A stretch of DNA of 64,000 nt from a virus (Duplodnaviria > Caudoviricetes), in the IMG/VR virus record IMGVR_UViG_3300025030_001449, positions 1 through 64,000 of that record; one strand, written 5' to 3'. Positions 1 to 64,000 of the stretch are shown in pieces. Within the stretch, counting starts at the first letter, position 1. The number at the start of each line of letters is the position of its first letter. The notes beneath the pieces are model-generated. The model had not been told where the DNA came from and made no database searches. It was given only the letters and a program-made list of their open reading frames with translations. The position numbers and the translations under genes were made by a program.

Positions 1-14
1 TAGATTCAGAAGAA

Positions 15-269
15 ATGATTTCTATAAATGATTTTACAAAAATGATAATTGATATTTCTGGTAAAAATATTAAAATAAAAAACATTCCAGGGCCAGAGGG
101 GGTGAGGGGAAGAAATTCAGATAATAAATTGTATAAAGAAAAAATGAATTGGGTTGTTTCCCAGCCACTAAGAATTGGAATGAAAAAGTTATATGAATGG
201 ATTGAAAAACAAGTACTAGCAAAAGGATTGACAGAAATTATGGAAAAACATGATTTTAAAATTATTTAA
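15..269 (+). CDS. C-terminal part of NDP-sugar epimerase (GDP-mannose 3,5-epimerase-like), truncated by window edge
   Basis: IPGPEGVRGRNSDN motif typical of GME-like SDR epimerases; frame continues upstream of window. Confidence 0.75.
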   Translation: MISINDFTKMIIDISGKNIKIKNIPGPEGVRGRNSDNKLYKEKMNWVVSQPLRIGMKKLYEWIEKQVLAKGLTEIMEKHDFKII

Positions 270-1307
270 ATGGCACTAGCAGAATATTATTTTGAAAGAA
301 TAAATAAGCAATTAAAAACAGATAATTTTGTTTTTCCTCCAAGTGTAGAAATAGATTTAACAAATAAATGTTATCAAAATTGTTATTATTGCAATGTTCA
401 TGATTTTAGAAAAAATTTTCCTGATGTTGGTACAAAAAAAGATTATTTAAATTTAATTGATGAAATATCAAAAGAAGATTGTTATGATATAACTTATGCC
501 GGTGGTGGAGAACCATTGGCAAATAAAGATGCAAATGAGATATTTAATTATTCTTTAGATAAGGGATTTAAAATTGGTATTATTACTAATGGAATGGGAA
601 TTGATAAATTAACTTTTACAAAGGAAAAAAGACCTGATTGGATTGGTATTGATATTGACACTGTTGATGAAGAACTTTATTTTAAAATAAGAAAAGGAAA
701 TTTAAAAAAAGTTTTAAATGGAATTGATAAAGTAATGTCAGATTTTAAATCGTATGGAACAGAAATGACTTTTAAATGTCTTGTAACTGATTATAATAAT
801 GAAAATAAATATTTTAAAGAATCGATAGAGTTAGCTAGTAAAATGGGATTTGATATGTTTTTTGTTAGAGTTACACATTTTAAAAATGGACATATTATCC
901 AACCAGAAACAACTTGGGATGATTTGGAAAAATATTTGAAAGAACAATGTGAAAAAAATAATATAAGATTGGGATGTTCCTTTGAAAAAGAAAAAAATTT
1001 TCTTGTTAATAAAAATAAATTTATTGAAAAATGTTTTGGACCCATGTTATCACTTATATTTGCTGCTGATGGAAAAATTTATTGGTGTACGGAATATAGG
1101 GGAGTAAAAGAATATGAAATGGGTGATTGGCTAAAAAATGGTTTAAAAGAATTATATTCAAATAATTATGTTAAAATAATGAAAGAATTTGATAAGTGTC
1201 ATAAATGTTCTCATCAATGTAGATTTTATAAAAATTTTAAATTTATTGATAAAATAACTGATGGTTTGGAATATGAAGATGCTGGGCATATAACTGGATT
1301 TTTTTAA
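270..1307 (+). CDS. radical SAM / SPASM-domain protein
   Basis: CYQNCYYC (CxxxCxxC), GGGEP, ITNG; C-terminal C...DGKIYWC...CxxC...C. Confidence 0.85.
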   Translation: MALAEYYFERINKQLKTDNFVFPPSVEIDLTNKCYQNCYYCNVHDFRKNFPDVGTKKDYLNLIDEISKEDCYDITYAGGGEPLANKDANEIFNYSLDKGFKIGIITNGMGIDKLTFTKEKRPDWIGIDIDTVDEELYFKIRKGNLKKVLNGIDKVMSDFKSYGTEMTFKCLVTDYNNENKYFKESIELASKMGFDMFFVRVTHFKNGHIIQPETTWDDLEKYLKEQCEKNNIRLGCSFEKEKNFLVNKNKFIEKCFGPMLSLIFAADGKIYWCTEYRGVKEYEMGDWLKNGLKELYSNNYVKIMKEFDKCHKCSHQCRFYKNFKFIDKITDGLEYEDAGHITGFF

Positions 1308-1325
1308 TTTAAAAAATAATAAATT

Positions 1326-2024
1326 ATGAAAAAAATATTAACATCTGGTACAGGAATGGATAAATGGAATCAGGAAAAAGAGAAATTTAATTATGTTTTA
1401 GAAAAATATAATTTAAAAGATGCTTGGGATATTGTTGATCTTTTTGAGAAAAAAATAGCAGAATATTCTGGAAGTAAGTATGCGGTTTCAGTAGATAATT
1501 GTACTAATGCATTATTTCTATGTTTAAAATATTTAAAATATACTGGCGAAGTTATAATTCCTTCAAGAACATATATTTCAGTTCCATGTACAATAATACA
1601 TGTAGGATGTAAAGTTAAATTTGAAGATAGAGAATGGTCTGGAGTATATCAATTAAAACCATTGCCAATTTATGATGGGGCAGTAAGATTTAAAAAAGGA
1701 ATGTATAAAAAAGATACGTTTCATTGTTTATCTTTTCATATAAGAAAACATTTGCCAATTGGTAAGGGTGGAATGATATTAACAGATGATAAAGAAGCAT
1801 ATAAATGGTTTAAAATTGCAAGATATGAAGGAAGGCATCAAGAAATACCTTATAAAGATGATAAAATTGATATGATTGGATGGAATATGTATATGACACC
1901 AGAACAAGCAGCAAAAGGAATTGAGTTATTTGAAAGAATTGAAGATTATAATGATGATCAAGATTCTTCAGAAACCTGTAGGGATTTGTCAAAATTTAAA
2001 ATATATGAAAGATCCAATAGATAA
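1326..2024 (+). CDS. DegT/DnrJ/EryC1/StrS-family sugar aminotransferase (short form)
   Basis: FEKKIAEY..YAVSVDNCTNAL, LSFHIRKHLPIGKGGMILTD (PLP-Lys region). Confidence 0.85.
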   Translation: MKKILTSGTGMDKWNQEKEKFNYVLEKYNLKDAWDIVDLFEKKIAEYSGSKYAVSVDNCTNALFLCLKYLKYTGEVIIPSRTYISVPCTIIHVGCKVKFEDREWSGVYQLKPLPIYDGAVRFKKGMYKKDTFHCLSFHIRKHLPIGKGGMILTDDKEAYKWFKIARYEGRHQEIPYKDDKIDMIGWNMYMTPEQAAKGIELFERIEDYNDDQDSSETCRDLSKFKIYERSNR

Positions 2025-2157
2025 GTGGTGGTTTAAAATTTTAGACTTAAATAAAAATAAAAAAATTGATTGGTGGGAATATTTAAGTTTTTTATCTCAT
2101 GTTATTGTTTTAACTTCATTTTTTATTGGGTTTATAATTTTATTATCTAAGTGTTAA
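2005..2157 (+). CDS. small membrane protein with EF-hand-like loop
   Basis: ATG at 2005; DLNKNKKIDWWE followed by a hydrophobic helix. Confidence 0.45.
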   Translation: MKDPIDKWWFKILDLNKNKKIDWWEYLSFLSHVIVLTSFFIGFIILLSKC

Positions 2158-2175
2158 AAATTAAAAATTAAAAAT

Positions 2176-3216
2176 ATGGATAAAAATAATAGTATGAAAA
2201 AAATTGTAATTTTGGGGGGGTGCGGGTATATTGGAACTCAATTATGTAAATTATATTTGCATGATCAATTTGCTATAAGAAAATATAATATAACTGTAAT
2301 TGATAATAGGTTTTTACCTGAAAGGGTTAAACAACTTAAAAGGTGGGAAATTAATTATATTCAAGGAGATATACTGGATGAACAGTTGATGAAAGAACAA
2401 CTAAAAGACACAGATTATGTTTATCATTTGGCAGGGATAACGGATGTTGCCTATACCAAAACGGAAATTAATGACGAGAAGGATAAAAAAATAACAGAAG
2501 TTGGGACCAAAGGTTCAGAAATAATAATAAATAATATTCCAGATAAATGTAAAATATTATTTCCTTCTTCACATGTTTTATTTGAAGGATTAAAAGAAAC
2601 AACATTTGATATAACGGAAGATAATATAAAACCTTGTCCAGAATTAAGTTATTCAAAATCAAAATATAATACTGAAGAATATTTGAAAAAATCAAATAAA
2701 AATTATATTATATGTAGATTGGGCAGTAATTATGGTTATGGTTTGGATAGTATGAGAATAAATATATTACCGAATTTATTTTCTAAAATGGCATCACAAA
2801 ATAAAACACTTAAATTATTTTCAGGTGGAAAACAGTGGAAATCACTGATTGATGTTAGAGATGTTGCAAGATCGTTTAAATTTTTAATGGAAAATAATGA
2901 TATAAATAAACAAGTATTTAATATTTCAAATGAAAATATGACTGTTAAAGATGTTGCTTATTTATGTAAAAAAATAAAACCAAGTATTAATATTATTGAA
3001 ACGAAAGACGAAATCCCAAATGAAGGATATACAATAAGTTCTTTAAAATTATTGGATTATGGATTTAAGTTTAATTATTCAATAGAAGAGTCACTAAAAG
3101 AAATGATTGAATGTTGGGATTTTGATGATATATACATTGAAAAAGATGAAGAAATGAGAATGTCTAATTATTTACCATTTGATAATAAAAGAAAATATAT
3201 AATAACTTATGAATAA
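2176..3216 (+). CDS. NAD-dependent epimerase/dehydratase (extended SDR)
   Basis: GGCGYIG Rossmann motif, YHLAG, YSKSK (YxxxK). Confidence 0.9.
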   Translation: MDKNNSMKKIVILGGCGYIGTQLCKLYLHDQFAIRKYNITVIDNRFLPERVKQLKRWEINYIQGDILDEQLMKEQLKDTDYVYHLAGITDVAYTKTEINDEKDKKITEVGTKGSEIIINNIPDKCKILFPSSHVLFEGLKETTFDITEDNIKPCPELSYSKSKYNTEEYLKKSNKNYIICRLGSNYGYGLDSMRINILPNLFSKMASQNKTLKLFSGGKQWKSLIDVRDVARSFKFLMENNDINKQVFNISNENMTVKDVAYLCKKIKPSINIIETKDEIPNEGYTISSLKLLDYGFKFNYSIEESLKEMIECWDFDDIYIEKDEEMRMSNYLPFDNKRKYIITYE

Positions 3217-3246
3217 TTATAATAATTATAATAATTATAATAATTA
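3212..3246. repeat. 9-bp tandem repeat (AATAATTAT) x ~4
   Basis: directly visible, overlapping the epimerase stop codon. Confidence 0.85.
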
Positions 3247-3256
3247 AATCATTATA

Positions 3257-4030
3257 ATGGAATTTAAAAATTTATATGAACAATTAGATAGAATGGTTGA
3301 ATTAATTAATTATAGTGATTCTTTTATTGAAGAAGAATATGATGTAATTTATGAAGGACTGATAAGAACTGTATCACTAAATAAAGCAAAAGTATTAATA
3401 CAAAGATTATTTTCAACGTATATGTTATATTGGAGAGATAATATTGAAACTGATGAAACAAATAATACTTTATTAGTTGATATTATAAATTTTGAAAATG
3501 ATAAAGATAAAATTGATTATTTTATTAAATATGTTAATAATTTGGGATATTTTATTTCAATTATATATGTAATGAAAAAAGGAGAAACAAAATTAAAAAA
3601 AGGTATTAAATATGATGAAAATATTTTGAGAACCAATTTAAATAATTATAAAAATATTGAAAAACTTATAGTTGTTTTAGAATCAAAATTTGATATTGAA
3701 GAAGATAATATTCCAGATAAATTATATCATGTTACAAGACAAGATGTTATACATAAAATAAAAAGAATAGGATTAGTACCAAGATCTGAATCAAAAAAAT
3801 CAACACACCCAGAAAGAATATATTTGGGAAAAAAATATTCAGATGTTTATGATATGGCTTATCATTTTAAAAAGGAAAATCCAAATTATAATTATGTAAT
3901 TTTGGAAGTAGATGCTGGTAAAATTAAACATTTAAGATTATTTTATGATCCAAATTATAGGGATTATGGATATTATGTTTTAGTCAATATTCCACCAGAT
4001 GCAATAAAAATATTAAAAGAAAATATATAA
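3257..4030 (+). CDS. putative ADP-ribosyltransferase-fold (Tpt1/KptA-like) protein with acidic N-terminal leader
   Basis: LYHVT...IKRIGLVPR...RIYL...LEVD...IPPDAI pattern. Confidence 0.55.
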   Translation: MEFKNLYEQLDRMVELINYSDSFIEEEYDVIYEGLIRTVSLNKAKVLIQRLFSTYMLYWRDNIETDETNNTLLVDIINFENDKDKIDYFIKYVNNLGYFISIIYVMKKGETKLKKGIKYDENILRTNLNNYKNIEKLIVVLESKFDIEEDNIPDKLYHVTRQDVIHKIKRIGLVPRSESKKSTHPERIYLGKKYSDVYDMAYHFKKENPNYNYVILEVDAGKIKHLRLFYDPNYRDYGYYVLVNIPPDAIKILKENI

Positions 4031-4041
4031 AATTAATTAAA

Positions 4042-4225
4042 ATGAAAGATTGTAATTTAGGCGATTATTTGGAATATGATGGTAAACTTATGAAATGTAT
4101 TGGAGTTAATGATGGGCATAAAGAGGTTATATTGGAATCATTAGAAGATAAATTTTGTACATGTTATTGTACAGAGTAGAAATTTTCAAGATAATGCTAA
4201 GGAATTACAAACAATAAAAATATAA
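4042..4225 (+). pseudogene. small frameshifted or decayed ORF
   Basis: MKDCNLGDYLEYDGKLMKC... stops at ~4179; protein-like text continues in another frame to ~4225. Confidence 0.3.
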
Positions 4226-4230
4226 AAATT

Positions 4231-5964
4231 ATGAAAAATATAGAAAATTTGGAAAAAATAACAAAAGGGAGTAAGATTTTTGAAGATAATAGAGGTAAAA
4301 TTTCCAATTATGAGTTGAGTGAAAAGATAAATTGGGTTGGGATGATAATATCAAAAAAAGGATCAATGAGATCTAATCATTATCATAAAAATTTAACACA
4401 AAATTGTCTTTTAATTTCTGGAAAATATATCAGTTTATTAAAAGATTTAAGGGTTGAAAATTCTCCAATAATAACCCAAGTAATAAATTCTGGTGATTTA
4501 AGTACAATCCCACCGATGGTGGTTCATGTTATGATCTTTTTAGAAGATTCTGTTTTTATTAATTTAGTTAATGGAGAACGCAATCATGAAAATTATGGAA
4601 AAGGAAAAGAACACACTACGCCATATCGATTAATTACAGAAGAACAAAAAGAGGACTTATTAAAAAATTATAAACCAGATTGTAGAATATGTGGTAATGA
4701 TGAAATGAAGATAGTTTTTTCATTGGGGTTAAGTCCATTAGCTAATAATTTATTAGAGACAGGAAGTCAAAAAGATGAATTATTTCCATTAGAGATGTGT
4801 TTTTGTGAAAAATGTTATAATTCTCAACTTACTTATGTTTGCCCACCAAAGAAACTATTTGATAATTATTTGTATTTGAGTTCTACAGGATCATCATTTA
4901 GAAAGCATTTTGAAGATGCTGCGGACAAATATATTAAAGAATTTGATTTAGGTAAAGATAGTTTGGTTGTTGACATAGGTGGGAATGATTCTGTTTTTCT
5001 TCTTCCAATGTCGAAAAAAGGAGTGCAAGTAGTAAATGTTGAACCTGCAACTAATATTGCTAATATGTCTCAAGAAAGGGGAATTCATACAATTAATAAA
5101 TATTTTACTTCCGATGTTGTAAATAAAATTATTAAAGAAAAAGGAATGGCGGATTTAGTAACTGCAAATAATGTATTTGCTCATACTGATAATATCAAAC
5201 AATTAACTTTAGATGTTTTTGAATTATTAAAAGAAGATGGAACATTTATAGTTGAATGTCAATACTTATTAGACACAATAAACCATTTAACATTTGATAA
5301 TATATATCATGAACACGTTTCTTATTTTTCTGTTATGTCATTAAATAATTTTTTTAATAATTTAGGATTAGTTTTATATTGTGTTGAACATATTGATACT
5401 CATGGTGGTTCGATAAGATGTTATATTAAAAGAGATATTAAATATGTTAATAAATTTAATATAGATGGGTTTTTATCACAAGAAAAAAAATTTGGTTTAG
5501 ATAAAGTTGGAACTTATTATAAATTTGCTGAAAAAATAGAACAAAAGAAAGAAAAAATTTTAAAAAATATTAAAAATTTAAAGAGAGAGGGAAAAAGATT
5601 GGTTGGGTTTGGAAGTCCAGCTAAAAGTACAACAGTATTGAATTATTATGGAATTGGTATTGGTTATATAGATACGATTTTAGAGGATAATGAACTAAAA
5701 CATAATAAATTTTTACCTGCTATGAGAATTCCAATTAAATCAAAAAAAGAATTAAATTATGTTCCAGATTATGTTTTAGTATTGGCATGGAATTTTTTTG
5801 ATGAAATTAAGAAAAACAATCAGGATTTAGTAGAAAAAGGAGTACAATTTATAACATTAAATGATTTAGATACTGATAAGTTTTTATTGCCAATCCCCCC
5901 AAAAGAAATAGATGATAGAATAAATGAAGAAGAGGATAATTTTGGTGACCATTCAATATTTTAA
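4231..5964 (+). CDS. cupin (sugar isomerase-like) + NDP-hexose C-methyltransferase fusion
   Basis: DNRG..RSNHYH cupin; CRICG..CEKC Zn site, DIGGND, NNVFAH, FDNIYHEH, THGGSIR, LAWNF. Confidence 0.88.
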   Translation: MKNIENLEKITKGSKIFEDNRGKISNYELSEKINWVGMIISKKGSMRSNHYHKNLTQNCLLISGKYISLLKDLRVENSPIITQVINSGDLSTIPPMVVHVMIFLEDSVFINLVNGERNHENYGKGKEHTTPYRLITEEQKEDLLKNYKPDCRICGNDEMKIVFSLGLSPLANNLLETGSQKDELFPLEMCFCEKCYNSQLTYVCPPKKLFDNYLYLSSTGSSFRKHFEDAADKYIKEFDLGKDSLVVDIGGNDSVFLLPMSKKGVQVVNVEPATNIANMSQERGIHTINKYFTSDVVNKIIKEKGMADLVTANNVFAHTDNIKQLTLDVFELLKEDGTFIVECQYLLDTINHLTFDNIYHEHVSYFSVMSLNNFFNNLGLVLYCVEHIDTHGGSIRCYIKRDIKYVNKFNIDGFLSQEKKFGLDKVGTYYKFAEKIEQKKEKILKNIKNLKREGKRLVGFGSPAKSTTVLNYYGIGIGYIDTILEDNELKHNKFLPAMRIPIKSKKELNYVPDYVLVLAWNFFDEIKKNNQDLVEKGVQFITLNDLDTDKFLLPIPPKEIDDRINEEEDNFGDHSIF

Positions 5965-6003
5965 AAAAAATTAATATAAATTAAACTTTTTCTTTGATTG
6001 ATA

Positions 6004-6011
6004 TATTTATA
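6004..6011 (+). promoter_or_regulatory. putative late promoter TATTTATA (representative of about 20 copies)
   Basis: coding-strand TATTTATA shortly upstream of starts; also 17021, 18891, 20460, 22647, 22657 (+) and many on the - strand. Confidence 0.7.
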
Positions 6012-6051
6012 TGAAAAAGATAAAATTTTCAGTAAATAAAAATATTAAAAT

Positions 6052-6939
6052 ATGGCAAATTTAAAAGTTGGAATTTGTGAAGTCATAGAACGACTTAAAC
6101 TTCTAAGGGGTGATATTAATGGAATGTCCAATAATTCCAGTATTGGGACAGCAAAAACAAATGTTGATAGTTTAATAACACACATAAATACAAATGGTTG
6201 GATGATTAATCCAACCACATCTGCGATAACAGTAACTGAGCAAGTATATTTTCATAGTGGGGGAACCACTGTTGGTGATTTTAGTGTAACTGGGCCAAAA
6301 TCATATTTTTCAGGTTCAACATGGGTATTTTCAGGTTCAGCAACTGGATATCCTAATATAAATTATATTTCAAAAGAAATAAGTCGTCTTGCAGCAGCAA
6401 CAACAGGTTCAACTCAAGGTGGATTTACTGGGACAGTACAAACATTTAGCTCATCTACAGAAAATTGGTTTACAGGATTTACTAATACTGGGGTAACTTC
6501 ATTTTCATATACAGGAATTGGATTCACGGTATTTGTTACTGGTTCTACCTCAACAAATAATAAAGAAGGTTCTGATAACCATGCAGTTATGAGTGGAACT
6601 TGTAGTGGGGTAACAACTCAATGGATAGCATCTTCTGTGGGATTTGAGCAACAATTATTTGAAGGTAGAGATAGGTTAAGCGCATTAAGCAGACAACTTA
6701 CATCAATTCAATCTCAAAAAGGAATTAAATATAGTTTACCACAAATTAAAAAGGATATGGTGGCAGAACTTGATAGAATATCATTTATTATGAGAGAAGG
6801 TTCTAATTGGGGGACATTTCCATTTGATTGTCCTGGAGAAGAAGGAAAATCTCATAGTGAAAAGAGAATTGAAAAAGATTTTAGAAAAGTTGGTGGTGTT
6901 CATTTATCTGCTGGAGATGGCCCACAGACTAGAGGTTAA
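6052..6939 (+). CDS. putative virion protein, S/T/G-rich
   Basis: late-type promoter; many FSGST/FTGT-type motifs. Confidence 0.55.
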   Translation: MANLKVGICEVIERLKLLRGDINGMSNNSSIGTAKTNVDSLITHINTNGWMINPTTSAITVTEQVYFHSGGTTVGDFSVTGPKSYFSGSTWVFSGSATGYPNINYISKEISRLAAATTGSTQGGFTGTVQTFSSSTENWFTGFTNTGVTSFSYTGIGFTVFVTGSTSTNNKEGSDNHAVMSGTCSGVTTQWIASSVGFEQQLFEGRDRLSALSRQLTSIQSQKGIKYSLPQIKKDMVAELDRISFIMREGSNWGTFPFDCPGEEGKSHSEKRIEKDFRKVGGVHLSAGDGPQTRG

Positions 6940-6956
6940 AAATAATTCACTTTTTA

Positions 6957-6988
6957 TTTGGAAATGTCAATTATTTTACTTACCTTTG
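6957..6988 (+). promoter_or_regulatory. Bacteroidota-type housekeeping-sigma promoter (-33 TTTG, -7 TACCTTTG)
   Basis: matches the established TTTG / TAnnTTTG consensus; about 10 related copies in window. Confidence 0.75.
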
Positions 6989-7030
6989 TGTTCTAATTAA
7001 CTTAATATATTAACTTAAAACATAAAAATT

Positions 7031-7447
7031 ATGAAAATAAGATTAAATGAGAGTCAATTAAAAAATGTAATTGAAAATGCGATTAATGGCGATGATTATG
7101 AAGAAACAAAATTATCTCCAGAACAAGAGGAAGAATTATCCTCAATAGAAGTTACTGTTCATTCTATAAAACCCAAATATTGCCATGTTATTACGGATGC
7201 TGAATACGATTATAATGTTTTATCATTGGGTGGCATAAAAAATGTTCCTATTGGAAAAAGGGTTAAAATTATTAATAGTTTGGGGAAAACATATGGGGGT
7301 AGAATACATCCTAAATATGCTAGGATAGGGGGTAGTGGTGTGGTCGAGTATTTTGCCGATAATCAAATAGTTGTGGGTGATATGGTTTGTATTGGATTTG
7401 ATCCAGAAGATCCAGAAAATATTGATGTATTTATTGAAATAAATTAA
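7031..7447 (+). CDS. hypothetical protein with MKIRLNESQL leader
   Basis: leader shared with other genes in window; own promoter. Confidence 0.7.
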   Translation: MKIRLNESQLKNVIENAINGDDYEETKLSPEQEEELSSIEVTVHSIKPKYCHVITDAEYDYNVLSLGGIKNVPIGKRVKIINSLGKTYGGRIHPKYARIGGSGVVEYFADNQIVVGDMVCIGFDPEDPENIDVFIEIN

Positions 7448-7545
7448 ACTTTTTATTTGATTGATACATTTATATTTTAAAATTAATATATAGATGGTTG
7501 CAGGTCTATCTGCAAAACATTACATAAAAGTAAACATGACATATA

Positions 7546-7583
7546 AAGAGACATCCAGATTAGTTGATGTCTCTTATTTTTTT
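7546..7583 (+). terminator. intrinsic terminator
   Basis: AAGAGACATC-loop-GATGTCTCTT stem followed by T-run. Confidence 0.75.
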
Positions 7584-7676
7584 AATAAAAAATATTTTTT
7601 TTAAAACCATTTACTTTTTCAAATATTATATTTATCTTTGTATATTACTAATTTTAAAAAAATTAAACTAAAAAAA

Positions 7677-7973
7677 ATGGCAAAGAAAAAAACAAACAAA
7701 CAAGAAAACCACAATAATGAAGAACATGATAAAAACACATGTCCAGAATGTGGTAAAGAGTCAAAACCGATTGTTGATATGTATGATGGAGAACATTTTA
7801 ATGTTTGGGGAAATAATGACTTTATTAGTATTAACTTTTATTATAATGATGTTACATTAACTTTTCCAGCAGAATTATTCAGTGAACTAAAATCTGAATT
7901 TCAAGTTTTGGGAATGTTACCAATTCCTTATTCTGAAGAAAATGGCTCTATTCCACCCGAAGATTTAAATTAA
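7677..7973 (+). CDS. hypothetical protein (CxxC)
   Basis: start re-assigned to ATG 7677, downstream of TATCTTTG promoter at 7633. Confidence 0.65.
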   Translation: MAKKKTNKQENHNNEEHDKNTCPECGKESKPIVDMYDGEHFNVWGNNDFISINFYYNDVTLTFPAELFSELKSEFQVLGMLPIPYSEENGSIPPEDLN

Positions 7974-7974
7974 T

Positions 7975-9615
7975 ATGAAGGAAATAAAAGAAAAAACACC
8001 TAAATCATTATATAGATGGAGTGGTGGGAAAAGTCGTGCACAATTTAAAATATCTGAATTTATAGATATTCCGCATGATGATTTTAGGGAAGTTTTTTTG
8101 GGTGGTGGCAGTACTTTTTTGTGTAAAGATAAAGTTGAAAATAATTGGTTGAATGACTTAGATCCAATTATATATGATGGATTTTTGGCAATACAGAGAT
8201 ATCCAGATGAATTAATTGAATTAATGAAACAATACACCCCACCAACATTAGAAAAATATAATTACGTAAAAGATAATGAAAATGGTGATTTGATATGGAA
8301 AGGATTTAGAAGTATATATCTTAATAGAACTTCTTTTAATGGTATGATAAAATGTGGTCCAATTGGTGGTAGAGAACAAACAGGAAAATGGGGGGTTGAT
8401 GCTTGTTGGAAGAAACCAGATAATTTAATTCAAAGAGTTAAAAATAATCATGAAAAATTAAAAAATGTTAAAATTACTTGTCTTGATTTTGAAAAAGTTA
8501 TAAGAGAACCTGGGGAAAACGTTTTAATGTTTTTAGATCCACCATACCCAGAAAGAAATAATCTTTATAATATTGGTATGAGTATTGATGATCACAAAAG
8601 ATTAAGAAATTTATTATTAGAAACTCCACATGATTTTCTTTTAACTTATAATGAGTGTCCAGAAATAAAAGAGCTATATAAAAATACAGATAAATTTGTT
8701 ATTTCGGAACAATCATGGACATATTCAATGATGAGTCAATCTAAAGAAGGATGTAGGGTTGGAAAGGAGTTATTCATTATGAATCATAATTTATACAACA
8801 AATATTTAAATAAAAAAGAACTGGAAAAAACAGAACAACAAAAAATTAAAAAAATAATATTGGTAAGGACAATTAATAATGAAGATGGGATACCAGAAGG
8901 GGAAAGTGTTTATGTTGAAAAAGAATATAAAAATTTTTATAAGGGATTTGAATATAAAAATCATTATAAAGAAATAGTACATACGCCTGGAGAACCAGAA
9001 AGAATAAAAATAAAAAAGAAAAATTGTAAAATTGTTGAATATGAACAATATGGTAAGGTTATTAATTTGGAAAGAGAAAATGATAATGATAATGATATGA
9101 CAAAACTAGGACAATATCAGATAGAACATAGAGATGAATTTTATGAACTTTGTAAGGATTATGAAACTGAAACTAAAATAAATTGTGAAAAATGTGATTA
9201 TTTAGAGAAGTACGTAAATAAGGATTTTTGGCCAGATAAGTGTGAAAAATGTGGGGTAATATATAAAAAAGAAGAAAATAATGATTTAAAATTTACTGAT
9301 TGTGAAGAATGTTATTATCAGATTAATTACATGGGTGAGAATAAATGGTCAAATATTTGTGGTAAATGTGGAATAGATATGTCAAAATATAAAGGATTAA
9401 TGGAAATTGAATTAAAAGAAAATAATATATTAATTAATAACAATAAAAATAATAAAATTATGAAAACAAATGACATTGAATTAGAGGGTTATGAAATTAG
9501 TGAAGACATGACCCAAGAAGAGATTGAACAAGAAAAATACATTAAAAAAATCAATCAGGAAATTGATGATACTTTATTAGAAGAAGAAACCGATGAGTTC
9601 GAAGGAGAGTTTTAG
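7975..9615 (+). CDS. Dam/D12-class N6-adenine DNA methyltransferase with Cys-rich and acidic C-terminal extension
   Basis: YRWSGGKS, EVFLGGGS, NDLD, NRTSFNG, FLDPPY, LTYN. Confidence 0.85.
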   Translation: MKEIKEKTPKSLYRWSGGKSRAQFKISEFIDIPHDDFREVFLGGGSTFLCKDKVENNWLNDLDPIIYDGFLAIQRYPDELIELMKQYTPPTLEKYNYVKDNENGDLIWKGFRSIYLNRTSFNGMIKCGPIGGREQTGKWGVDACWKKPDNLIQRVKNNHEKLKNVKITCLDFEKVIREPGENVLMFLDPPYPERNNLYNIGMSIDDHKRLRNLLLETPHDFLLTYNECPEIKELYKNTDKFVISEQSWTYSMMSQSKEGCRVGKELFIMNHNLYNKYLNKKELEKTEQQKIKKIILVRTINNEDGIPEGESVYVEKEYKNFYKGFEYKNHYKEIVHTPGEPERIKIKKKNCKIVEYEQYGKVINLERENDNDNDMTKLGQYQIEHRDEFYELCKDYETETKINCEKCDYLEKYVNKDFWPDKCEKCGVIYKKEENNDLKFTDCEECYYQINYMGENKWSNICGKCGIDMSKYKGLMEIELKENNILINNNKNNKIMKTNDIELEGYEISEDMTQEEIEQEKYIKKINQEIDDTLLEEETDEFEGEF

Positions 9616-9994
9616 AACAAAACAAGTTGAGGGAAAAAATGTAAAGTATTGGGTTTGGTGTAAAATACCAGATGAACATATTTTAACTGAAGAACATATT
9701 GGAAAAAGGGTATATGTTGCAGGATATTTAAAATCTGAAAAATTTATATTAAAGAAAATTCATCATGCTGGAGAAAAATATTGGCCGGAAGATGGGTATG
9801 ATATTGAAGATAAATATACTAAAAGATGTTTTTCAAAACCAGAAGTGAGATTACATCCGTTTGAATATATAAAAAAAAGAGACAAAAAAAAGATTGTGTT
9901 TAAAAAGAAAATTAAAATTGAGGACATTAGTAAAAATATTAAAGATATAAAAAAATTAAAAAGGAAAACTAAAAAGAAAAATGAAAAAAAATAA
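9593..9994 (+). CDS. hypothetical basic protein
   Basis: ORF coupled to neighbours. Confidence 0.6.
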   Translation: MSSKESFRTKQVEGKNVKYWVWCKIPDEHILTEEHIGKRVYVAGYLKSEKFILKKIHHAGEKYWPEDGYDIEDKYTKRCFSKPEVRLHPFEYIKKRDKKKIVFKKKIKIEDISKNIKDIKKLKRKTKKKNEKK

Positions 9995-10166
9995 TAAGCC
10001 AACACCACCATTATCACAAATAATTGCAGAAGGGACTGTTGGTAGTTGTCCTAAATGCGGTTCTACTGAAAGATATAAACATGATTATTATTTTTTTAAG
10101 TTTGGTGGAAAAATTGGTTGTATTCAACCTGAATGTGAAAATTATTGGAAAAAGAATATTGCTTGA
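9981..10166 (+). CDS. small zinc-ribbon protein
   Basis: CPKCGS...CIQPEC. Confidence 0.6.
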   Translation: MKKNNKPTPPLSQIIAEGTVGSCPKCGSTERYKHDYYFFKFGGKIGCIQPECENYWKKNIA

Positions 10167-10205
10167 AAATGAACGACTGGTCAGAAACTAAAACTAAAAA
10201 GAAAA

Positions 10206-10817
10206 ATGAATAACTTGAAAATATTAGGAATATCAATAGATGGAATAATCAGAGATTTTATTTCACAATTTATTAAAATATATAAAGAACAAATTGGTGA
10301 TCCACCAAAACAACCTTTAAACTCATATAAGTTGGAAGAACATTTTAAATTTAATGGTGGTATTGAGGAAATGAATTATTTTTTATATTTGGAAAATCCA
10401 TTGGAAATATTCGGACATGCTAACGAACAGTCATTTAATGTGATGAATGACATTCATAAGTTAAATGAGAAATTAAAAGAACATAATTGTATAATTAAAC
10501 TTATAAGTAAAGAGTTAGGTAAATCTAAACCAGCAACCCTGTTCTTTTTATCAAAGATAGGTTGTCAGATAGAAAATATTCAGTTTGTTTTAAAAGAAGA
10601 AGAAAAATGGGATTATTGTGATATATTATTGGATGTTAATCCTTTTTCTTTAAAATCTAAACCAGATAATAAAATAAGTATTAAATTTGATACTATATAT
10701 AATAAGGATGTTGATTCTAATTATGTGATAGATGATATAAAAGTATTGTTGGAAGATAATGAATTTTTAAATGAAATAATAAATTATGAATTTGTTAATT
10801 ATGAAGAAATTAAATAA
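10206..10817 (+). CDS. HAD-fold 5'(3')-deoxyribonucleotidase-like protein
   Basis: ILGISIDGIIRDF motif-I-like (first Asp replaced by Ser), K...DILLD...YN. Confidence 0.65.
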   Translation: MNNLKILGISIDGIIRDFISQFIKIYKEQIGDPPKQPLNSYKLEEHFKFNGGIEEMNYFLYLENPLEIFGHANEQSFNVMNDIHKLNEKLKEHNCIIKLISKELGKSKPATLFFLSKIGCQIENIQFVLKEEEKWDYCDILLDVNPFSLKSKPDNKISIKFDTIYNKDVDSNYVIDDIKVLLEDNEFLNEIINYEFVNYEEIK

Positions 10818-11057
10818 TTTTCTTTATAATTAATATTATAAGAAATATATATAAGGTGTGGTTTCTTGGTTTCCTTGAGTAAAAACTAGATACGATTAGT
10901 TGATCCCACCTTTTATTTTTACTATTTTTTTTAAAAATAATTAAATTTATTCTTTACTTTTTTTTAATATGTATTATTTTTGTTTCATGTTGTAAAATGG
11001 GCATACTATTCCATAATACAAATATAAATAAAAAAAGTGTAATTATCAAATAAAAAT

Positions 11058-11273
11058 ATGAAAAAAAAACATAATAGCGAAACATTAAGACCTGTATTAG
11101 TATACTATATTAATGTTGGAAATATAGAGGATAAAGATATTCAAGAATATATTAACAAAATAAAAATTAATATATCTTTAAAATCTGATGCATCTGGTAA
11201 GTTTACAGATATAACAGAATTATATATTCCAGTACGTGACAAATATACTCAGGTTGAGATAATGTGGATATAG
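11058..11273 (+). CDS. hypothetical protein
   Basis: ORF with A-rich leader. Confidence 0.6.
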   Translation: MKKKHNSETLRPVLVYYINVGNIEDKDIQEYINKIKINISLKSDASGKFTDITELYIPVRDKYTQVEIMWI

Positions 11274-11319
11274 ATAAAAATAATTAGAAAACATGAATGA
11301 TAAAAAATAATTAAAAAAT

Positions 11320-12462
11320 ATGAATGAACAAGAAACTAAAAAAGAACAAACTGTTGATGAAAAATTAGAAAAAATTAAAAAATCATTAAATAATTTAAAT
11401 AATAAAGAATTTAAAATTTTTATATTCTCCCCAAATATGGGTGGAAATCCTTCTGGAGGAATAGGGGTATTATATCAACATGCCAAAGTATTAAAAGAAT
11501 TAAATTATGATGTTAAAATCTTAACTGAAAAGAATGATTATAAAATACCTGAATGGTTGGGTGATAAATATTCTGGAATTGAACATGTGTCACTAGAAAC
11601 TACAAAATTACAAGTTAGCCCAGAAGATTTTTTAATTTTGCCCGAGGGATTTGGTAATCTTTTTGAGCAGACACAAAAACTATCATGCAAACGTGTTGTT
11701 TTAACACAATCATGGTATTATATTTTAAATTCATTAATGCCTGGGGCCACATGGAATAATTATGGATTAAGAGACACAATTGTTGTATCAGAACCACTTA
11801 AAAATTATTTAGAGAATCTTTTTGGAAAAGATAATTTAAATATAAAAATATGCAGACAATATATTGATGAAGATTTGTTTTATCCAAATAAAAAACCACA
11901 GAAACCCATTATTGCTATTTCTTCAAGAGATCAGATGCAGGGATTAAATATTATAAAACATTTTTATTTGAAATATCCCCAATATAGATGGATTAGTTTT
12001 AAAGATATGAAAGGAATGTCAAGGGAAGATTTTGCAGAAACATTAAGGGAATCTTGTTTGGGGGTATGGATTGATAAGATATCAGGATTTGGTACTTTTC
12101 CAATTGAATGTGCAAAATCAAATGTTCCGGTTATTAGTTTAATTCCTGATATAACTCCAGAATATGCAACAGACACAAGCTGTGTTTGGACAAATGAACT
12201 TTTAAGTATTCCAGATTTAATTGGTAACTGGATAAGATTATGGTTAGAGGATAATTTGCCAGAAGAAATTGTTAAAGGCACAAAAGAATTGGCAACAAAA
12301 TATGGTGAAGAAGATGGGAAGAAAGAAATTGAAAGAACATATAGGGAATTAATTAATGAAAGAAGAGAGGAATTTGAAAATTATATAAGGTCTAATAGAG
12401 AAATTAGTCAACCATTATTACTTCCAAAAGAGGAAGAATTGATAACAGAAGAAGTAAAATGA
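11320..12462 (+). CDS. GT-B fold glycosyltransferase (GT4-like)
   Basis: PSGGIGVLYQHA, ILPE, SGFGTFPIECAKS. Confidence 0.75.
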   Translation: MNEQETKKEQTVDEKLEKIKKSLNNLNNKEFKIFIFSPNMGGNPSGGIGVLYQHAKVLKELNYDVKILTEKNDYKIPEWLGDKYSGIEHVSLETTKLQVSPEDFLILPEGFGNLFEQTQKLSCKRVVLTQSWYYILNSLMPGATWNNYGLRDTIVVSEPLKNYLENLFGKDNLNIKICRQYIDEDLFYPNKKPQKPIIAISSRDQMQGLNIIKHFYLKYPQYRWISFKDMKGMSREDFAETLRESCLGVWIDKISGFGTFPIECAKSNVPVISLIPDITPEYATDTSCVWTNELLSIPDLIGNWIRLWLEDNLPEEIVKGTKELATKYGEEDGKKEIERTYRELINERREEFENYIRSNREISQPLLLPKEEELITEEVK

Positions 12463-12770
12463 ATAAGTTAAAAAGTAATAAACAGTTTAAAAAAATTAAA
12501 GAATCATACTATAAAATAAATGATAAGATTTTATATGAGTGTAATGATTCAAAAACAAGAGAACGTATTAAAATATTACTTAAAAAAGAATTACCATTTT
12601 TGAAGAATGTAATTTGTGATGAAACAAATAATTCTCCAGAAGTATTAGATAAACAAATATTGGTGGCAAGAATAGAATATCATAAAGATGAAGAACCAAA
12701 TACTGATACTTACAGTTATATGGATTTAATATTTGGGCGTAATATAGAATTGGAATGGTTGGGGGAATAA
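12459..12770 (+). CDS. mini-protein resembling tail-sheath C-terminal domain
   Basis: YECNDSKTR...VICDETNNSPEVLDKQILVARI resembles the gp18-type FExND..TR / CDxTNNTPxVID motif. Confidence 0.55.
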   Translation: MNKLKSNKQFKKIKESYYKINDKILYECNDSKTRERIKILLKKELPFLKNVICDETNNSPEVLDKQILVARIEYHKDEEPNTDTYSYMDLIFGRNIELEWLGE

Positions 12771-12795
12771 TAATAAAAAATTAAAATAATAAATT

Positions 12796-13122
12796 ATGAA
12801 AAAACTATTTAAAAAATTATTTCCTTTTATATATAAAAGAGAAAAAGTAGAAAATATAGTATTTAATAAACATGATTCAAATATAAAAAAAATAAGAAAA
12901 GAAATGGAAATAATTAAAAAACTAAAAGACAAAATATATGATAATAGATCATTAAATAATAAACTTTATAAACTTAAAAAAAAACAAGAAAAAGAAACAG
13001 ATAAATATTTAAAGGATATGGCACATGAAAATAAAATAATAAATGGTGAATATGATATGTCAAATAAAAACCCATTTATAAAAATTATGAAAAAAAATAT
13101 ATATATTATAAGAAAATATTAA
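12796..13122 (+). CDS. hypothetical protein (MKKLFKKLFPF N-terminus)
   Basis: N-terminus shared with 13286. Confidence 0.6.
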   Translation: MKKLFKKLFPFIYKREKVENIVFNKHDSNIKKIRKEMEIIKKLKDKIYDNRSLNNKLYKLKKKQEKETDKYLKDMAHENKIINGEYDMSNKNPFIKIMKKNIYIIRKY

Positions 13123-13285
13123 AAAATAGAAAAGATAAAATAATGGAATCAGAAAAATCAATTCTTGAATTAAGTCAGGAATATAATAATGGTAATGGTA
13201 AAATAAATAAACAATTATTTTTTAAATATAAAGTAGAAGAACATGGGTATATGTAAAATAAAATGAAAAAAATAAATAAAAAATT

Positions 13286-13636
13286 ATGAAAAACATATTT
13301 AAAAAGTTATTTCCTTTTTTATATAAAAGAGAAAATGAAATTAATGAAAAATTTAATATTATTAATATTGTATTGTCTAACATAAAAAAAGAAATAGAGA
13401 AATTAAAAAACATAACAAATGATTTTGAAGAAATTAAAAAAAACTATATGATAAAAAATATCTTAAAAGGAAAAGATTTGATTAAAAGAATGAAAAAAGT
13501 AGGCTCAAAAAATATTCAAGAGATTTTGTCATATAATTTAAAGGGATATGAACCCAAATTAACATCAGAACAAAGAATAAAATTAATAAAAAGAAATAAT
13601 CCTGAACTATTAAGGGATTTAATAGATAATAATTAA
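13286..13636 (+). CDS. hypothetical protein (MKNIFKKLFPF N-terminus)
   Basis: N-terminus shared with 12796. Confidence 0.6.
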   Translation: MKNIFKKLFPFLYKRENEINEKFNIINIVLSNIKKEIEKLKNITNDFEEIKKNYMIKNILKGKDLIKRMKKVGSKNIQEILSYNLKGYEPKLTSEQRIKLIKRNNPELLRDLIDNN

Positions 13637-13640
13637 AATT

Positions 13641-14099
13641 ATGAAAATAGATAAAAGACCAAAAAAGAGACAATCATATGATGTACTTACATCGAGTGAT
13701 TCTTGTTATGAATTAAAAAAAAATAATAGATTTATTGTTGAGTTTCCATTTCCAGAGGAATATAAAATAGATCCATGGTTGGTCCAAAAAATAAATGGAC
13801 CCACCTATGATGTTTTAAATGATAAATGGGAAAATATGATAATAGAATTTATAGATCCAATTGGCCCTTCTGTAACCCAAAGATTATTTCATATATCAAG
13901 GTTAATGAATGAGGAAAAATATGATAGGGATTTTATTTTTTTTATTATATCTACCGATCCTACGGGTGTAGATATTGAACGATGGGAAATTTTAGGTAAA
14001 TTTAAACGTATAGAATTTGTGAATAACGATTATAATAACGATGAACCAAGAATAGTAAAATTAGAAATAATACCAATAAATTGTATATTAAAATATTAA
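13641..14099 (+). CDS. tail-tube (gp19-like) paralog
   Basis: NRFIVEFP...W..I.F.DPIGPS...DPTGVDIERW...DY pattern. Confidence 0.6.
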   Translation: MKIDKRPKKRQSYDVLTSSDSCYELKKNNRFIVEFPFPEEYKIDPWLVQKINGPTYDVLNDKWENMIIEFIDPIGPSVTQRLFHISRLMNEEKYDRDFIFFIISTDPTGVDIERWEILGKFKRIEFVNNDYNNDEPRIVKLEIIPINCILKY

Positions 14100-14103
14100 A
14101 ATT

Positions 14104-14907
14104 ATGAAAGAAAAAACACAGGAAACAATATCGGTTATATTACCGATTCATGAATTAACAGAAATAACAATAGATTTATTTAAAAAATCATTAACATCAG
14201 TTGAGATACAACAAGTTAAACCTGATGAGGTATTAATAGTACATACACCACAAATAAAGATTAAAATTGAAGAAGTTTTAAAAGAATTGAAATTAGATAT
14301 TAATTTTTATAAATTAATTGAAAATAAATCAGATAAAACGGATTTTTGTTCACAAATAAATTTGGGGGTTGATAGTTGTAAAAATAACTATTTTAGTATA
14401 TTGGAGGCAGATGATGAATATTCGAAGGTATGGTTTAAAAATGTAAAAGAACATATTAAACATTATCCTGATACTGGGGTATTTTTACCCATTACTGTAG
14501 AAGTGGACACGGATAATAAATTTCAAGCATTTACAAATGAATCAATATGGGCACTGGGGTTTTCTGAAACTGTTGGATATTTGGATATAAATACTTTATT
14601 GAGATATCCAAATTTTAGTACAAGCGGTGCAGTATTTAAAAAAGAAAATTTTGTTGAGGTTGGGAAATTTAAAACAAATATTAAATTATCATTTATGTAT
14701 GAATTATTATTGAGAATTGCAAATGATGATATTCCAATAACAACAATTCCAAAATTAGGATATTTGCATAAAAATGGTCGTCCTGGTTCATTGTTTGATA
14801 CATATAGAAAAGAATTGAGTCCAAAACTCGCATCTTTTTATTTGGGATTGGCAAAATCAGAATACTTTTTTTCCAATGAAAGAAAAGTGGAAGAACCTGT
14901 TAATTAA
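14104..14907 (+). CDS. GT-A fold glycosyltransferase (GT2-like)
   Basis: ISVILPIH, INLGV, ILEADDEY (DxD-like). Confidence 0.75.
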   Translation: MKEKTQETISVILPIHELTEITIDLFKKSLTSVEIQQVKPDEVLIVHTPQIKIKIEEVLKELKLDINFYKLIENKSDKTDFCSQINLGVDSCKNNYFSILEADDEYSKVWFKNVKEHIKHYPDTGVFLPITVEVDTDNKFQAFTNESIWALGFSETVGYLDINTLLRYPNFSTSGAVFKKENFVEVGKFKTNIKLSFMYELLLRIANDDIPITTIPKLGYLHKNGRPGSLFDTYRKELSPKLASFYLGLAKSEYFFSNERKVEEPVN

Positions 14908-14974
14908 AATTGTTTCTATAATCAGTTATTATTTTAAAAAAAATAATAACACAATACAATAAAAAAATGAATAC

Positions 14975-15691
14975 TTGGCAAGAAAAAGAAAAGGATATTG
15001 GTATCAAAATGAAGAACAAGCCGTTATAGATTATTTGAAATCTGATGATGCAGAAGAAAAAGATAAAATATATTTAGAAAAATTAAAATACCCACTGTCA
15101 AAAATGATAGAAAGTATTTTAAGAAGATATAAGTTATATAATAAAGAATTTAATGAGGATGATTTACAAAAAGATGTATTATCATTTATTGTAACTAAAT
15201 TTGATAAGTTTGACTCTACAAAAGGATTTAAATCATATTCTTATTTTGGCACTATATGTAAAAATTATTTACGAGGCCAATTAATTAAATCAGATAAAAA
15301 TAAAGTTAGGAACGTATCTTATGAGGATATATCGACAGCTCTTGAAAATGATCCAGAATTAACATATGAGCTAGTACATGAGTTACCATTAGAAAGTACA
15401 AAATTTATTAAAAAAATAATTAAAGAAATAAAACAAGAAATAGATATAAATAAAAATCTTAAAATTAATGAAGTAAAAGTTGGATATTCAGTAATTGATA
15501 TTTTAGAAAATTGGGAGACCATATTTAATATTGATAATTATGAAAGGGGTAGTAATATTTATGCAAAAAATAAAGTATTATATGTATTAAGAGAAATGAC
15601 ACTTTTAAATTCAAAAGAAATAAGAAATGCTTTAAAAATATATAGATCAATATATGAACTATTAAAAAAAGAAATATATATTGACAAATAA
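14975..15691 (+). CDS. phage late sigma factor (T4 gp55-like)
   Basis: DDLQKDVLSF..KFDSTKGFKSYSYFGTICKNYL resembles sigma region 2; TTG start. Confidence 0.65.
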   Translation: MARKRKGYWYQNEEQAVIDYLKSDDAEEKDKIYLEKLKYPLSKMIESILRRYKLYNKEFNEDDLQKDVLSFIVTKFDKFDSTKGFKSYSYFGTICKNYLRGQLIKSDKNKVRNVSYEDISTALENDPELTYELVHELPLESTKFIKKIIKEIKQEIDINKNLKINEVKVGYSVIDILENWETIFNIDNYERGSNIYAKNKVLYVLREMTLLNSKEIRNALKIYRSIYELLKKEIYIDK

Positions 15692-16946
15692 ACTACCCAC
15701 CCACGCTAAAGCGATGGAATGGGTTTTAAACCTAAGAACGAATGCACTTGACAGTACAACATACTTGGTTTTTCAGGATGGTTTATAGTCATCCCCAACA
15801 ACGCTATATTTTTAGCTGCATTCACATCAGCATCAAACACAGAGTTGCAGTTATTACAAGTAAACTTTTTACCTTGTCTATTGCCTATATGCAGGCAATT
15901 ATGGCACGTTTTACTCGTATATTCAGGTGGCACAACAATCAACTTAATACCATTAAGCAAACATTTGTAGGTAAGAAAACTTCTCAATTGATTAAAGTTC
16001 CATTTTCCTATTTTGCTTCTAAACTTCTTGCCTTTTTTATTAGCAGAAAAACGAATGCCTTTAAGATTTTCAATAGCAATTCCTTTTCCTTCTTTTTTGG
16101 CAATAGAAACAATTTGCTTACTAATAGTGTGATTAATTATTGTAGCTGTAGTCCGTTCTTTTCCAGAAAGCCTTTTCAAAACACGCTTTGCGTTCTTCGT
16201 GCATTTGGATTGGAGCGAACTTCTAACTTTTTGTCTTTTTTCTCTATAATCTGTAAGTTTTTTAGAATTAAATTTTTTTCCATTGCTAAGCGTTGCAATT
16301 TCAAGAAGGCCCATATCAATACCGATAAAACTTTCAACATTTTTAATATCTTCTTCTGGAATTTCAACTGTTTGGAAAAGGTAAAACTTGCCTTTTTTAA
16401 ATACCAAATCTGCTTCGCCCTTTATGTAAGGAATATATTTTTGATTGTGGCAGACAAATGGAATTTTCAATCTGCCTCCGATAGCCCAAATAGAAACAAT
16501 GTTAGTTGGCTTGTAAGTAAGTATTCGGCTATCGTAAGAAATACCTCCAAGTGGTTTAAATTCTCTTTTAATTTTTTTGTCAAGTTTATAAGCATCAGCA
16601 ACCTTAGAAATACAACGGACAACCATTTGAGCAGAAAGATTAAAACTATTTTTTATTCTGTGATATGTTTCGTAATGCAATTTAAAATTATTGAAAATAT
16701 GCTTTCCCCAAGCAATTTCAGATATATCATCGCAAACAGAATTAGCTTCCTTCATAGTTTCAAGAAGCAAATTAGCCTGTTCATCAGTAGGCAAAAGTTT
16801 TATTTTCAATGTCAATTTCATAAATATAAATATCAAAATAAACAAAATAATTTCATATATTTAATAAATAATTTACTAATTAAAAGAGAACGGCAATTCC
16901 TCCCATTGGTCACGAAGTGCCAATGGGTTTCCTTGCCTAAAGTAAT
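15688..16946 (-). mobile_element. IS200/IS605-family tnpB-only (IS1341-type) element
   Basis: left-end hairpin 16892-16937, TTTAT 5' flank (16951-16947), right end ...GGGTAGTTTAT; removal restores GAC AAA TAA of the sigma gene. Confidence 0.8.
15706..16821 (-). CDS. tnpB: RNA-guided endonuclease TnpB
   Basis: RuvC GIDMG / IENL / DADVNAA, Zn finger CHNC..CNNC; start re-assigned to MKLTLK. Confidence 0.92.
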   Translation of the reverse strand: MKLTLKIKLLPTDEQANLLLETMKEANSVCDDISEIAWGKHIFNNFKLHYETYHRIKNSFNLSAQMVVRCISKVADAYKLDKKIKREFKPLGGISYDSRILTYKPTNIVSIWAIGGRLKIPFVCHNQKYIPYIKGEADLVFKKGKFYLFQTVEIPEEDIKNVESFIGIDMGLLEIATLSNGKKFNSKKLTDYREKRQKVRSSLQSKCTKNAKRVLKRLSGKERTTATIINHTISKQIVSIAKKEGKGIAIENLKGIRFSANKKGKKFRSKIGKWNFNQLRSFLTYKCLLNGIKLIVVPPEYTSKTCHNCLHIGNRQGKKFTCNNCNSVFDADVNAAKNIALLGMTINHPEKPSMLYCQVHSFLGLKPIPSL

Positions 16947-17057
16947 ATAAAAATTTTCAGTTATGGTAAGAATAAATGGGAATTAAATTAAGTTTTGGTC
17001 TCCTTTTTTAATAATATGACTATTTATATAATAATCATAAATTAAAATTAAAAAACG

Positions 17058-17501
17058 ATGGGGAGACCAAAAAAATTAAAAATTAAACTTACCAGTGAAT
17101 CATTAACTGATTTATTACAAGAATCTTATTCTCAATTAGCAGAACAAAGAAATATTGCTTTAAGACAATATAATTCACAGACTAAAAACATTAAACAAAC
17201 ATCAGATATTGCATTGGTTGGGAAAACTAATGCTGAATTATTAAAAATAATTGATAGTTCAATTGAGAAAAAAATAAGTATAGCCAGATTATTAAAAGAT
17301 ATTGTTTATAGGGAAAATAATGATAATCGGGGTAATGATGGAGAACTTTCTGTGGAGGAAAGAAAATTAGTATTTGAAGCAATAAATAGGGAAGGTTCAA
17401 ATGTATTGAAAGAAAAATTGGAAAAATCAAAGGTTGAGTTAGATTATGGCAATTTATCTGATGATACAAAATCTTCAGATAGTTCAGAAGATTTAGAATA
17501 G
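17058..17501 (+). CDS. hypothetical late protein
   Basis: TATTTATA at 17021; first gene of coupled module. Confidence 0.65.
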   Translation: MGRPKKLKIKLTSESLTDLLQESYSQLAEQRNIALRQYNSQTKNIKQTSDIALVGKTNAELLKIIDSSIEKKISIARLLKDIVYRENNDNRGNDGELSVEERKLVFEAINREGSNVLKEKLEKSKVELDYGNLSDDTKSSDSSEDLE

Positions 17502-18874
17502 TGGCACTAAAAGGAAAAGATAAGGTTGACATAATAAGGAATCAAATACGTGCATATAAAAGCATGCAAACAGTTCCTGAATTAAAAAAATTAAAAAGAC
17601 CAGAGAAAGGCGCAGTTTCTTTTTTATTATCACTTTTAATTGAACTTGTTGGACCAGAAGTTATAAAACAAATTATTATTTCTTTCTTAACAAAAAATCT
17701 TATAAAAGGAGAAAATTCTATTAAAAATTCATTAAAAAATTTATTAGTATCAGACAATTCTTCCAAAGGGTCCAATATTCCTAATGAAATAAAAAATGGA
17801 TTTAAAATTCCTTTAAATAAATTGGATAAATGTGGGGCAGTATTAAAAACTGACCCAAATACAAAAGAAGGAAAAGATATGATAATTCCTGGTAGCATGG
17901 ATGATCATTTACAAAAATCCATTAATAATACCTTAAATAGTTTTAGTTTTAGTAATTATAAAAGTGTTTTGGAAACACAATATAATAATAGTGATGATAC
18001 CATATCACTAAAATCACACACATCTCAAAATAATAATTCCTTTTCTTTATTTTTAGTAAATTATATTGATTCGATGAATATAATTAATTCAAAACCACTT
18101 ATTAAAACAGTTATTGATTTTATGTTTGGGAATTTAACACCCTTAAAATATTCAATAGAATGTTTAATTGAAAAATTAAAAACTGATAAAATACTTGAAA
18201 AAATAAAGGATGATGTAAGTGAAGATGATGTTGTGTTATTTGATTTTACAAATAAAGAATTAAATGATATTGAAAAAGAAGCAGAACAATTAATTAAAGG
18301 AAATAAGAAAATTGATCTGGGGTGTGGATTTATGGAAATGAATTTTGATATTGATGAAATAAATAATATTATTGATGGGTTAGAGAACATTGGGGAATCC
18401 TCAATTCAACAAGTTACAAATGTTGTTGATAATATGGAAAATCATGTTGCTTCAAATAATCTAACAACTGTTCAGCAAAAAGAAAATCAATCAACTGTTA
18501 AAAATGGGTTTGCGAGAGGATTTTTAGAAATAATTGAACTTTATTTAATAAGACAGGCTATATTGGGTCCACAAATGCAGATGTTATTTATGTTAATTGA
18601 TGTATTTAAAGGAAATTTAGATATTGTCGGGGGAGAACTACAAGATAGTTCAGAAAGTCTAACACAGGACTTAAAAAACAGGAAATCTTTGATTAAAAAC
18701 TTAACAAAACAAACTAAAAGTATTATAACCCAGGCAATTTTTGAAAAATTTACAACAGAGTGTAATAAATTGAAAAGTAGTATTATTCCAAAATATGCAA
18801 AAGATGTATTTGGAATTTATGGAAAACAAATGGCTGGGTTGATAGGAATTAGGGACCAGGGGGTAATAGGTTAA
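17501..18874 (+). CDS. hypothetical helical virion/baseplate-module protein
   Basis: GTG start coupled to upstream stop; context. Confidence 0.6.
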   Translation: MALKGKDKVDIIRNQIRAYKSMQTVPELKKLKRPEKGAVSFLLSLLIELVGPEVIKQIIISFLTKNLIKGENSIKNSLKNLLVSDNSSKGSNIPNEIKNGFKIPLNKLDKCGAVLKTDPNTKEGKDMIIPGSMDDHLQKSINNTLNSFSFSNYKSVLETQYNNSDDTISLKSHTSQNNNSFSLFLVNYIDSMNIINSKPLIKTVIDFMFGNLTPLKYSIECLIEKLKTDKILEKIKDDVSEDDVVLFDFTNKELNDIEKEAEQLIKGNKKIDLGCGFMEMNFDIDEINNIIDGLENIGESSIQQVTNVVDNMENHVASNNLTTVQQKENQSTVKNGFARGFLEIIELYLIRQAILGPQMQMLFMLIDVFKGNLDIVGGELQDSSESLTQDLKNRKSLIKNLTKQTKSIITQAIFEKFTTECNKLKSSIIPKYAKDVFGIYGKQMAGLIGIRDQGVIG

Positions 18875-18913
18875 AATTTTGTTTTTAAAATATTTATATA
18901 AAAAAATAATATT

Positions 18914-19300
18914 ATGGCAAAAATAGATTTTTGTAGTTTTGAATCGGTTCTTGAGGGTGTAAAAAGATGTTTGTTAATTCCACGACCAAAAGTCCCTCGA
19001 ATACCATCTTTTTTGGTATTATTGGCTAAAGCCAGACCTGGGCTTAGCAGTTCAAAAATAACAGCAGGTATTTTATCAAGACGAAGTGAGGCAGGAATAA
19101 ATCCATTAAGTCCTGAAATGGAAAAATTAATTAGAATAATTGTAGAAGAAATAGTGGAGGGAATAACTCAAGATGCTAGAATGACAATTGCAATAAATCC
19201 AGGAATTCCAGTAACTGCCGGAGGTGCAAATGCTGCCGGCCCGGTGATTTGTCAGGGCAGCACTACTGCACCCGGTTCGGGAACTGGTGTTATCCAATAA
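18914..19300 (+). CDS. putative baseplate spike-associated protein
   Basis: Gly/Ala-rich C-terminus PGIPVTAGGANAAGPV; next to gp5-like gene. Confidence 0.45.
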   Translation: MAKIDFCSFESVLEGVKRCLLIPRPKVPRIPSFLVLLAKARPGLSSSKITAGILSRRSEAGINPLSPEMEKLIRIIVEEIVEGITQDARMTIAINPGIPVTAGGANAAGPVICQGSTTAPGSGTGVIQ

Positions 19301-19313
19301 AATAAAATTTAAC

Positions 19314-19493
19314 ATGATTAAACAAATTGATAAACTAACAAATAATGAACTTTTAAGAAAAATTCAGGATTTAACTGAAAAACATGAAAGATTAAAATCT
19401 GAAATAATTATTAAATGTGGAGAAGTGGATATGTGTGAAATTGAATATAATAAATTAATGGAACATCTTGGTAAGAGAATGGGCAAAAAATAA
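19314..19493 (+). CDS. small coiled-coil protein
   Basis: start re-assigned to ATG 19314. Confidence 0.55.
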   Translation: MIKQIDKLTNNELLRKIQDLTEKHERLKSEIIIKCGEVDMCEIEYNKLMEHLGKRMGKK

Positions 19494-19500
19494 TTAAAAA

Positions 19501-20430
19501 ATGGCAGGACTTTTTCCTAAAGTAATAAATGACAATAGAACATCAATAAATGGAACTGACAATACCATATATATTGGTAGAGTTGTTTCATTATCCAATG
19601 ATATTTTTGATGATTATAGAATTAAAGTTAGATTAAAAGGTATTGATGATAAAACATCAGACAAAGATTTGGTATTATGTGATCCCTTTCTTCCAAAACA
19701 TTTAAAGATTATTCCAAAAGTGGGGGAGTGGGTTAAAATATTATTTTGGAATACTTCTAATAAATCTCAACATAGAGAATGGTGTGGCCCAATTATATCA
19801 CAACCACAAAAATTAAAAAAAGATTCAGAATCACCATTTTCAACACAGACATTATCTATTTTATCCCCGGAAACATCAAAAGAGGTTTTGGCAGACGCAA
19901 GGGGGGTTTATCCAGAAAAAGATGATATCGCATTACAGGGAAGAGATAATACCGATATAATACAAAGAGAAAGAGAAATAGTACTGAGAAGTGGAAAACA
20001 TAAGATTGACGATAATTTGAAATTAAATAAGGATAACCCATCATTTGTTCATCAAAAAATATCAGATGATGGCAAAGTATCAAATACCAATATTATTGCA
20101 AATAAAATTAATTTAATAACACATGATGGTTCCCCCACATTCAGGGGAATGATAAAAGATAAAAATTCAGATGATATTATTGAAATGTTTTCTGGTAAAA
20201 TATCAGATAAAATTCAAAAACAAATAAATGAAAATAGTCATTCTGTTATCTATGGAGATAAAATGGTAGAATTTATTGAATTAATAAAGAAATTCTTATC
20301 AGAGCACAGTCACAGTTATGCGGGCGGGCCCACAAACGAAACTTCACCTGGCTGGGATACTTTACAAAAAATATTAAAATTTGATTTAAATGAAGGTTCA
20401 TTTAGATCAAAAAATGTTAAAATAAATTAA
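19501..20430 (+). CDS. baseplate central spike/hub (gp5/gpV OB-fold-like)
   Basis: GRVVS..D..RIKVR...P.VGEWV OB pattern; C-terminal HSH. Confidence 0.65.
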   Translation: MAGLFPKVINDNRTSINGTDNTIYIGRVVSLSNDIFDDYRIKVRLKGIDDKTSDKDLVLCDPFLPKHLKIIPKVGEWVKILFWNTSNKSQHREWCGPIISQPQKLKKDSESPFSTQTLSILSPETSKEVLADARGVYPEKDDIALQGRDNTDIIQREREIVLRSGKHKIDDNLKLNKDNPSFVHQKISDDGKVSNTNIIANKINLITHDGSPTFRGMIKDKNSDDIIEMFSGKISDKIQKQINENSHSVIYGDKMVEFIELIKKFLSEHSHSYAGGPTNETSPGWDTLQKILKFDLNEGSFRSKNVKIN

Positions 20431-20485
20431 AAAAGATATAACTTTTTATTATAAAGTGATATTTATATAAAAAAAATAATTCCAA

Positions 20486-20815
20486 ATGAAAATAATAAAA
20501 GTTAAAGAATCTCAACTAAAAATGATAGTTGAAAGTATAATTAAAGAAAAAAGTGAAAACTTGAAAGAGGGAATGAATCCTGGTACAGGAATAGAAGGCT
20601 TTGTACAACAAGAAGAATTTCCTAAAAGAGAATTGAAAAGAAAAGAAACTGGTTTTAGAAAAAGAGAATTTGATCCATATCCAAAGGAAAGTCAGATCCT
20701 TTCGATATTTGGGCCATATGCTGACGATGTACCACCACAAATTTTACAATTTATGCGAAAGAATCCAAAATATGTTGCAGAAAAATTAAGAATGATCTAC
20801 GGTAAAAAATATTAA
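20486..20815 (+). CDS. hypothetical protein with MKIIKVKESQL leader
   Basis: shared leader; late promoter at 20460. Confidence 0.7.
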   Translation: MKIIKVKESQLKMIVESIIKEKSENLKEGMNPGTGIEGFVQQEEFPKRELKRKETGFRKREFDPYPKESQILSIFGPYADDVPPQILQFMRKNPKYVAEKLRMIYGKKY

Positions 20816-20890
20816 ATAATTTTTTTATTTATTAATTAATTCCTTTAATTTTATTGGTTTATTATTCCAGTCAATTTATTTTTTTCTTTC

Positions 20891-21316
20891 TCACATCTTA
20901 CATCTTACATATTCAACAGAGCCACAAACATTTTCAAATATTATATTATCAATATTATATTCTTTTAATTTAGGATTAATAATTTCAATTAAATATCTAT
21001 CAAGTTTTTTATTAAATAATGTAATTGATTTTCTAATTTCTTTTCTTAGTCCTTCATTATTTATTTTTCCAGAAAACAATTTGATTATTTCTTCCTTTTG
21101 TAATTCCAAATATCTTGACACAAAATATCTTCTATCAAATATAATGGTTTCATTTCTAATTGTAAATGGTTCTGTTGGATTATTATCACATATTTCTGTA
21201 AACCATTTATTCTTTCTTATAAAATTATTTAATTCTTGAGAACAAAATATTCTATCATGTTCTTTTAAAACATTATATCCCATATTTTTTATTAGTTGAT
21301 TAATAATATCGCTCAT
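20891..21316 (-). CDS. hypothetical protein
   Basis: coupled to 21313 gene. Confidence 0.55.
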   Translation of the reverse strand: MSDIINQLIKNMGYNVLKEHDRIFCSQELNNFIRKNKWFTEICDNNPTEPFTIRNETIIFDRRYFVSRYLELQKEEIIKLFSGKINNEGLRKEIRKSITLFNKKLDRYLIEIINPKLKEYNIDNIIFENVCGSVEYVRCKM

Positions 21317-21930
21317 TTATTTATTACATCTACAATATTAACATAATAATTATTTTTAGATTTCGTATAAAATTTATAAAATTTATTATTAGTTTTCATT
21401 AAAATGGAATGTTCCATAATAATTTTTGGTTTTATCCCAAAGTCCCATAATTGTAATAAATCATCAAATATTTTTTCTAATTCTTTATCATCCAACCCAT
21501 CCATATCCGATAAATAAATTAAATCTGGTTTAAATCCACTAATATGTGTCGGATATTCAGATATTCTGGAACCATTTATTAATTTCAATTCGTTTGCGTT
21601 ACTTTTAATTATGTTAACATGAAGTATTCTTTCAATAAAATCTTTTATTGTACCTATTGTACTACCATACCAATAACCACCCCTATATAATACATTCAAA
21701 TTTGAGTTATTCTGTAAATATTCACAAATGAAAAGACAAATTGTTGTTGTACTTCTAACTATTCTATTCTTTAAAATAACAGAGATATGTTTATCACAAA
21801 ATGATTCAATCATTTTTTTCTGATTATCATTTAAAATAATTTTATTTTTTTGAGATTGTTTATAATTGAATCTTAGTAAGTAATAATTATTTTCTATATT
21901 GTTTATATATTTGTCTGATAATAAACTCAT
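21313..21930 (-). CDS. degenerate terminase-large-subunit ATPase-like fragment
   Basis: LNDNQKKMI..VILKNRIVRSTT (cf. KxRQxGxTT), LKLINGSRI, IYLSDM (cf. DE). Confidence 0.5.
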   Translation of the reverse strand: MSLLSDKYINNIENNYYLLRFNYKQSQKNKIILNDNQKKMIESFCDKHISVILKNRIVRSTTTICLFICEYLQNNSNLNVLYRGGYWYGSTIGTIKDFIERILHVNIIKSNANELKLINGSRISEYPTHISGFKPDLIYLSDMDGLDDKELEKIFDDLLQLWDFGIKPKIIMEHSILMKTNNKFYKFYTKSKNNYYVNIVDVINK

Positions 21931-21941
21931 TTGATTATGAT

Positions 21942-22613
21942 TTATAAATTATAGTTTACCTTACATTTTGTTTTCTGAAAAACTAAAAAATAACAATGAA
22001 ATTTTCTGGCATGTTGTTGATTTTTATGATTTGGGCTAGACATCCTTGATTTTGCCAATAAAACAAACATGTCTTTTGGATAATATCCAATCTCTATTGC
22101 TTTCTTCATTATTAAATAATGAGAAAAATAATTAATACCACCACTTACAGTATCTTGACATTTAAATATTAAAATCCCATTATCGTTTAATATTCTATAA
22201 AATTCTTTCATTGAATCTTCATAAAATTTCCATAGTTCTGGCATAGAAAAAAAAGAAGAAAATCTTTTATGCATCAAATTACTCCCAGGTTTACTATTTT
22301 TTAAAGACGGGCCGATAGAACAAAGAAATGGCGGGTCAAAAATTAGTGAATTAATACTATCATTATTCAAAGGTAAATTTTTACAATCACATTTTATAAC
22401 ATCTTCTCTTTGGGGTTCAATATCAAATTTATATTTTGGCTCTTTTACTTTTCCGTTCTTATAAAATACTCCTTTTGAAAAACAAGGATCGCAATCAATT
22501 TCTCCAGATGGAATGTGAAGTTTAATAATATTATTAATTATATCTTGTTGACTAAAATTAATTGACTTTATAACGTCCTTACTATGAACTTTATTTAATT
22601 CTAATGTTTCCAT
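21942..22613 (-). CDS. DNA amino-methyltransferase
   Basis: DCDPCFSKGVFY, FDPPF, EFYRIL. Confidence 0.75.
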   Translation of the reverse strand: METLELNKVHSKDVIKSINFSQQDIINNIIKLHIPSGEIDCDPCFSKGVFYKNGKVKEPKYKFDIEPQREDVIKCDCKNLPLNNDSINSLIFDPPFLCSIGPSLKNSKPGSNLMHKRFSSFFSMPELWKFYEDSMKEFYRILNDNGILIFKCQDTVSGGINYFSHYLIMKKAIEIGYYPKDMFVLLAKSRMSSPNHKNQQHARKFHCYFLVFQKTKCKVNYNL

Positions 22614-22634
22614 AATTTTATTTAAAATTTTTAT

Positions 22635-23853
22635 AATATCTTTTTGTATTTATACATATTTATATATAAATGCTAAAGGGTTTTAAATACAGAATTTTGC
22701 CAACAAAGGAACAATCCATTTTGTTAAATAAGCATATTGGATCAAGTCGTTTTGTTTTTAATTTAGCCTTAGAAACTAAGCAAATGGCATACGCTGGCAG
22801 TAAAGTAAATTTATCCTGTTTTGACCTTGTGAAACAATTACCTGATTTGAAAAAAGAATGTGAATGGTTAAAAGAAGTTAATAGCCAGTCCTTACAACAA
22901 TCAATAACTAATTTAGATATGGCATACATAGCCTTCTTCAAAGGGCAAAATGGTTTTCCTACATTCAAAAAAAAATCAAATGGTGGTAGTTTCAATATTC
23001 CACAAAATGTATTGGTTGAAAATAATAAATTAATTATTCCTAAATTCAAAAAAGGAATTAATATTGTTTTGCATCGACCAATTAAAGGAACTATCAGACA
23101 AGCTATAATAAGTAAAACGCCAACAGGTAAATATTTTGCATCTATACTTTGTAAAACATGTGAAGTAATTAAGCCAAAAGCAATAATTAAAGAAAATACA
23201 ACCATTGGTATTGATTTGGGAATAAAAACCTTTTTAGTTGCCTCTGATGGACAGGAAATTGATAATCCTAAATTTCTTCGTAAAGCAATGGCAAGATTAA
23301 AATATGTACAATCCAAATACTCTAAACACAAAGGAAAAAGAACTAAACATCGGTTGGCTATTTTACACGAGAAAGTTGTTAACCAACGTAAAGATTTTCT
23401 ACACAAAATTTCAAGCAAACTAATCAAGAACCACGATAGTTTGGCAATAGAAGATTTATCAGTTTCTAACATGGTAAAAAACCACAAACTTGCACAAGCA
23501 ATTAATGATACTGGCTGGTCAACTTTTGTTACTATGTTAGAATACAAAGCAGAATGGTATGGCAAAAACATTCTTAAAATTGGCAGATTTGAACCATCAA
23601 GCAAGACTTGCTCATGTTGCGGATATATAAACAAAGAATTAACCCTATCAGACAGGGAATGGATATGTCCTAATTGCGGTGCAGTTCTTTCAAGAGATAA
23701 AAATGGTGCCATAAATATTAAATCATTTGCCATTAAAAATTATTTGTCTGTGGAATGCAGACTTAAAAATTGTAACGAATTGCCCCGTATTAATAAGGGA
23801 GTGATGACTTACGAAGCCCAACCCATCGCCTTTGGCGTGGATGGGTAGTTCAC
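22635..23853 (+). mobile_element. tnpB insertion without left-end hairpin, bounded by 9-bp direct repeat
   Basis: TTTAT|AATATCTTT at left; GGGTAGTTCAC|AATATCTTT at right; removal restores the stop of the 24448 gene. Confidence 0.8.
22670..23848 (+). CDS. tnpB: RNA-guided endonuclease TnpB (IS605 OrfB type)
   Basis: KYRILPT..Q HTH, GIDLG, IEDL, CSCC..CPNC, RDKNGAINI. Confidence 0.93.
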   Translation: MLKGFKYRILPTKEQSILLNKHIGSSRFVFNLALETKQMAYAGSKVNLSCFDLVKQLPDLKKECEWLKEVNSQSLQQSITNLDMAYIAFFKGQNGFPTFKKKSNGGSFNIPQNVLVENNKLIIPKFKKGINIVLHRPIKGTIRQAIISKTPTGKYFASILCKTCEVIKPKAIIKENTTIGIDLGIKTFLVASDGQEIDNPKFLRKAMARLKYVQSKYSKHKGKRTKHRLAILHEKVVNQRKDFLHKISSKLIKNHDSLAIEDLSVSNMVKNHKLAQAINDTGWSTFVTMLEYKAEWYGKNILKIGRFEPSSKTCSCCGYINKELTLSDREWICPNCGAVLSRDKNGAINIKSFAIKNYLSVECRLKNCNELPRINKGVMTYEAQPIAFGVDG

Positions 23854-23873
23854 AATATCTTTCCATCATTGAT
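23720..23873 (+). ncRNA. predicted omega/reRNA of second TnpB (5' boundary uncertain); guide begins at 23854
   Basis: right-end hairpin CCCATC-GCC..GGC-GATGGG then TAGTTCAC; similar to right end of first element. Confidence 0.55.
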
Positions 23874-24448
23874 TGCCCCATGTTTTGTGCAGGATAATCA
23901 AAATGAAATGGTTTACCTTTTAATTGAGAATAATAATTTGATATTTTCATTGGATGAAATTCCCCCAAATCTTCAGTTTTTCCATCATTATAAAATATAT
24001 GAATGTCTCCATTTGTATCTGGTCCAGAATAAATTATGGAATCTTGATTATATTTGTCCATTAATTTTTTAATTAATTTTAAAGTTATATTAGAAACAAA
24101 TAATGAAGGTTCACTTCTCCATATTATTTTATCTTCTGGACAATCATCAAGATTATTGACATTTATTTCACATTCTTTCCATTTACCAATTAATCTAATA
24201 AAACCAAGTTTATTTGATCTTAAATCGTGCTTTAATTTTTCAAAATTATCCTTATTTTTATCTGGTAATAATTCTTCTTTCCAAGATGTTAATATAGAAA
24301 ATGAAGTATGTTTACTTTCTTTATAATGTTGATAAACTCTATTTAAAGATGATTCATTTAATTTCTCTAAATTATTTTCATTTCTATATTTTATAATATC
24401 TTGATATGAATGTTTTTCTTTATTTATCAAATAAACATCTAAGCTCAT
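23723..24448 (-). CDS. SAM lyase-like protein; C-terminus replaced by the tnpB insertion
   Basis: ILTSWK..N...L...L....G.WKE...EPSLFV...KYNQDSII pattern like T3 SAMase; last ~43 aa read from element DNA. Confidence 0.55.
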   Translation of the reverse strand: MSLDVYLINKEKHSYQDIIKYRNENNLEKLNESSLNRVYQHYKESKHTSFSILTSWKEELLPDKNKDNFEKLKHDLRSNKLGFIRLIGKWKECEINVNNLDDCPEDKIIWRSEPSLFVSNITLKLIKKLMDKYNQDSIIYSGPDTNGDIHIFYNDGKTEDLGEFHPMKISNYYSQLKGKPFHFDYPAQNMGQSMMERYCELPIHAKGDGLGFVSHHSLINTGQFVTIFKSAFHRQIIFNGK

Positions 24449-24527
24449 ATTATTTTAATTTAATTGTTAAAAAATAGTGTTATAAAAAACAAAGATAAGT
24501 AAAATATTTTAAAAAATCAATAGGTAT

Positions 24528-25334
24528 TTAAATATATATAGTTTCTTCTTTAATTCTTTTATTTATTAAATCACAATATTTTTCAGATATTTCAAATCCT
24601 ATCCATTTTCTGTTTAATTTAATCGCAGCCAAAGCAGAAGTCCCACTTCCCATAAAAGGATCAATAACAATTCCATTTTCTGGACAAAAACATTGAATAA
24701 TATCATACGGTAATTTATCTGGAAAAGTTGCTGGATGTTCATGTTTTAATTTTGTTCCATCGCCACAAGTAATATAATCCCAAATAGTCCCACGACATTT
24801 TGTTATGTTTATCATTTTCTTGGTGGATTTAAATGTGGTGCCATCGGTTTTTCTTGTTGCTCTACCTGTCATAAATTTACCACCGTGTTTAGATAATATT
24901 TTAAGATTTTCTTTATTAAAATATTGAGGTTTATCACCTTTTAAAAAAATGGGAATATATTCATGATCAACTCTAAATCTTTTAGTCCACCATGCACCCT
25001 CAACTCCTTGTTTTTGATATATGCAGCATTCAAATAATTTAAAACCAATATTATCACACCAATCAACAATTGTTCTGAAAGATGTTAAACTTTTTCCAAA
25101 ATTCTTTGTTTGGTCCTGAATTATCATTACTGATATTCCACCATCTTTTAATATTCTGAATAATTGTTTTCCTGTTTCATGTAAATCTAATTCAAACCCA
25201 TTATATTCCCTAATATTATTGTAAGGCGGAGAAAATACGGCAAGATCAATTGAATTATCTGGAATTTGTTTCATTCCTTCCACACAATCTATATTATAAA
25301 CTTTATTTAATTCAAATAAACCCAATTTATCCAT
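24528..25334 (-). CDS. beta-class N4C/N6A DNA methyltransferase
   Basis: FSPPY, HPATFP, DPFMGSGT. Confidence 0.9.
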   Translation of the reverse strand: MDKLGLFELNKVYNIDCVEGMKQIPDNSIDLAVFSPPYNNIREYNGFELDLHETGKQLFRILKDGGISVMIIQDQTKNFGKSLTSFRTIVDWCDNIGFKLFECCIYQKQGVEGAWWTKRFRVDHEYIPIFLKGDKPQYFNKENLKILSKHGGKFMTGRATRKTDGTTFKSTKKMINITKCRGTIWDYITCGDGTKLKHEHPATFPDKLPYDIIQCFCPENGIVIDPFMGSGTSALAAIKLNRKWIGFEISEKYCDLINKRIKEETIYI

Positions 25335-25957
25335 TAATTATATTTTTGTTCATCCAATCCATATATTTCAGTATTTGGTAATAATTCTTTGATTTTTTGT
25401 TGTTCTTTTATGGATAATTTATTGCCATATAAATATAAGTCTTCTAACTGAATTAAACCCCTAATTGAATCTGGTAATGAAAATAAGTTGTTATTATATA
25501 AATATAATTTTTTTAATTGAATTAAATTTCCAATTGAATCTGGAATGGAAGATAAACTGTTACAAGATAAACATAATTCTTCTAATTGAGTTAAATTTCC
25601 AATTGAATCTGGTAAAGAAGGTAATTTATTATAATCTAAATATAATTTTTTTAATTTACTTAATACATCATTCCACAAATCAATTTCTTTTTCAATTAAT
25701 ATATCATTTGTAACTGATTTATTTTTACCATCAATTATTTTTCCATATACTTTAACTAAACATATTCTATTTTTTAAATTACATCGTTTATAATAAAAAA
25801 TATCTTGTATACTTTTATGAAAATGAAATCCAGAATTACACATTTTCAGATCATTTTCATGAATTTTATATCTTTTTCCTATCTCATATTGAAACTTTAT
25901 TCTATCTGTTGGGGCGGTAGATAGATCTGATTTAAAATTTTTATACCCTGTTATCAT
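25334..25957 (-). CDS. phage N-terminal domain + leucine-rich repeats
   Basis: GYK..FQYEIG..C.SGFHF domain; 23-aa LxxLxLxxNxLxSLPDSIGNL repeats (69-bp period). Confidence 0.8.
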   Translation of the reverse strand: MITGYKNFKSDLSTAPTDRIKFQYEIGKRYKIHENDLKMCNSGFHFHKSIQDIFYYKRCNLKNRICLVKVYGKIIDGKNKSVTNDILIEKEIDLWNDVLSKLKKLYLDYNKLPSLPDSIGNLTQLEELCLSCNSLSSIPDSIGNLIQLKKLYLYNNNLFSLPDSIRGLIQLEDLYLYGNKLSIKEQQKIKELLPNTEIYGLDEQKYN

Positions 25958-26029
25958 TTAATTTTAATAAAAAGTTTAATAATTTAATTAAAAAACAAAG
26001 ATAAGTAAAATATTTTAAAAAATCAATAG

Positions 26030-27034
26030 CTATATTTCATTAGCCATATAATCATCCAATTTTAATTTTTTATTGGATTTCAATAATTCACGAATTCCAC
26101 TTAAACCAAAATCTTTTCTTATTTGAGATAAATCAGTATCAGTTGGAATATCAACAACTCTTATTTTATCTTTTAATTGAATGGTTGTATGTAAACGTTT
26201 GTATATCTGGTACATTTCTATCTTTGCATCACCATCAAGAACAATAAAAATATATCCCCCATTCAATTTTTTTATCAAAGTATAGTATAGATGGTCGCTC
26301 ATAACTTTTCCGATCAGGGGAATGATATTAGTTAGAGGATAAAGACCAATCATGTCAAACATGCCCTCACAAATAAATAAAGAATTATTCCAATTAATAT
26401 TATGCTCATTTATTATAAGATTCATTTTTTCAATATTTGGATTTAAATATTTAATTTTTTGACCTGTAAAGCTGCGAGCTACAAAATAATTTAATTTATT
26501 ATTTTCATCATAACTTGGAATTATTATTCTGTTTTCATATCTACCTTCACTACAATATCCCATATTATATTTTTCAATGATTTCATCATTTAATCCCCTC
26601 AATGCCAAATAATTTATTGATTCTTTATAAGATAAATCATTTTTATTTCCATCTTTAAATAAAATTAATTCTCTTGGAAGATAAATGGGTCCCTTATAAT
26701 GTTGATTGTCATCATTGTTATTTTGTTCATCATGTTCATCATCTACATCGACAAGGGACAAATATTGTTTTAATTGAAATTTTGTGCCTCGTTCTCGTAT
26801 TAATTTCATCAAGGATCCATGAGTACCATTAGTTTCTGAACAAGACCAGCAATTGTACTGGTATCTCTTTAAACTCACTTCTAAATTTCCTTTTCCATCA
26901 AGATGATTTAATCCTTTAATTTCATAACTACATGTTGGACAATCAAATCCGTACTGCAATTGAGAATGATTTTTCTTTGTAGGTTCACCCAAAATGCTGA
27001 TAATTAAAGAATATAATGGATTAATTTGTATCAT
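26030..27034 (-). CDS. DNA primase (Zn-binding domain + TOPRIM)
   Basis: CPTC..CWSC, YL..RG, RIIIP, VARS, KYLN, CEGMFD, LDGDA. Confidence 0.85.
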   Translation of the reverse strand: MIQINPLYSLIISILGEPTKKNHSQLQYGFDCPTCSYEIKGLNHLDGKGNLEVSLKRYQYNCWSCSETNGTHGSLMKLIRERGTKFQLKQYLSLVDVDDEHDEQNNNDDNQHYKGPIYLPRELILFKDGNKNDLSYKESINYLALRGLNDEIIEKYNMGYCSEGRYENRIIIPSYDENNKLNYFVARSFTGQKIKYLNPNIEKMNLIINEHNINWNNSLFICEGMFDMIGLYPLTNIIPLIGKVMSDHLYYTLIKKLNGGYIFIVLDGDAKIEMYQIYKRLHTTIQLKDKIRVVDIPTDTDLSQIRKDFGLSGIRELLKSNKKLKLDDYMANEI

Positions 27035-27052
27035 AAAAATTAAATATTATTT

Positions 27053-27805
27053 TTAAATATATGTGCCATGATAATTAATTATTTTATAAATATGTTCAAA
27101 AAATTCACTATAACTAATATTCATTTTCATTCTATTACAAAATTTACAACATGGAACACAATTTTCTATTACATATCCTTTTAAATTATCTTTTCTATCT
27201 ATTCCATTATAGATATACTTACTCCATTCATGTTTACTGATACTATTACTATATTGTATTTGTAATGGTTCTAATCCACAATAATAACAATTTTGTAATG
27301 TTAATTTTTTAAATTGTTCTTTTGTTAGATTAAATTTTAAATTTCTAATTTTTGCACTTCTAATATACTGAGTAAATAAACTATTTAATCCCGATTCTCC
27401 CTTATTTATTCTTCTATATGTATTACCTTTATGTGCCTTTGAAGACATTTCTCTTTGTAAACAACTACAACTTTTTACCTTTCCGCTTTTTAAATGATGA
27501 GCTCCAACAATTTTAATTTTACCACAGTCACATTGGCATTTCCATAATGTATTATTAAATTTATCTTTTCCTATATATTTTAATGCTGTTAATCTATTAA
27601 ATTTTTGTCCAGTTAAATCAAATATTGTAAACCCACCTCTTGGATCTTTTATTTTTGTGATACCGTTCTTTGTTCTTTTTATTAATCCTGTCTCTGTTTC
27701 TCCAGTAATGATCCATTTTCCATCTTTTCTGGGCTTCGTGTATTTCTTCTTCGGTAAAATATTTTCTTTTTCTTCCCATTGTTGTCTAATGTTTATTTCT
27801 TTCAT
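27053..27805 (-). CDS. HNH-type homing endonuclease
   Basis: DLTGQKFNRL..WKCQCDCG..SCSC; CYYCG..NGIDRKDN..GY..NCVPCC..CN. Confidence 0.85.
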   Translation of the reverse strand: MKEINIRQQWEEKENILPKKKYTKPRKDGKWIITGETETGLIKRTKNGITKIKDPRGGFTIFDLTGQKFNRLTALKYIGKDKFNNTLWKCQCDCGKIKIVGAHHLKSGKVKSCSCLQREMSSKAHKGNTYRRINKGESGLNSLFTQYIRSAKIRNLKFNLTKEQFKKLTLQNCYYCGLEPLQIQYSNSISKHEWSKYIYNGIDRKDNLKGYVIENCVPCCKFCNRMKMNISYSEFFEHIYKIINYHGTYI

Positions 27806-27984
27806 AATTTATCGTTTCTATATAAATAGTCGACAAATTAAAAAAATCTAATAAAAATACAATAAAATTAAATATTTGGTTCTTATTCCATATTTTATAA
27901 TAACATTATATATACCTGATAATATTGATGATATTATCATGCAAAATACAAAGATAAGTAAAATTATTTAAAAAGAAAGGTTGT

Positions 27985-30900
27985 TTAATATTTTATTCCA
28001 TCAATATAAATAAATCTATCTGTATTTTTAACAGAATCAAAACATTTAAATCCAATCTTTTCCAATATTTGTTTTAATTCATGTTCTTTACCTTTCCATT
28101 TTGAAGAAGGTTCACAAATAAAAATATTACCAAATGGTTTTAATGTTCTATATGCTTCTTTCAAATAATCTTCATAATTTGATCCCATTAATGATAATGA
28201 AAATACTGCAACATCCAATGTATTATCTTTTAACGGAACATTACACATATCACAAGAAATAACCTTATTATTTATTGCAACATAATCAAAACCATATATT
28301 TTATTATCAGGTAATTCATTAGATAATAAATTCTCACCACAACCAAAATCACCAACAACCCAATCTAACCTATTTTTTATTTTTTTAGATATTTCAATAT
28401 ATGGAATTTCTGACCACGTTTTTCTTTGTTCACTATAAAGAGTATGATACAAATACCATTCTTCTGGTTCTTTTTCTATTCTATCTTTTGTTGTACTGGA
28501 ATGAGAAACCGACCATCTTCTATTCATTTCAGAGAAATCCCCTAATTTTCTTTTTAATTTTTCAACAAACTCTGGATTTAATGGTATTTTTAATTCTTCT
28601 CTTTCAAATGTAATAATATTATTTTTATTTATTCTATCTAACCAATCTTTAAGTTCTTGTTTGGCATCTTCAATCATTTTACCTTTTGGTGGTAATAGAC
28701 TTTTTGGAACTCTCCCATCAATTGCCAAATCTGCTAGTGTTGCTTTATATTTAACAATATTAAATCTTTTTTTATCCCAACTCCATTGTCCGTTATCCGT
28801 ATTAATAATAACTTGGGGAATATAAACATTAACTTTATCAAAAAGAGAACCCTGTCTTTTTATTCTTCCAATTAATTGATCAAATTCTGAACTTGTCCAA
28901 GGGACACATAATGGAATTAATGTATCACACACTTTTTGTATTCCATCTACGCCAGTTCCAACTGGTGCCGAACCAATCAAAACATCAACTTCTCTTCTTT
29001 TAAATCGTTCCAGACCCGCTTTATCGTCTCCAGTATAAAATCCCACACTAAATCCCAAATCTTTCACATATTTCCCAATATCGTCAATTATTCCTGTAAC
29101 ATAATAAGTATAGATTAAAGTGCCAGGTTTAATATATTGCTTTATTGCATCCAATTTTGGTTTTAACAAACATTTTTCCAAATCAAGTACACCCCCCTTC
29201 GGTACATTTTTAATATCTTCCACTAAATGAGACCCATCAATATCAATTTTTTCTATATTAACTGAAATATCATATTTTGGTTTGTATCTCAAACCAGTTA
29301 TGGTTAATGCTTTATACATTTCAATACCATTAATTATGGATCCTTTTGTATCCAAATCGTCATGTGATTGACCAGATAATAATTCAATTAGTTTTTTTGG
29401 TTCTTCTAAATTATTAATAACTGGAGTTGCAGACATTCCTAACAAATATAAATTTTTATTTAATTCTCTTGCTTTGATAATTAACTTATTTATAACATTT
29501 CTTCTTATTGATTCTTTATCTTCATCTCTTTGTTTTACATTTTGAATCTCATCCAAAATAATGTAATCAAAAATATTATTTTCAAATAATTGGGAAGCAA
29601 TATATTCACCATCTTCTTGTTGAAATGTTTCATAATTTAATATTAAATAATTGTTTTCATTATCTTTTGGCAAAGTAATATTATATTTATCGTTTAATAT
29701 ATTATAAGAATTAGCAGGAACGTTATCCAAATATTTTTTAACATAAATGTTATTATTTGTGAAATATTCATTTATGGATTTAACCCACCCATCAACAATT
29801 GAATTATTACAAATAATCAATGTATTTTTTAATTTTGCTATTCTTCCAGCTAAAATTGCTGAAAGAGTTTTTCCTGAACCTACCCCAGACCAGTTCCCAT
29901 AAATTTTTTCTTTTAATAATCTGTAAGATACAAGTAACTGCATGTCATTGGGTTTATATTTGAAAATATAATCTTTTGGTATTTTAAGATTTTTCATTTC
30001 ATAATATTCTGTCAAAAACTCTTTCTTAATAATTTCAAAATTTTTACCACCATGTTCATTTTTCAGTTTGTCAATGTTTACTTCTTTTTCATTTAAAATA
30101 TTATTCCAAAATTCTTTTAATTTATTTTTTAATAAAAAATCAATATTTTCATCATCAAGTGATGCCGTTATCATTTTATTATCCAGCATTTTTAATTTTT
30201 TTATTGCATCTTCATCATTGGGAATTAATTCTTCCTCTTTTTCATTTTCCGTAATATCTAATTTATCTTTTTCTAATACTTGTTCTGTAAATTGTAATTC
30301 TTTTTCAATTTCTTTTTCTTCTTCCTCACTATCAAATTCTGTTTCATCAGTTTTTTTAACTTTGTTTATTATATCATTTAATATATCTTTTCTATGTTGG
30401 GAACCAGATTTGGAGGAAACAAAATCTTCCAATGAGCCAAGCTCTTTAAGTTTTTTGGCTAAATTATTTGAATTTATAATTGTTATAAGTTCAACAGAAG
30501 ATAAATTAATTAATTCAGATTGAAGAGATTTTAAAAAATCAATTATTGCTGATTTATTCCATTGATGTTGGCCATTACCCAAATAACCTAAAAAATCAGC
30601 ATAACAAGTAAATTCATTTTTATATGTACGTTCTGGGATTGATGGAATATTATTTGGTTTATTTATTTTCCACCAATTTTCAAATTCCTCACAAGATTTC
30701 AAATTAAATTTATGAACAAATTCTTTTGCTTCTTCAAATGGTAAATGTTGTTTACTTTTTTCTAAATTAGATAAAATTCCACCACCTAAAAAATTTCCCC
30801 ATGAAATCCAACCTTTATTTTTATAGGCGACTCCTGGTGTTTTGGGGATATTATTTGGAAGGTTATTGTTTTTCCAATATTCTTGCCATTTTGATATTGA

Positions 30901-32136
30901 TTTCAAATTTAATTTTTGAACATATTCTTTTGCTTCTTTAAATGGTAAAAATTTTTTCAACTGATCAGCAATTCTACCTGTCCCTAAAAAATCACCCATT
31001 GAAATCCACCCATGATTTTTATAAGTTTTTGATAAGGTTCTTGGTAAATTATTTGGTTTATTTATTTTCCACCAATTTTCATATTCTTTCCCAGATTTCA
31101 AATTTAATTTTTGAACATATTCTTTTGCTTCTTTAAATGGTAAAAATTTTTTCAACCGACCAGAAACTATACCAGTTCCTAAAAAATCACCCCAAGATAC
31201 CCATCCACTTTTTTTATATGTATTATCTGGGTATGCTGGAATATTATCTGGTTTATTTGTTTTCCACCAATTTTCATATTCTTTCCCAGATTTCAAATTT
31301 AATTTTTGAACATATTCTTTTGCTTCTTTAAATGGTAAATGTTGTTTACTTTTATCATATCCTATCCAGTCAGCCATGCTAATAAATTCTTTCTTATAAA
31401 GTCTATAAGGATTAATAGGGATATCGTCTGGTTTTTTTGTTCTATTCCATATTTTTAATTCATGCCCACTTTTAAATCCCTGTTGTCTAACAATCTCTCT
31501 ACTATCTATAAATGATTTCCATTTTCTATTGTGGTTAGAAATTTTATCCTCACCCAACCAATGATATATGTCTTGCCATCCCTTATTTTTATATACTACA
31601 TTTGGATTAATTGGTAAATCAATCGGATTATGTTTTTTAAACCAAATATTATATCCAACCCAACCATTCCTAATATTTTCTTTTCTTATTTTTTTTAATG
31701 CTTTTTGAAATGGCAAGTTCCTTTTTAACTGATAACTATACCTATCTATATTTAATAAATCACACCAAAAACTATTCCTCTCTCCATTATATTGTTTATT
31801 TAATTCATAATATGATTTAGGGTTTCGTGGAATACCTAAATCTCTATTTTTTCGATAAAATTCTAAATAATCTTTTGGATTTTTAATATTATTTTTCCTT
31901 ACTAGTATTTGTAAATTTTTAAAAGATAACATTTTATTTTTTTCATAACCACATTTTTTACAACCACATCTGAGTTTATGAGAAGATGGTGTAATATAAA
32001 ATGGTCCATGTACTGGACATATTATTTTAACTTTTGTCGTAGTATTAATATATTTTACCAATGAATAATCATATTTATCCTCGTGAATCTCTTTGAATTG
32101 TTGAATAACTTCTTCTTTGGTTAGTTTACTTGGCAT
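27985..32136 (-). CDS. multidomain protein: Zn module + tandem repeats + SF2 helicase + Rrp8-like methyltransferase
   Basis: CPVHG..CKKC; repeated PFKEAKEYV..W..GW.SWGDFLG; GVGSGKT, DEIQ, MSATP, QLIGR; DFGCGE..FSLSLMG. Confidence 0.8.
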   Translation of the reverse strand: MPSKLTKEEVIQQFKEIHEDKYDYSLVKYINTTTKVKIICPVHGPFYITPSSHKLRCGCKKCGYEKNKMLSFKNLQILVRKNNIKNPKDYLEFYRKNRDLGIPRNPKSYYELNKQYNGERNSFWCDLLNIDRYSYQLKRNLPFQKALKKIRKENIRNGWVGYNIWFKKHNPIDLPINPNVVYKNKGWQDIYHWLGEDKISNHNRKWKSFIDSREIVRQQGFKSGHELKIWNRTKKPDDIPINPYRLYKKEFISMADWIGYDKSKQHLPFKEAKEYVQKLNLKSGKEYENWWKTNKPDNIPAYPDNTYKKSGWVSWGDFLGTGIVSGRLKKFLPFKEAKEYVQKLNLKSGKEYENWWKINKPNNLPRTLSKTYKNHGWISMGDFLGTGRIADQLKKFLPFKEAKEYVQKLNLKSISKWQEYWKNNNLPNNIPKTPGVAYKNKGWISWGNFLGGGILSNLEKSKQHLPFEEAKEFVHKFNLKSCEEFENWWKINKPNNIPSIPERTYKNEFTCYADFLGYLGNGQHQWNKSAIIDFLKSLQSELINLSSVELITIINSNNLAKKLKELGSLEDFVSSKSGSQHRKDILNDIINKVKKTDETEFDSEEEEKEIEKELQFTEQVLEKDKLDITENEKEEELIPNDEDAIKKLKMLDNKMITASLDDENIDFLLKNKLKEFWNNILNEKEVNIDKLKNEHGGKNFEIIKKEFLTEYYEMKNLKIPKDYIFKYKPNDMQLLVSYRLLKEKIYGNWSGVGSGKTLSAILAGRIAKLKNTLIICNNSIVDGWVKSINEYFTNNNIYVKKYLDNVPANSYNILNDKYNITLPKDNENNYLILNYETFQQEDGEYIASQLFENNIFDYIILDEIQNVKQRDEDKESIRRNVINKLIIKARELNKNLYLLGMSATPVINNLEEPKKLIELLSGQSHDDLDTKGSIINGIEMYKALTITGLRYKPKYDISVNIEKIDIDGSHLVEDIKNVPKGGVLDLEKCLLKPKLDAIKQYIKPGTLIYTYYVTGIIDDIGKYVKDLGFSVGFYTGDDKAGLERFKRREVDVLIGSAPVGTGVDGIQKVCDTLIPLCVPWTSSEFDQLIGRIKRQGSLFDKVNVYIPQVIINTDNGQWSWDKKRFNIVKYKATLADLAIDGRVPKSLLPPKGKMIEDAKQELKDWLDRINKNNIITFEREELKIPLNPEFVEKLKRKLGDFSEMNRRWSVSHSSTTKDRIEKEPEEWYLYHTLYSEQRKTWSEIPYIEISKKIKNRLDWVVGDFGCGENLLSNELPDNKIYGFDYVAINNKVISCDMCNVPLKDNTLDVAVFSLSLMGSNYEDYLKEAYRTLKPFGNIFICEPSSKWKGKEHELKQILEKIGFKCFDSVKNTDRFIYIDGIKY
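30680..31370. repeat. near-identical ~195-bp coding repeats
   Basis: about 78 bp identical between 31067-31144 and 31261-31338; further copies near 30900 and 30700. Confidence 0.8.
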
Positions 32137-32168
32137 AATTATTTTTAATATTAAAAATTAAATTTTTC

Positions 32169-32591
32169 TTACTTATTATCAATTAAATCAATAACATTTT
32201 GGATGTTTAAAATACCAAAAATTAATAAAATTGAAATGAATGTAATAATTATCATCCAAATTTTATATTTTTCATCATTAAAAGAAAGAAAACCAATAAT
32301 TATATTAATTAGTTTAAAAAATAATATTTTATCATAAAAATAAAAACAATAAATCCAAAAAGTAAATTTAACAGTTTTGTCATCCCCGCCAGAATAACTA
32401 ATTGTTTCATCACATTTTTCTTTTAAAGTATAACGCATAAAAATGCCCTCATTTGTTACTGTTTTTATCAAATTATTTTTTATCTTTAAAAAAATCCAGT
32501 TGATTATTTCTATCAAAATTATTGTTAAACTTATCGCTACTAGCCAGCATATAATTGTTAAATTATTACTGATATTATTTATTATATTCAT
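32169..32591 (-). CDS. membrane protein
   Basis: three hydrophobic segments; start moved downstream of promoter at 32645-32676. Confidence 0.6.
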   Translation of the reverse strand: MNIINNISNNLTIICWLVAISLTIILIEIINWIFLKIKNNLIKTVTNEGIFMRYTLKEKCDETISYSGGDDKTVKFTFWIYCFYFYDKILFFKLINIIIGFLSFNDEKYKIWMIIITFISILLIFGILNIQNVIDLIDNK

Positions 32592-32688
32592 AATCTTTTT
32601 ACTATAAATATTATTTTTATTAATATGTTTATATTTCAATTTTACAAAAGTAAGTAAAATAATTGAGATTTCCAAATAAAAAACAAAA

Positions 32689-33306
32689 TTATTTTTTAAA
32701 ATTATATTTTTGATTAATATAACCAATAGAAACACACACAGAATCACTCATGTCAAATGATTCTTTTTTCAATACGTTATTTTTTGAATATATCCATATA
32801 ATTGAAGGATATTCTTTTTGAACCAAATCCCAAATCACCATTTTTTTATCAATCTCATAATCATAACCCCCAAATAATACTGGATTTCCAGGTTTTTCAA
32901 TTAATTCCCCATTTTTTTTAAATTTCCTTGGTTGCATTAATTCTGGAAATGCATATTTCCTTGATTCATAGGCACTCAAATAACTTGGAACAATTTTAAA
33001 TATGTCATAAATTACTTTGGATATCATTCCATTAAATTTAATTAATATTCCACATGTGAAAATATTATTGCTTGATATAAGTGGTTCTTCAATAACAATA
33101 TCTGTTATTCCGATATCTTTATATTGTAATAAAAATTCTTTTACAATATCTACTTTTCTGAACATTTCCTCAAACTTATTCTCTGGTTTTGGATTCTTTG
33201 GTTGTGGAGAAATATGTGTTAATGTTAATAATTTTTTATTTTGGTCCATTATACAAATTCCCACAGTTTTTGTTGAAATATCCAAACTTAAAATTTTATT
33301 GTTCAT
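32689..33306 (-). CDS. RuvC-like Holliday junction resolvase
   Basis: ILSLDISTKTVG, IVIEEP, FDMSDSVCV. Confidence 0.75.
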   Translation of the reverse strand: MNNKILSLDISTKTVGICIMDQNKKLLTLTHISPQPKNPKPENKFEEMFRKVDIVKEFLLQYKDIGITDIVIEEPLISSNNIFTCGILIKFNGMISKVIYDIFKIVPSYLSAYESRKYAFPELMQPRKFKKNGELIEKPGNPVLFGGYDYEIDKKMVIWDLVQKEYPSIIWIYSKNNVLKKESFDMSDSVCVSIGYINQKYNFKK

Positions 33307-33324
33307 ATTATATTAAAAACTTAA

Positions 33325-33666
33325 TTATACTACTAAACCTTTCTTTTTTAAACTTTCAAATATTATTGCACTTTCTTTCTTCATTTCTTCATGCCATTTT
33401 TCATCTCTTGGTTTAAATTTTATCTCATCTTCATCATGTTCTTTCAATGCTTGTTTATTATTTCTATTAACAAATTTCCAATAATATTTATTTTCTGGAT
33501 CTATTCCTTGTTTTACCATATTATATCCATTTTCAATTATTAAATTTATTATTGGCTGGTGCCACGTTATTTGTTTTTGATCTTTATATTCGTCATAAGT
33601 TACAATAAAAAATACATCTGGTTTTTTCATATTTAATAATTTTATCCTCTTTAATTTATCTTTCAT
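33325..33666 (-). CDS. hypothetical protein
   Basis: ORF coupled to upstream nuclease gene. Confidence 0.6.
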   Translation of the reverse strand: MKDKLKRIKLLNMKKPDVFFIVTYDEYKDQKQITWHQPIINLIIENGYNMVKQGIDPENKYYWKFVNRNNKQALKEHDEDEIKFKPRDEKWHEEMKKESAIIFESLKKKGLVV

Positions 33667-34817
33667 TTTATTAATTCTTTAACTTCTTGTTCAGATAATA
33701 ATTGTTTCTTTTCATTGAAAATCATAAATTCAAATCTCATATTCATTTCCAAACATTTTTGTTTTTTTAAAAATATATTATCTTTTTTGCATTTATATGT
33801 CCATGTACTTTTAACTTCAATTATTTTGTTTTCTGATATAATGTAAATATCAGGATAGTATCTTCTTCTTTTATTATTCTCTTTATTATACCAAATTTTA
33901 CCTATTGTTTTCTCAATATCTTTATTATCAATTAATAAATCTTCTTCTTTATATATTTTTAATAATAAATCTAATGCTAATGGTTCATATCCTTGAACTT
34001 TAATAATTTTACCAGACGGTAAAATATAATCCTTTAATTTAAATGCTGATTTTTGTTGTTTTTCAAAAATTTCTGAATTTTGTGAAACATTATTAGTACC
34101 ATATTTTTTTAAATTTGTTTTCTCTGCTTTAATTCTATTATTATAATATTTATTACCATATTTTTCCAATTTTGTTTTTTCTACTTTTTTCCTTAATTCT
34201 GGAGATTGAAAGCAATTATCAACTCCAAATTTTTTATTATTAGTTTCTTTTCTCTTATTATATATTACTTTAAATTCTTTATTTGATTTATTAGAATATG
34301 TTTTAGATATACTTTTTGGATTATTATAATTTTTATTTCCATATTTTTTTAATTTTGTTTCCTCTGATTGTTTTCTGTTATTATAATTTTCATCACCATG
34401 ATTTTTTAATTTTGTTTGTTTAGTTTTTTCTGGATTATTAAAATAAGCATCGCCATATTTTTTTTCTTTTATTTCTAATAATCTATCAAATATTTTTTTA
34501 TTTTGTATAGGAAAATTTACCCCATATTTTCTTAAAGAGGTTTTTTGGTTTTTGCCTGCAATATAGGCACATTTTTGAGAACAACTATACTTATCAATAA
34601 AATTTTTAACGTTTTTCAAATATGTTTGATATTTTATTTGTTTTTCTTTTCCACAGATATCACATTTAACTTTTATTTTTACTTGGCTTCCTTTTGATAA
34701 ATGATTAACTGGTATATCAATAATATCATTATATTTTATATTTGTATATCCTAATTTTTGAAAATATTTTATAGTAAATGGTCTTATTGTTATTTTAACT
34801 GTTTTTGTTAATATCAT
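33663..34817 (-). CDS. homing-endonuclease-like protein (KYG repeats + PD-(D/E)xK domain)
   Basis: CDICG..C..C; repeated T.LKKYG..N; YYPDIYI..IIEVKS. Confidence 0.75.
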   Translation of the reverse strand: MILTKTVKITIRPFTIKYFQKLGYTNIKYNDIIDIPVNHLSKGSQVKIKVKCDICGKEKQIKYQTYLKNVKNFIDKYSCSQKCAYIAGKNQKTSLRKYGVNFPIQNKKIFDRLLEIKEKKYGDAYFNNPEKTKQTKLKNHGDENYNNRKQSEETKLKKYGNKNYNNPKSISKTYSNKSNKEFKVIYNKRKETNNKKFGVDNCFQSPELRKKVEKTKLEKYGNKYYNNRIKAEKTNLKKYGTNNVSQNSEIFEKQQKSAFKLKDYILPSGKIIKVQGYEPLALDLLLKIYKEEDLLIDNKDIEKTIGKIWYNKENNKRRRYYPDIYIISENKIIEVKSTWTYKCKKDNIFLKKQKCLEMNMRFEFMIFNEKKQLLSEQEVKELIK

Positions 34818-34953
34818 TTTCTTTTTGTTTATTTAAATATTCTATTATTAATCTCTCAATTAATCTGGACTTATTTATTAATGTAAAATTTGAATAATTT
34901 TTTAATCTATCAATTATTTTTTCTTCAACTGTAAATGTTACTTTTTTTCTCAT
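34795..34953 (-). CDS. ribbon-helix-helix DNA-binding protein
   Basis: MRKKVTFTVEEKIIDRLK..NKSRLIERLI; start re-assigned. Confidence 0.65.
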   Translation of the reverse strand: MRKKVTFTVEEKIIDRLKNYSNFTLINKSRLIERLIIEYLNKQKENDINKNS

Positions 34954-35029
34954 AATTATATTTCTTTTACATATAAATATTACATAAAATAGCAAAAGAC
35001 CATTTATTTTAAATTATTTTTTAAAAAAG

Positions 35030-36211
35030 TTAGATTTTGATTTGTATATCGAAAACCACAATATTATTTTTACTTTTGGGAACGCTTTCTGAAGTCTTGG
35101 CGATAGCTATAAGTTCTGGTGGATTCTTGCCATTATATAACCCAATTTCTGTAATATATAAATTGTCTGAATTTGTTGCGTTAACCATTCCTACCCCCCA
35201 AACATCCTCGGCGGTTTTATTAGTTGAAACGTTAAATTCTTGGAGGTCTCCTATGCAAATTATGTGCTGTATAAATTCTGTGACAAATGATCGAAACTGT
35301 ATCTGGGCATTAGTAGTGATTCCAGTTTTAGTGAAATTGGTCCCAAACTGTTTTTCTAGTTCTTGAACTATAACTGGATCATGAATTGTACAAAATCCGG
35401 CTGAAAGATATGCTACCCCCAGAATTAAATCTTTTTTCTTTCCAGCTGGAGTATCATCCATAAAATTTGCTAAAAATTTCCCACCCTTATCAAATGGTCT
35501 TTTATTTGATTGTCCTGTTGCCCATGACTTTGCAGTGTCACTATTTGGATTACTTGTTCTTGCACTTAAAGCATCACTGAATAAAAATGCAACATTAGAG
35601 GGGTTATCTAAACTTGGTCCTCCAAATTCATGTGATTGAGGTTGTGGATCACTATAAAGTGAATCTGGGTCCAAAATACTTATAGGATCATCAAAATAAC
35701 TACTATATAAATTTATTGTTGTTCCCCCCGATGGTACAGTTAATTTAATAGATTTACCATCAATTAATTCTCCATAATGGTTTTTAGGTATATCAACAAC
35801 AACTATTTTATTTTGATTCCCAACGCCTGAAAATGCAGTATTACTAAAACCGCCATTAGCAAATGTAGTTCCAGTGAATTTTATTTTTTGTTCATTTGTA
35901 ATAGGATAATTAAAAGAAGAGAATAAATTCCCATATTGACGACTTGTCAAATCTGTTCTATCAGCAATAGTAAAACTAATATGATTAGATTTTGGTGAAC
36001 CACTACTATCTAAAGTAATTAAATTCCCAGAATTCAACCATACTCTTTCTTTTTTAAATCCACCAGATGTTTGGTCAACTTGTTTTAAAAACGGGGCCAA
36101 GGAATTATCTTGTGGAGGTGGTGGTGGAGTTGGTTCAGGTTCTTGACCCTGCAATAGTTGACCTTTATCTTTTATAAAATTTGGATCTGTAAGATTTAGA
36201 TTTACTGGCAT
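35030..36211 (-). CDS. tail/baseplate structural protein
   Basis: C-terminal YITEIGLYN..ELIAIAK (tail-collar-fibre-like motif). Confidence 0.65.
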   Translation of the reverse strand: MPVNLNLTDPNFIKDKGQLLQGQEPEPTPPPPPQDNSLAPFLKQVDQTSGGFKKERVWLNSGNLITLDSSGSPKSNHISFTIADRTDLTSRQYGNLFSSFNYPITNEQKIKFTGTTFANGGFSNTAFSGVGNQNKIVVVDIPKNHYGELIDGKSIKLTVPSGGTTINLYSSYFDDPISILDPDSLYSDPQPQSHEFGGPSLDNPSNVAFLFSDALSARTSNPNSDTAKSWATGQSNKRPFDKGGKFLANFMDDTPAGKKKDLILGVAYLSAGFCTIHDPVIVQELEKQFGTNFTKTGITTNAQIQFRSFVTEFIQHIICIGDLQEFNVSTNKTAEDVWGVGMVNATNSDNLYITEIGLYNGKNPPELIAIAKTSESVPKSKNNIVVFDIQIKI

Positions 36212-36244
36212 ATTGTTCTATTTTCTATATAAATATTATCAACT

Positions 36245-36883
36245 TTAAAATTTTAACCTAATATTATTTAATTCTGTTTTTTTTGATAAAATTTGAATAT
36301 CTTTGATTATTTGTGTTTCTGATACTGGTTCTAATTTTTCTTCTTCCAATTTTATTTTTTGAAATTTACCTTCAATAACTTTAAGAAATTCTATCTGTTT
36401 CTTTTGTAATGTTTGTTTGATTTCCAACCCCCCTATTAATGTATTTTGATTTTGATTTAAGCCTAGCCACCATCTGTTAAATTGAAAATTTCCATTATCA
36501 TTTGTTTGTTCCAAGGGATTTAAAAATATTAAATGAAATTGATTGTTTTCATCTGATATTCCTTCATATTTTAATGTGGATATTATATTTTTATCATTTG
36601 TATTCACCCCTTTTAATTGTATTTTACTACTTGTTTCTCTATTAATTCTTCCGATGGAAAGAGTATCTCTTGCAGGAAACTCAAAATTCAATATTTTTTC
36701 ACTTATTATTGTACTATCTGATTTAGGTTTTAAATAAATAAATTGTTTATTTATTGCTGAAATATATTTTGGTAATGTTTCTTTTCTAGTATTATCAATA
36801 GAAAAATGATCCATTATATCATTTTTATTTCTTCTAATAATATCTGCATAAAACTTATTTATTGTTATTTGTTTAGTTGCCAT
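36245..36883 (-). CDS. hypothetical late protein
   Basis: late promoter at 36890. Confidence 0.6.
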   Translation of the reverse strand: MATKQITINKFYADIIRRNKNDIMDHFSIDNTRKETLPKYISAINKQFIYLKPKSDSTIISEKILNFEFPARDTLSIGRINRETSSKIQLKGVNTNDKNIISTLKYEGISDENNQFHLIFLNPLEQTNDNGNFQFNRWWLGLNQNQNTLIGGLEIKQTLQKKQIEFLKVIEGKFQKIKLEEEKLEPVSETQIIKDIQILSKKTELNNIRLKF

Positions 36884-36902
36884 TTTATATATAAATATTC
36901 AT

Positions 36903-37358
36903 TTATTTCATTATTTCATAATTACCTTCTTTATTTGTCATATAAAAGTTTCCTCTAATATTATATAACTCATAAGGAAATAAATCCATCCAGTATGTTT
37001 CTTTTCCAAATAATACATTTTTAACATTATTTGTGAATTTAACAGAATTAATATCAAAATAAATAATTGATAGTAAAACTACATCACCATTATTATTAAA
37101 TATAATATTATTTCCCATCTTATTAAGACTATCTAACCATACAAAACCATTATTATTAAATTCAACATTATCTGGAATATATGTTATTAAATTAGAATCA
37201 ATATAAGAACCATTAATAATAATTTTATTGTTTTTTATTTTATAAGGATATTTTTCCTTATTTAATATATCAATGAATTCTTTTCTCCTTGAATCTGATT
37301 CTGAAATAATATTCTCTATTAATCTTTTAAATTGAGATTCTGTAATTATAATTTTCAT
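36903..37358 (-). CDS. MKIIITESQ-leader repeat protein, paralog 1
   Basis: 20-aa N-rich repeats x2; paralogous to 43512 and 46566. Confidence 0.8.
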   Translation of the reverse strand: MKIIITESQFKRLIENIISESDSRRKEFIDILNKEKYPYKIKNNKIIINGSYIDSNLITYIPDNVEFNNNGFVWLDSLNKMGNNIIFNNNGDVVLLSIIYFDINSVKFTNNVKNVLFGKETYWMDLFPYELYNIRGNFYMTNKEGNYEIMK

Positions 37359-37486
37359 ATATTCTTATATAAATATTTACTTATATTAAAAATAATCGGT
37401 TTTAATAATAATTTTAATATTTGTTCGTTATACCATAAAATAAAAAATAATTTGGTAAAAATTTAAAAATCAATTAATTATAAATA

Positions 37487-38269
37487 TTAAACATATTCCC
37501 ATTTATACCCTCCAGCCGTTTTAAATCTCTTTCTACAACAATTACAAATAACACTAGATATTATTCCTGTTTCTTTGCCTGCTATTTCTAAACTTTTAAA
37601 TTGTTTAATAAAATTACCATTTTTATCATATTGATTAACTGATCTAGGATCAAATACGTTTTTTTCATGTTTATGATCTTCTAAATTTAATTTTTCTCCT
37701 TTATATTTAAAAATATATCCGCCGGCAGTTTTCCTTCTTTTTTTATTTCTACAAACATTACTTATTTGTCCATCACTGATATTTAATATTTTTCCAGCTT
37801 CTTTTATACTGTTCCATGTTTTAATAAAATTACCTTGTAAATCATATTGATCAACTGGTTTTAATGGATTAATATTTCGTCCCATCCTAGATTTACTTAT
37901 ATTTTTACAATGTTTTTTCGAAAATCCTACACCATATGCCCAATGATTTTTACCACTACCAAATCCAGTTCCGCCAGGAGTATTATTTGTTAATTTAAGC
38001 CCCCACGCCTTCATTTGTTCAATCCAATATGGTTCCCAAAATTCCCACTCATCTTCTGGAACAATATCTAATATTTTTAATTCTGGCTCTATGCCTTCTT
38101 TTATTAATTTATATATCCAACGTTCATTATGTGTTCTCTCTTTATTAGAATTCTTTTTTTGTGATATTAAAATATGACTTCGTAATCTTCTTTTTACTTT
38201 ATCAGTTTTGCCAACATAGCGAATTTCATTCGTTCTAGGATCTGATAAAGTGTAAATAAATATATCCAT
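37487..38269 (-). CDS. GIY-YIG homing endonuclease with NUMOD-type repeats
   Basis: FIYTLSDP..IRYVGKT..RL..H; two V.QYD..G.FIK..TAGGY units; start re-assigned to MDIFIY. Confidence 0.85.
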   Translation of the reverse strand: MDIFIYTLSDPRTNEIRYVGKTDKVKRRLRSHILISQKKNSNKERTHNERWIYKLIKEGIEPELKILDIVPEDEWEFWEPYWIEQMKAWGLKLTNNTPGGTGFGSGKNHWAYGVGFSKKHCKNISKSRMGRNINPLKPVDQYDLQGNFIKTWNSIKEAGKILNISDGQISNVCRNKKRRKTAGGYIFKYKGEKLNLEDHKHEKNVFDPRSVNQYDKNGNFIKQFKSLEIAGKETGIISSVICNCCRKRFKTAGGYKWEYV

Positions 38270-38288
38270 TTTATTATATTTCTTAAAA

Positions 38289-38400
38289 TAAAATCCCTCA
38301 CATTTATTGGGTAATCTATACAATAGTTAAATTGAAGAGAAATAAATGGTATTGGGATTTTAAATATCTTATTTTTAACTATTTTACATTACGATTACCT
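38289..38400 (-). ncRNA. candidate structured RNA (stem-loop with pseudoknot) upstream of GIY-YIG gene
   Basis: four complementary segment pairs; homologous copy at 53151-53270. Confidence 0.5.
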
Positions 38401-38463
38401 ATTATATAAATACCTGGTAAATGAGCAAAAGGCCAATTATTTTAAATTATTTTTAAAGAAGGT

Positions 38464-40686
38464 TTAGAAGTCTAATCCAAGCTCTATGATCACAGTTTTC
38501 CCCACTTTCTTTTCAATTGGTCTATTTATTTTTCCAACAGCAACAAGATTTCTATTATTATCATAAATTCCCACTTCTGAAATAAATACTGAAGTTGTCC
38601 CATCAAATGTTGGGTTAATTGAAGTATTAAATTGATTTCCCCCCGCAGGCAAAACAAATTTTGTTTTATAGCTTATTGCCTGAATATCCGTTTCAATATT
38701 TCCAAAAAAGAATACTTCATCCCCAAATTGTAATTTTGTGTCTTGAGAAGTTGTTGGAATATCAATATAATTATGTAAATTATAAGTATTTCCAGAATTT
38801 GTATCATATAATTCTTTTGTTATATTAAATATTTTTTGATTGGATGATTGATCCAAATCATCTGGATTAATTGTTGTTGCGGATGTTGTATTATAACTGG
38901 TTAAACCTGTTGTTTGATCAATCCATCTCCATAAATCTGCTTTGGGTCTTTGTCCAAGTGCTGTTCTTTGAACTAATAATTTTAAATTTGTTGCATTCCA
39001 ACCTGTGCCAGAATAAGTTGCCATATTGGCAACACTTCTCATATATGGTAATTTACCAAGTGGAAATCTAACTTGTGCAACCCCAGGAACTGGTGATTGA
39101 GATGTGTCTCCTGTAATTCGGACATAATTTTGACAATGTAATCCTGTTGTCATTCCAAGATTAATTGGTGTTCCAACAGTTGTTCCTGACCAAGTTCTTT
39201 GATTTTCAAATAAATAAGAAACCCATACTTGTTGTGTTTGTGGTGAAAATAAATTACTTCCCACGCTTGCAGCAACATCAACTGCTTTACCTTCTAATGT
39301 CGGTAATGTCCAATTTCTATTGGATTTATATAACATTGCTGCCAATAATTCCTCATCTTCAATGATAATAGTTTTTAAATCATTAAATACTTTACCAACA
39401 GTATTTCCAGAACTATCTGTTAAATTATAATAAGTTGTTGTAATTTTACCATTTGTTTTTGATGGGTCTAATGTATCTCCTACTATTAAATTCTTTTTAG
39501 TTTCCCCCACATTTGATAATTCTAGACCAAATGTCGTCCCATCATTATGATGCCACATTATAAGTGGTAAATGGAGTTTAACAGTATCTTTATGTAAACT
39601 TTCCCCATAATAATTTGAAATTGAATGATTTGTATAATGAATTATTCCTATTGCTTTTTGATCTGGTTTATCAAAAGTATAATTTAAATAATTTTTTATT
39701 CCTGTATATCCTGTAGAACCATAATCTGTATGTTCTTCATATGTTGTTAAATCATTCCCTGCAATTGTTTCTGTATGAACAATATTCATATTCCAGATAT
39801 TAAGTTCATCATTTGCTAAATTAGATGTATTTGTAAAGGCAAGAGTATCTTCATTCCAATATTGTGTTGTTTCTCCAGAACCATAAAAAGTATCTATTGA
39901 ATTACCAGAGGGATAAAAGAAAACATTTGCCAATGTTGTTTGAGATGCTCCAGATAATAGCCTACCCCCTGTTGTTGTTCCGCCTGTTAAAGCATTAAAA
40001 TTTGGAAGAATTCCCCTGTCCGTAGTAATATCTAAAAATCCACTTGTTGCTAAATTTCCAGATATTGATTCAATTTTATACCACAAATAAGGTATTGGTT
40101 GCCTATGATCAATATAAATTGCACTCCCGTTATTTGTTGATCTTGTAAGCGCTGACATTGAAGGGTTTCTCCATTCAACTAACATATAATCATCAACTTT
40201 GGGTTGGGTTCCACCAGTAAAAGTTGATCCACTATAAACTCTCATTGATGTTGTTCCTGTTACACCAGAAATATGAATTCTTGCATCAGCTTGATGTAAA
40301 TAAGGTTTAGATGCTGGTGATTGAGCTGTGCGTAATGAATAATTATTAGATGTACCAGAAAAAAATCCTCTTTGTTTGGCAGTATTGGTTATTTCATTTT
40401 CTACAGGTACTATTGATGGTAAAGGTTTATAAAAATCTTCAGAAGTATAACTAAGTTTATCTTCAGCTGGAATAAGATATTTTCCTATTGGTGATTTATC
40501 AAAAGGACTTAATATTCTGTTATTACTATGTACAAAAGAAATATCTTTTCCATAGGTATAATCAATTTCAGAATCTCCAAAGGAAAATTGAGAAAATGTT
40601 AAAGCCCCACTTGATAAAAGTTTACGTCCTATGGTTGTAAGACGTGCCGAAAGAAGAGGCGAAGGCGTTTTATTTATAAAGCTCAT
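38464..40686 (-). CDS. tail/baseplate structural protein
   Basis: N-terminal LT..GR..FSFGDSEIDY and C-terminal ISEVGIYD..LVAVGK. Confidence 0.65.
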   Translation of the reverse strand: MSFINKTPSPLLSARLTTIGRKLLSSGALTFSQFSFGDSEIDYTYGKDISFVHSNNRILSPFDKSPIGKYLIPAEDKLSYTSEDFYKPLPSIVPVENEITNTAKQRGFFSGTSNNYSLRTAQSPASKPYLHQADARIHISGVTGTTSMRVYSGSTFTGGTQPKVDDYMLVEWRNPSMSALTRSTNNGSAIYIDHRQPIPYLWYKIESISGNLATSGFLDITTDRGILPNFNALTGGTTTGGRLLSGASQTTLANVFFYPSGNSIDTFYGSGETTQYWNEDTLAFTNTSNLANDELNIWNMNIVHTETIAGNDLTTYEEHTDYGSTGYTGIKNYLNYTFDKPDQKAIGIIHYTNHSISNYYGESLHKDTVKLHLPLIMWHHNDGTTFGLELSNVGETKKNLIVGDTLDPSKTNGKITTTYYNLTDSSGNTVGKVFNDLKTIIIEDEELLAAMLYKSNRNWTLPTLEGKAVDVAASVGSNLFSPQTQQVWVSYLFENQRTWSGTTVGTPINLGMTTGLHCQNYVRITGDTSQSPVPGVAQVRFPLGKLPYMRSVANMATYSGTGWNATNLKLLVQRTALGQRPKADLWRWIDQTTGLTSYNTTSATTINPDDLDQSSNQKIFNITKELYDTNSGNTYNLHNYIDIPTTSQDTKLQFGDEVFFFGNIETDIQAISYKTKFVLPAGGNQFNTSINPTFDGTTSVFISEVGIYDNNRNLVAVGKINRPIEKKVGKTVIIELGLDF

Positions 40687-40790
40687 GTTTTTAATTATTA
40701 TTTTTATATAAATATTTCATATTCAAATTTATTTTATTATTTCATAATCACCTTCTTTTAAATTGACTTTCTGTAATTATAATTTTCATA

Positions 40791-42203
40791 TTAAATGTAA
40801 GTTATAAAAGGTAACGATAATTCCGTACTTGTTAAACCAGACCAATTATGTAAATCACCCAATGGATTTGAACTTAATATCTGATTATTATTTAATGCGT
40901 TTGACACATCCAAATCAAAATTAATTTTTAATATTCCAATTTCATCGTTTATATTATCTGTTTTTGCTATAAGTGTTAATGGTTTTCTTGATAAATAGTT
41001 TATTGGTGTTGTTCCATTACCAGAATATACAATATTGAATAATCTATTGGTATTATTTGGATTTGAATTATGTTTAATGAAATTTCCCAATAATTTTATT
41101 TCTTCTTGAATCAAATCTCTTTTATAAAATCTTAAATAGTGATTTCTCCATCTTTTTTCTATTTCATCTGGATTTTGAATCTCATCTCCCATTAATTCTT
41201 CTGGATCTTGAAGTATTTCACTTCTTGCTTCAAATATTTTGGGCCCATCAAATCCTGTATCAACTGATGCTGCTGGGATGATAACTCCTCCAGATATATT
41301 AAAATCAACATTTTCCAAGTCCGTATTTCTATAAAATTTTTTTATATTACTAATAATTGGAAATGTGGCAGTAGAAAATACATCTATATCTTGTAAATTT
41401 TGTCCTACATATCCCAATGACCTTGGATATATTATTAATCCTCCCTTACCAGCGCCACCCAATGATAATGTTTCCCCACTTAAATAAGATGATAATGCTA
41501 TTACAAAAGGAGATGGATAATCACTAAAATCAAAACTTGTGGAAAGATATTTATTAATATTAACTGCAGGATTATTTAATATTGTTTGATTTATATTAAA
41601 AAATCTTTTAAAATATTCCGTATCTGATGTTATCCCTTCACCGATTTTAAATTCTATTTCTTTTCTCTCTATGGTTTCCAGATTTGTTGTATTTGAACTG
41701 ACAATAATAGCAATTTCAGAATAAAAGTCTGCAAATGGGGATTTTATTTGTTCGTCATATGTACTGCCAGATTGTCTTCCTTCTGATGATTCTAATAACA
41801 AATACTTAATCATTCTATCCAATTTAACAGTGCAATTTAATTGTTGATAATAAGAAGTATCTCCAGAATTTATATAATCCTCATTTTTTTTAAATTTAAT
41901 TTTCCTGGTCTGTAATTTATTTTCAGAACCTCTCAATATTTTATTTCTTAAACTATTCTCATTAATACTGGAATGAACAGAAAAAACACAGCCACTAAAA
42001 TCTCCCGTTATATTGGGAACGTCTCCAGTAACTAGTGGTTGTGTTCCACCAGACCCCATATAACTATGATCTGGATCACCTAAAGAAAAAGTAGAAATTA
42101 ACATTCTATCAATATCATTAATAAGATATTCTCTTCCCTTTTGAGTTAAAAGAGCATCAATCTCAATTTTAGTAGTTGTTGTTGCACTTGAAATAAATCC
42201 CAT
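40791..42203 (-). CDS. structural protein (LTxxGR..FSxGD N-terminus)
   Basis: N-terminal domain paralogous to 40686 and 43507. Confidence 0.6.
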   Translation of the reverse strand: MGFISSATTTTKIEIDALLTQKGREYLINDIDRMLISTFSLGDPDHSYMGSGGTQPLVTGDVPNITGDFSGCVFSVHSSINENSLRNKILRGSENKLQTRKIKFKKNEDYINSGDTSYYQQLNCTVKLDRMIKYLLLESSEGRQSGSTYDEQIKSPFADFYSEIAIIVSSNTTNLETIERKEIEFKIGEGITSDTEYFKRFFNINQTILNNPAVNINKYLSTSFDFSDYPSPFVIALSSYLSGETLSLGGAGKGGLIIYPRSLGYVGQNLQDIDVFSTATFPIISNIKKFYRNTDLENVDFNISGGVIIPAASVDTGFDGPKIFEARSEILQDPEELMGDEIQNPDEIEKRWRNHYLRFYKRDLIQEEIKLLGNFIKHNSNPNNTNRLFNIVYSGNGTTPINYLSRKPLTLIAKTDNINDEIGILKINFDLDVSNALNNNQILSSNPLGDLHNWSGLTSTELSLPFITYI

Positions 42204-42303
42204 TTAATTATAATTTTTATATAAATATTTGGTTTTCTCATTTATTTTACTTATCTTTGTATTATAATTAACTAAATTTATTAACTTAAAACATTAAAAA
42301 ATT

Positions 42304-42480
42304 ATGAAACTTAAAAATTCCCCTGGCAAAATAAATGAAAGAAGGAAAAAAGTATTGGAAAAACTACAAAACAAAAAAGAACCCAATCAAAAACAGTTAA
42401 AGGAAATCAAAACATTGGAATCAAAAATTGATCCAACCGCTAGAGAAAGAAGAACAAAAAAGAAAAGGGGGAATAAATAA
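42304..42480 (+). CDS. small basic protein (58 aa), absent from ORF track
   Basis: MKLKNSPGKINERRKK...KKKRGNK*; own TATCTTTG promoter at 42252 and leader like the 7031 gene. Confidence 0.65.
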   Translation: MKLKNSPGKINERRKKVLEKLQNKKEPNQKQLKEIKTLESKIDPTARERRTKKKRGNK

Positions 42481-42484
42481 TTAT

Positions 42485-43507
42485 TTAAATTGTTGGATCG
42501 ATTCCTGAAAATTGAGTTATTTCTTTTATAGGATCACCATCAAAATTACTGGAATCTACTTGTTTTGAATTTGGTGGTATTTGCCCAGGTGTATATAATA
42601 TTTTAATTGACCCAGAACACCAAGATTCCAGTCCTTTTCTTGTATTTCCCCCACAAATACTAATTGGTTGAGATATGTTATTTCCTGCTAAACTATTAAC
42701 ATTACTTGTTACTCTGTTGTTATTTAAATAATAAACCCTTCTGAATTGAGAAAAATTATTTTTAACAATGGTCCTGGCATCTTGAACTATAGAATCTAAT
42801 CTTCTTTTTGCTATTATAACATTTGTGTCATTAATTCCAGTTTGTCCTTTGGTATAATATAAAAATAATGGGCCAGTAACAGGACCAAATATAACATTAC
42901 CACCAAAATTCTTTTCACTATAAACGATTAATGTTGTATCAACATCTATAACTACTGCAACTAAAGTAGTTGTCATAGAAATTAAATTTTCAATATTATT
43001 ATATTTACCAGTACCCAGTCCGTTTCCATTAGTTCCTATTGTTTCATATATTCTTCCACCATCAATACTATAATTAAGTGGTTTGGCACCAACCATATCA
43101 AATCCTTGAAAGTGTACACCGCATTTAGTAAATTCAAATATATGAGACCTTGATAAATCAATATTATTTTTATTAACAATTAAAAAACTTGTTTGTTCTC
43201 TTATTTGTGTTGTATTCATACAAGACATTGCTGAAAGTGGTGTACCACTAACACTTGGGCCACTAATACCAGTAATATCTGGTATATTTCCTTCAGTTAA
43301 TATATTGCCAACAATTCCATCAATAACAGGATTTTTAGTTATATCGGGCGGAGTTCCTCCTTTTGCAATTAAATAATTTATATCTGGATCACCAAAACTA
43401 AATTTTTTAACAATAAGACCACTTTTATCATCACCAATAAGATATTTTCTCATATTTTCTGTTAATGATACTTTTAATGTACGAGTATTGGCACTTACAA
43501 ATCCCAT
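42485..43507 (-). CDS. structural protein (FSFGDPD N-terminus)
   Basis: N-terminus paralogous to 42203. Confidence 0.6.
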   Translation of the reverse strand: MGFVSANTRTLKVSLTENMRKYLIGDDKSGLIVKKFSFGDPDINYLIAKGGTPPDITKNPVIDGIVGNILTEGNIPDITGISGPSVSGTPLSAMSCMNTTQIREQTSFLIVNKNNIDLSRSHIFEFTKCGVHFQGFDMVGAKPLNYSIDGGRIYETIGTNGNGLGTGKYNNIENLISMTTTLVAVVIDVDTTLIVYSEKNFGGNVIFGPVTGPLFLYYTKGQTGINDTNVIIAKRRLDSIVQDARTIVKNNFSQFRRVYYLNNNRVTSNVNSLAGNNISQPISICGGNTRKGLESWCSGSIKILYTPGQIPPNSKQVDSSNFDGDPIKEITQFSGIDPTI

Positions 43508-43511
43508 TTGT

Positions 43512-44036
43512 TTAATTTTTTAATATTTCATAATTATCTTTTTTATCACTCCACATATGAAATTTTCCCTTAATATTATAAAACTCATAAGGAAAATGTT
43601 CCATCCAGTATGTTTCCTTTCCAAAATATACATTTATAACATTATTTGTGAAATTAACAGAATGAATATCAAAATAAAAAATTGAATCTAACCATATATT
43701 ACCTTTATTATTAAATATAATATTATTTCCCATTTTTTTGAGGAAAAGTAAAGTTACAGAACCTTTATTATTAAATTCAATATTATTTCCCATTCCTTTA
43801 AGAAATTTTAAATTTACATGACTATTATTATTAAACTCAACATTATCTGGAATATATGTTATTAATTTAGAATTTATATACTCACCACCAATAATAATTT
43901 TATTATTATCCTTTATTTTATAAGAAACGTTTTCCTTATCTAAAATATCAATAAATTCTTGTCTTTTAATATCTGATTCTAAAATAATATTTTCAATTAA
44001 TTTTTTAAATTGACTTTCTGTAATTATTATTTTCAT
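43512..44036 (-). CDS. MKIIITESQ-leader repeat protein, paralog 2
   Basis: 20-aa repeats x3. Confidence 0.8.
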   Translation of the reverse strand: MKIIITESQFKKLIENIILESDIKRQEFIDILDKENVSYKIKDNNKIIIGGEYINSKLITYIPDNVEFNNNSHVNLKFLKGMGNNIEFNNKGSVTLLFLKKMGNNIIFNNKGNIWLDSIFYFDIHSVNFTNNVINVYFGKETYWMEHFPYEFYNIKGKFHMWSDKKDNYEILKN

Positions 44037-44053
44037 ATTTTTATATAAATATC

Positions 44054-46564
44054 CTAGTATTTATTAATAATTGCATCGTTTGTATCAGTCTGGACTATTC
44101 TGCTAAAAGTAGTAGCAGAAATAACTTGATTTTTTAAATTTGTAAAATGTTTTTCGTTTGTTATTCTATAAATAAAAGTTTGATTATTCCCACTAATACT
44201 GGGGAGTGTAACACTGTATGTACTAGTATTGGCACTATAATTTGTTGTTGCGCTATAATGAACATTTCCAGTAAATGTAAATCCAGTATTTGTTGATGCC
44301 ACCAAATTCACTATAAATTTTCCTTTATTATCTATTGTTTTAGGAACAAACCAATCTATTTCTGGTGTTCTTGTGGTAAGTGAACCCTGAACTATTGTAT
44401 TTCCTGTTATTCCACTAAACGTATATCTTGGTTTAAGATAATATGCCAGTATTATATCATTTAATTCTAAAGTTGTTTGATTTAAAAATATTATTCTTGT
44501 TGCAAGCGATGACGATAAACCATAATCTTTTTTTGGTGTTAATTTAGCACCATTTAATATAACGCTTAAACTATTTTCATCTCCCACCTCAATATCAGTA
44601 TAATATTCATATATATTTTCTGTTGTATTAAAATATACTTTATTTGATGATTGCGCGCCAGTTGCTCCACTTATTATTGCTGCTGTAATCTGGTGTTGTT
44701 CGACATGAAATGCTTGTGCCAAACCAGTTCCTCTAACATATGAGGCAGTTATTGTATCTCCAGATTCATCATATATTTTATCTGTTAAATCAACAATTCT
44801 TTTATCCGCAAGCGTTGTGTTTATACTGGCACCAGTCCATTCATTACCAGGTTTTAAGGTTAAACCATTAACATTTACCTGGACATCTCCTAATGGTGAA
44901 TTAGATAATGTAAATCTTGTTTGTCCTCCTGCACCAATATCAAATTTTTCATGGACATAAGTTACTGTTGCAGCAGATGCCAGATCAGCAAAAGTAAATA
45001 CTGGTTCATCTGGACTTTTTAATGAAACAAAATATTCATCATATGTATCATCATATATTCTATAAGGTAAATTATTATTTAATACACTTCCAGTATTAAT
45101 TGTTATTCCTGTTAAACCCGATAATATAGTATTATCAAAAAAATAATCAACAAATCCTTTATATTGATTTTTATATTTATTTAAAGTAAAATCTTCATAT
45201 AAATTAAATTTATTTCTATTTTTTATTATTTCATTTTTATTTTCAAAGCTAAGAGTTTTACCAGTCAATACATCAGCAGTAATATTAAATTTAGGTTTTA
45301 TAATATATTCACCTTTATCTTCTAAATTTGAATTTGGTATTGAATCTATTATTGTCGGACTACTCCCTGTAAATCCAGAATATGGCAATTCTTTTTCATA
45401 TATTAATTTGTCAAATGCCCCGGTATATATATTTATTTTTCCCCCCATATTACTATCAAATTCACTTGAATAATAAACTGTATCTGGGGTTGTTATATTT
45501 GGTTCAAATATTAATTTTCCATTTTCAATAAAATTTTCTGATATACCACTAGTTACAGCACTTAATCCCATCCCAAAAGAGGACTTTGAAATATAAAATG
45601 GATGGTTTTCTGCATCAATATTAAAAGTATATTTATTTCCTCTATATAATTTTAATTCTTTACCTTCAATACCATCAACAATATAACTTAAAGTATCTGC
45701 AGATACTCTTGGAAATGATGTGGCTGTTGTTGCACTAAATTTTATGGGAAAATTAGTATCATCTAATTTATATGGAGGTGGTGTTGCTAATCTTTGCGTA
45801 GTATTTCCATAAGTATTTCCCTCTTTTACAAATATTTCCACACCCTCTATAATATCTGAAGTTTCATCCCAATCGGGCGTTCTTTTTAATGAAGATAATT
45901 CACCAACAGTATTAGCTATATATATTCCATTTTGACTTGATGTTGTTTGAGATCTGACAAGTACCCTATCTCCACTTAATAAAGTTTTGCCATTAAATGC
46001 AGCATTTCCAGAACCTACTGATGCAAGATTTATAATATTAGATACTGTTGCAACTCTTACATCTGATTTAAATGATAAAAATAACGGATGTTTAGATGTT
46101 TTTGAATTTACCTTTACATTATATGTTAATTTTGGATCAACATAATCTTTATTATATTTATAAACTTCATAACTCAATATATTTTTAGTTGTTGCAGTAG
46201 TACCAAATGATGTACTATCATAATAATTAAAATCTAAAAATTGAGTATTACCAGTGAAAATAAAATTAATACTTTTACCAGTAAATGCTGTCATATTATA
46301 TGGAAAAAATCCTTTGCTTGTTCCTGATATTGAATCTGTTATTCCGCTAGCAATCTTTGTTCCACCAGAAATATCATATCCCTGGGTTAGAACATCAAAT
46401 TCAACAATATTTGATAATAATTGAAAGTCTGGTTTTTTTGTTGCTAATTTTTGTCCAGATATTGGATTCATACCAGAACCACCCATATCCCCACTCACAA
46501 TAGAAAACTCATCAGTTTCTATTGTTCTTTGTCCCATTCCTAACTTACCAACTATAGTTCCCAT
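44054..46564 (-). CDS. multidomain virion fibre/decoration protein
   Basis: VRVAT..GDRVLV..Q..QNGIY domain; cupredoxin-like module; V..NG.L....DY Ig-like modules. Confidence 0.65.
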   Translation of the reverse strand: MGTIVGKLGMGQRTIETDEFSIVSGDMGGSGMNPISGQKLATKKPDFQLLSNIVEFDVLTQGYDISGGTKIASGITDSISGTSKGFFPYNMTAFTGKSINFIFTGNTQFLDFNYYDSTSFGTTATTKNILSYEVYKYNKDYVDPKLTYNVKVNSKTSKHPLFLSFKSDVRVATVSNIINLASVGSGNAAFNGKTLLSGDRVLVRSQTTSSQNGIYIANTVGELSSLKRTPDWDETSDIIEGVEIFVKEGNTYGNTTQRLATPPPYKLDDTNFPIKFSATTATSFPRVSADTLSYIVDGIEGKELKLYRGNKYTFNIDAENHPFYISKSSFGMGLSAVTSGISENFIENGKLIFEPNITTPDTVYYSSEFDSNMGGKINIYTGAFDKLIYEKELPYSGFTGSSPTIIDSIPNSNLEDKGEYIIKPKFNITADVLTGKTLSFENKNEIIKNRNKFNLYEDFTLNKYKNQYKGFVDYFFDNTILSGLTGITINTGSVLNNNLPYRIYDDTYDEYFVSLKSPDEPVFTFADLASAATVTYVHEKFDIGAGGQTRFTLSNSPLGDVQVNVNGLTLKPGNEWTGASINTTLADKRIVDLTDKIYDESGDTITASYVRGTGLAQAFHVEQHQITAAIISGATGAQSSNKVYFNTTENIYEYYTDIEVGDENSLSVILNGAKLTPKKDYGLSSSLATRIIFLNQTTLELNDIILAYYLKPRYTFSGITGNTIVQGSLTTRTPEIDWFVPKTIDNKGKFIVNLVASTNTGFTFTGNVHYSATTNYSANTSTYSVTLPSISGNNQTFIYRITNEKHFTNLKNQVISATTFSRIVQTDTNDAIINKY

Positions 46565-46565
46565 T

Positions 46566-47147
46566 TTATTTTATTATTTCCCATTCATCTTTTTTATCAT
46601 TCCACATTTTAAAATTTCCTTTAATATTATATATCTGATAAGGAAATTCATTCATCCAGAATAATTCTTTTCCAAAATATACATCCCCAACATTATTTGT
46701 GAAATTAACGGAATTAATGTTAAACCATATAATTGAAGTTAACCATACATTATCTTTATTATTAAATATAATATTATTTCCCACCCCTTTAAGAAAAGGG
46801 AAATATACATAACCATCATTATTAAACTTAATATTATTTCCCATTTCTTTAAGAGAAGGTAAATCTACATAACCATTATTATTAAACACAATATTATTTC
46901 CCACCCCTTTAAGAAAAGGGAAATATACATAATCATCATTATTAAACACAACATTATCTGGAATATATGTTATTAATTTAGAATATATATTCTTACCACC
47001 AATAATAATCTTATTGTCATTATTTATTTCATAAGAAATATTTTCCTGATTTAATATATCAATAAATTCTTTTCTTTTTGAATCTGATTCTAAAATAATA
47101 TTTTCAATTAATCTTTTAAATTGACTTTCTGTGATTATTATTTTCAT
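46566..47147 (-). CDS. MKIIITESQ-leader repeat protein, paralog 3
   Basis: 20-aa repeats x4; 42 bp identical at 120-bp spacing. Confidence 0.8.
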   Translation of the reverse strand: MKIIITESQFKRLIENIILESDSKRKEFIDILNQENISYEINNDNKIIIGGKNIYSKLITYIPDNVVFNNDDYVYFPFLKGVGNNIVFNNNGYVDLPSLKEMGNNIKFNNDGYVYFPFLKGVGNNIIFNNKDNVWLTSIIWFNINSVNFTNNVGDVYFGKELFWMNEFPYQIYNIKGNFKMWNDKKDEWEIIK

Positions 47148-47148
47148 A

Positions 47149-49626
47149 TTAATCTATATGTTTACTTGAAAAGTTTGATTGCCAAAATCCTTCAGTATCA
47201 ACCAATGTCCCAGTATTTCCTTCTCTAACTGGTATATTCTTTCCTTCTATACAAAAAGTACATATTGAACCACTAATATCTTTTGGTTGATCTTCTTGAA
47301 ATTCTGATCCATCATTTATTCCATGCCTATAAACAAATTTTTGTCTGTTAAATACTGTATTTCTATATCTTTCACCGTTTTCCCATATTGTTGTTGATGG
47401 GATTAACTGATCAATTAAATCAAACCAATAATTTTCCAATAAATCAATATATTTAATTACCTTTGGTACATTTAATGCTTTACTTTGTAAATTACCTTCA
47501 GTTTGACTTCTGTAATAATAATCAAAATAAAGTTTTCTTAATGTGGGATATCCACCACCCTTATTATCTGAAATTACTTTTCTGTTTTTTACATCAATAA
47601 AATGAGAATATATTTTATTTATATATTGTGCAAAACTTAAATTGGCAACATTAAATTTTGTATATTTATCATCAGGATATGGATATGTTCTACCAGTGGG
47701 AGAAACTGGATAATCAAAAGATAATTTATTATAATTATAAACATCACATTCTATTGCTTTTGCAACATCCAAATTCATATCAACTTCTTTTGTGTTTAAT
47801 ATTAATTCACTTCTTCCAGAATAATCTGCTTGTCTTGTTAAACTTCTATTATAAACTCTATGTTCATTATCTTTAGTTGAATAAACCCATGATTTTTTAT
47901 CATCTGGTACTTTATTAAGTTGAAATCCTGCTAATATATATGGTTCAAAGTAAGATTGTCCCCCATCATATGGTCCAAGATGAATTCCAACTGATTGATC
48001 TTTTTTGCCTAAAACATCAATTTCTTCTCTCCATCTTCCAAATTGTTGAAAATAATAATCTGGTTTATTCTCAGGTATTGCAGGAAATCCCTCATCATCA
48101 AAAAAATCTGTTAATCCAGATAATGATTGATCGTTTGGATTTATTTTACCAGAGACAAGATAAACATGTTCATTTATATCAATTAAACAATCTGGGGCCC
48201 CAATAAATTTAAGTAAAAATTCCAATACTTTTCTTGTCCCTTTTGATTTAAATAACCAATTAGTATTTAATACAATTCTTCTCCATAATTCAATATCCAT
48301 CTCAGCTGGCGTGAAATTTTTTGAATGACCACTAAAAGATATTCTACTACTTGTTTTACCTAAAAATGAAGTTAATAAATCTTCTTCTCCAACACTTTTT
48401 AAAACCCCCCATCCTAATGTTTTTGCTAAATTTTTAACTAATTGATCTGGAATATTTTCTTTTTTATCATAAGTAATTCTATTGGCAAATGCAAGACCAT
48501 CAATAAATGTTTTAACCTCATCAAATTCTCTACCATAAATTTTTAATAGTTTATCTATTTTTCCATCAGGAGTATCAAATTCTTTAAGCGCTGTTGTTGT
48601 AAAAAACCTTGCAACTAAATTTGTTTTATATGCGTCTTGCTTATCTGCCAGTAACAATAAACTTTCCAAATAATCTTTATAATTGTCTGTATCAATATCT
48701 AAATTATATCCATCTTTTACTGGCCAAGTAAATTGTTTGTTGATTAATACAATTCTACCACTTTCAGTTTCTATTGGGTCTTGAAATTCTGCAGTAAATT
48801 TTGGTTTTACTTCTCTGTTTAAAACATAACTTTCAAAATTACCTAAACCATTAAAAAATTCTTCAACATGTTGATATCTGGGTTTTATGTGATAAGTTGT
48901 TGATAGTGTAGTAGTTGTACCAGTAATGGAGGGAAAAACATTTCCTTTTGTTTTAAACCATAAATTTTTATCTGTGTCTGTACTTCCTGTAAATGAAATA
49001 ACATCAAATTCTTTATTATTACTATTTAAAACAGAATATCTTTTAAAATATTTTTTAATATTTTTAAAATTCTTTTCAGATTTGAAATCCGTTAAATTTG
49101 ATAAAGAATCAAAGGTTTCCAATGATTTTGAATCTTCTCTATAAATTAATTGAAATTTATTCTCAATAAAATCTGTGGGGGTTCTAAATGTTGCCTCATC
49201 TAATGTCTGATTATAAGAATAATTTAAAACAGTATTTTTTGTTTCTGTATTCTGGATATTATTTAGATATAATGCACCAGGGAATTTAAGTATAATTTCA
49301 GAAAGTGATACTCTAATAAATTCTCTGAGTGAACCAAAATAAGCATAATTTGATATATTACTTCTATCAATATTAAGAACTACATCTATATTATTTGAAA
49401 GTAGGGTTTTAGCTTCTTTTACATCATTTAATTTTAATGATTCTAATGTGATAGCAGTTGAAAAAATTCCAAGTTTCCCCTCATATTTTTTAGATACTTT
49501 GGGAGATAAATCTGTGGTTGTGGAAAAATTACCAATCTGTGATATTATACTACCTTCTGTAACTTTAAAATTAATTAAATTTGAATTATCAATATTTTTT
49601 CCTACTATCTTTGTCTTTTTTGCCAT
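47149..49626 (-). CDS. baseplate wedge-like structural protein
   Basis: P.QLV..LA..LGW...WRRI...KSKGTRK..E motif typical of wedge (gpI/gp7-like) proteins. Confidence 0.6.
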   Translation of the reverse strand: MAKKTKIVGKNIDNSNLINFKVTEGSIISQIGNFSTTTDLSPKVSKKYEGKLGIFSTAITLESLKLNDVKEAKTLLSNNIDVVLNIDRSNISNYAYFGSLREFIRVSLSEIILKFPGALYLNNIQNTETKNTVLNYSYNQTLDEATFRTPTDFIENKFQLIYREDSKSLETFDSLSNLTDFKSEKNFKNIKKYFKRYSVLNSNNKEFDVISFTGSTDTDKNLWFKTKGNVFPSITGTTTTLSTTYHIKPRYQHVEEFFNGLGNFESYVLNREVKPKFTAEFQDPIETESGRIVLINKQFTWPVKDGYNLDIDTDNYKDYLESLLLLADKQDAYKTNLVARFFTTTALKEFDTPDGKIDKLLKIYGREFDEVKTFIDGLAFANRITYDKKENIPDQLVKNLAKTLGWGVLKSVGEEDLLTSFLGKTSSRISFSGHSKNFTPAEMDIELWRRIVLNTNWLFKSKGTRKVLEFLLKFIGAPDCLIDINEHVYLVSGKINPNDQSLSGLTDFFDDEGFPAIPENKPDYYFQQFGRWREEIDVLGKKDQSVGIHLGPYDGGQSYFEPYILAGFQLNKVPDDKKSWVYSTKDNEHRVYNRSLTRQADYSGRSELILNTKEVDMNLDVAKAIECDVYNYNKLSFDYPVSPTGRTYPYPDDKYTKFNVANLSFAQYINKIYSHFIDVKNRKVISDNKGGGYPTLRKLYFDYYYRSQTEGNLQSKALNVPKVIKYIDLLENYWFDLIDQLIPSTTIWENGERYRNTVFNRQKFVYRHGINDGSEFQEDQPKDISGSICTFCIEGKNIPVREGNTGTLVDTEGFWQSNFSSKHID

Positions 49627-49713
49627 TTATCTAAAAGTATATTTTTTATATAAATATTTGATTTATCAAAAAACTAATTAAATATTCAATATGAGTTGAA
49701 AAACAAAAACTTA

Positions 49714-50154
49714 TTATTTAACCAAAACTAAAACAGTCAAAATCCCCACACCAACTATTAATACTTTATTGAAAAAAACATTTCTATTTAATTTCTTTTC
49801 AATTTTCTTATTCTTATCAGTTAATTCACTTACAATTCCATCTTTTTCATTTATAATTTTACCTTTTAGTATTAATTGTTCTTTTAAATTATTTATAAGT
49901 TCCTTATCTTGAATAATAACTAATTCATAGTCAGATACTTGTCTATTTAAAGAATCAGTAAGTTCTTTATATTTATCTTTTTCTAATTTTAATACATTTA
50001 ATTTTTTAACCTGGTCAATAGTTAACAATAATAAAGTATCATTATTCTCACTAATATACAATTTAGGATACTCATTACTGGTTAATCCAGGTTGAGAAAT
50101 ACTTAATTGTGCTATCAGTAGAAAGATTATTAATATCAGAAATTTTCTTATCAT
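49714..50154 (-). CDS. signal peptide + coiled coil + C-terminal TM protein (spanin-like candidate)
   Basis: hydrophobic termini; overlaps upstream gene by 80 bp. Confidence 0.45.
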   Translation of the reverse strand: MIRKFLILIIFLLIAQLSISQPGLTSNEYPKLYISENNDTLLLLTIDQVKKLNVLKLEKDKYKELTDSLNRQVSDYELVIIQDKELINNLKEQLILKGKIINEKDGIVSELTDKNKKIEKKLNRNVFFNKVLIVGVGILTVLVLVK

Positions 50155-50419
50155 AATTTTTATATATTATTTTTATATTTTCTTTTCTTGTTTCGATATT
50201 AAAAAGTGAACTATCTCTTTGTTTTTCCAAAATATTATAAATGGAATCCTTTTCATTTATTTGTTTTTCTAATAATTTTATTTTTTCTTCTTGTTTTGAT
50301 ATCTCAATATCATATTTATCATATTTTGGATTATACTTATATAAGAAAAAATATCCCAAAGCACACATCCCAATAATAACTAAAATATATTTAGCGTCTT
50401 TATTTAATTCAATTTTCAT
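50075..50419 (-). CDS. N-terminal TM coiled-coil protein (i-spanin-like candidate)
   Basis: one TM helix followed by coiled coil. Confidence 0.45.
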   Translation of the reverse strand: MKIELNKDAKYILVIIGMCALGYFFLYKYNPKYDKYDIEISKQEEKIKLLEKQINEKDSIYNILEKQRDSSLFNIETRKENIKIIYKNYDKKISDINNLSTDSTIKYFSTWINQ

Positions 50420-51065
50420 TATTTTTAACCCAATTTAACTTATTACTTTTTTGTCTATTATCTTCAGTACTTAATGGTTGTAAATTTGTCCAATGAAAAC
50501 ATTTTTTTTGTTCCTCTTCAATTGAAAAATTAAAGGAACTACAAGGTATGATATGGTCTACTTCCCAGTATGAACCATAGTTATCCCAACTCATACTTTC
50601 ATCAAATTGATTTTCCAAATATATTTTTAAATCTTTGATTGAAGATCCAATTAAATTAATAGTTGAATTTGACTTTATATTTCTTTTTAATGCATTACTT
50701 AATCTGTTCCGTAGGTTATATGTTAATTTGAAGGTGGGATCTTCTTTTCTTCTTTTTTTATTATAATTTTTATTTCTTTCTTTTACTTTATCAAGGTTGT
50801 TCAAATAATATTTTTTATTATAATCTGGATTATTTTCCTTCCATTTTTTCTTAATTTCTTTATTTTTTTCAGGATTATTCAATACCCATTTTTTACGTTT
50901 TTCTTTTAATTTTTCAGGGTTATTTAAATAATATTTTTTATTTATTTCTTTAATGCAATTTTTGCAAGTATTAAAATAACAACCCTTCGTTTTATTATAA
51001 TAATAATCTTCAATTGGTTTTTCAACATCACACTTAATACATTGTTTTAATCCACTATTATACAT
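50409..51065 (-). CDS. HNH homing endonuclease
   Basis: CIKC..CKNC; NLRNRL; WEVDHIIP..HWTNLQPL..DN..K.N. Confidence 0.85.
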   Translation of the reverse strand: MYNSGLKQCIKCDVEKPIEDYYYNKTKGCYFNTCKNCIKEINKKYYLNNPEKLKEKRKKWVLNNPEKNKEIKKKWKENNPDYNKKYYLNNLDKVKERNKNYNKKRRKEDPTFKLTYNLRNRLSNALKRNIKSNSTINLIGSSIKDLKIYLENQFDESMSWDNYGSYWEVDHIIPCSSFNFSIEEEQKKCFHWTNLQPLSTEDNRQKSNKLNWVKNNEN

Positions 51066-51110
51066 AATTTATTTTTTCCTTTTTACGTTATTTAATTCAA
51101 TTTTCATATT

Positions 51111-52073
51111 TTATAAAAATAAATCATATAATCTAAACAATTTTCTTCTTAATTTTTCTCCCTGTTTATTAATAAATAATTGATATTTTTTCATTAGGGA
51201 ATTAACTTGTTCTTCTGTTAAAATATTATATCCAATATCCAATCTATTTGTTGAGGTTAATTTAAAAAAATTCCATAAATATTTAATTTTGTCAATTAAA
51301 TTTAATTTTATTATATAATTTTTAGATTCTTCCATAATTGTAAAAAATATTCTTTTATCATAATTATCAACACCTTTTAAATTACTATTATCAAATTCTT
51401 TAAAAATATTATAATGAATCATAATTATTGAAGTTTTATACCCATCCGTATTTTTAATATATTCTGAAAACCAATTATTAAATTGTTGATTATTTTTAAT
51501 CATTCCCTTTGTCCATCCTTGTTGTTCTAATAGTGATTTTAATTCTCCATATATTCCAGACACCTTAGAATTAATTTCGCTTTCTATTGATCTGTCCAAA
51601 ATATCTACAAATTTATCTACAACTTCTCTATTTTTTTTAATAAATCTTCTTGAAAAATTTGATGCCTCTATTGGTCTTAATCTATCTGCTGTTTTCCTTT
51701 TTCCAAGCATAAAAAATTGTAATGCATGATTAACTTCATGGGGTATATCTTCTAATAAATTATTATTAATAATATTAAAAAATAATATGGTGTTATTATT
51801 TGTTTTTTTAGATTTTCTAATATCAAAATAACTCGCCTGACTTTTATCATTATAATCAATAATAATTTTATTTATTTTAACATTTTCTAATTCTGGCAAT
51901 TGATTCTTATTAATTGCGTATTGCCCATATTGTTTATCTTTTAAATAATTTATTAAAAATTTTGATAATATATCAACATCAATATTGGCCCCCAATTTTT
52001 CATTTAACATTTGAAATACCTTATCTTCTATAAACATTTTAAATTGTTGTTCATTTAATCTTATAATTTTCAT
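51111..52073 (-). CDS. leader-bearing putative zinc metalloprotease-like protein
   Basis: MKIIRLNEQQF leader; HEVNH (HExxH) and downstream E. Confidence 0.55.
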   Translation of the reverse strand: MKIIRLNEQQFKMFIEDKVFQMLNEKLGANIDVDILSKFLINYLKDKQYGQYAINKNQLPELENVKINKIIIDYNDKSQASYFDIRKSKKTNNNTILFFNIINNNLLEDIPHEVNHALQFFMLGKRKTADRLRPIEASNFSRRFIKKNREVVDKFVDILDRSIESEINSKVSGIYGELKSLLEQQGWTKGMIKNNQQFNNWFSEYIKNTDGYKTSIIMIHYNIFKEFDNSNLKGVDNYDKRIFFTIMEESKNYIIKLNLIDKIKYLWNFFKLTSTNRLDIGYNILTEEQVNSLMKKYQLFINKQGEKLRRKLFRLYDLFL

Positions 52074-52074
52074 A

Positions 52075-52557
52075 TTATGCACTTATTTCCTTAGACCATT
52101 TTTCTGACCATATTGTCCAATATGATTTTAATTTTTGAAGTGTTTCAATAACAGAATCTGTTAAATGTAATTGTTCTGATGTTATATAAACTGATTCTAT
52201 ATCATCTAATGAATAAATCCATGAAATATTTTCTTTTATAAGTTTACCACTCCACTCCACATTATCACCATAAATTTTAAATTCTCCATATTCAACTGGA
52301 GAAGAAACAGAAGATTCAAATTGTTCTTTTTCTTCTTGTAATTCTTCATCCGTTAATTCTTCATCATCTTCTCTTATAAGTGATTGTTGTTTTTCACCAA
52401 ATAAAAGATTATCTTCTTTTTTTTCATTGTTACTATCATTATAATCCTCTTTAATTAATTGAGATTGAGGTTGGTTTTTAGTTTTATTATATTCTTTCAT
52501 TTTTTTGATAAGAGATTTCATTTCATCATATCCATTAATGGTGTTAGTGTTTTTCAT
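52075..52557 (-). CDS. acidic late protein
   Basis: late promoter at 52576; LIKE/LIRE motifs. Confidence 0.65.
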   Translation of the reverse strand: MKNTNTINGYDEMKSLIKKMKEYNKTKNQPQSQLIKEDYNDSNNEKKEDNLLFGEKQQSLIREDDEELTDEELQEEKEQFESSVSSPVEYGEFKIYGDNVEWSGKLIKENISWIYSLDDIESVYITSEQLHLTDSVIETLQKLKSYWTIWSEKWSKEISA

Positions 52558-52672
52558 AATATTTTGTATTTTTTATATAAATATCCCTTAAAACTAAAAT
52601 AATTCATTTTTTATTTGGATATATCAAATATTTTACTTACCTTTGTATTATTAAACTTAAAACTTAAAAACA

Positions 52673-53149
52673 ATGAAAAACAAAATGATAACAAATCAAA
52701 CATTAAACGCAATTAAAGAAAACATAATTAATGGGGCCAAAGAAAATTTTATTAATGATGGATACCTTGCCCCTGTTGCCATTATTCTTCCCAAAATAGG
52801 CGAATTGAAAATGATTCTTTTAAATCTCTCCACCATTGAAGAAAAAGAAAAAACAGAGTTATTTCTTAAAGAATATGTTATAAATAATAATGCTTTAATG
52901 ATAATGACCATTTCGGAATGCTGGATGAAAAAAATGGATAAAAAAGAATTTGAACTTATTGGGGGGTCATTAAAAAATGTTGAGGATAAAACAGAGGGGG
53001 TTATTATTACATTTGAAACTGCATTTACCTGTGAATTAATTCAATTTGAAATTGATAAAGAAAAACAAATTTTACATAATGAAATGAGAAGCACAGAATA
53101 TGAAGGTAGATTTTCAAATATTCTCAAAAAACCAATAAATGAAAATTAA
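52673..53149 (+). CDS. hypothetical protein (counter-oriented, own early promoter)
   Basis: TTTG..TACCTTTG at 52614-52645. Confidence 0.7.
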   Translation: MKNKMITNQTLNAIKENIINGAKENFINDGYLAPVAIILPKIGELKMILLNLSTIEEKEKTELFLKEYVINNNALMIMTISECWMKKMDKKEFELIGGSLKNVEDKTEGVIITFETAFTCELIQFEIDKEKQILHNEMRSTEYEGRFSNILKKPINEN

Positions 53150-53150
53150 T

Positions 53151-53270
53151 CAATAGTTAAATTGGAAAGAAAATAAATGATATTGGGATTTTAAATGCTT
53201 ATTTTTTTAACTATTATTTATTTAAATCATCCACTATATAAATACCTGTTAAATAAGCAAAAGACTAATT
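53151..53270 (-). repeat. second copy of the 38321-38440 promoter + stem-loop element
   Basis: colinear identity incl. CAATAGTTAAATTG, TATTGGGATTTTAAAT, TTTAACTATT, TATAAATACCTG, GCAAAAG. Confidence 0.8.
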
Positions 53271-53290
53271 ATTTTTAAAAAAAATTTAGA

Positions 53291-54190
53291 TTAGAGTCCC
53301 TCTATTATTGTAGAAAATAATTGTGAAGTATCAATTACTTCTTTAATTTGTCTTACTTCATGTGTTGGCTCATTAAAGTTTGGTGAAAGTATTTCAAATT
53401 CATTAAATTGTTTATAAATATTCTCATCAAAATCATAAATTGTTCTCATCCCAGAACTTAAATCTTTAACTTGATTCCCATATAAACCTATGGCCAAAGT
53501 ATCAATAGAGTGTGAAGTTAATTCTACTTCGATCATCAATGGATTAAAGAAAGTATTTGATATAATTATATCAGTATTTGGTTGCCCTATAATTGGAATT
53601 GCATTGCTTTTTATGCTTGGTGCAGAACTCGGAGTTAATGTACAAAAAACTAAACTACCTGTAGAAGTAAAGCGATATTTCACTGCTTTTTGTGTAACTG
53701 TTTCCAAATTTTCGGTTACAGGCTCGCAACGATTATTCGATGTTATTATCCTAAATAAATTAGGAATTTTACTGCCATCTGGATTTAAATATTCGATCCT
53801 ATATCCAACTAATTGTTGATCAGAAAGTTTATTTTGAAAATCAGATAAATCAGATCTATTAGAATCTAAAATAATTCCTTTAACATCAGGAATTGAACTC
53901 AAATTTCCACAATCAACAATTTTTGTTTTAAATTCTTTTGGTCTTATAACAATATTATAAAATCCTTTTATATTGAAATTTGCTGCTGGTAATTTTAAGC
54001 CATATAAACCTCCCAATATTTGATTTGGTTGATCTGGGTGATTTACAGGAGTTAAAACATCATTTGGGTCCAATCTGTTCACAGAGCCCAGAATTACACT
54101 TTCTCTTGATGGGGAGAAAGTATAAAATATTTCTACGGATGAGATATCGGGATTTGCACTACGAATTACGCCATAAGATCCAGTTGACAT
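53291..54190 (-). CDS. putative structural protein
   Basis: late promoter at 54207; structural block. Confidence 0.6.
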   Translation of the reverse strand: MSTGSYGVIRSANPDISSVEIFYTFSPSRESVILGSVNRLDPNDVLTPVNHPDQPNQILGGLYGLKLPAANFNIKGFYNIVIRPKEFKTKIVDCGNLSSIPDVKGIILDSNRSDLSDFQNKLSDQQLVGYRIEYLNPDGSKIPNLFRIITSNNRCEPVTENLETVTQKAVKYRFTSTGSLVFCTLTPSSAPSIKSNAIPIIGQPNTDIIISNTFFNPLMIEVELTSHSIDTLAIGLYGNQVKDLSSGMRTIYDFDENIYKQFNEFEILSPNFNEPTHEVRQIKEVIDTSQLFSTIIEGL

Positions 54191-54228
54191 TTTAAGTATA
54201 TTTTTATATAAATATTATCTAAATTAAT

Positions 54229-55272
54229 TTATTGTTCTGAAATTATAAAATATTTTCTTTGATATTTTATTAAATGCCCCACCCCCATTATTTCTGCTAA
54301 TCTATAATGATTTTCAAAAACACTCAATTCGTTTCTATCAATAAAAATATCACTATCTATTTTAGGTAATTGAACCAACCCCATTTTAATTTCTTCTTTT
54401 ATTGCTGGAAGTAAAGTGGTATTATATATATTCCAACCAGAAAATACGGTTATATTTGATGGAAGAAAATCAGATGGTATTTTAAAATTTGTTTCATTAT
54501 TATCTATAAATGTTTTATAATCGATTGGGGTAAGAGTATAGTCAATAAATCCTCTGTTAGTATTGATATCTGTTCCACTAAATCTTACCCACTTATTTCC
54601 CGGTTCTGGTTTATTTACAATAAATGGATCAAGTAATTGAAATCTTTTTACTTCATTTAATTTACTGTCGGTTTCACCTGTTATAACATAATTTTGATTT
54701 GTAATAAAATCACTTAATTGAAAATTTTGTGATATCCCTGTTGTTATAATTATTCCAGAACCACTATTATCAGTACCACTATATTCTGATAAAATAACAT
54801 CAGTTATTTGCCCAGTAGTAATATTTACTATATCAGCAAAATTTAACCCAGGAATTGATTTATTTATTTTATATACTGTTTTATCAAAATTGGGATTTGG
54901 TTTTGGCATAATCATCTGTACAATAACAGTATCTATTATATTACCAAAAGATATATTTAATTCTGTTCCTATTTGTATTTCAGGAAATAAAACTGAATTA
55001 TCTTCAATTCTTATAAAAAAATTACCAAATACCCCCAGATACATACCAATATCTGAAAATATCTGACCATCACCTTTTGCCAGTTGATTACAATTACCAA
55101 ATATTTCCTTATTAATTTCTTCAGTTATATCAGTATAAAGTCCAATATTATCATATGATTGTTTTAAAAATATTCCAATCTTCAAATCTGGTTGAATAAA
55201 ATTTGGTGGAAATATTGTATTCCCAGATATTGTTAAACCATTTAATATTATTTTTCTTTTTATAAGTTCCAT
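54229..55272 (-). CDS. putative structural protein
   Basis: structural block; S/T-G motifs. Confidence 0.6.
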   Translation of the reverse strand: MELIKRKIILNGLTISGNTIFPPNFIQPDLKIGIFLKQSYDNIGLYTDITEEINKEIFGNCNQLAKGDGQIFSDIGMYLGVFGNFFIRIEDNSVLFPEIQIGTELNISFGNIIDTVIVQMIMPKPNPNFDKTVYKINKSIPGLNFADIVNITTGQITDVILSEYSGTDNSGSGIIITTGISQNFQLSDFITNQNYVITGETDSKLNEVKRFQLLDPFIVNKPEPGNKWVRFSGTDINTNRGFIDYTLTPIDYKTFIDNNETNFKIPSDFLPSNITVFSGWNIYNTTLLPAIKEEIKMGLVQLPKIDSDIFIDRNELSVFENHYRLAEIMGVGHLIKYQRKYFIISEQ

Positions 55273-55275
55273 TTT

Positions 55276-56022
55276 TTAATTATTGTCTATTACAACTTCA
55301 ATTATTGTCAAACGACTTACTGGTTTACTTTGAAAAGTAGATTGAACAGCATCTATAATTTCATAAGTATTATTTTTATTAAATATAAATTTAAAATATA
55401 AAAATTCATCTTTATAATCATTAGCATTAACTTTACCAGAACCACTTTTTACAGGATTAAAAAAGGATATTCTTTTCCCTGTTTTAGCATTAAAAAAAGT
55501 TAATTTCATAAAAATATCTTTTGGAAAATCAATATCTTTTAAATAATATAAAAAATAACCCTCATCTCCAGGATTAATTAAAAATCTGGATATAATTGAT
55601 ATTCTGTCTATATTTTGATTAATAGGTATTGTAGGAATAATGGTACTAAATAATTTAGTTTGTGTTCTTGAATCCATTGAATCATAAAAATCCATCACAT
55701 AAAAACTATTTGAAAATACCTTTTTTAATCTGTCATCATTTGAAGTTCCATCAGTGTTAAAACCAATATATTTATAATCAAGATAAAAAGTTTCAGTATC
55801 ACAATCATAAAAATTAATACGGAATTGAATTGGTTTTGGAAATAAAATAGGTGAATATCTAACTTTTTCTAAATCTTTATTTATATTTACAGATTTTCTC
55901 TTTTCTTTTCTTATAAGTTCTTCAATTATTTCTGAATTATCCATCGGGTCAAATTCCAAATTTAATGGAATTATTATATTTGTATCTCCACTTGCGGTTA
56001 ATATTTTATATTTTAAACTCAT
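55276..56022 (-). CDS. putative structural protein
   Basis: structural block; FFNAKTG motif. Confidence 0.6.
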   Translation of the reverse strand: MSLKYKILTASGDTNIIIPLNLEFDPMDNSEIIEELIRKEKRKSVNINKDLEKVRYSPILFPKPIQFRINFYDCDTETFYLDYKYIGFNTDGTSNDDRLKKVFSNSFYVMDFYDSMDSRTQTKLFSTIIPTIPINQNIDRISIISRFLINPGDEGYFLYYLKDIDFPKDIFMKLTFFNAKTGKRISFFNPVKSGSGKVNANDYKDEFLYFKFIFNKNNTYEIIDAVQSTFQSKPVSRLTIIEVVIDNN

Positions 56023-56028
56023 GTTAAA

Positions 56029-58074
56029 TTAACATTTTTTTGGATCATTATTATCAGTTTGATTTTTATTTTCCTCATCTTTGGAACTTGTTCCTGGGCC
56101 ACTTGGCCCTGGTTCGGGTGTAGATTTATCACCTTCTGCAATACATTTATCTTTTGCATCCAATGGGGACCCCGTTCCACTTCCAAATTTATTGGTAACT
56201 TCAATTGTAGTAGAATCAATTGGTTTTATTGTCATAAACTTCCCACCACCAAAATCAACATTATTAATTGGTGATACCTTTCTCACATATAAATTATAAT
56301 TATCATATAAATAATGATGATCATTAATAAATGGATAATCAACACCATCTCCATCTTCTATTTGACCAATATCTAATAAATCTTTCCATTTCATATTTCC
56401 CTCATTATCTACTTTACTTGCATAAGTTGGAATTCCAATTGTTGTCCCAGTATTTCCTATTTCAATATTGCTAGAAAATTTTTTAATATCTATTTTATAA
56501 AATGGTTTATAATATTTTATGCTTCCAGTTTCTAAATAAACAATAATATTATCAATAACAACAGAATCTCTAGAAATCCCATTACTATTAAAAGTAAAAT
56601 CAAATCCCAAATTTCCGTTTTCTGTACATTGTAAAACCTCTGTATATGTTCCAACTAATGTTCTAATAGTACCTAGGTTATTACCACATTTTACTCTTAC
56701 TTCTAATTGTCCATATGATGGATTTGGAACGCTAGTTATATCAAAACTAATTGTATAAAATTTATCTATTTCTAGTTTATTAATACTAACAGAACCTGCC
56801 CAAATTCCCGATGTATTACCATATATATAAAATAATGAATTATTAAGTATTAATATAGTATTTAATGATGTGACTGGATTCAATAATTTCAACCACCCCT
56901 TATCATAATTATTATCAAAACTATCTTCAAATATAAGATCACCACATTCATTATATCCAAATTTATGAAATCTTGTACTGACAATTTCTTGAGTTAACAA
57001 ATTATGATCAAATAATACTTCATCCCCAATATATGATTCTCCTATATTTTTTGTAAAATTACTAACTGAATCAGTATAAACCCTATTAAATCCTTCTTCT
57101 AACTCAATCATTTTTGTTGATCCAGATTTAACAATACCTAAATATAAGTCTGAAATTGGTCTTCCCAAATAATCTTTTAATCCAGATATTTCAATATCCT
57201 TATTAAAAATAAATTGAACGATTTGATCATTAAAAATATTTTTTTCAAACCCAGATTTAAAAACACTATAATCATTAACATCTGTTAATATTTTAAATAA
57301 TCTTCTGTATTTCTTTTTTGATAAACTTTTAGTTTTTATAACTATATTATCAATATCTAAATCATTTCCTATCCCATTTTGAAAACTAAAAGCTATAACA
57401 TTATTAAATGTAGGAATTAATCTTTCGCTATATACTCCATTTGCACTTCTAAAAGTTCCAACAGTATTTCCAAATCGCACTCTTACTCTTCCATTATTTT
57501 TAAGATTTTTTACTTCATATGTGATTTCATATTCTATATCAATATCAATAATGTTTTCTATTACAGCAATAGGACTATTATTAACTCCACTATATCTCAT
57601 TACTCCGTCAATTATTTGTAATGCCGATGTATTTTGTCCAGCAAATCCCCACCCTTTATTGACATTATTATAAAATGTATCTTCAAAAATAATTTCATCA
57701 AATCCATCGCTTATTGTATCAGAACTAAAAGGATAAAGAATCTGTATTACCCAATTATTCTTGTCTAATAAAGTAATATCATTATTTGATATTTCTTTAA
57801 ATTTTTTAGTAAAAAATATAGTATCCTCTGGGCTTGATGAATTAATATTAGTAATTTTTGTAATTTCATCATATGTTAATAAATTTATTTTACCATATAT
57901 TCTATATTGTGTTGACCTTTGCCTTTCAATATTAAATTGTTCATCAAGATTAAATAATGAATTAATATCCCCCTCTCTTAATAATCTATTTTTACTTTCA
58001 AGATTTAATTTAATTTGAAAATCTTGATCCGTAGATAATAAATGTTTTTTACTGGATAATAGATGCTGAGTCAT
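56029..58074 (-). CDS. putative structural protein with two inserted beta-sandwich (CBM-like) modules
   Basis: two paralogous segments IFED.F.NN..KGW...VRV..GN..GT.R...G.Y.E...IDNI. Confidence 0.6.
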   Translation of the reverse strand: MTQHLLSSKKHLLSTDQDFQIKLNLESKNRLLREGDINSLFNLDEQFNIERQRSTQYRIYGKINLLTYDEITKITNINSSSPEDTIFFTKKFKEISNNDITLLDKNNWVIQILYPFSSDTISDGFDEIIFEDTFYNNVNKGWGFAGQNTSALQIIDGVMRYSGVNNSPIAVIENIIDIDIEYEITYEVKNLKNNGRVRVRFGNTVGTFRSANGVYSERLIPTFNNVIAFSFQNGIGNDLDIDNIVIKTKSLSKKKYRRLFKILTDVNDYSVFKSGFEKNIFNDQIVQFIFNKDIEISGLKDYLGRPISDLYLGIVKSGSTKMIELEEGFNRVYTDSVSNFTKNIGESYIGDEVLFDHNLLTQEIVSTRFHKFGYNECGDLIFEDSFDNNYDKGWLKLLNPVTSLNTILILNNSLFYIYGNTSGIWAGSVSINKLEIDKFYTISFDITSVPNPSYGQLEVRVKCGNNLGTIRTLVGTYTEVLQCTENGNLGFDFTFNSNGISRDSVVIDNIIVYLETGSIKYYKPFYKIDIKKFSSNIEIGNTGTTIGIPTYASKVDNEGNMKWKDLLDIGQIEDGDGVDYPFINDHHYLYDNYNLYVRKVSPINNVDFGGGKFMTIKPIDSTTIEVTNKFGSGTGSPLDAKDKCIAEGDKSTPEPGPSGPGTSSKDEENKNQTDNNDPKKC

Positions 58075-60305
58075 TATGAAAAAAATTTTTGTTTAACTAA
58101 ATCTAAAGAATTCGTGGTTCCTCCACCCATTCCAAAATAAAAATAAAAAGAAAATTTTGAATTATTGGTAGAATTATATAATGTTTTCATATTACTACCT
58201 TTATGTGTAATAGATGAATCATAATTACCTCCACCATTATTTTCACACAGCCATTTTCTAATATTATCATCAAAAGTTTCTGATGTTATATCTCCATTTG
58301 AATTTATAGTTATTTCTTGTCCAATTTCACAAGTTCTTGTAATTATTTCTTCTCTTCCAGATTTTACTATTTGACCACTAATGCCTGTTCCATCAATATC
58401 GGTATTGGTCTCAAAAAATCCTTCATTTTCATAACCTGGCAATTTATAACTGCTGTATGGTAATTTATCAAATAAAAATAAAGCATCTGGATTACTAAAT
58501 TCTTCTGTATCTTTAGTTATACTACCCAAATCAGTTATATTTGTTGCAAATAAAAAAACATTTGGGGCAGAACCCGCATGAGAAGCATAAAATGGATTTG
58601 TACCTCCTGGAACCCAATCAATAAAACCACCATTAGGACCAAAATTATATTGAGTGGCAGAATTGTTTTCAGTAAATCCAGAGTTATCTATGATAAACTT
58701 ATAACCTTGGGGAGATCGGAAACTAAACCATGAGTTCGCATCACTACCATTAGATGGAAGTGTTTTAAAAATAAATGAATATAATGAACCATTAACCCAA
58801 TTATTATAAAAATCATAAGATTTTTCATAACTCTCACTTATAAATTCACTAAGAGAATCATTTACAATAGCGCCTGCATCATATTTAAATGCAACATATG
58901 TTGGAATTGAATATCTGATATTATCCTTTATTCCTGTTAAATTAGTATTAATTCTATTAAATGGAAATTTTAATGACCAAGGGCACTCATTGCCTCTTTG
59001 AATTCCTAAAAACCTTCTTATTCGTATTAAATTGCTTGAACCATTATATCTAGGAATATATTGCCTAACAGTATATAATCTTTTCCATTTCATTCTATAA
59101 TACTCTGCGTCATTCTCCCCAAAATGATTACCCATATTTGGGATGCGATAATATCCAAATCTTTTATCCCCAATTAAATCATTCGGATGATTTTTTTCAA
59201 ATCTTATTACAAATCTAACATCTATCTCTGTGGGAAGACCTTTAAATACATCTGATGAATCCACTAATTTACCAAATTCATCTGTAAATTTTCTAGATCT
59301 ATTCATTGGTATAGAAAATGCCCAGTCTCCATGTCTTCCATTTATGCCAAAATCTTGGGTAGGAAGAGATTCTATAGTACCATCTTCTAATTTTGTTGCA
59401 GCAAATACCTTACCAAAACGAGGATCTGGATGAATATGGCATGCATTATTTCTTTCCCCCCATTTATCTGCGTCCGGTTGAAATACGTCTCCATCTGTTT
59501 CAATATAATTATTCTCATGATCAGCATAAATGCTACCAAAAAATATGGAACTTGGTGTTATTTCAAAATTTTGAATATCAAAATCTGTTCTGACAATTCC
59601 TATTTCACATTGTTCTGAATTACCCCAAAATGGTAATATTTCCACAGATTTATTCTGTGTAACTATTTGTGTTAATTCATTTAAATTTGTTGATTTTTTA
59701 AACCTTGTATTACTTTCAAATAAATTTTCACTATATCCTTTTTCAATTAATTCAGATGGAGTTGAACTGACAAAACCAATATCACTAAAATCCACATCCA
59801 TATGAATTGTGTGTGTACCAACTGGAATCCCCATTATCATATAATCCCCAGAACTATTTGTTGTTGTAGTAAATTTATAATATTTTTCATATACTTCCAA
59901 AACAAGGTCATTGTCCAAAATTTCTCTTTTTGACGGAAATGTTCCAACTGGTTGATGAGTTGTTCTTTGTTTTTCTTTGGATAATAAATTATATCTTATG
60001 CCATCTTCATTTTTATCTGTAACCCCTTTATATGGATATAAAAAATTAATTAATTGATTATTTTCATCTTCTTCTGATAATGGAATAAAAACAGATATTT
60101 TACAATTTGGAATACCAAAACTTTTTGTTGAAACTCTTCCCACAATACAGCCATAATCTGCACACATGCTTCTAAAAACATCTTCTTGTCTTAATTTTAT
60201 AGATAATATATCTAAAGTATCAAAATCACTTGTTAGATATACCTTAATATATTTATCTGGACCATTTGGGGTGGTCCTGATTCTTATGGATTTATTTTCC
60301 TTCAT
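58074..60305 (-). CDS. large putative baseplate/tail structural protein
   Basis: late promoter at 60324; YKFTTTTN.SGDYMI.G.P.G transthyretin/Ig-like segment. Confidence 0.6.
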   Translation of the reverse strand: MKENKSIRIRTTPNGPDKYIKVYLTSDFDTLDILSIKLRQEDVFRSMCADYGCIVGRVSTKSFGIPNCKISVFIPLSEEDENNQLINFLYPYKGVTDKNEDGIRYNLLSKEKQRTTHQPVGTFPSKREILDNDLVLEVYEKYYKFTTTTNSSGDYMIMGIPVGTHTIHMDVDFSDIGFVSSTPSELIEKGYSENLFESNTRFKKSTNLNELTQIVTQNKSVEILPFWGNSEQCEIGIVRTDFDIQNFEITPSSIFFGSIYADHENNYIETDGDVFQPDADKWGERNNACHIHPDPRFGKVFAATKLEDGTIESLPTQDFGINGRHGDWAFSIPMNRSRKFTDEFGKLVDSSDVFKGLPTEIDVRFVIRFEKNHPNDLIGDKRFGYYRIPNMGNHFGENDAEYYRMKWKRLYTVRQYIPRYNGSSNLIRIRRFLGIQRGNECPWSLKFPFNRINTNLTGIKDNIRYSIPTYVAFKYDAGAIVNDSLSEFISESYEKSYDFYNNWVNGSLYSFIFKTLPSNGSDANSWFSFRSPQGYKFIIDNSGFTENNSATQYNFGPNGGFIDWVPGGTNPFYASHAGSAPNVFLFATNITDLGSITKDTEEFSNPDALFLFDKLPYSSYKLPGYENEGFFETNTDIDGTGISGQIVKSGREEIITRTCEIGQEITINSNGDITSETFDDNIRKWLCENNGGGNYDSSITHKGSNMKTLYNSTNNSKFSFYFYFGMGGGTTNSLDLVKQKFFS

Positions 60306-60360
60306 ATATGATTGTTTTTTATATATAAATATTTCAAATTTAATAATTTTTAATAAGGAC

Positions 60361-60414
60361 TATTGACTTTTTCAAATATTATGTTTATCTTTGTATTATA
60401 TATTAAAAAAATAA
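60361..60414 (+). repeat. 54-bp perfect inverted repeat, left copy (contains TTGA...TATCTTTG promoter)
   Basis: reverse complement of 62283-62336, checked base by base. Confidence 0.9.
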
Positions 60415-60471
60415 AGAACAATAAAATGAAATTTTTATTGCTATTCTATAATTTTTAAAATTAAATAAATT

Positions 60472-60783
60472 ATGAAGAATATATTAAATAAAATTGGAAT
60501 GTTTTTGACCAAAAAACTTCATTTATTGTTAGTTGTTTGTAATTTTTTTAAAAAAACAGTTTATTTCTTTGACACATATTTTAAAAAGATACAGTACAAA
60601 CAATTTACAGAGTTATATTTAGAAACAATTTCTCACTCGACATCTTTAAGTATGTTGGTATATACTGACAAACCAGACAAAGAAAAAATAGAAGAGATAA
60701 GAAAAATGAGTGATGATTTTGTTAAACTTACACAGAAATATTCAAAAAAATACAACTTACCAAAATCTATATTACCTTCCTGA
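60472..60783 (+). CDS. hypothetical protein
   Basis: downstream of left-repeat promoter. Confidence 0.55.
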   Translation: MKNILNKIGMFLTKKLHLLLVVCNFFKKTVYFFDTYFKKIQYKQFTELYLETISHSTSLSMLVYTDKPDKEKIEEIRKMSDDFVKLTQKYSKKYNLPKSILPS

Positions 60784-61056
60784 CAAGTAAACGTATACAA
60801 AGTTTCCTTCATCATCATTATTATCACTTATTGCTAGACCCCTGACAGTAATGTTTTCCTTAATTTTCTTTGATTCTTCTATTGTTGAACATTCTATTAC
60901 AGTTTTTGGATCTGGCAATTTATTATATTCATCAATATTGTTAGATAAACTTATTTTCCAAGTTCTCTGTACTTGACCTATTTTATGATGATTATGAATA
61001 AATCCCACCAGGACCAATAAATTATAATTCATATTACTTTTTTTATTCAGGGACAC
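60772..61056 (-). CDS. hypothetical protein
   Basis: ORF overlapping lipoprotein gene. Confidence 0.45.
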   Translation of the reverse strand: MSLNKKSNMNYNLLVLVGFIHNHHKIGQVQRTWKISLSNNIDEYNKLPDPKTVIECSTIEESKKIKENITVRGLAISDNNDDEGNFVYVYLSGR

Positions 61057-61316
61057 GGATATTCTCCATCACATTTTTTACATTTATAATCATATTCTTT
61101 TTGTCGATGAGTCCATTCTATTAATTCTTGTTCAGTTTGTGATTCATGACGTTGAATCTCAATACTTGACCCACTACCGTGACTTAATTTACCATCAGTA
61201 CAAAAGGTTAACCAATATCCATCCTTTTCACATATATAACATACTTTTTTAACACATCCTGGACTAATAATCAAAATAATTATCAACCCTGAAAACAAGA
61301 TTTTTATTTTTTTCAT
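61047..61316 (-). CDS. Cys-rich lipoprotein
   Basis: MKKIK-hydrophobic-SPGC lipobox-like; C..C pairs. Confidence 0.65.
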   Translation of the reverse strand: MKKIKILFSGLIIILIISPGCVKKVCYICEKDGYWLTFCTDGKLSHGSGSSIEIQRHESQTEQELIEWTHRQKEYDYKCKKCDGEYPCP

Positions 61317-61457
61317 AACAATAGGATATTATAATTATTAATTGACAAAGTAATTCATTATTTGTGAATTATCAAAATAAAATATTATTTTTGTAAGATT
61401 TATTTTATTCTTTTATGTTTCGAAATTACAAACTCACTCAAAAAAACATATTAGACT

Positions 61458-61889
61458 ATGACAAATATTAAAATAACTGAATGTCCCTACTGTAAAGAGG
61501 AAATTAAAGAGGGTGCCATAAAATGTAAACATTGTGGATCTGAATTAGAGACAATTAAAGATTATTCTGGGGGTAGTTATAGTACTATGATAATAAGGGT
61601 AATATTCATTACTTTATTTAACCTTCTTTTATCTTGGGGTATTATAACATGGTTAGCCAGTGATGGAAGTAAAAATAATATTTTAAGTACTGTTAAACCA
61701 GTATATTCGGTTACTAATGACTTAATTGGTTATTATTCTGATTGGTCACCTTTTTTGGGACACTATGCACATTTATCTATTATAGGTTGGTTTTTAATGT
61801 TGTTAATTTTTAGTGGTTTAGAATATTTTTGGGTATATAAAAAAATACGCAGATTTACGCAAAAAAGAGAGGGATTAAAAACCGAATGA
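61458..61889 (+). CDS. zinc-ribbon membrane protein
   Basis: CPYCKEEI...AIKCKHCGS plus two TM helices. Confidence 0.75.
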   Translation: MTNIKITECPYCKEEIKEGAIKCKHCGSELETIKDYSGGSYSTMIIRVIFITLFNLLLSWGIITWLASDGSKNNILSTVKPVYSVTNDLIGYYSDWSPFLGHYAHLSIIGWFLMLLIFSGLEYFWVYKKIRRFTQKREGLKTE

Positions 61890-62131
61890 ATCAAAGACAG
61901 ATTTACAACAAATTCCTGGAAAGTATAAGAAATAAATTTAGAATAAATATTAAACCAGTTAAACCTGATTATTCATCTGAATCTGAACGATTAAGAAATT
62001 TACCTAAAAAATATCCTACGGAAATACCAAATAAAAATGTACTCAACCACATAAAGAATTTAACATTAAGTGAATGGATTACAATTATTATTGGAATAAT
62101 ATCACTCATACTTATGACCATATTTTATTAA
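61886..62131 (+). CDS. small C-terminal TM protein
   Basis: ATGA overlap; hydrophobic end. Confidence 0.6.
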   Translation: MNQRQIYNKFLESIRNKFRINIKPVKPDYSSESERLRNLPKKYPTEIPNKNVLNHIKNLTLSEWITIIIGIISLILMTIFY

Positions 62132-62156
62132 TAAACATTTCGGTATAAAAAACTAC

Positions 62157-62288
62157 AAACAACAAAGGGTTTAAGAAATGGTGGGGACCGTGGTTGTATT
62201 AAGTTTTGTAATTTCTATTTAATTTTGTTCGTTTGACTGGATTGTGAGTTTTTAAACCACCACTTCTCAAACCCTTAAAACGTTATTT
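62157..62288 (+). other. integron attC-like site
   Basis: AAACAAC...GTTATTT cores; 20-bp arms 62165-62184 and 62257-62276 pair with G.T wobbles on the bottom strand. Confidence 0.6.
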
Positions 62289-62336
62289 TTTTAATATATA
62301 ATACAAAGATAAACATAATATTTGAAAAAGTCAATA
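62283..62336 (-). repeat. 54-bp perfect inverted repeat, right copy (inward-facing promoter)
   Basis: reverse complement of 60361-60414. Confidence 0.9.
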
Positions 62337-62345
62337 TCTTTAAAA

Positions 62346-62594
62346 TTATTTTTTTCTTACTTTTGGAACTCTCCAATTTGGGGAAGAACTTGATTTTGAC
62401 CTATTCATTGCCTTCTCCTCTTGTTTTTTAATTTCATCATTTTCTTCAATTAAATGATTGATAAAAAACTTTCTTTCATGGACTGGCATATTCATAACAT
62501 CCGAATATGAGAAATTTCCATGTTTTACCAGAGCATAAATCTCTTTCCAAATATAAACTTTATATTCATCACTTCTTAAGAAGGAAAAAAAAAA
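62346..62594 (-). CDS. -1 frameshift extension of tail/baseplate assembly chaperone (gp51-like)
   Basis: -1 frame after T10: SFLRSDEYKVYIWKEIYALVKHGNFSYSDVMNMPVHERKFFI...KK*. Confidence 0.65.
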   Translation of the reverse strand, partial: FFFSFLRSDEYKVYIWKEIYALVKHGNFSYSDVMNMPVHERKFFINHLIEENDEIKKQEEKAMNRSKSSSSPNWRVPKVRKK

Positions 62595-63373
62595 TCTATG
62601 CTCATTGGAACTTGTTGTTTAAAAACATTACCATTTGGAGATTCAAACTCATATGTAAAGTCAACTCCAGGTTCAATTTTATCAATATATTTTCTAAATG
62701 CCAAAGAATCTGATGCTGGCATATTTTCAACGAATTGAGATATCCAGATTTTATCTGTTTTATCCTCAACTCTTGTTATCATTGTTGATAATCTTGTTGT
62801 TAATAAATTTGATATTCCATTGGAATTTTTACTTAATTTTGAAAGACTTTCAATCGTTTTAAGTATTTGTTGCTCCAGTCCTGCAGTTAATAGCTTAAAT
62901 TTAATTTTTTTCTTTAATTTAGGGAGGGTGAAATCAAATTCCATATTTTCATCTGGTTCTGCCCCCAATCCTTTTGTTTTTAATTTTGATAAATCAACTT
63001 CAGTTTCAAACTCCTCTCCACTATTGGGGTCAGTGACTTTAACAGGATATTTTTCACCATAACCAGTACATCTGAGAAACACCATTATTGCATTTCTATC
63101 ACCAACCAATAAATCAGAAGGTTTAATATCCTTGTCTATAATACACACTTCTAAAAGTTTATCAAAAACAGTTCCGCTTCGGACCAAATTTGGTGATGTT
63201 AAGATATTCTCGCATTTAGTTGTCATAAATGCTACCTTTATTCTATCTTTTTTATTTGGATATAATATCCCATCCGATGGAAGTGGGACAATATCATACA
63301 TTTTTTCAAATTCATTTTCTGGTTCCGTAAAATATTGTTTTGATTGTGGTACTAATTTTTCTGCTGTTTCCAT
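62576..63373 (-). CDS. T4 gp26-like baseplate hub / tail assembly chaperone
   Basis: VPLPSDG..YP, LLVGDRNAIMVFLR..YG..Y, DFFFP end. Confidence 0.75.
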   Translation of the reverse strand: METAEKLVPQSKQYFTEPENEFEKMYDIVPLPSDGILYPNKKDRIKVAFMTTKCENILTSPNLVRSGTVFDKLLEVCIIDKDIKPSDLLVGDRNAIMVFLRCTGYGEKYPVKVTDPNSGEEFETEVDLSKLKTKGLGAEPDENMEFDFTLPKLKKKIKFKLLTAGLEQQILKTIESLSKLSKNSNGISNLLTTRLSTMITRVEDKTDKIWISQFVENMPASDSLAFRKYIDKIEPGVDFTYEFESPNGNVFKQQVPMSIDFFFPS

Positions 63374-63437
63374 GTTTTTTAATATTTAGTATTATAGTTA
63401 TTATATGTATAAATATATCAACATTAAATTTTTTTAA

Positions 63438-63899
63438 CTAATTTTTATTAATATCAAATTTTCTTAATGATGTTTTATCACCCCTTACCCACGAATTTTT
63501 GTATCTTTCCTCTTTGTTTGAACAACTTTCACATAATGTAACAATCCATCCTGTCGTATGTCCGACATTTTCTGTTGTCCCACATTTTTCACAAATATGA
63601 TATGACATATTCTCTGCAAGTTGAATCATTCCATCTATACGATTATCCCCACCATTTGTATAAAAACATAAAGCACCGAACTTTTCCTTCACTTGGACTG
63701 CCTCAACTTGTGGAATCTTTAAATGTTCATTTAAATCAATATAACTTTGAATTGAATTACATAATTGATCCAATAAAAAAAACCAACCTTCATCAGTATC
63801 AATGCCCCAGCACATGCAAGTTTCCATCATTGACAAATCCTTTTGTCTGAATATTTTAGGATATTTGTTAAATAATTTTTCTTGTAATTCTTTAGTCAT
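63438..63899 (-). CDS. conserved phage hypothetical protein
   Basis: GW..LLD.L..QVKEKFG.L.FY..CEKCG..W..TLC. Confidence 0.7.
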   Translation of the reverse strand: MTKELQEKLFNKYPKIFRQKDLSMMETCMCWGIDTDEGWFFLLDQLCNSIQSYIDLNEHLKIPQVEAVQVKEKFGALCFYTNGGDNRIDGMIQLAENMSYHICEKCGTTENVGHTTGWIVTLCESCSNKEERYKNSWVRGDKTSLRKFDINKN

Positions 63900-64000
63900 A
63901 ATATTTAAATTTAATATAAAGATAAATAGTTTTTTGAAAAAAGTAAAGAATAACTGATTATTTTAATTCTTTTATCAGTTGTTCAACAACCTGAGTTCTA

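What the first reader, a model, noticed from the sequence alone, without database searches (positions are those of the whole stretch)
22614..23873. TnpB behaving like an RNA-guided homing endonuclease: no left end, phage late promoter, and self-matching TAM + seed in its own promoter
Seen: deleting 22635-23853 restores ...MMERYYKNFK* for the 24448 gene, 4 nt before the 22613 start, which fixes the empty site. Only 35 bp precede tnpB; they contain no hairpin and two TATTTATA motifs. The first 9 bp (AATATCTTT, 22635-22643) equal the first 9 guide bases (23854-23862) and follow TTTAT. RuvC residues are intact. Established: IS200/605 elements need a left hairpin and make no target duplication, and TnpB cuts TAM + guide-matched empty sites. 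Inference: the gene spreads by TnpA-independent homing between co-infecting phages. The 9-nt seed match next to its promoter could allow binding without cutting, giving RNA-guided autorepression.
Basis: partly seen in the sequence, partly recalled or inferred. Interest (0 to 1): 0.85.

Follow-up and report, generated by a model that had tools for sequence, protein, structure and literature searches.

The report
Left-end-less TnpB element in phage
A giant groundwater phage carries an RNA-guided nuclease gene (tnpB with its guide RNA) that has lost the DNA hairpin its transposase would need, and a 9-base scar at its left edge suggests it was copied in by break repair rather than by transposition.

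Summary
The sequence facts hold. An intact tnpB (22670-23848) with a covariation-supported guide-RNA scaffold ends at 23853. Its left edge abuts TTTAT, the family's target-adjacent motif (TTTAY in 40 of 48 relatives that keep a left end). Only 35 bp precede tnpB and they form no hairpin, whereas most relatives carry a 105-140 nt left end with one. AATATCTTT flanks the element on both sides.

Removing 22635-23853 in silico gives a 203-aa gene ending 4 nt before the next start codon.

My reading: this is an IS200/IS605-family tnpB-guide RNA element that a Y1 TnpA transposase can no longer move. The left 9-mer is most simply the start of the empty target, joined through a CTTT microhomology to the interior of the left end. 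That makes it a repair scar between an empty and an occupied allele, as imprecise TnpB-driven homing would leave.

TnpA-independent TnpB drive has been shown for plasmids and proposed for co-infecting phages, so the idea is not new. This would be a natural footprint of it.

The autorepression idea is physically possible, but TAM-plus-seed copies do not recur in 84 related loci. 'Late' promoter is unsupported. No empty allele was found.

The parts
22630..22634 (+). TTTAT, the target-adjacent motif (TAM) directly left of the element
   Evidence: 40 of 48 relatives with a left end have TTTAC (25) or TTTAT (15) 7-8 nt before the AGCGWAA left-end motif.
22635..22643 (+). Left copy of the 9-bp direct repeat AATATCTTT. 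Read here as retained target bases 1-9, with the last four (CTTT) shared with the left-end interior as microhomology
   Evidence: Identical to 23854-23862. TAM plus this 9-mer is unique in the 91 kb record. Relatives have ...AAACTTTTGTAT at the aligned place, so AATAT is not left-end-like while CTTT is.
22640..22669 (+). Remnant of the left-end interior and tnpB leader, with two TATTTATA motifs (22647-22654, 22657-22664). The hairpin and the -33 TTTG box of relatives are missing
   Evidence: The last 20-35 nt align to 12 of the 26 relatives' left ends far above random genome segments (0 of 300 controls reach the score). Alignment. No hairpin.
22670..23848 (+). tnpB, 392 aa, intact RuvC triad D182/E261/D343 and zinc-finger cysteines
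   Evidence: PHROG 506 at 3.7e-117.
23743..23853 (+). Structured 3' part of the omegaRNA scaffold and right end, overlapping the tnpB 3' end. Terminal hairpin about 23816-23847; the element ends ...TAGTTCAC at 23853
   Evidence: In the consensus structure of 47 sequences, 18 of 24 pairs have compensatory changes. The right-end motif is conserved and flanks diverge right after it. Fold -10.9 kcal/mol, z -2.6.
23854..23873 (+). Guide-encoding flank (the target sequence). Its first 9 nt are the right copy of the direct repeat
   Evidence: The position directly after the right end is where the ISDra2 reRNA guide lies (PMC8612924, passages read). The 14-mer and 16-mer are unique in the record.
23854..24448 (-). 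5' 198 codons of the interrupted gene (weak S-AdoMet-lyase-like hit, PHROG 30877). In the occupied allele it reads on into the right end for 43 more codons
   Evidence: Pfam PF23780 at E 5.8e-06 and 26.7 bits, below the cut-off of 28. PHROG 30877 at 4.2e-09, profile length 209.
22618..22634 (-). Severed 3' end of the interrupted gene (last codons plus stop at 22618-22620)
   Evidence: In-silico removal. Its likeness to the left-end interior is no more than that of AT-only 23-mers: 83 of 500 controls score at least as high.
21942..22613 (-). DNA methyltransferase gene that would follow the interrupted gene by 4 nt in the empty allele
   Evidence: Pfam PF01555. PHROG 24333 at 1.2e-59.

Best explanation
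This is a non-autonomous IS200/IS605-family element, tnpB plus its omegaRNA. It sits at a canonical TTTAY site in the last codons of a phage gene.

It has an intact nuclease, an intact guide-RNA scaffold and an intact right end. It has lost the left-end hairpin, so a Y1 TnpA could no longer excise or move it.

The 9 bp right after the TAM are the first 9 bases of the empty target. The left part of the locus is therefore 'empty allele up to +9', and it then jumps into the interior of the left end at a CTTT microhomology.

The simplest origin is a double-strand break in an empty allele that was repaired from an occupied allele, with the left junction closed by microhomology instead of full homology. 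TnpB of this type cuts 15-21 bp from the TAM, so it is the likely source of the break. This would be an imprecise RNA-guided homing event.

The resulting copy is immune to excision. It can persist or spread only through TnpB cutting empty alleles in co-replicating or co-infecting genomes.

The TAM plus 9-nt copy is a by-product of that event. It is too short to be cut, and any binding there would be incidental.

Shown: the anatomy, the family membership, the TAM, the loss of the left end and the uniqueness of the repeat. Inferred: the break, its cause and the repair route.
For: - Intact TnpB and structured scaffold.
- Right boundary fixed by relatives.
- TAM TTTAY in 40 of 48 relatives, and present at the window's junction.
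- Relatives carry a hairpin-bearing left end of about 105-140 nt; the window has 35 nt without a hairpin.
- Left-end homology starts at about 22640 (CTTTT...). The five bases before it are unlike relatives' left ends but equal target bases 1-5.
- TAM plus the 9-mer is unique in the record. A guide prefix of 9 or more is rare in controls, 0.18%.
- Removal restores a 203-aa product that fits the 209-position PHROG profile and sits 4 nt before the next gene.
- The left flank is not left-end-derived beyond AT-richness.
- The same junction lacking the left end lies on identical contigs of three other runs from three studies, so it is not an assembly artefact.
- Literature, passages read: ISDra2 TnpB cuts 15-21 bp from the TAM, and TnpA insertion makes no target duplication (PMC8612924). 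TnpB-dependent, TnpA-independent spread of IS605 among plasmids (PMC11870625). 'Non-restorative homing' into co-infecting phages proposed (PMC13565253).
Against: - No empty allele, no allele with a full left end and no close phage relative was found, so neither donor nor recipient is observed.
- The closest TnpB is only 81-83% identical, so the parental left end is unknown and the CTTT microhomology is inferred from distant copies.
- With intact homology on both sides, ordinary recombination should beat microhomology joining, so this product must be rare or needs a donor with a different left flank.
- AATATCTTT is a common 9-mer (21 copies), and a TAM plus 8-nt copy lies by chance or otherwise at 24390.
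- Other relatives without a left end mostly show no TAM-plus-prefix at their left edge. At TTAY sites only 4 of 314 had a prefix of 5 or more, the window included, against about 1 expected.
- Nothing here shows that the nuclease is active or the guide is made. All 16 listed runs are DNA; no RNA run was found.
Confidence: 0.5

Rival explanations
1. Decaying insertion sequence. The element inserted once by ordinary TnpA transposition at TTTAT and later lost about 75 nt of its left end by an unrelated deletion. The 9-bp identity with the right flank is coincidence, and tnpB is a passenger that no longer spreads.
For: - Loss of the left end is common in this family. Of 102 non-redundant relatives, 24 lack both the left-end motif and tnpA by pattern; at least six of the 24 showed variant hairpins by eye, so roughly 15-18 truly lack it.
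- Most of those show no TAM-plus-prefix.
- AATATCTTT is common in this AT-rich genome, and a TAM plus 8-nt copy exists 540 bp away.
- Flanking direct repeats are not generally enriched in 177 loci.
Against: - The deletion would have to start exactly at the TAM/element border and leave five bases equal to target bases 1-5 followed by four equal to bases 6-9.
- The empirical chance of this 9-mer at one given position is about 1.2e-4.
- tnpB, the scaffold and the right end are all intact, not decayed.
Confidence: 0.22
2. The TAM plus 9-nt seed copy next to the tnpB promoter is a functional operator. The TnpB-omegaRNA complex binds it without cutting and represses its own transcription, on top of spread by homing.
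For: - The site, TTTAT plus a 9-nt match, lies 40 to 27 nt upstream of the start codon, just upstream of the two TATTTATA motifs.
- Nuclease-active ISDge10 TnpB with a 10-nt guide engages targets without cutting. Reporter signal peaked at 10 nt among guide lengths 8-20 (PMC13507860, passages read).
- Nuclease-dead TnpB relatives (TldR) act as RNA-guided repressors (10.1101/2023.11.30.569447, search listing and start of abstract only).
Against: - No recurrence. In the other 84 loci the longest guide-prefix match upstream follows the mismatched control, and the window is the only 9.
- The duplex would have one G:C pair in nine, and the same paper reports stronger effects at higher GC.
- A full-length guide with only 9 matched bases was not what that study tested.
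- The site is explained as a repair by-product without any selection.
Confidence: 0.12
3. The left boundary is misplaced. The AT-rich 22612-22634 is itself left-end interior, the element reaches to the methylase start codon, and neither the TAM nor the restored gene end is real.
For: MAFFT aligns 22612-22634 with relatives' ATAATTATTTTAAATAAATTTTG block. The extended alignment scores above random genome segments, with 8 of 400 reaching it.
Against: - With AT-matched controls, 83 of 500 random segments score as well.
- A left-end profile does not detect the region at all.
- The TAM, the unique TAM plus 9-mer and the clean restored gene end would all be coincidences.
- Contigs in two other runs diverge leftwards at 22618 and 22620, the predicted stop codon.
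Confidence: 0.05

Closest known systems
ISDra2-type IS200/IS605 TnpB-omegaRNA (reRNA) elements
   Same: - TnpB domain set, with 1e-66 similarity to ISDra2 TnpB structures.
- Guide RNA scaffold overlapping the 3' end of tnpB and ending at the right end.
- Guide taken from the flank.
- A 5-nt TAM that equals the insertion site.
   Different: - No left-end hairpin.
- No tnpA in the available record.
- A 9-bp flanking direct repeat, although this family makes no target duplication.
- TAM TTTAY instead of TTGAT.
- Resident in a large phage genome.
TnpB as gene drive of IS605 in plasmids (Mears et al. 2025 preprint) and 'transposon non-restorative homing' (2026 review)
   Same: Proposed mode of spread: TnpB cuts the orthologous empty site in a co-resident replicon and repair copies the element, without TnpA.
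   Different: Those are engineered plasmid assays with complete elements. Here it is a natural phage copy that could only spread this way, with a junction that looks like an imprecise product. Nothing was measured here.
Free-standing homing endonuclease genes of T-even phages (Seg, Mob)
   Same: A nuclease gene sits between or inside conserved phage genes and would cut the allele that lacks it during co-infection. This phage also has a free-standing HNH endonuclease nearby (27053-27805).
   Different: Target recognition is by RNA guide plus TAM instead of by protein. Self versus non-self is decided by the presence of the insertion itself.
TldR, nuclease-dead TnpB-like RNA-guided repressors
   Same: A TnpB-family protein with a TAM-flanked partial guide match close to a promoter.
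   Different: The RuvC triad is intact here. The match is to its own promoter region, is only 9 nt long, and is not conserved in relatives.
TnpB-only IStrons and other solo tnpB copies
   Same: tnpB and guide RNA are kept intact after loss of TnpA-dependent mobility.
   Different: No group I intron was found: Rfam gave no match in 22400-24100 apart from one chance-level snoRNA hit. The element interrupts the gene end instead of being spliced out.

Membership tests
IS200/IS605 (TnpB-omegaRNA element) | TnpB with RuvC D-E-D triad and zinc finger | tested here: met
   Pfam PF01385, PF07282, PF12323. PDB 8EXA/8H1J at E about 1e-66. D182, E261, D343 and CxxC at 314 and 333.
IS200/IS605 (TnpB-omegaRNA element) | Right end with subterminal hairpin and conserved cleavage-site motif; structured guide-RNA scaffold overlapping the tnpB 3' end | tested here: met
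   The end ...GT(T/C)CAC is found in 35 of 35 loci printed, directly after the ORF's stop in 32 and 15-26 nt further on in 3. 18 of 24 pairs covary in 47 sequences. Hairpin fold z -2.6.
IS200/IS605 (TnpB-omegaRNA element) | Left end with subterminal hairpin recognised by TnpA | tested here: not met
   No hairpin in 22590-22669. No left-end motif. Relatives have one.
IS200/IS605 (TnpB-omegaRNA element) | Insertion 3' of a short target motif that also serves as TAM | tested here: met
   TTTAT at 22630-22634. TTTAY in 40 of 48 relatives.
IS200/IS605 (TnpB-omegaRNA element) | No target-site duplication | tested here: not met
   A 9-bp direct repeat flanks the element. Read here as a secondary repair scar, not a transposition product.
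IS200/IS605 (TnpB-omegaRNA element) | Y1 (HUH) TnpA in the element or elsewhere in the genome | tested here: inconclusive
   PF01797 has no match in the 91 kb record, but the record is about 28% complete. TnpA lies next to tnpB in 16 of 102 relatives.
RNA-guided homing element (non-restorative homing) | Nuclease cuts the empty allele (TAM plus guide match) and spares the occupied one | not testable with these tools
   The predicted empty site has TTTAT plus a 20-nt perfect match. The occupied allele has only 9 matched bases. No cleavage data.
RNA-guided homing element (non-restorative homing) | Presence/absence polymorphism at the same site among related genomes | tested here: inconclusive
   No related phage with this gene was found. 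Contigs of four runs show only the occupied allele, but contigs drop rare variants.
TldR-like RNA-guided repressor | Inactivated RuvC site | tested here: not met
   D182, E261 and D343 are present.
TldR-like RNA-guided repressor | Conserved guide match to a promoter across relatives | tested here: not met
   In the other 84 loci, guide-prefix matches upstream equal the control distribution.

The most novel reading that the evidence does not exclude
The locus preserves a natural scar of RNA-guided homing in a phage. A TnpB cut in an empty allele was repaired from an occupied genome during co-replication or co-infection. This produced a tnpB-guide RNA cassette without a left end that now behaves as a pure RNA-guided homing endonuclease gene. 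The leftover TAM plus 9-nt target stub doubles as a weak operator that damps tnpB expression once the site is occupied.
Probability: 0.12. Interest if true: 0.75.

Novelty: new variant of a known kind. Interest (0 to 1): 0.45.

Why it matters
TnpB is known to restore its transposon after excision. In engineered plasmid assays it also drives IS605 into empty copies without TnpA. A 2026 review lists spread into co-infecting phages as possible but awaiting validation.

A natural phage copy that cannot be moved by TnpA, yet keeps nuclease, guide scaffold, TAM and a perfect match to its own empty site, is the kind of element that idea predicts. Its left junction offers a concrete, testable signature: the TAM, then the first bases of the target, then a truncated left end.

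If the signature holds up in more genomes, it would let TnpB-driven homing events be read from sequence alone. It would also show a route from transposon accessory gene to free-standing RNA-guided homing gene.

If it does not hold up, the locus is one more decaying insertion sequence.

Tried and rejected
1. Looking for the empty allele or a close phage relative. All attempts failed.
- Megablast of 21000-26000 against 50,697 phage records: no match.
- The interrupted gene's product in viral contigs: 6 pattern matches, none a relative.
- The 5.8-billion protein search gave only the same occupied allele (P0002) and one 35%-identical, 323-aa protein.
- Five loci with homologues of the downstream methylase and 77 with the upstream methylase hold no homologue of the interrupted gene.
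- An exact 24-nt right-flank pattern had 0 matches in viral contigs.

2. Sequencing runs. 16 runs were listed, and contigs of X6, X7, X9 and X12 were laid.
- No contig skips 22635-23853, and no contig shows a full left end.
- All are low-depth Logan contigs, which drop rare variants, so this says nothing about absence.
- All 16 listed runs are DNA; no RNA run was found, so expression of the guide could not be examined.

3. Closer tnpB relatives. The parental left end is therefore unknown.

4. Left-end profile search of the genome (nhmmer). The remnant at 22635-22669 is too short and AT-rich to be reported, so anchored pairwise alignments with controls were used instead.

5. Left flank as left-end interior. 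It looked significant against random genome segments (8 of 400) but not against AT-matched ones (83 of 500). Rejected.

6. Recurrence of the scar.
- L163 (7 nt after TTTAT at the very start of an otherwise complete left end), L094 (6 nt after GTTAT; the locus also has two right-end-like ends in tandem and an inverted copy of the motif downstream) and L035 (5 nt) are hints only.
- The general test for flanking direct repeats in 177 loci shows no clear excess: 11 nt or more in 11 of 177 against 3.7% in controls, and several of the 11 are the expected likeness between left-end and right-end hairpins.

7. 'Late' promoter. Of the nine motif-bearing genes scanned (plus one gene without the motif, 19501-20430), only the HNH endonuclease got a PHROG name. 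The Pfam scan covered eight of those nine (not the HNH gene) plus two genes without the motif and gave one sub-threshold hit. Timing cannot be assigned.

8. Rfam search of 22400-24100: only a chance-level snoRNA hit at E 0.21.

9. The sigma-70-type promoter scan gave no more sites than shuffles, 13 against 15.3.

Supplementary files of papers were not opened; those of PMC13507860 and PMC11870625 may hold guide-length and junction data that bear on the binding and repair claims.
Full report
**What is there**

The window is the first 64 kb of a 91,173-bp virus record with 25.5% G+C, which CheckV rates 28% complete. It is therefore probably part of a very large phage genome. Runs that hold it are groundwater and soil metagenomes.

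At 22670-23848 on the plus strand lies a 392-aa ORF.
- It carries the full TnpB domain set: HTH_OrfB_IS605, OrfB_IS605 and Cas12f1-like TNB.
- It matches the solved ISDra2 TnpB structures at E about 1e-66.
- It keeps D182, E261 and D343 and both CxxC pairs.
- It is the only tnpB copy in the record.

The flanking genes all run on the minus strand.
- 24448 downwards: a gene with a weak S-AdoMet-lyase-like hit, 26.7 bits against a cut-off of 28, and a match to PHROG 30877.
- 21942-22613 and 24528-25334: two DNA methyltransferase genes.
- Further on: a primase gene and an HNH endonuclease gene.

**Checking the observation**

- TTTAT is at 22630-22634. AATATCTTT is at 22635-22643 and 23854-23862. 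Two TATTTATA lie in the 35 bp before the start codon.
- Removing 22635-23853 in silico gives a 203-aa product. Its stop at 22618-22620 lies 4 nt before the methylase start.
- Because of the repeat, any removal register within the nine bases gives the same product.
- The 203 aa fit the 209-position PHROG profile.

**Boundaries, from relatives**

I collected tnpB relatives from three sources: 78 viral loci, 80 metagenome loci and 80 genome loci. The closest are only 81-83% identical in protein. Near relatives sit in large viral contigs and in Bacteroidota and Saccharibacteria-labelled MAGs.

*Right end.* The sequence ...GGGTAGTTCAC follows or overlaps the stop codon, and the flanks diverge immediately after it. 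The end ...GT(T/C)CAC was found in 35 of 35 loci printed. This fixes 23853 as the last base of the element. The 110 nt before it form a structure in which 18 of 24 consensus pairs show compensatory changes across 47 sequences. The guide-RNA scaffold is therefore real and intact in the window.

*Left end.* Relatives have the following layout:
- TTTAC or TTTAT;
- 6-7 variable bases;
- GAGCGWAAAGCCC, a hairpin of about 12 bp, and ATGWAAGCGAC;
- about 65 AT-rich bases containing a Bacteroidota-style TTTG-N19-TAnnTTTG promoter (the consensus is recalled; the spacing is read);
- the start codon.

TTTAY precedes the left end in 40 of 48 loci that carry the AGCGWAA motif, 25 with TTTAC and 15 with TTTAT. 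It is therefore the family's insertion motif and TAM.

Of 102 non-redundant relatives with at least 170 nt upstream:
- 62 have the left-end motif;
- 16 have a Y1 tnpA gene next to tnpB;
- 24 have neither by pattern. By eye at least six of these have variant hairpins, leaving roughly 15-18 copies that truly lack a left end.

The window belongs to this last class. Its 35 or 80 upstream bases do not fold. Only the last roughly 30 bases, from CTTTTTGTAT on, are homologous to relatives' left-end interiors.

**Is the left boundary really at TTTAT?**

A multiple alignment lined up 22612-22634 with the AT-rich interior of relatives' left ends. The extended alignment beat random genome segments, with 8 of 400 reaching its score. 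With AT-matched controls, however, 83 of 500 did as well, so this likeness is explained by composition.

- the TAM at the junction;
- the clean restored gene end;
- contigs in two other runs that diverge leftwards at 22618 and 22620, the predicted stop codon.

**What the nine bases are**

AATATCTTT is a common word here, with 21 copies on both strands. TTTAY plus the nine bases occurs only at the junction. The 14-mer and 16-mer of the guide are unique.

Relatives have ...TTAAACTTTTGTAT where the window has ...ATAATATCTTTTTGTAT. The five bases AATAT are therefore not left-end sequence, while CTTT is shared by both.

Read from the left, the locus is the empty allele up to target base 9 and then continues inside the left end. 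It is a recombinant between an empty and an occupied allele with a 4-nt microhomology.

IS200/IS605 transposition makes no target duplication, and ISDra2 TnpB cuts 15-21 bp from the TAM leaving 5' overhangs (PMC8612924, passages read). A cut in an empty allele, some trimming, copying from an occupied allele starting at the homologous right flank, and closure of the left side by microhomology would give exactly this structure.

The alternative is ordinary insertion followed by a deletion that happens to start at the border and happens to leave nine bases equal to the target. That needs a coincidence of about 1e-4 at that position.

I put the scar reading at about 0.5, the decay reading at about 0.2, and spread the rest over the other rivals.

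**Does the TAM-plus-seed copy recur?**

- In 85 non-redundant loci with a defined 20-nt guide, the longest guide prefix found anywhere in 150 nt upstream has the same distribution as in 7138 mismatched guide/upstream pairs. The window's 9 is the maximum.
- At TTAY sites, prefixes of 5 or more occur at 4 of 314 sites against about 1 expected: the window at 9, L163 at 7, L094 at 6 and L035 at 5.
- L163 and L094 resemble the window's layout but are ambiguous.
- A blind search for flanking direct repeats in 177 loci shows no clear excess.

The copy is therefore not a conserved design feature, and an evolved autoregulatory operator is not supported.

It remains physically possible. Wild-type ISDge10 TnpB with a 10-nt guide engages DNA without cutting (PMC13507860, passages read). 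However, nine bases with one G:C pair next to eleven mismatches is a weak site, and that configuration was not tested there.

**Promoter**

TATTTATA, usually TATTTATAtaaaa, lies within 80 nt upstream of 21 of 92 long ORFs in the sense direction, against 1 of 92 for its reverse complement. 23 of its 59 occurrences are followed within 52 nt by an ORF of 60 aa or more. It is a genuine upstream motif of this phage, and tnpB has two copies.

'Late' cannot be claimed. The motif also precedes the primase and the HNH endonuclease genes, and the other motif-bearing genes have no annotation.

The copy nearest the start codon is also conserved in relatives from unrelated genomes (ATATTTATAATTG before ATG). 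It is therefore inherited and was not acquired here. What the window has lost with the left end is the -33 box of the relatives' promoter.

**Population data**

Identical contigs spanning the left junction occur in X7, X9 and X12, and across the right junction in X6 and X7. The junction lacking the left end is therefore real and is found in three further studies. No contig skips the element, but these are low-depth contigs.

No Y1 transposase gene is in the record, which is incomplete.

**Comparison with what is known**

- TnpB-driven restoration of excised IS200/IS605 copies is established. I saw Meers et al. 2023 only as a reference in the review and as the start of the preprint abstract in a search listing.
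- TnpB-dependent, TnpA-independent spread among plasmids is reported (PMC11870625, passages read).
- A 2026 review names 'non-restorative homing' into co-infecting phages as a possibility awaiting validation (PMC13565253, passages read).
- TnpB genes in large phages have been noted (PMC12607003, passages read).
- My four searches found no description of a phage tnpB without a left end carrying a target-prefix scar. That covers only the held library.

The locus is therefore a variant of a known kind. Its interest lies in the junction as a possible sequence signature of homing.

**Verdict**

The homing interpretation is plausible and given a concrete mechanistic footprint, but it is not demonstrated. 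The autorepression and 'late promoter' claims are not supported.

Noticed in passing
window, whole record (examples 17021, 18891, 20460, 27828, 36897, 42227, 54214): TATTTATA(taaaa) is an orientation-biased upstream motif. It lies sense-upstream of 21 of 92 long ORFs against 1 of 92 in antisense, typically 3-40 nt before the start codon. It is likely this phage's promoter or leader element. Nearly all the genes it precedes have no PHROG or Pfam match.
   Followed up: partly
window 24390-24402 (+): A second TTTAT followed by 8 bases of the guide (AATATCTT) lies inside the 5' part of the interrupted gene, about 540 bp from the right end. It is the only other TAM plus 8-nt site in the 91 kb record. 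It could be chance in AT-rich DNA, or a partial off-target site.
   Followed up: partly
window 22658-22671: ATTTATATATAAAT, which overlaps the tnpB start codon, is a perfect palindrome. A near-copy of the phage upstream motif therefore also faces leftwards towards the methylase gene that the insertion cut off from its upstream gene.
   Followed up: no
window 23762-23746 and 23657-23643 (-): Two terminator-like hairpins with T-runs lie on the minus strand inside the tnpB 3' region (0.6 expected). The first is the complement of an omegaRNA stem. They face read-through from the interrupted gene and could make the insertion polar on the methylase operon.
   Followed up: no
window 22618 and 22620 (runs X7, X9): Contigs in two other runs match the window rightwards from the predicted stop codon of the interrupted gene but carry unrelated sequence to the left (loose ends). 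They may be variant genomes with a different downstream gene.
   Followed up: no
window 27053-27805 (-): A free-standing HNH / endonuclease VII-like gene (PHROG 374 at 9e-21) with the same upstream motif lies next to a DNA primase gene (26030-27034). It is a second candidate homing-type nuclease in the neighbourhood.
   Followed up: no
L005 1067-4160 versus L011 2282-5408: Two viral contigs share the element plus 1.8 kb of right flank at 98% identity, but their left flanks are unrelated, and the break falls exactly at the left-end terminus. L011 also has an extra 33 nt ending in TTCAC between the right end and the flank. This fits exchange of flanks by recombination between copies, or one-sided transfer.
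   Followed up: partly
L037 3001-5104; L013 6395-7147; L094 about 2090-2122: In L037, tnpB is split by about 940 bp (residues 1-261 and 265-392 lie apart). L013 has a second tnpB copy 2.2 kb downstream. L094 has two right-end-like ends in tandem.
   Followed up: no
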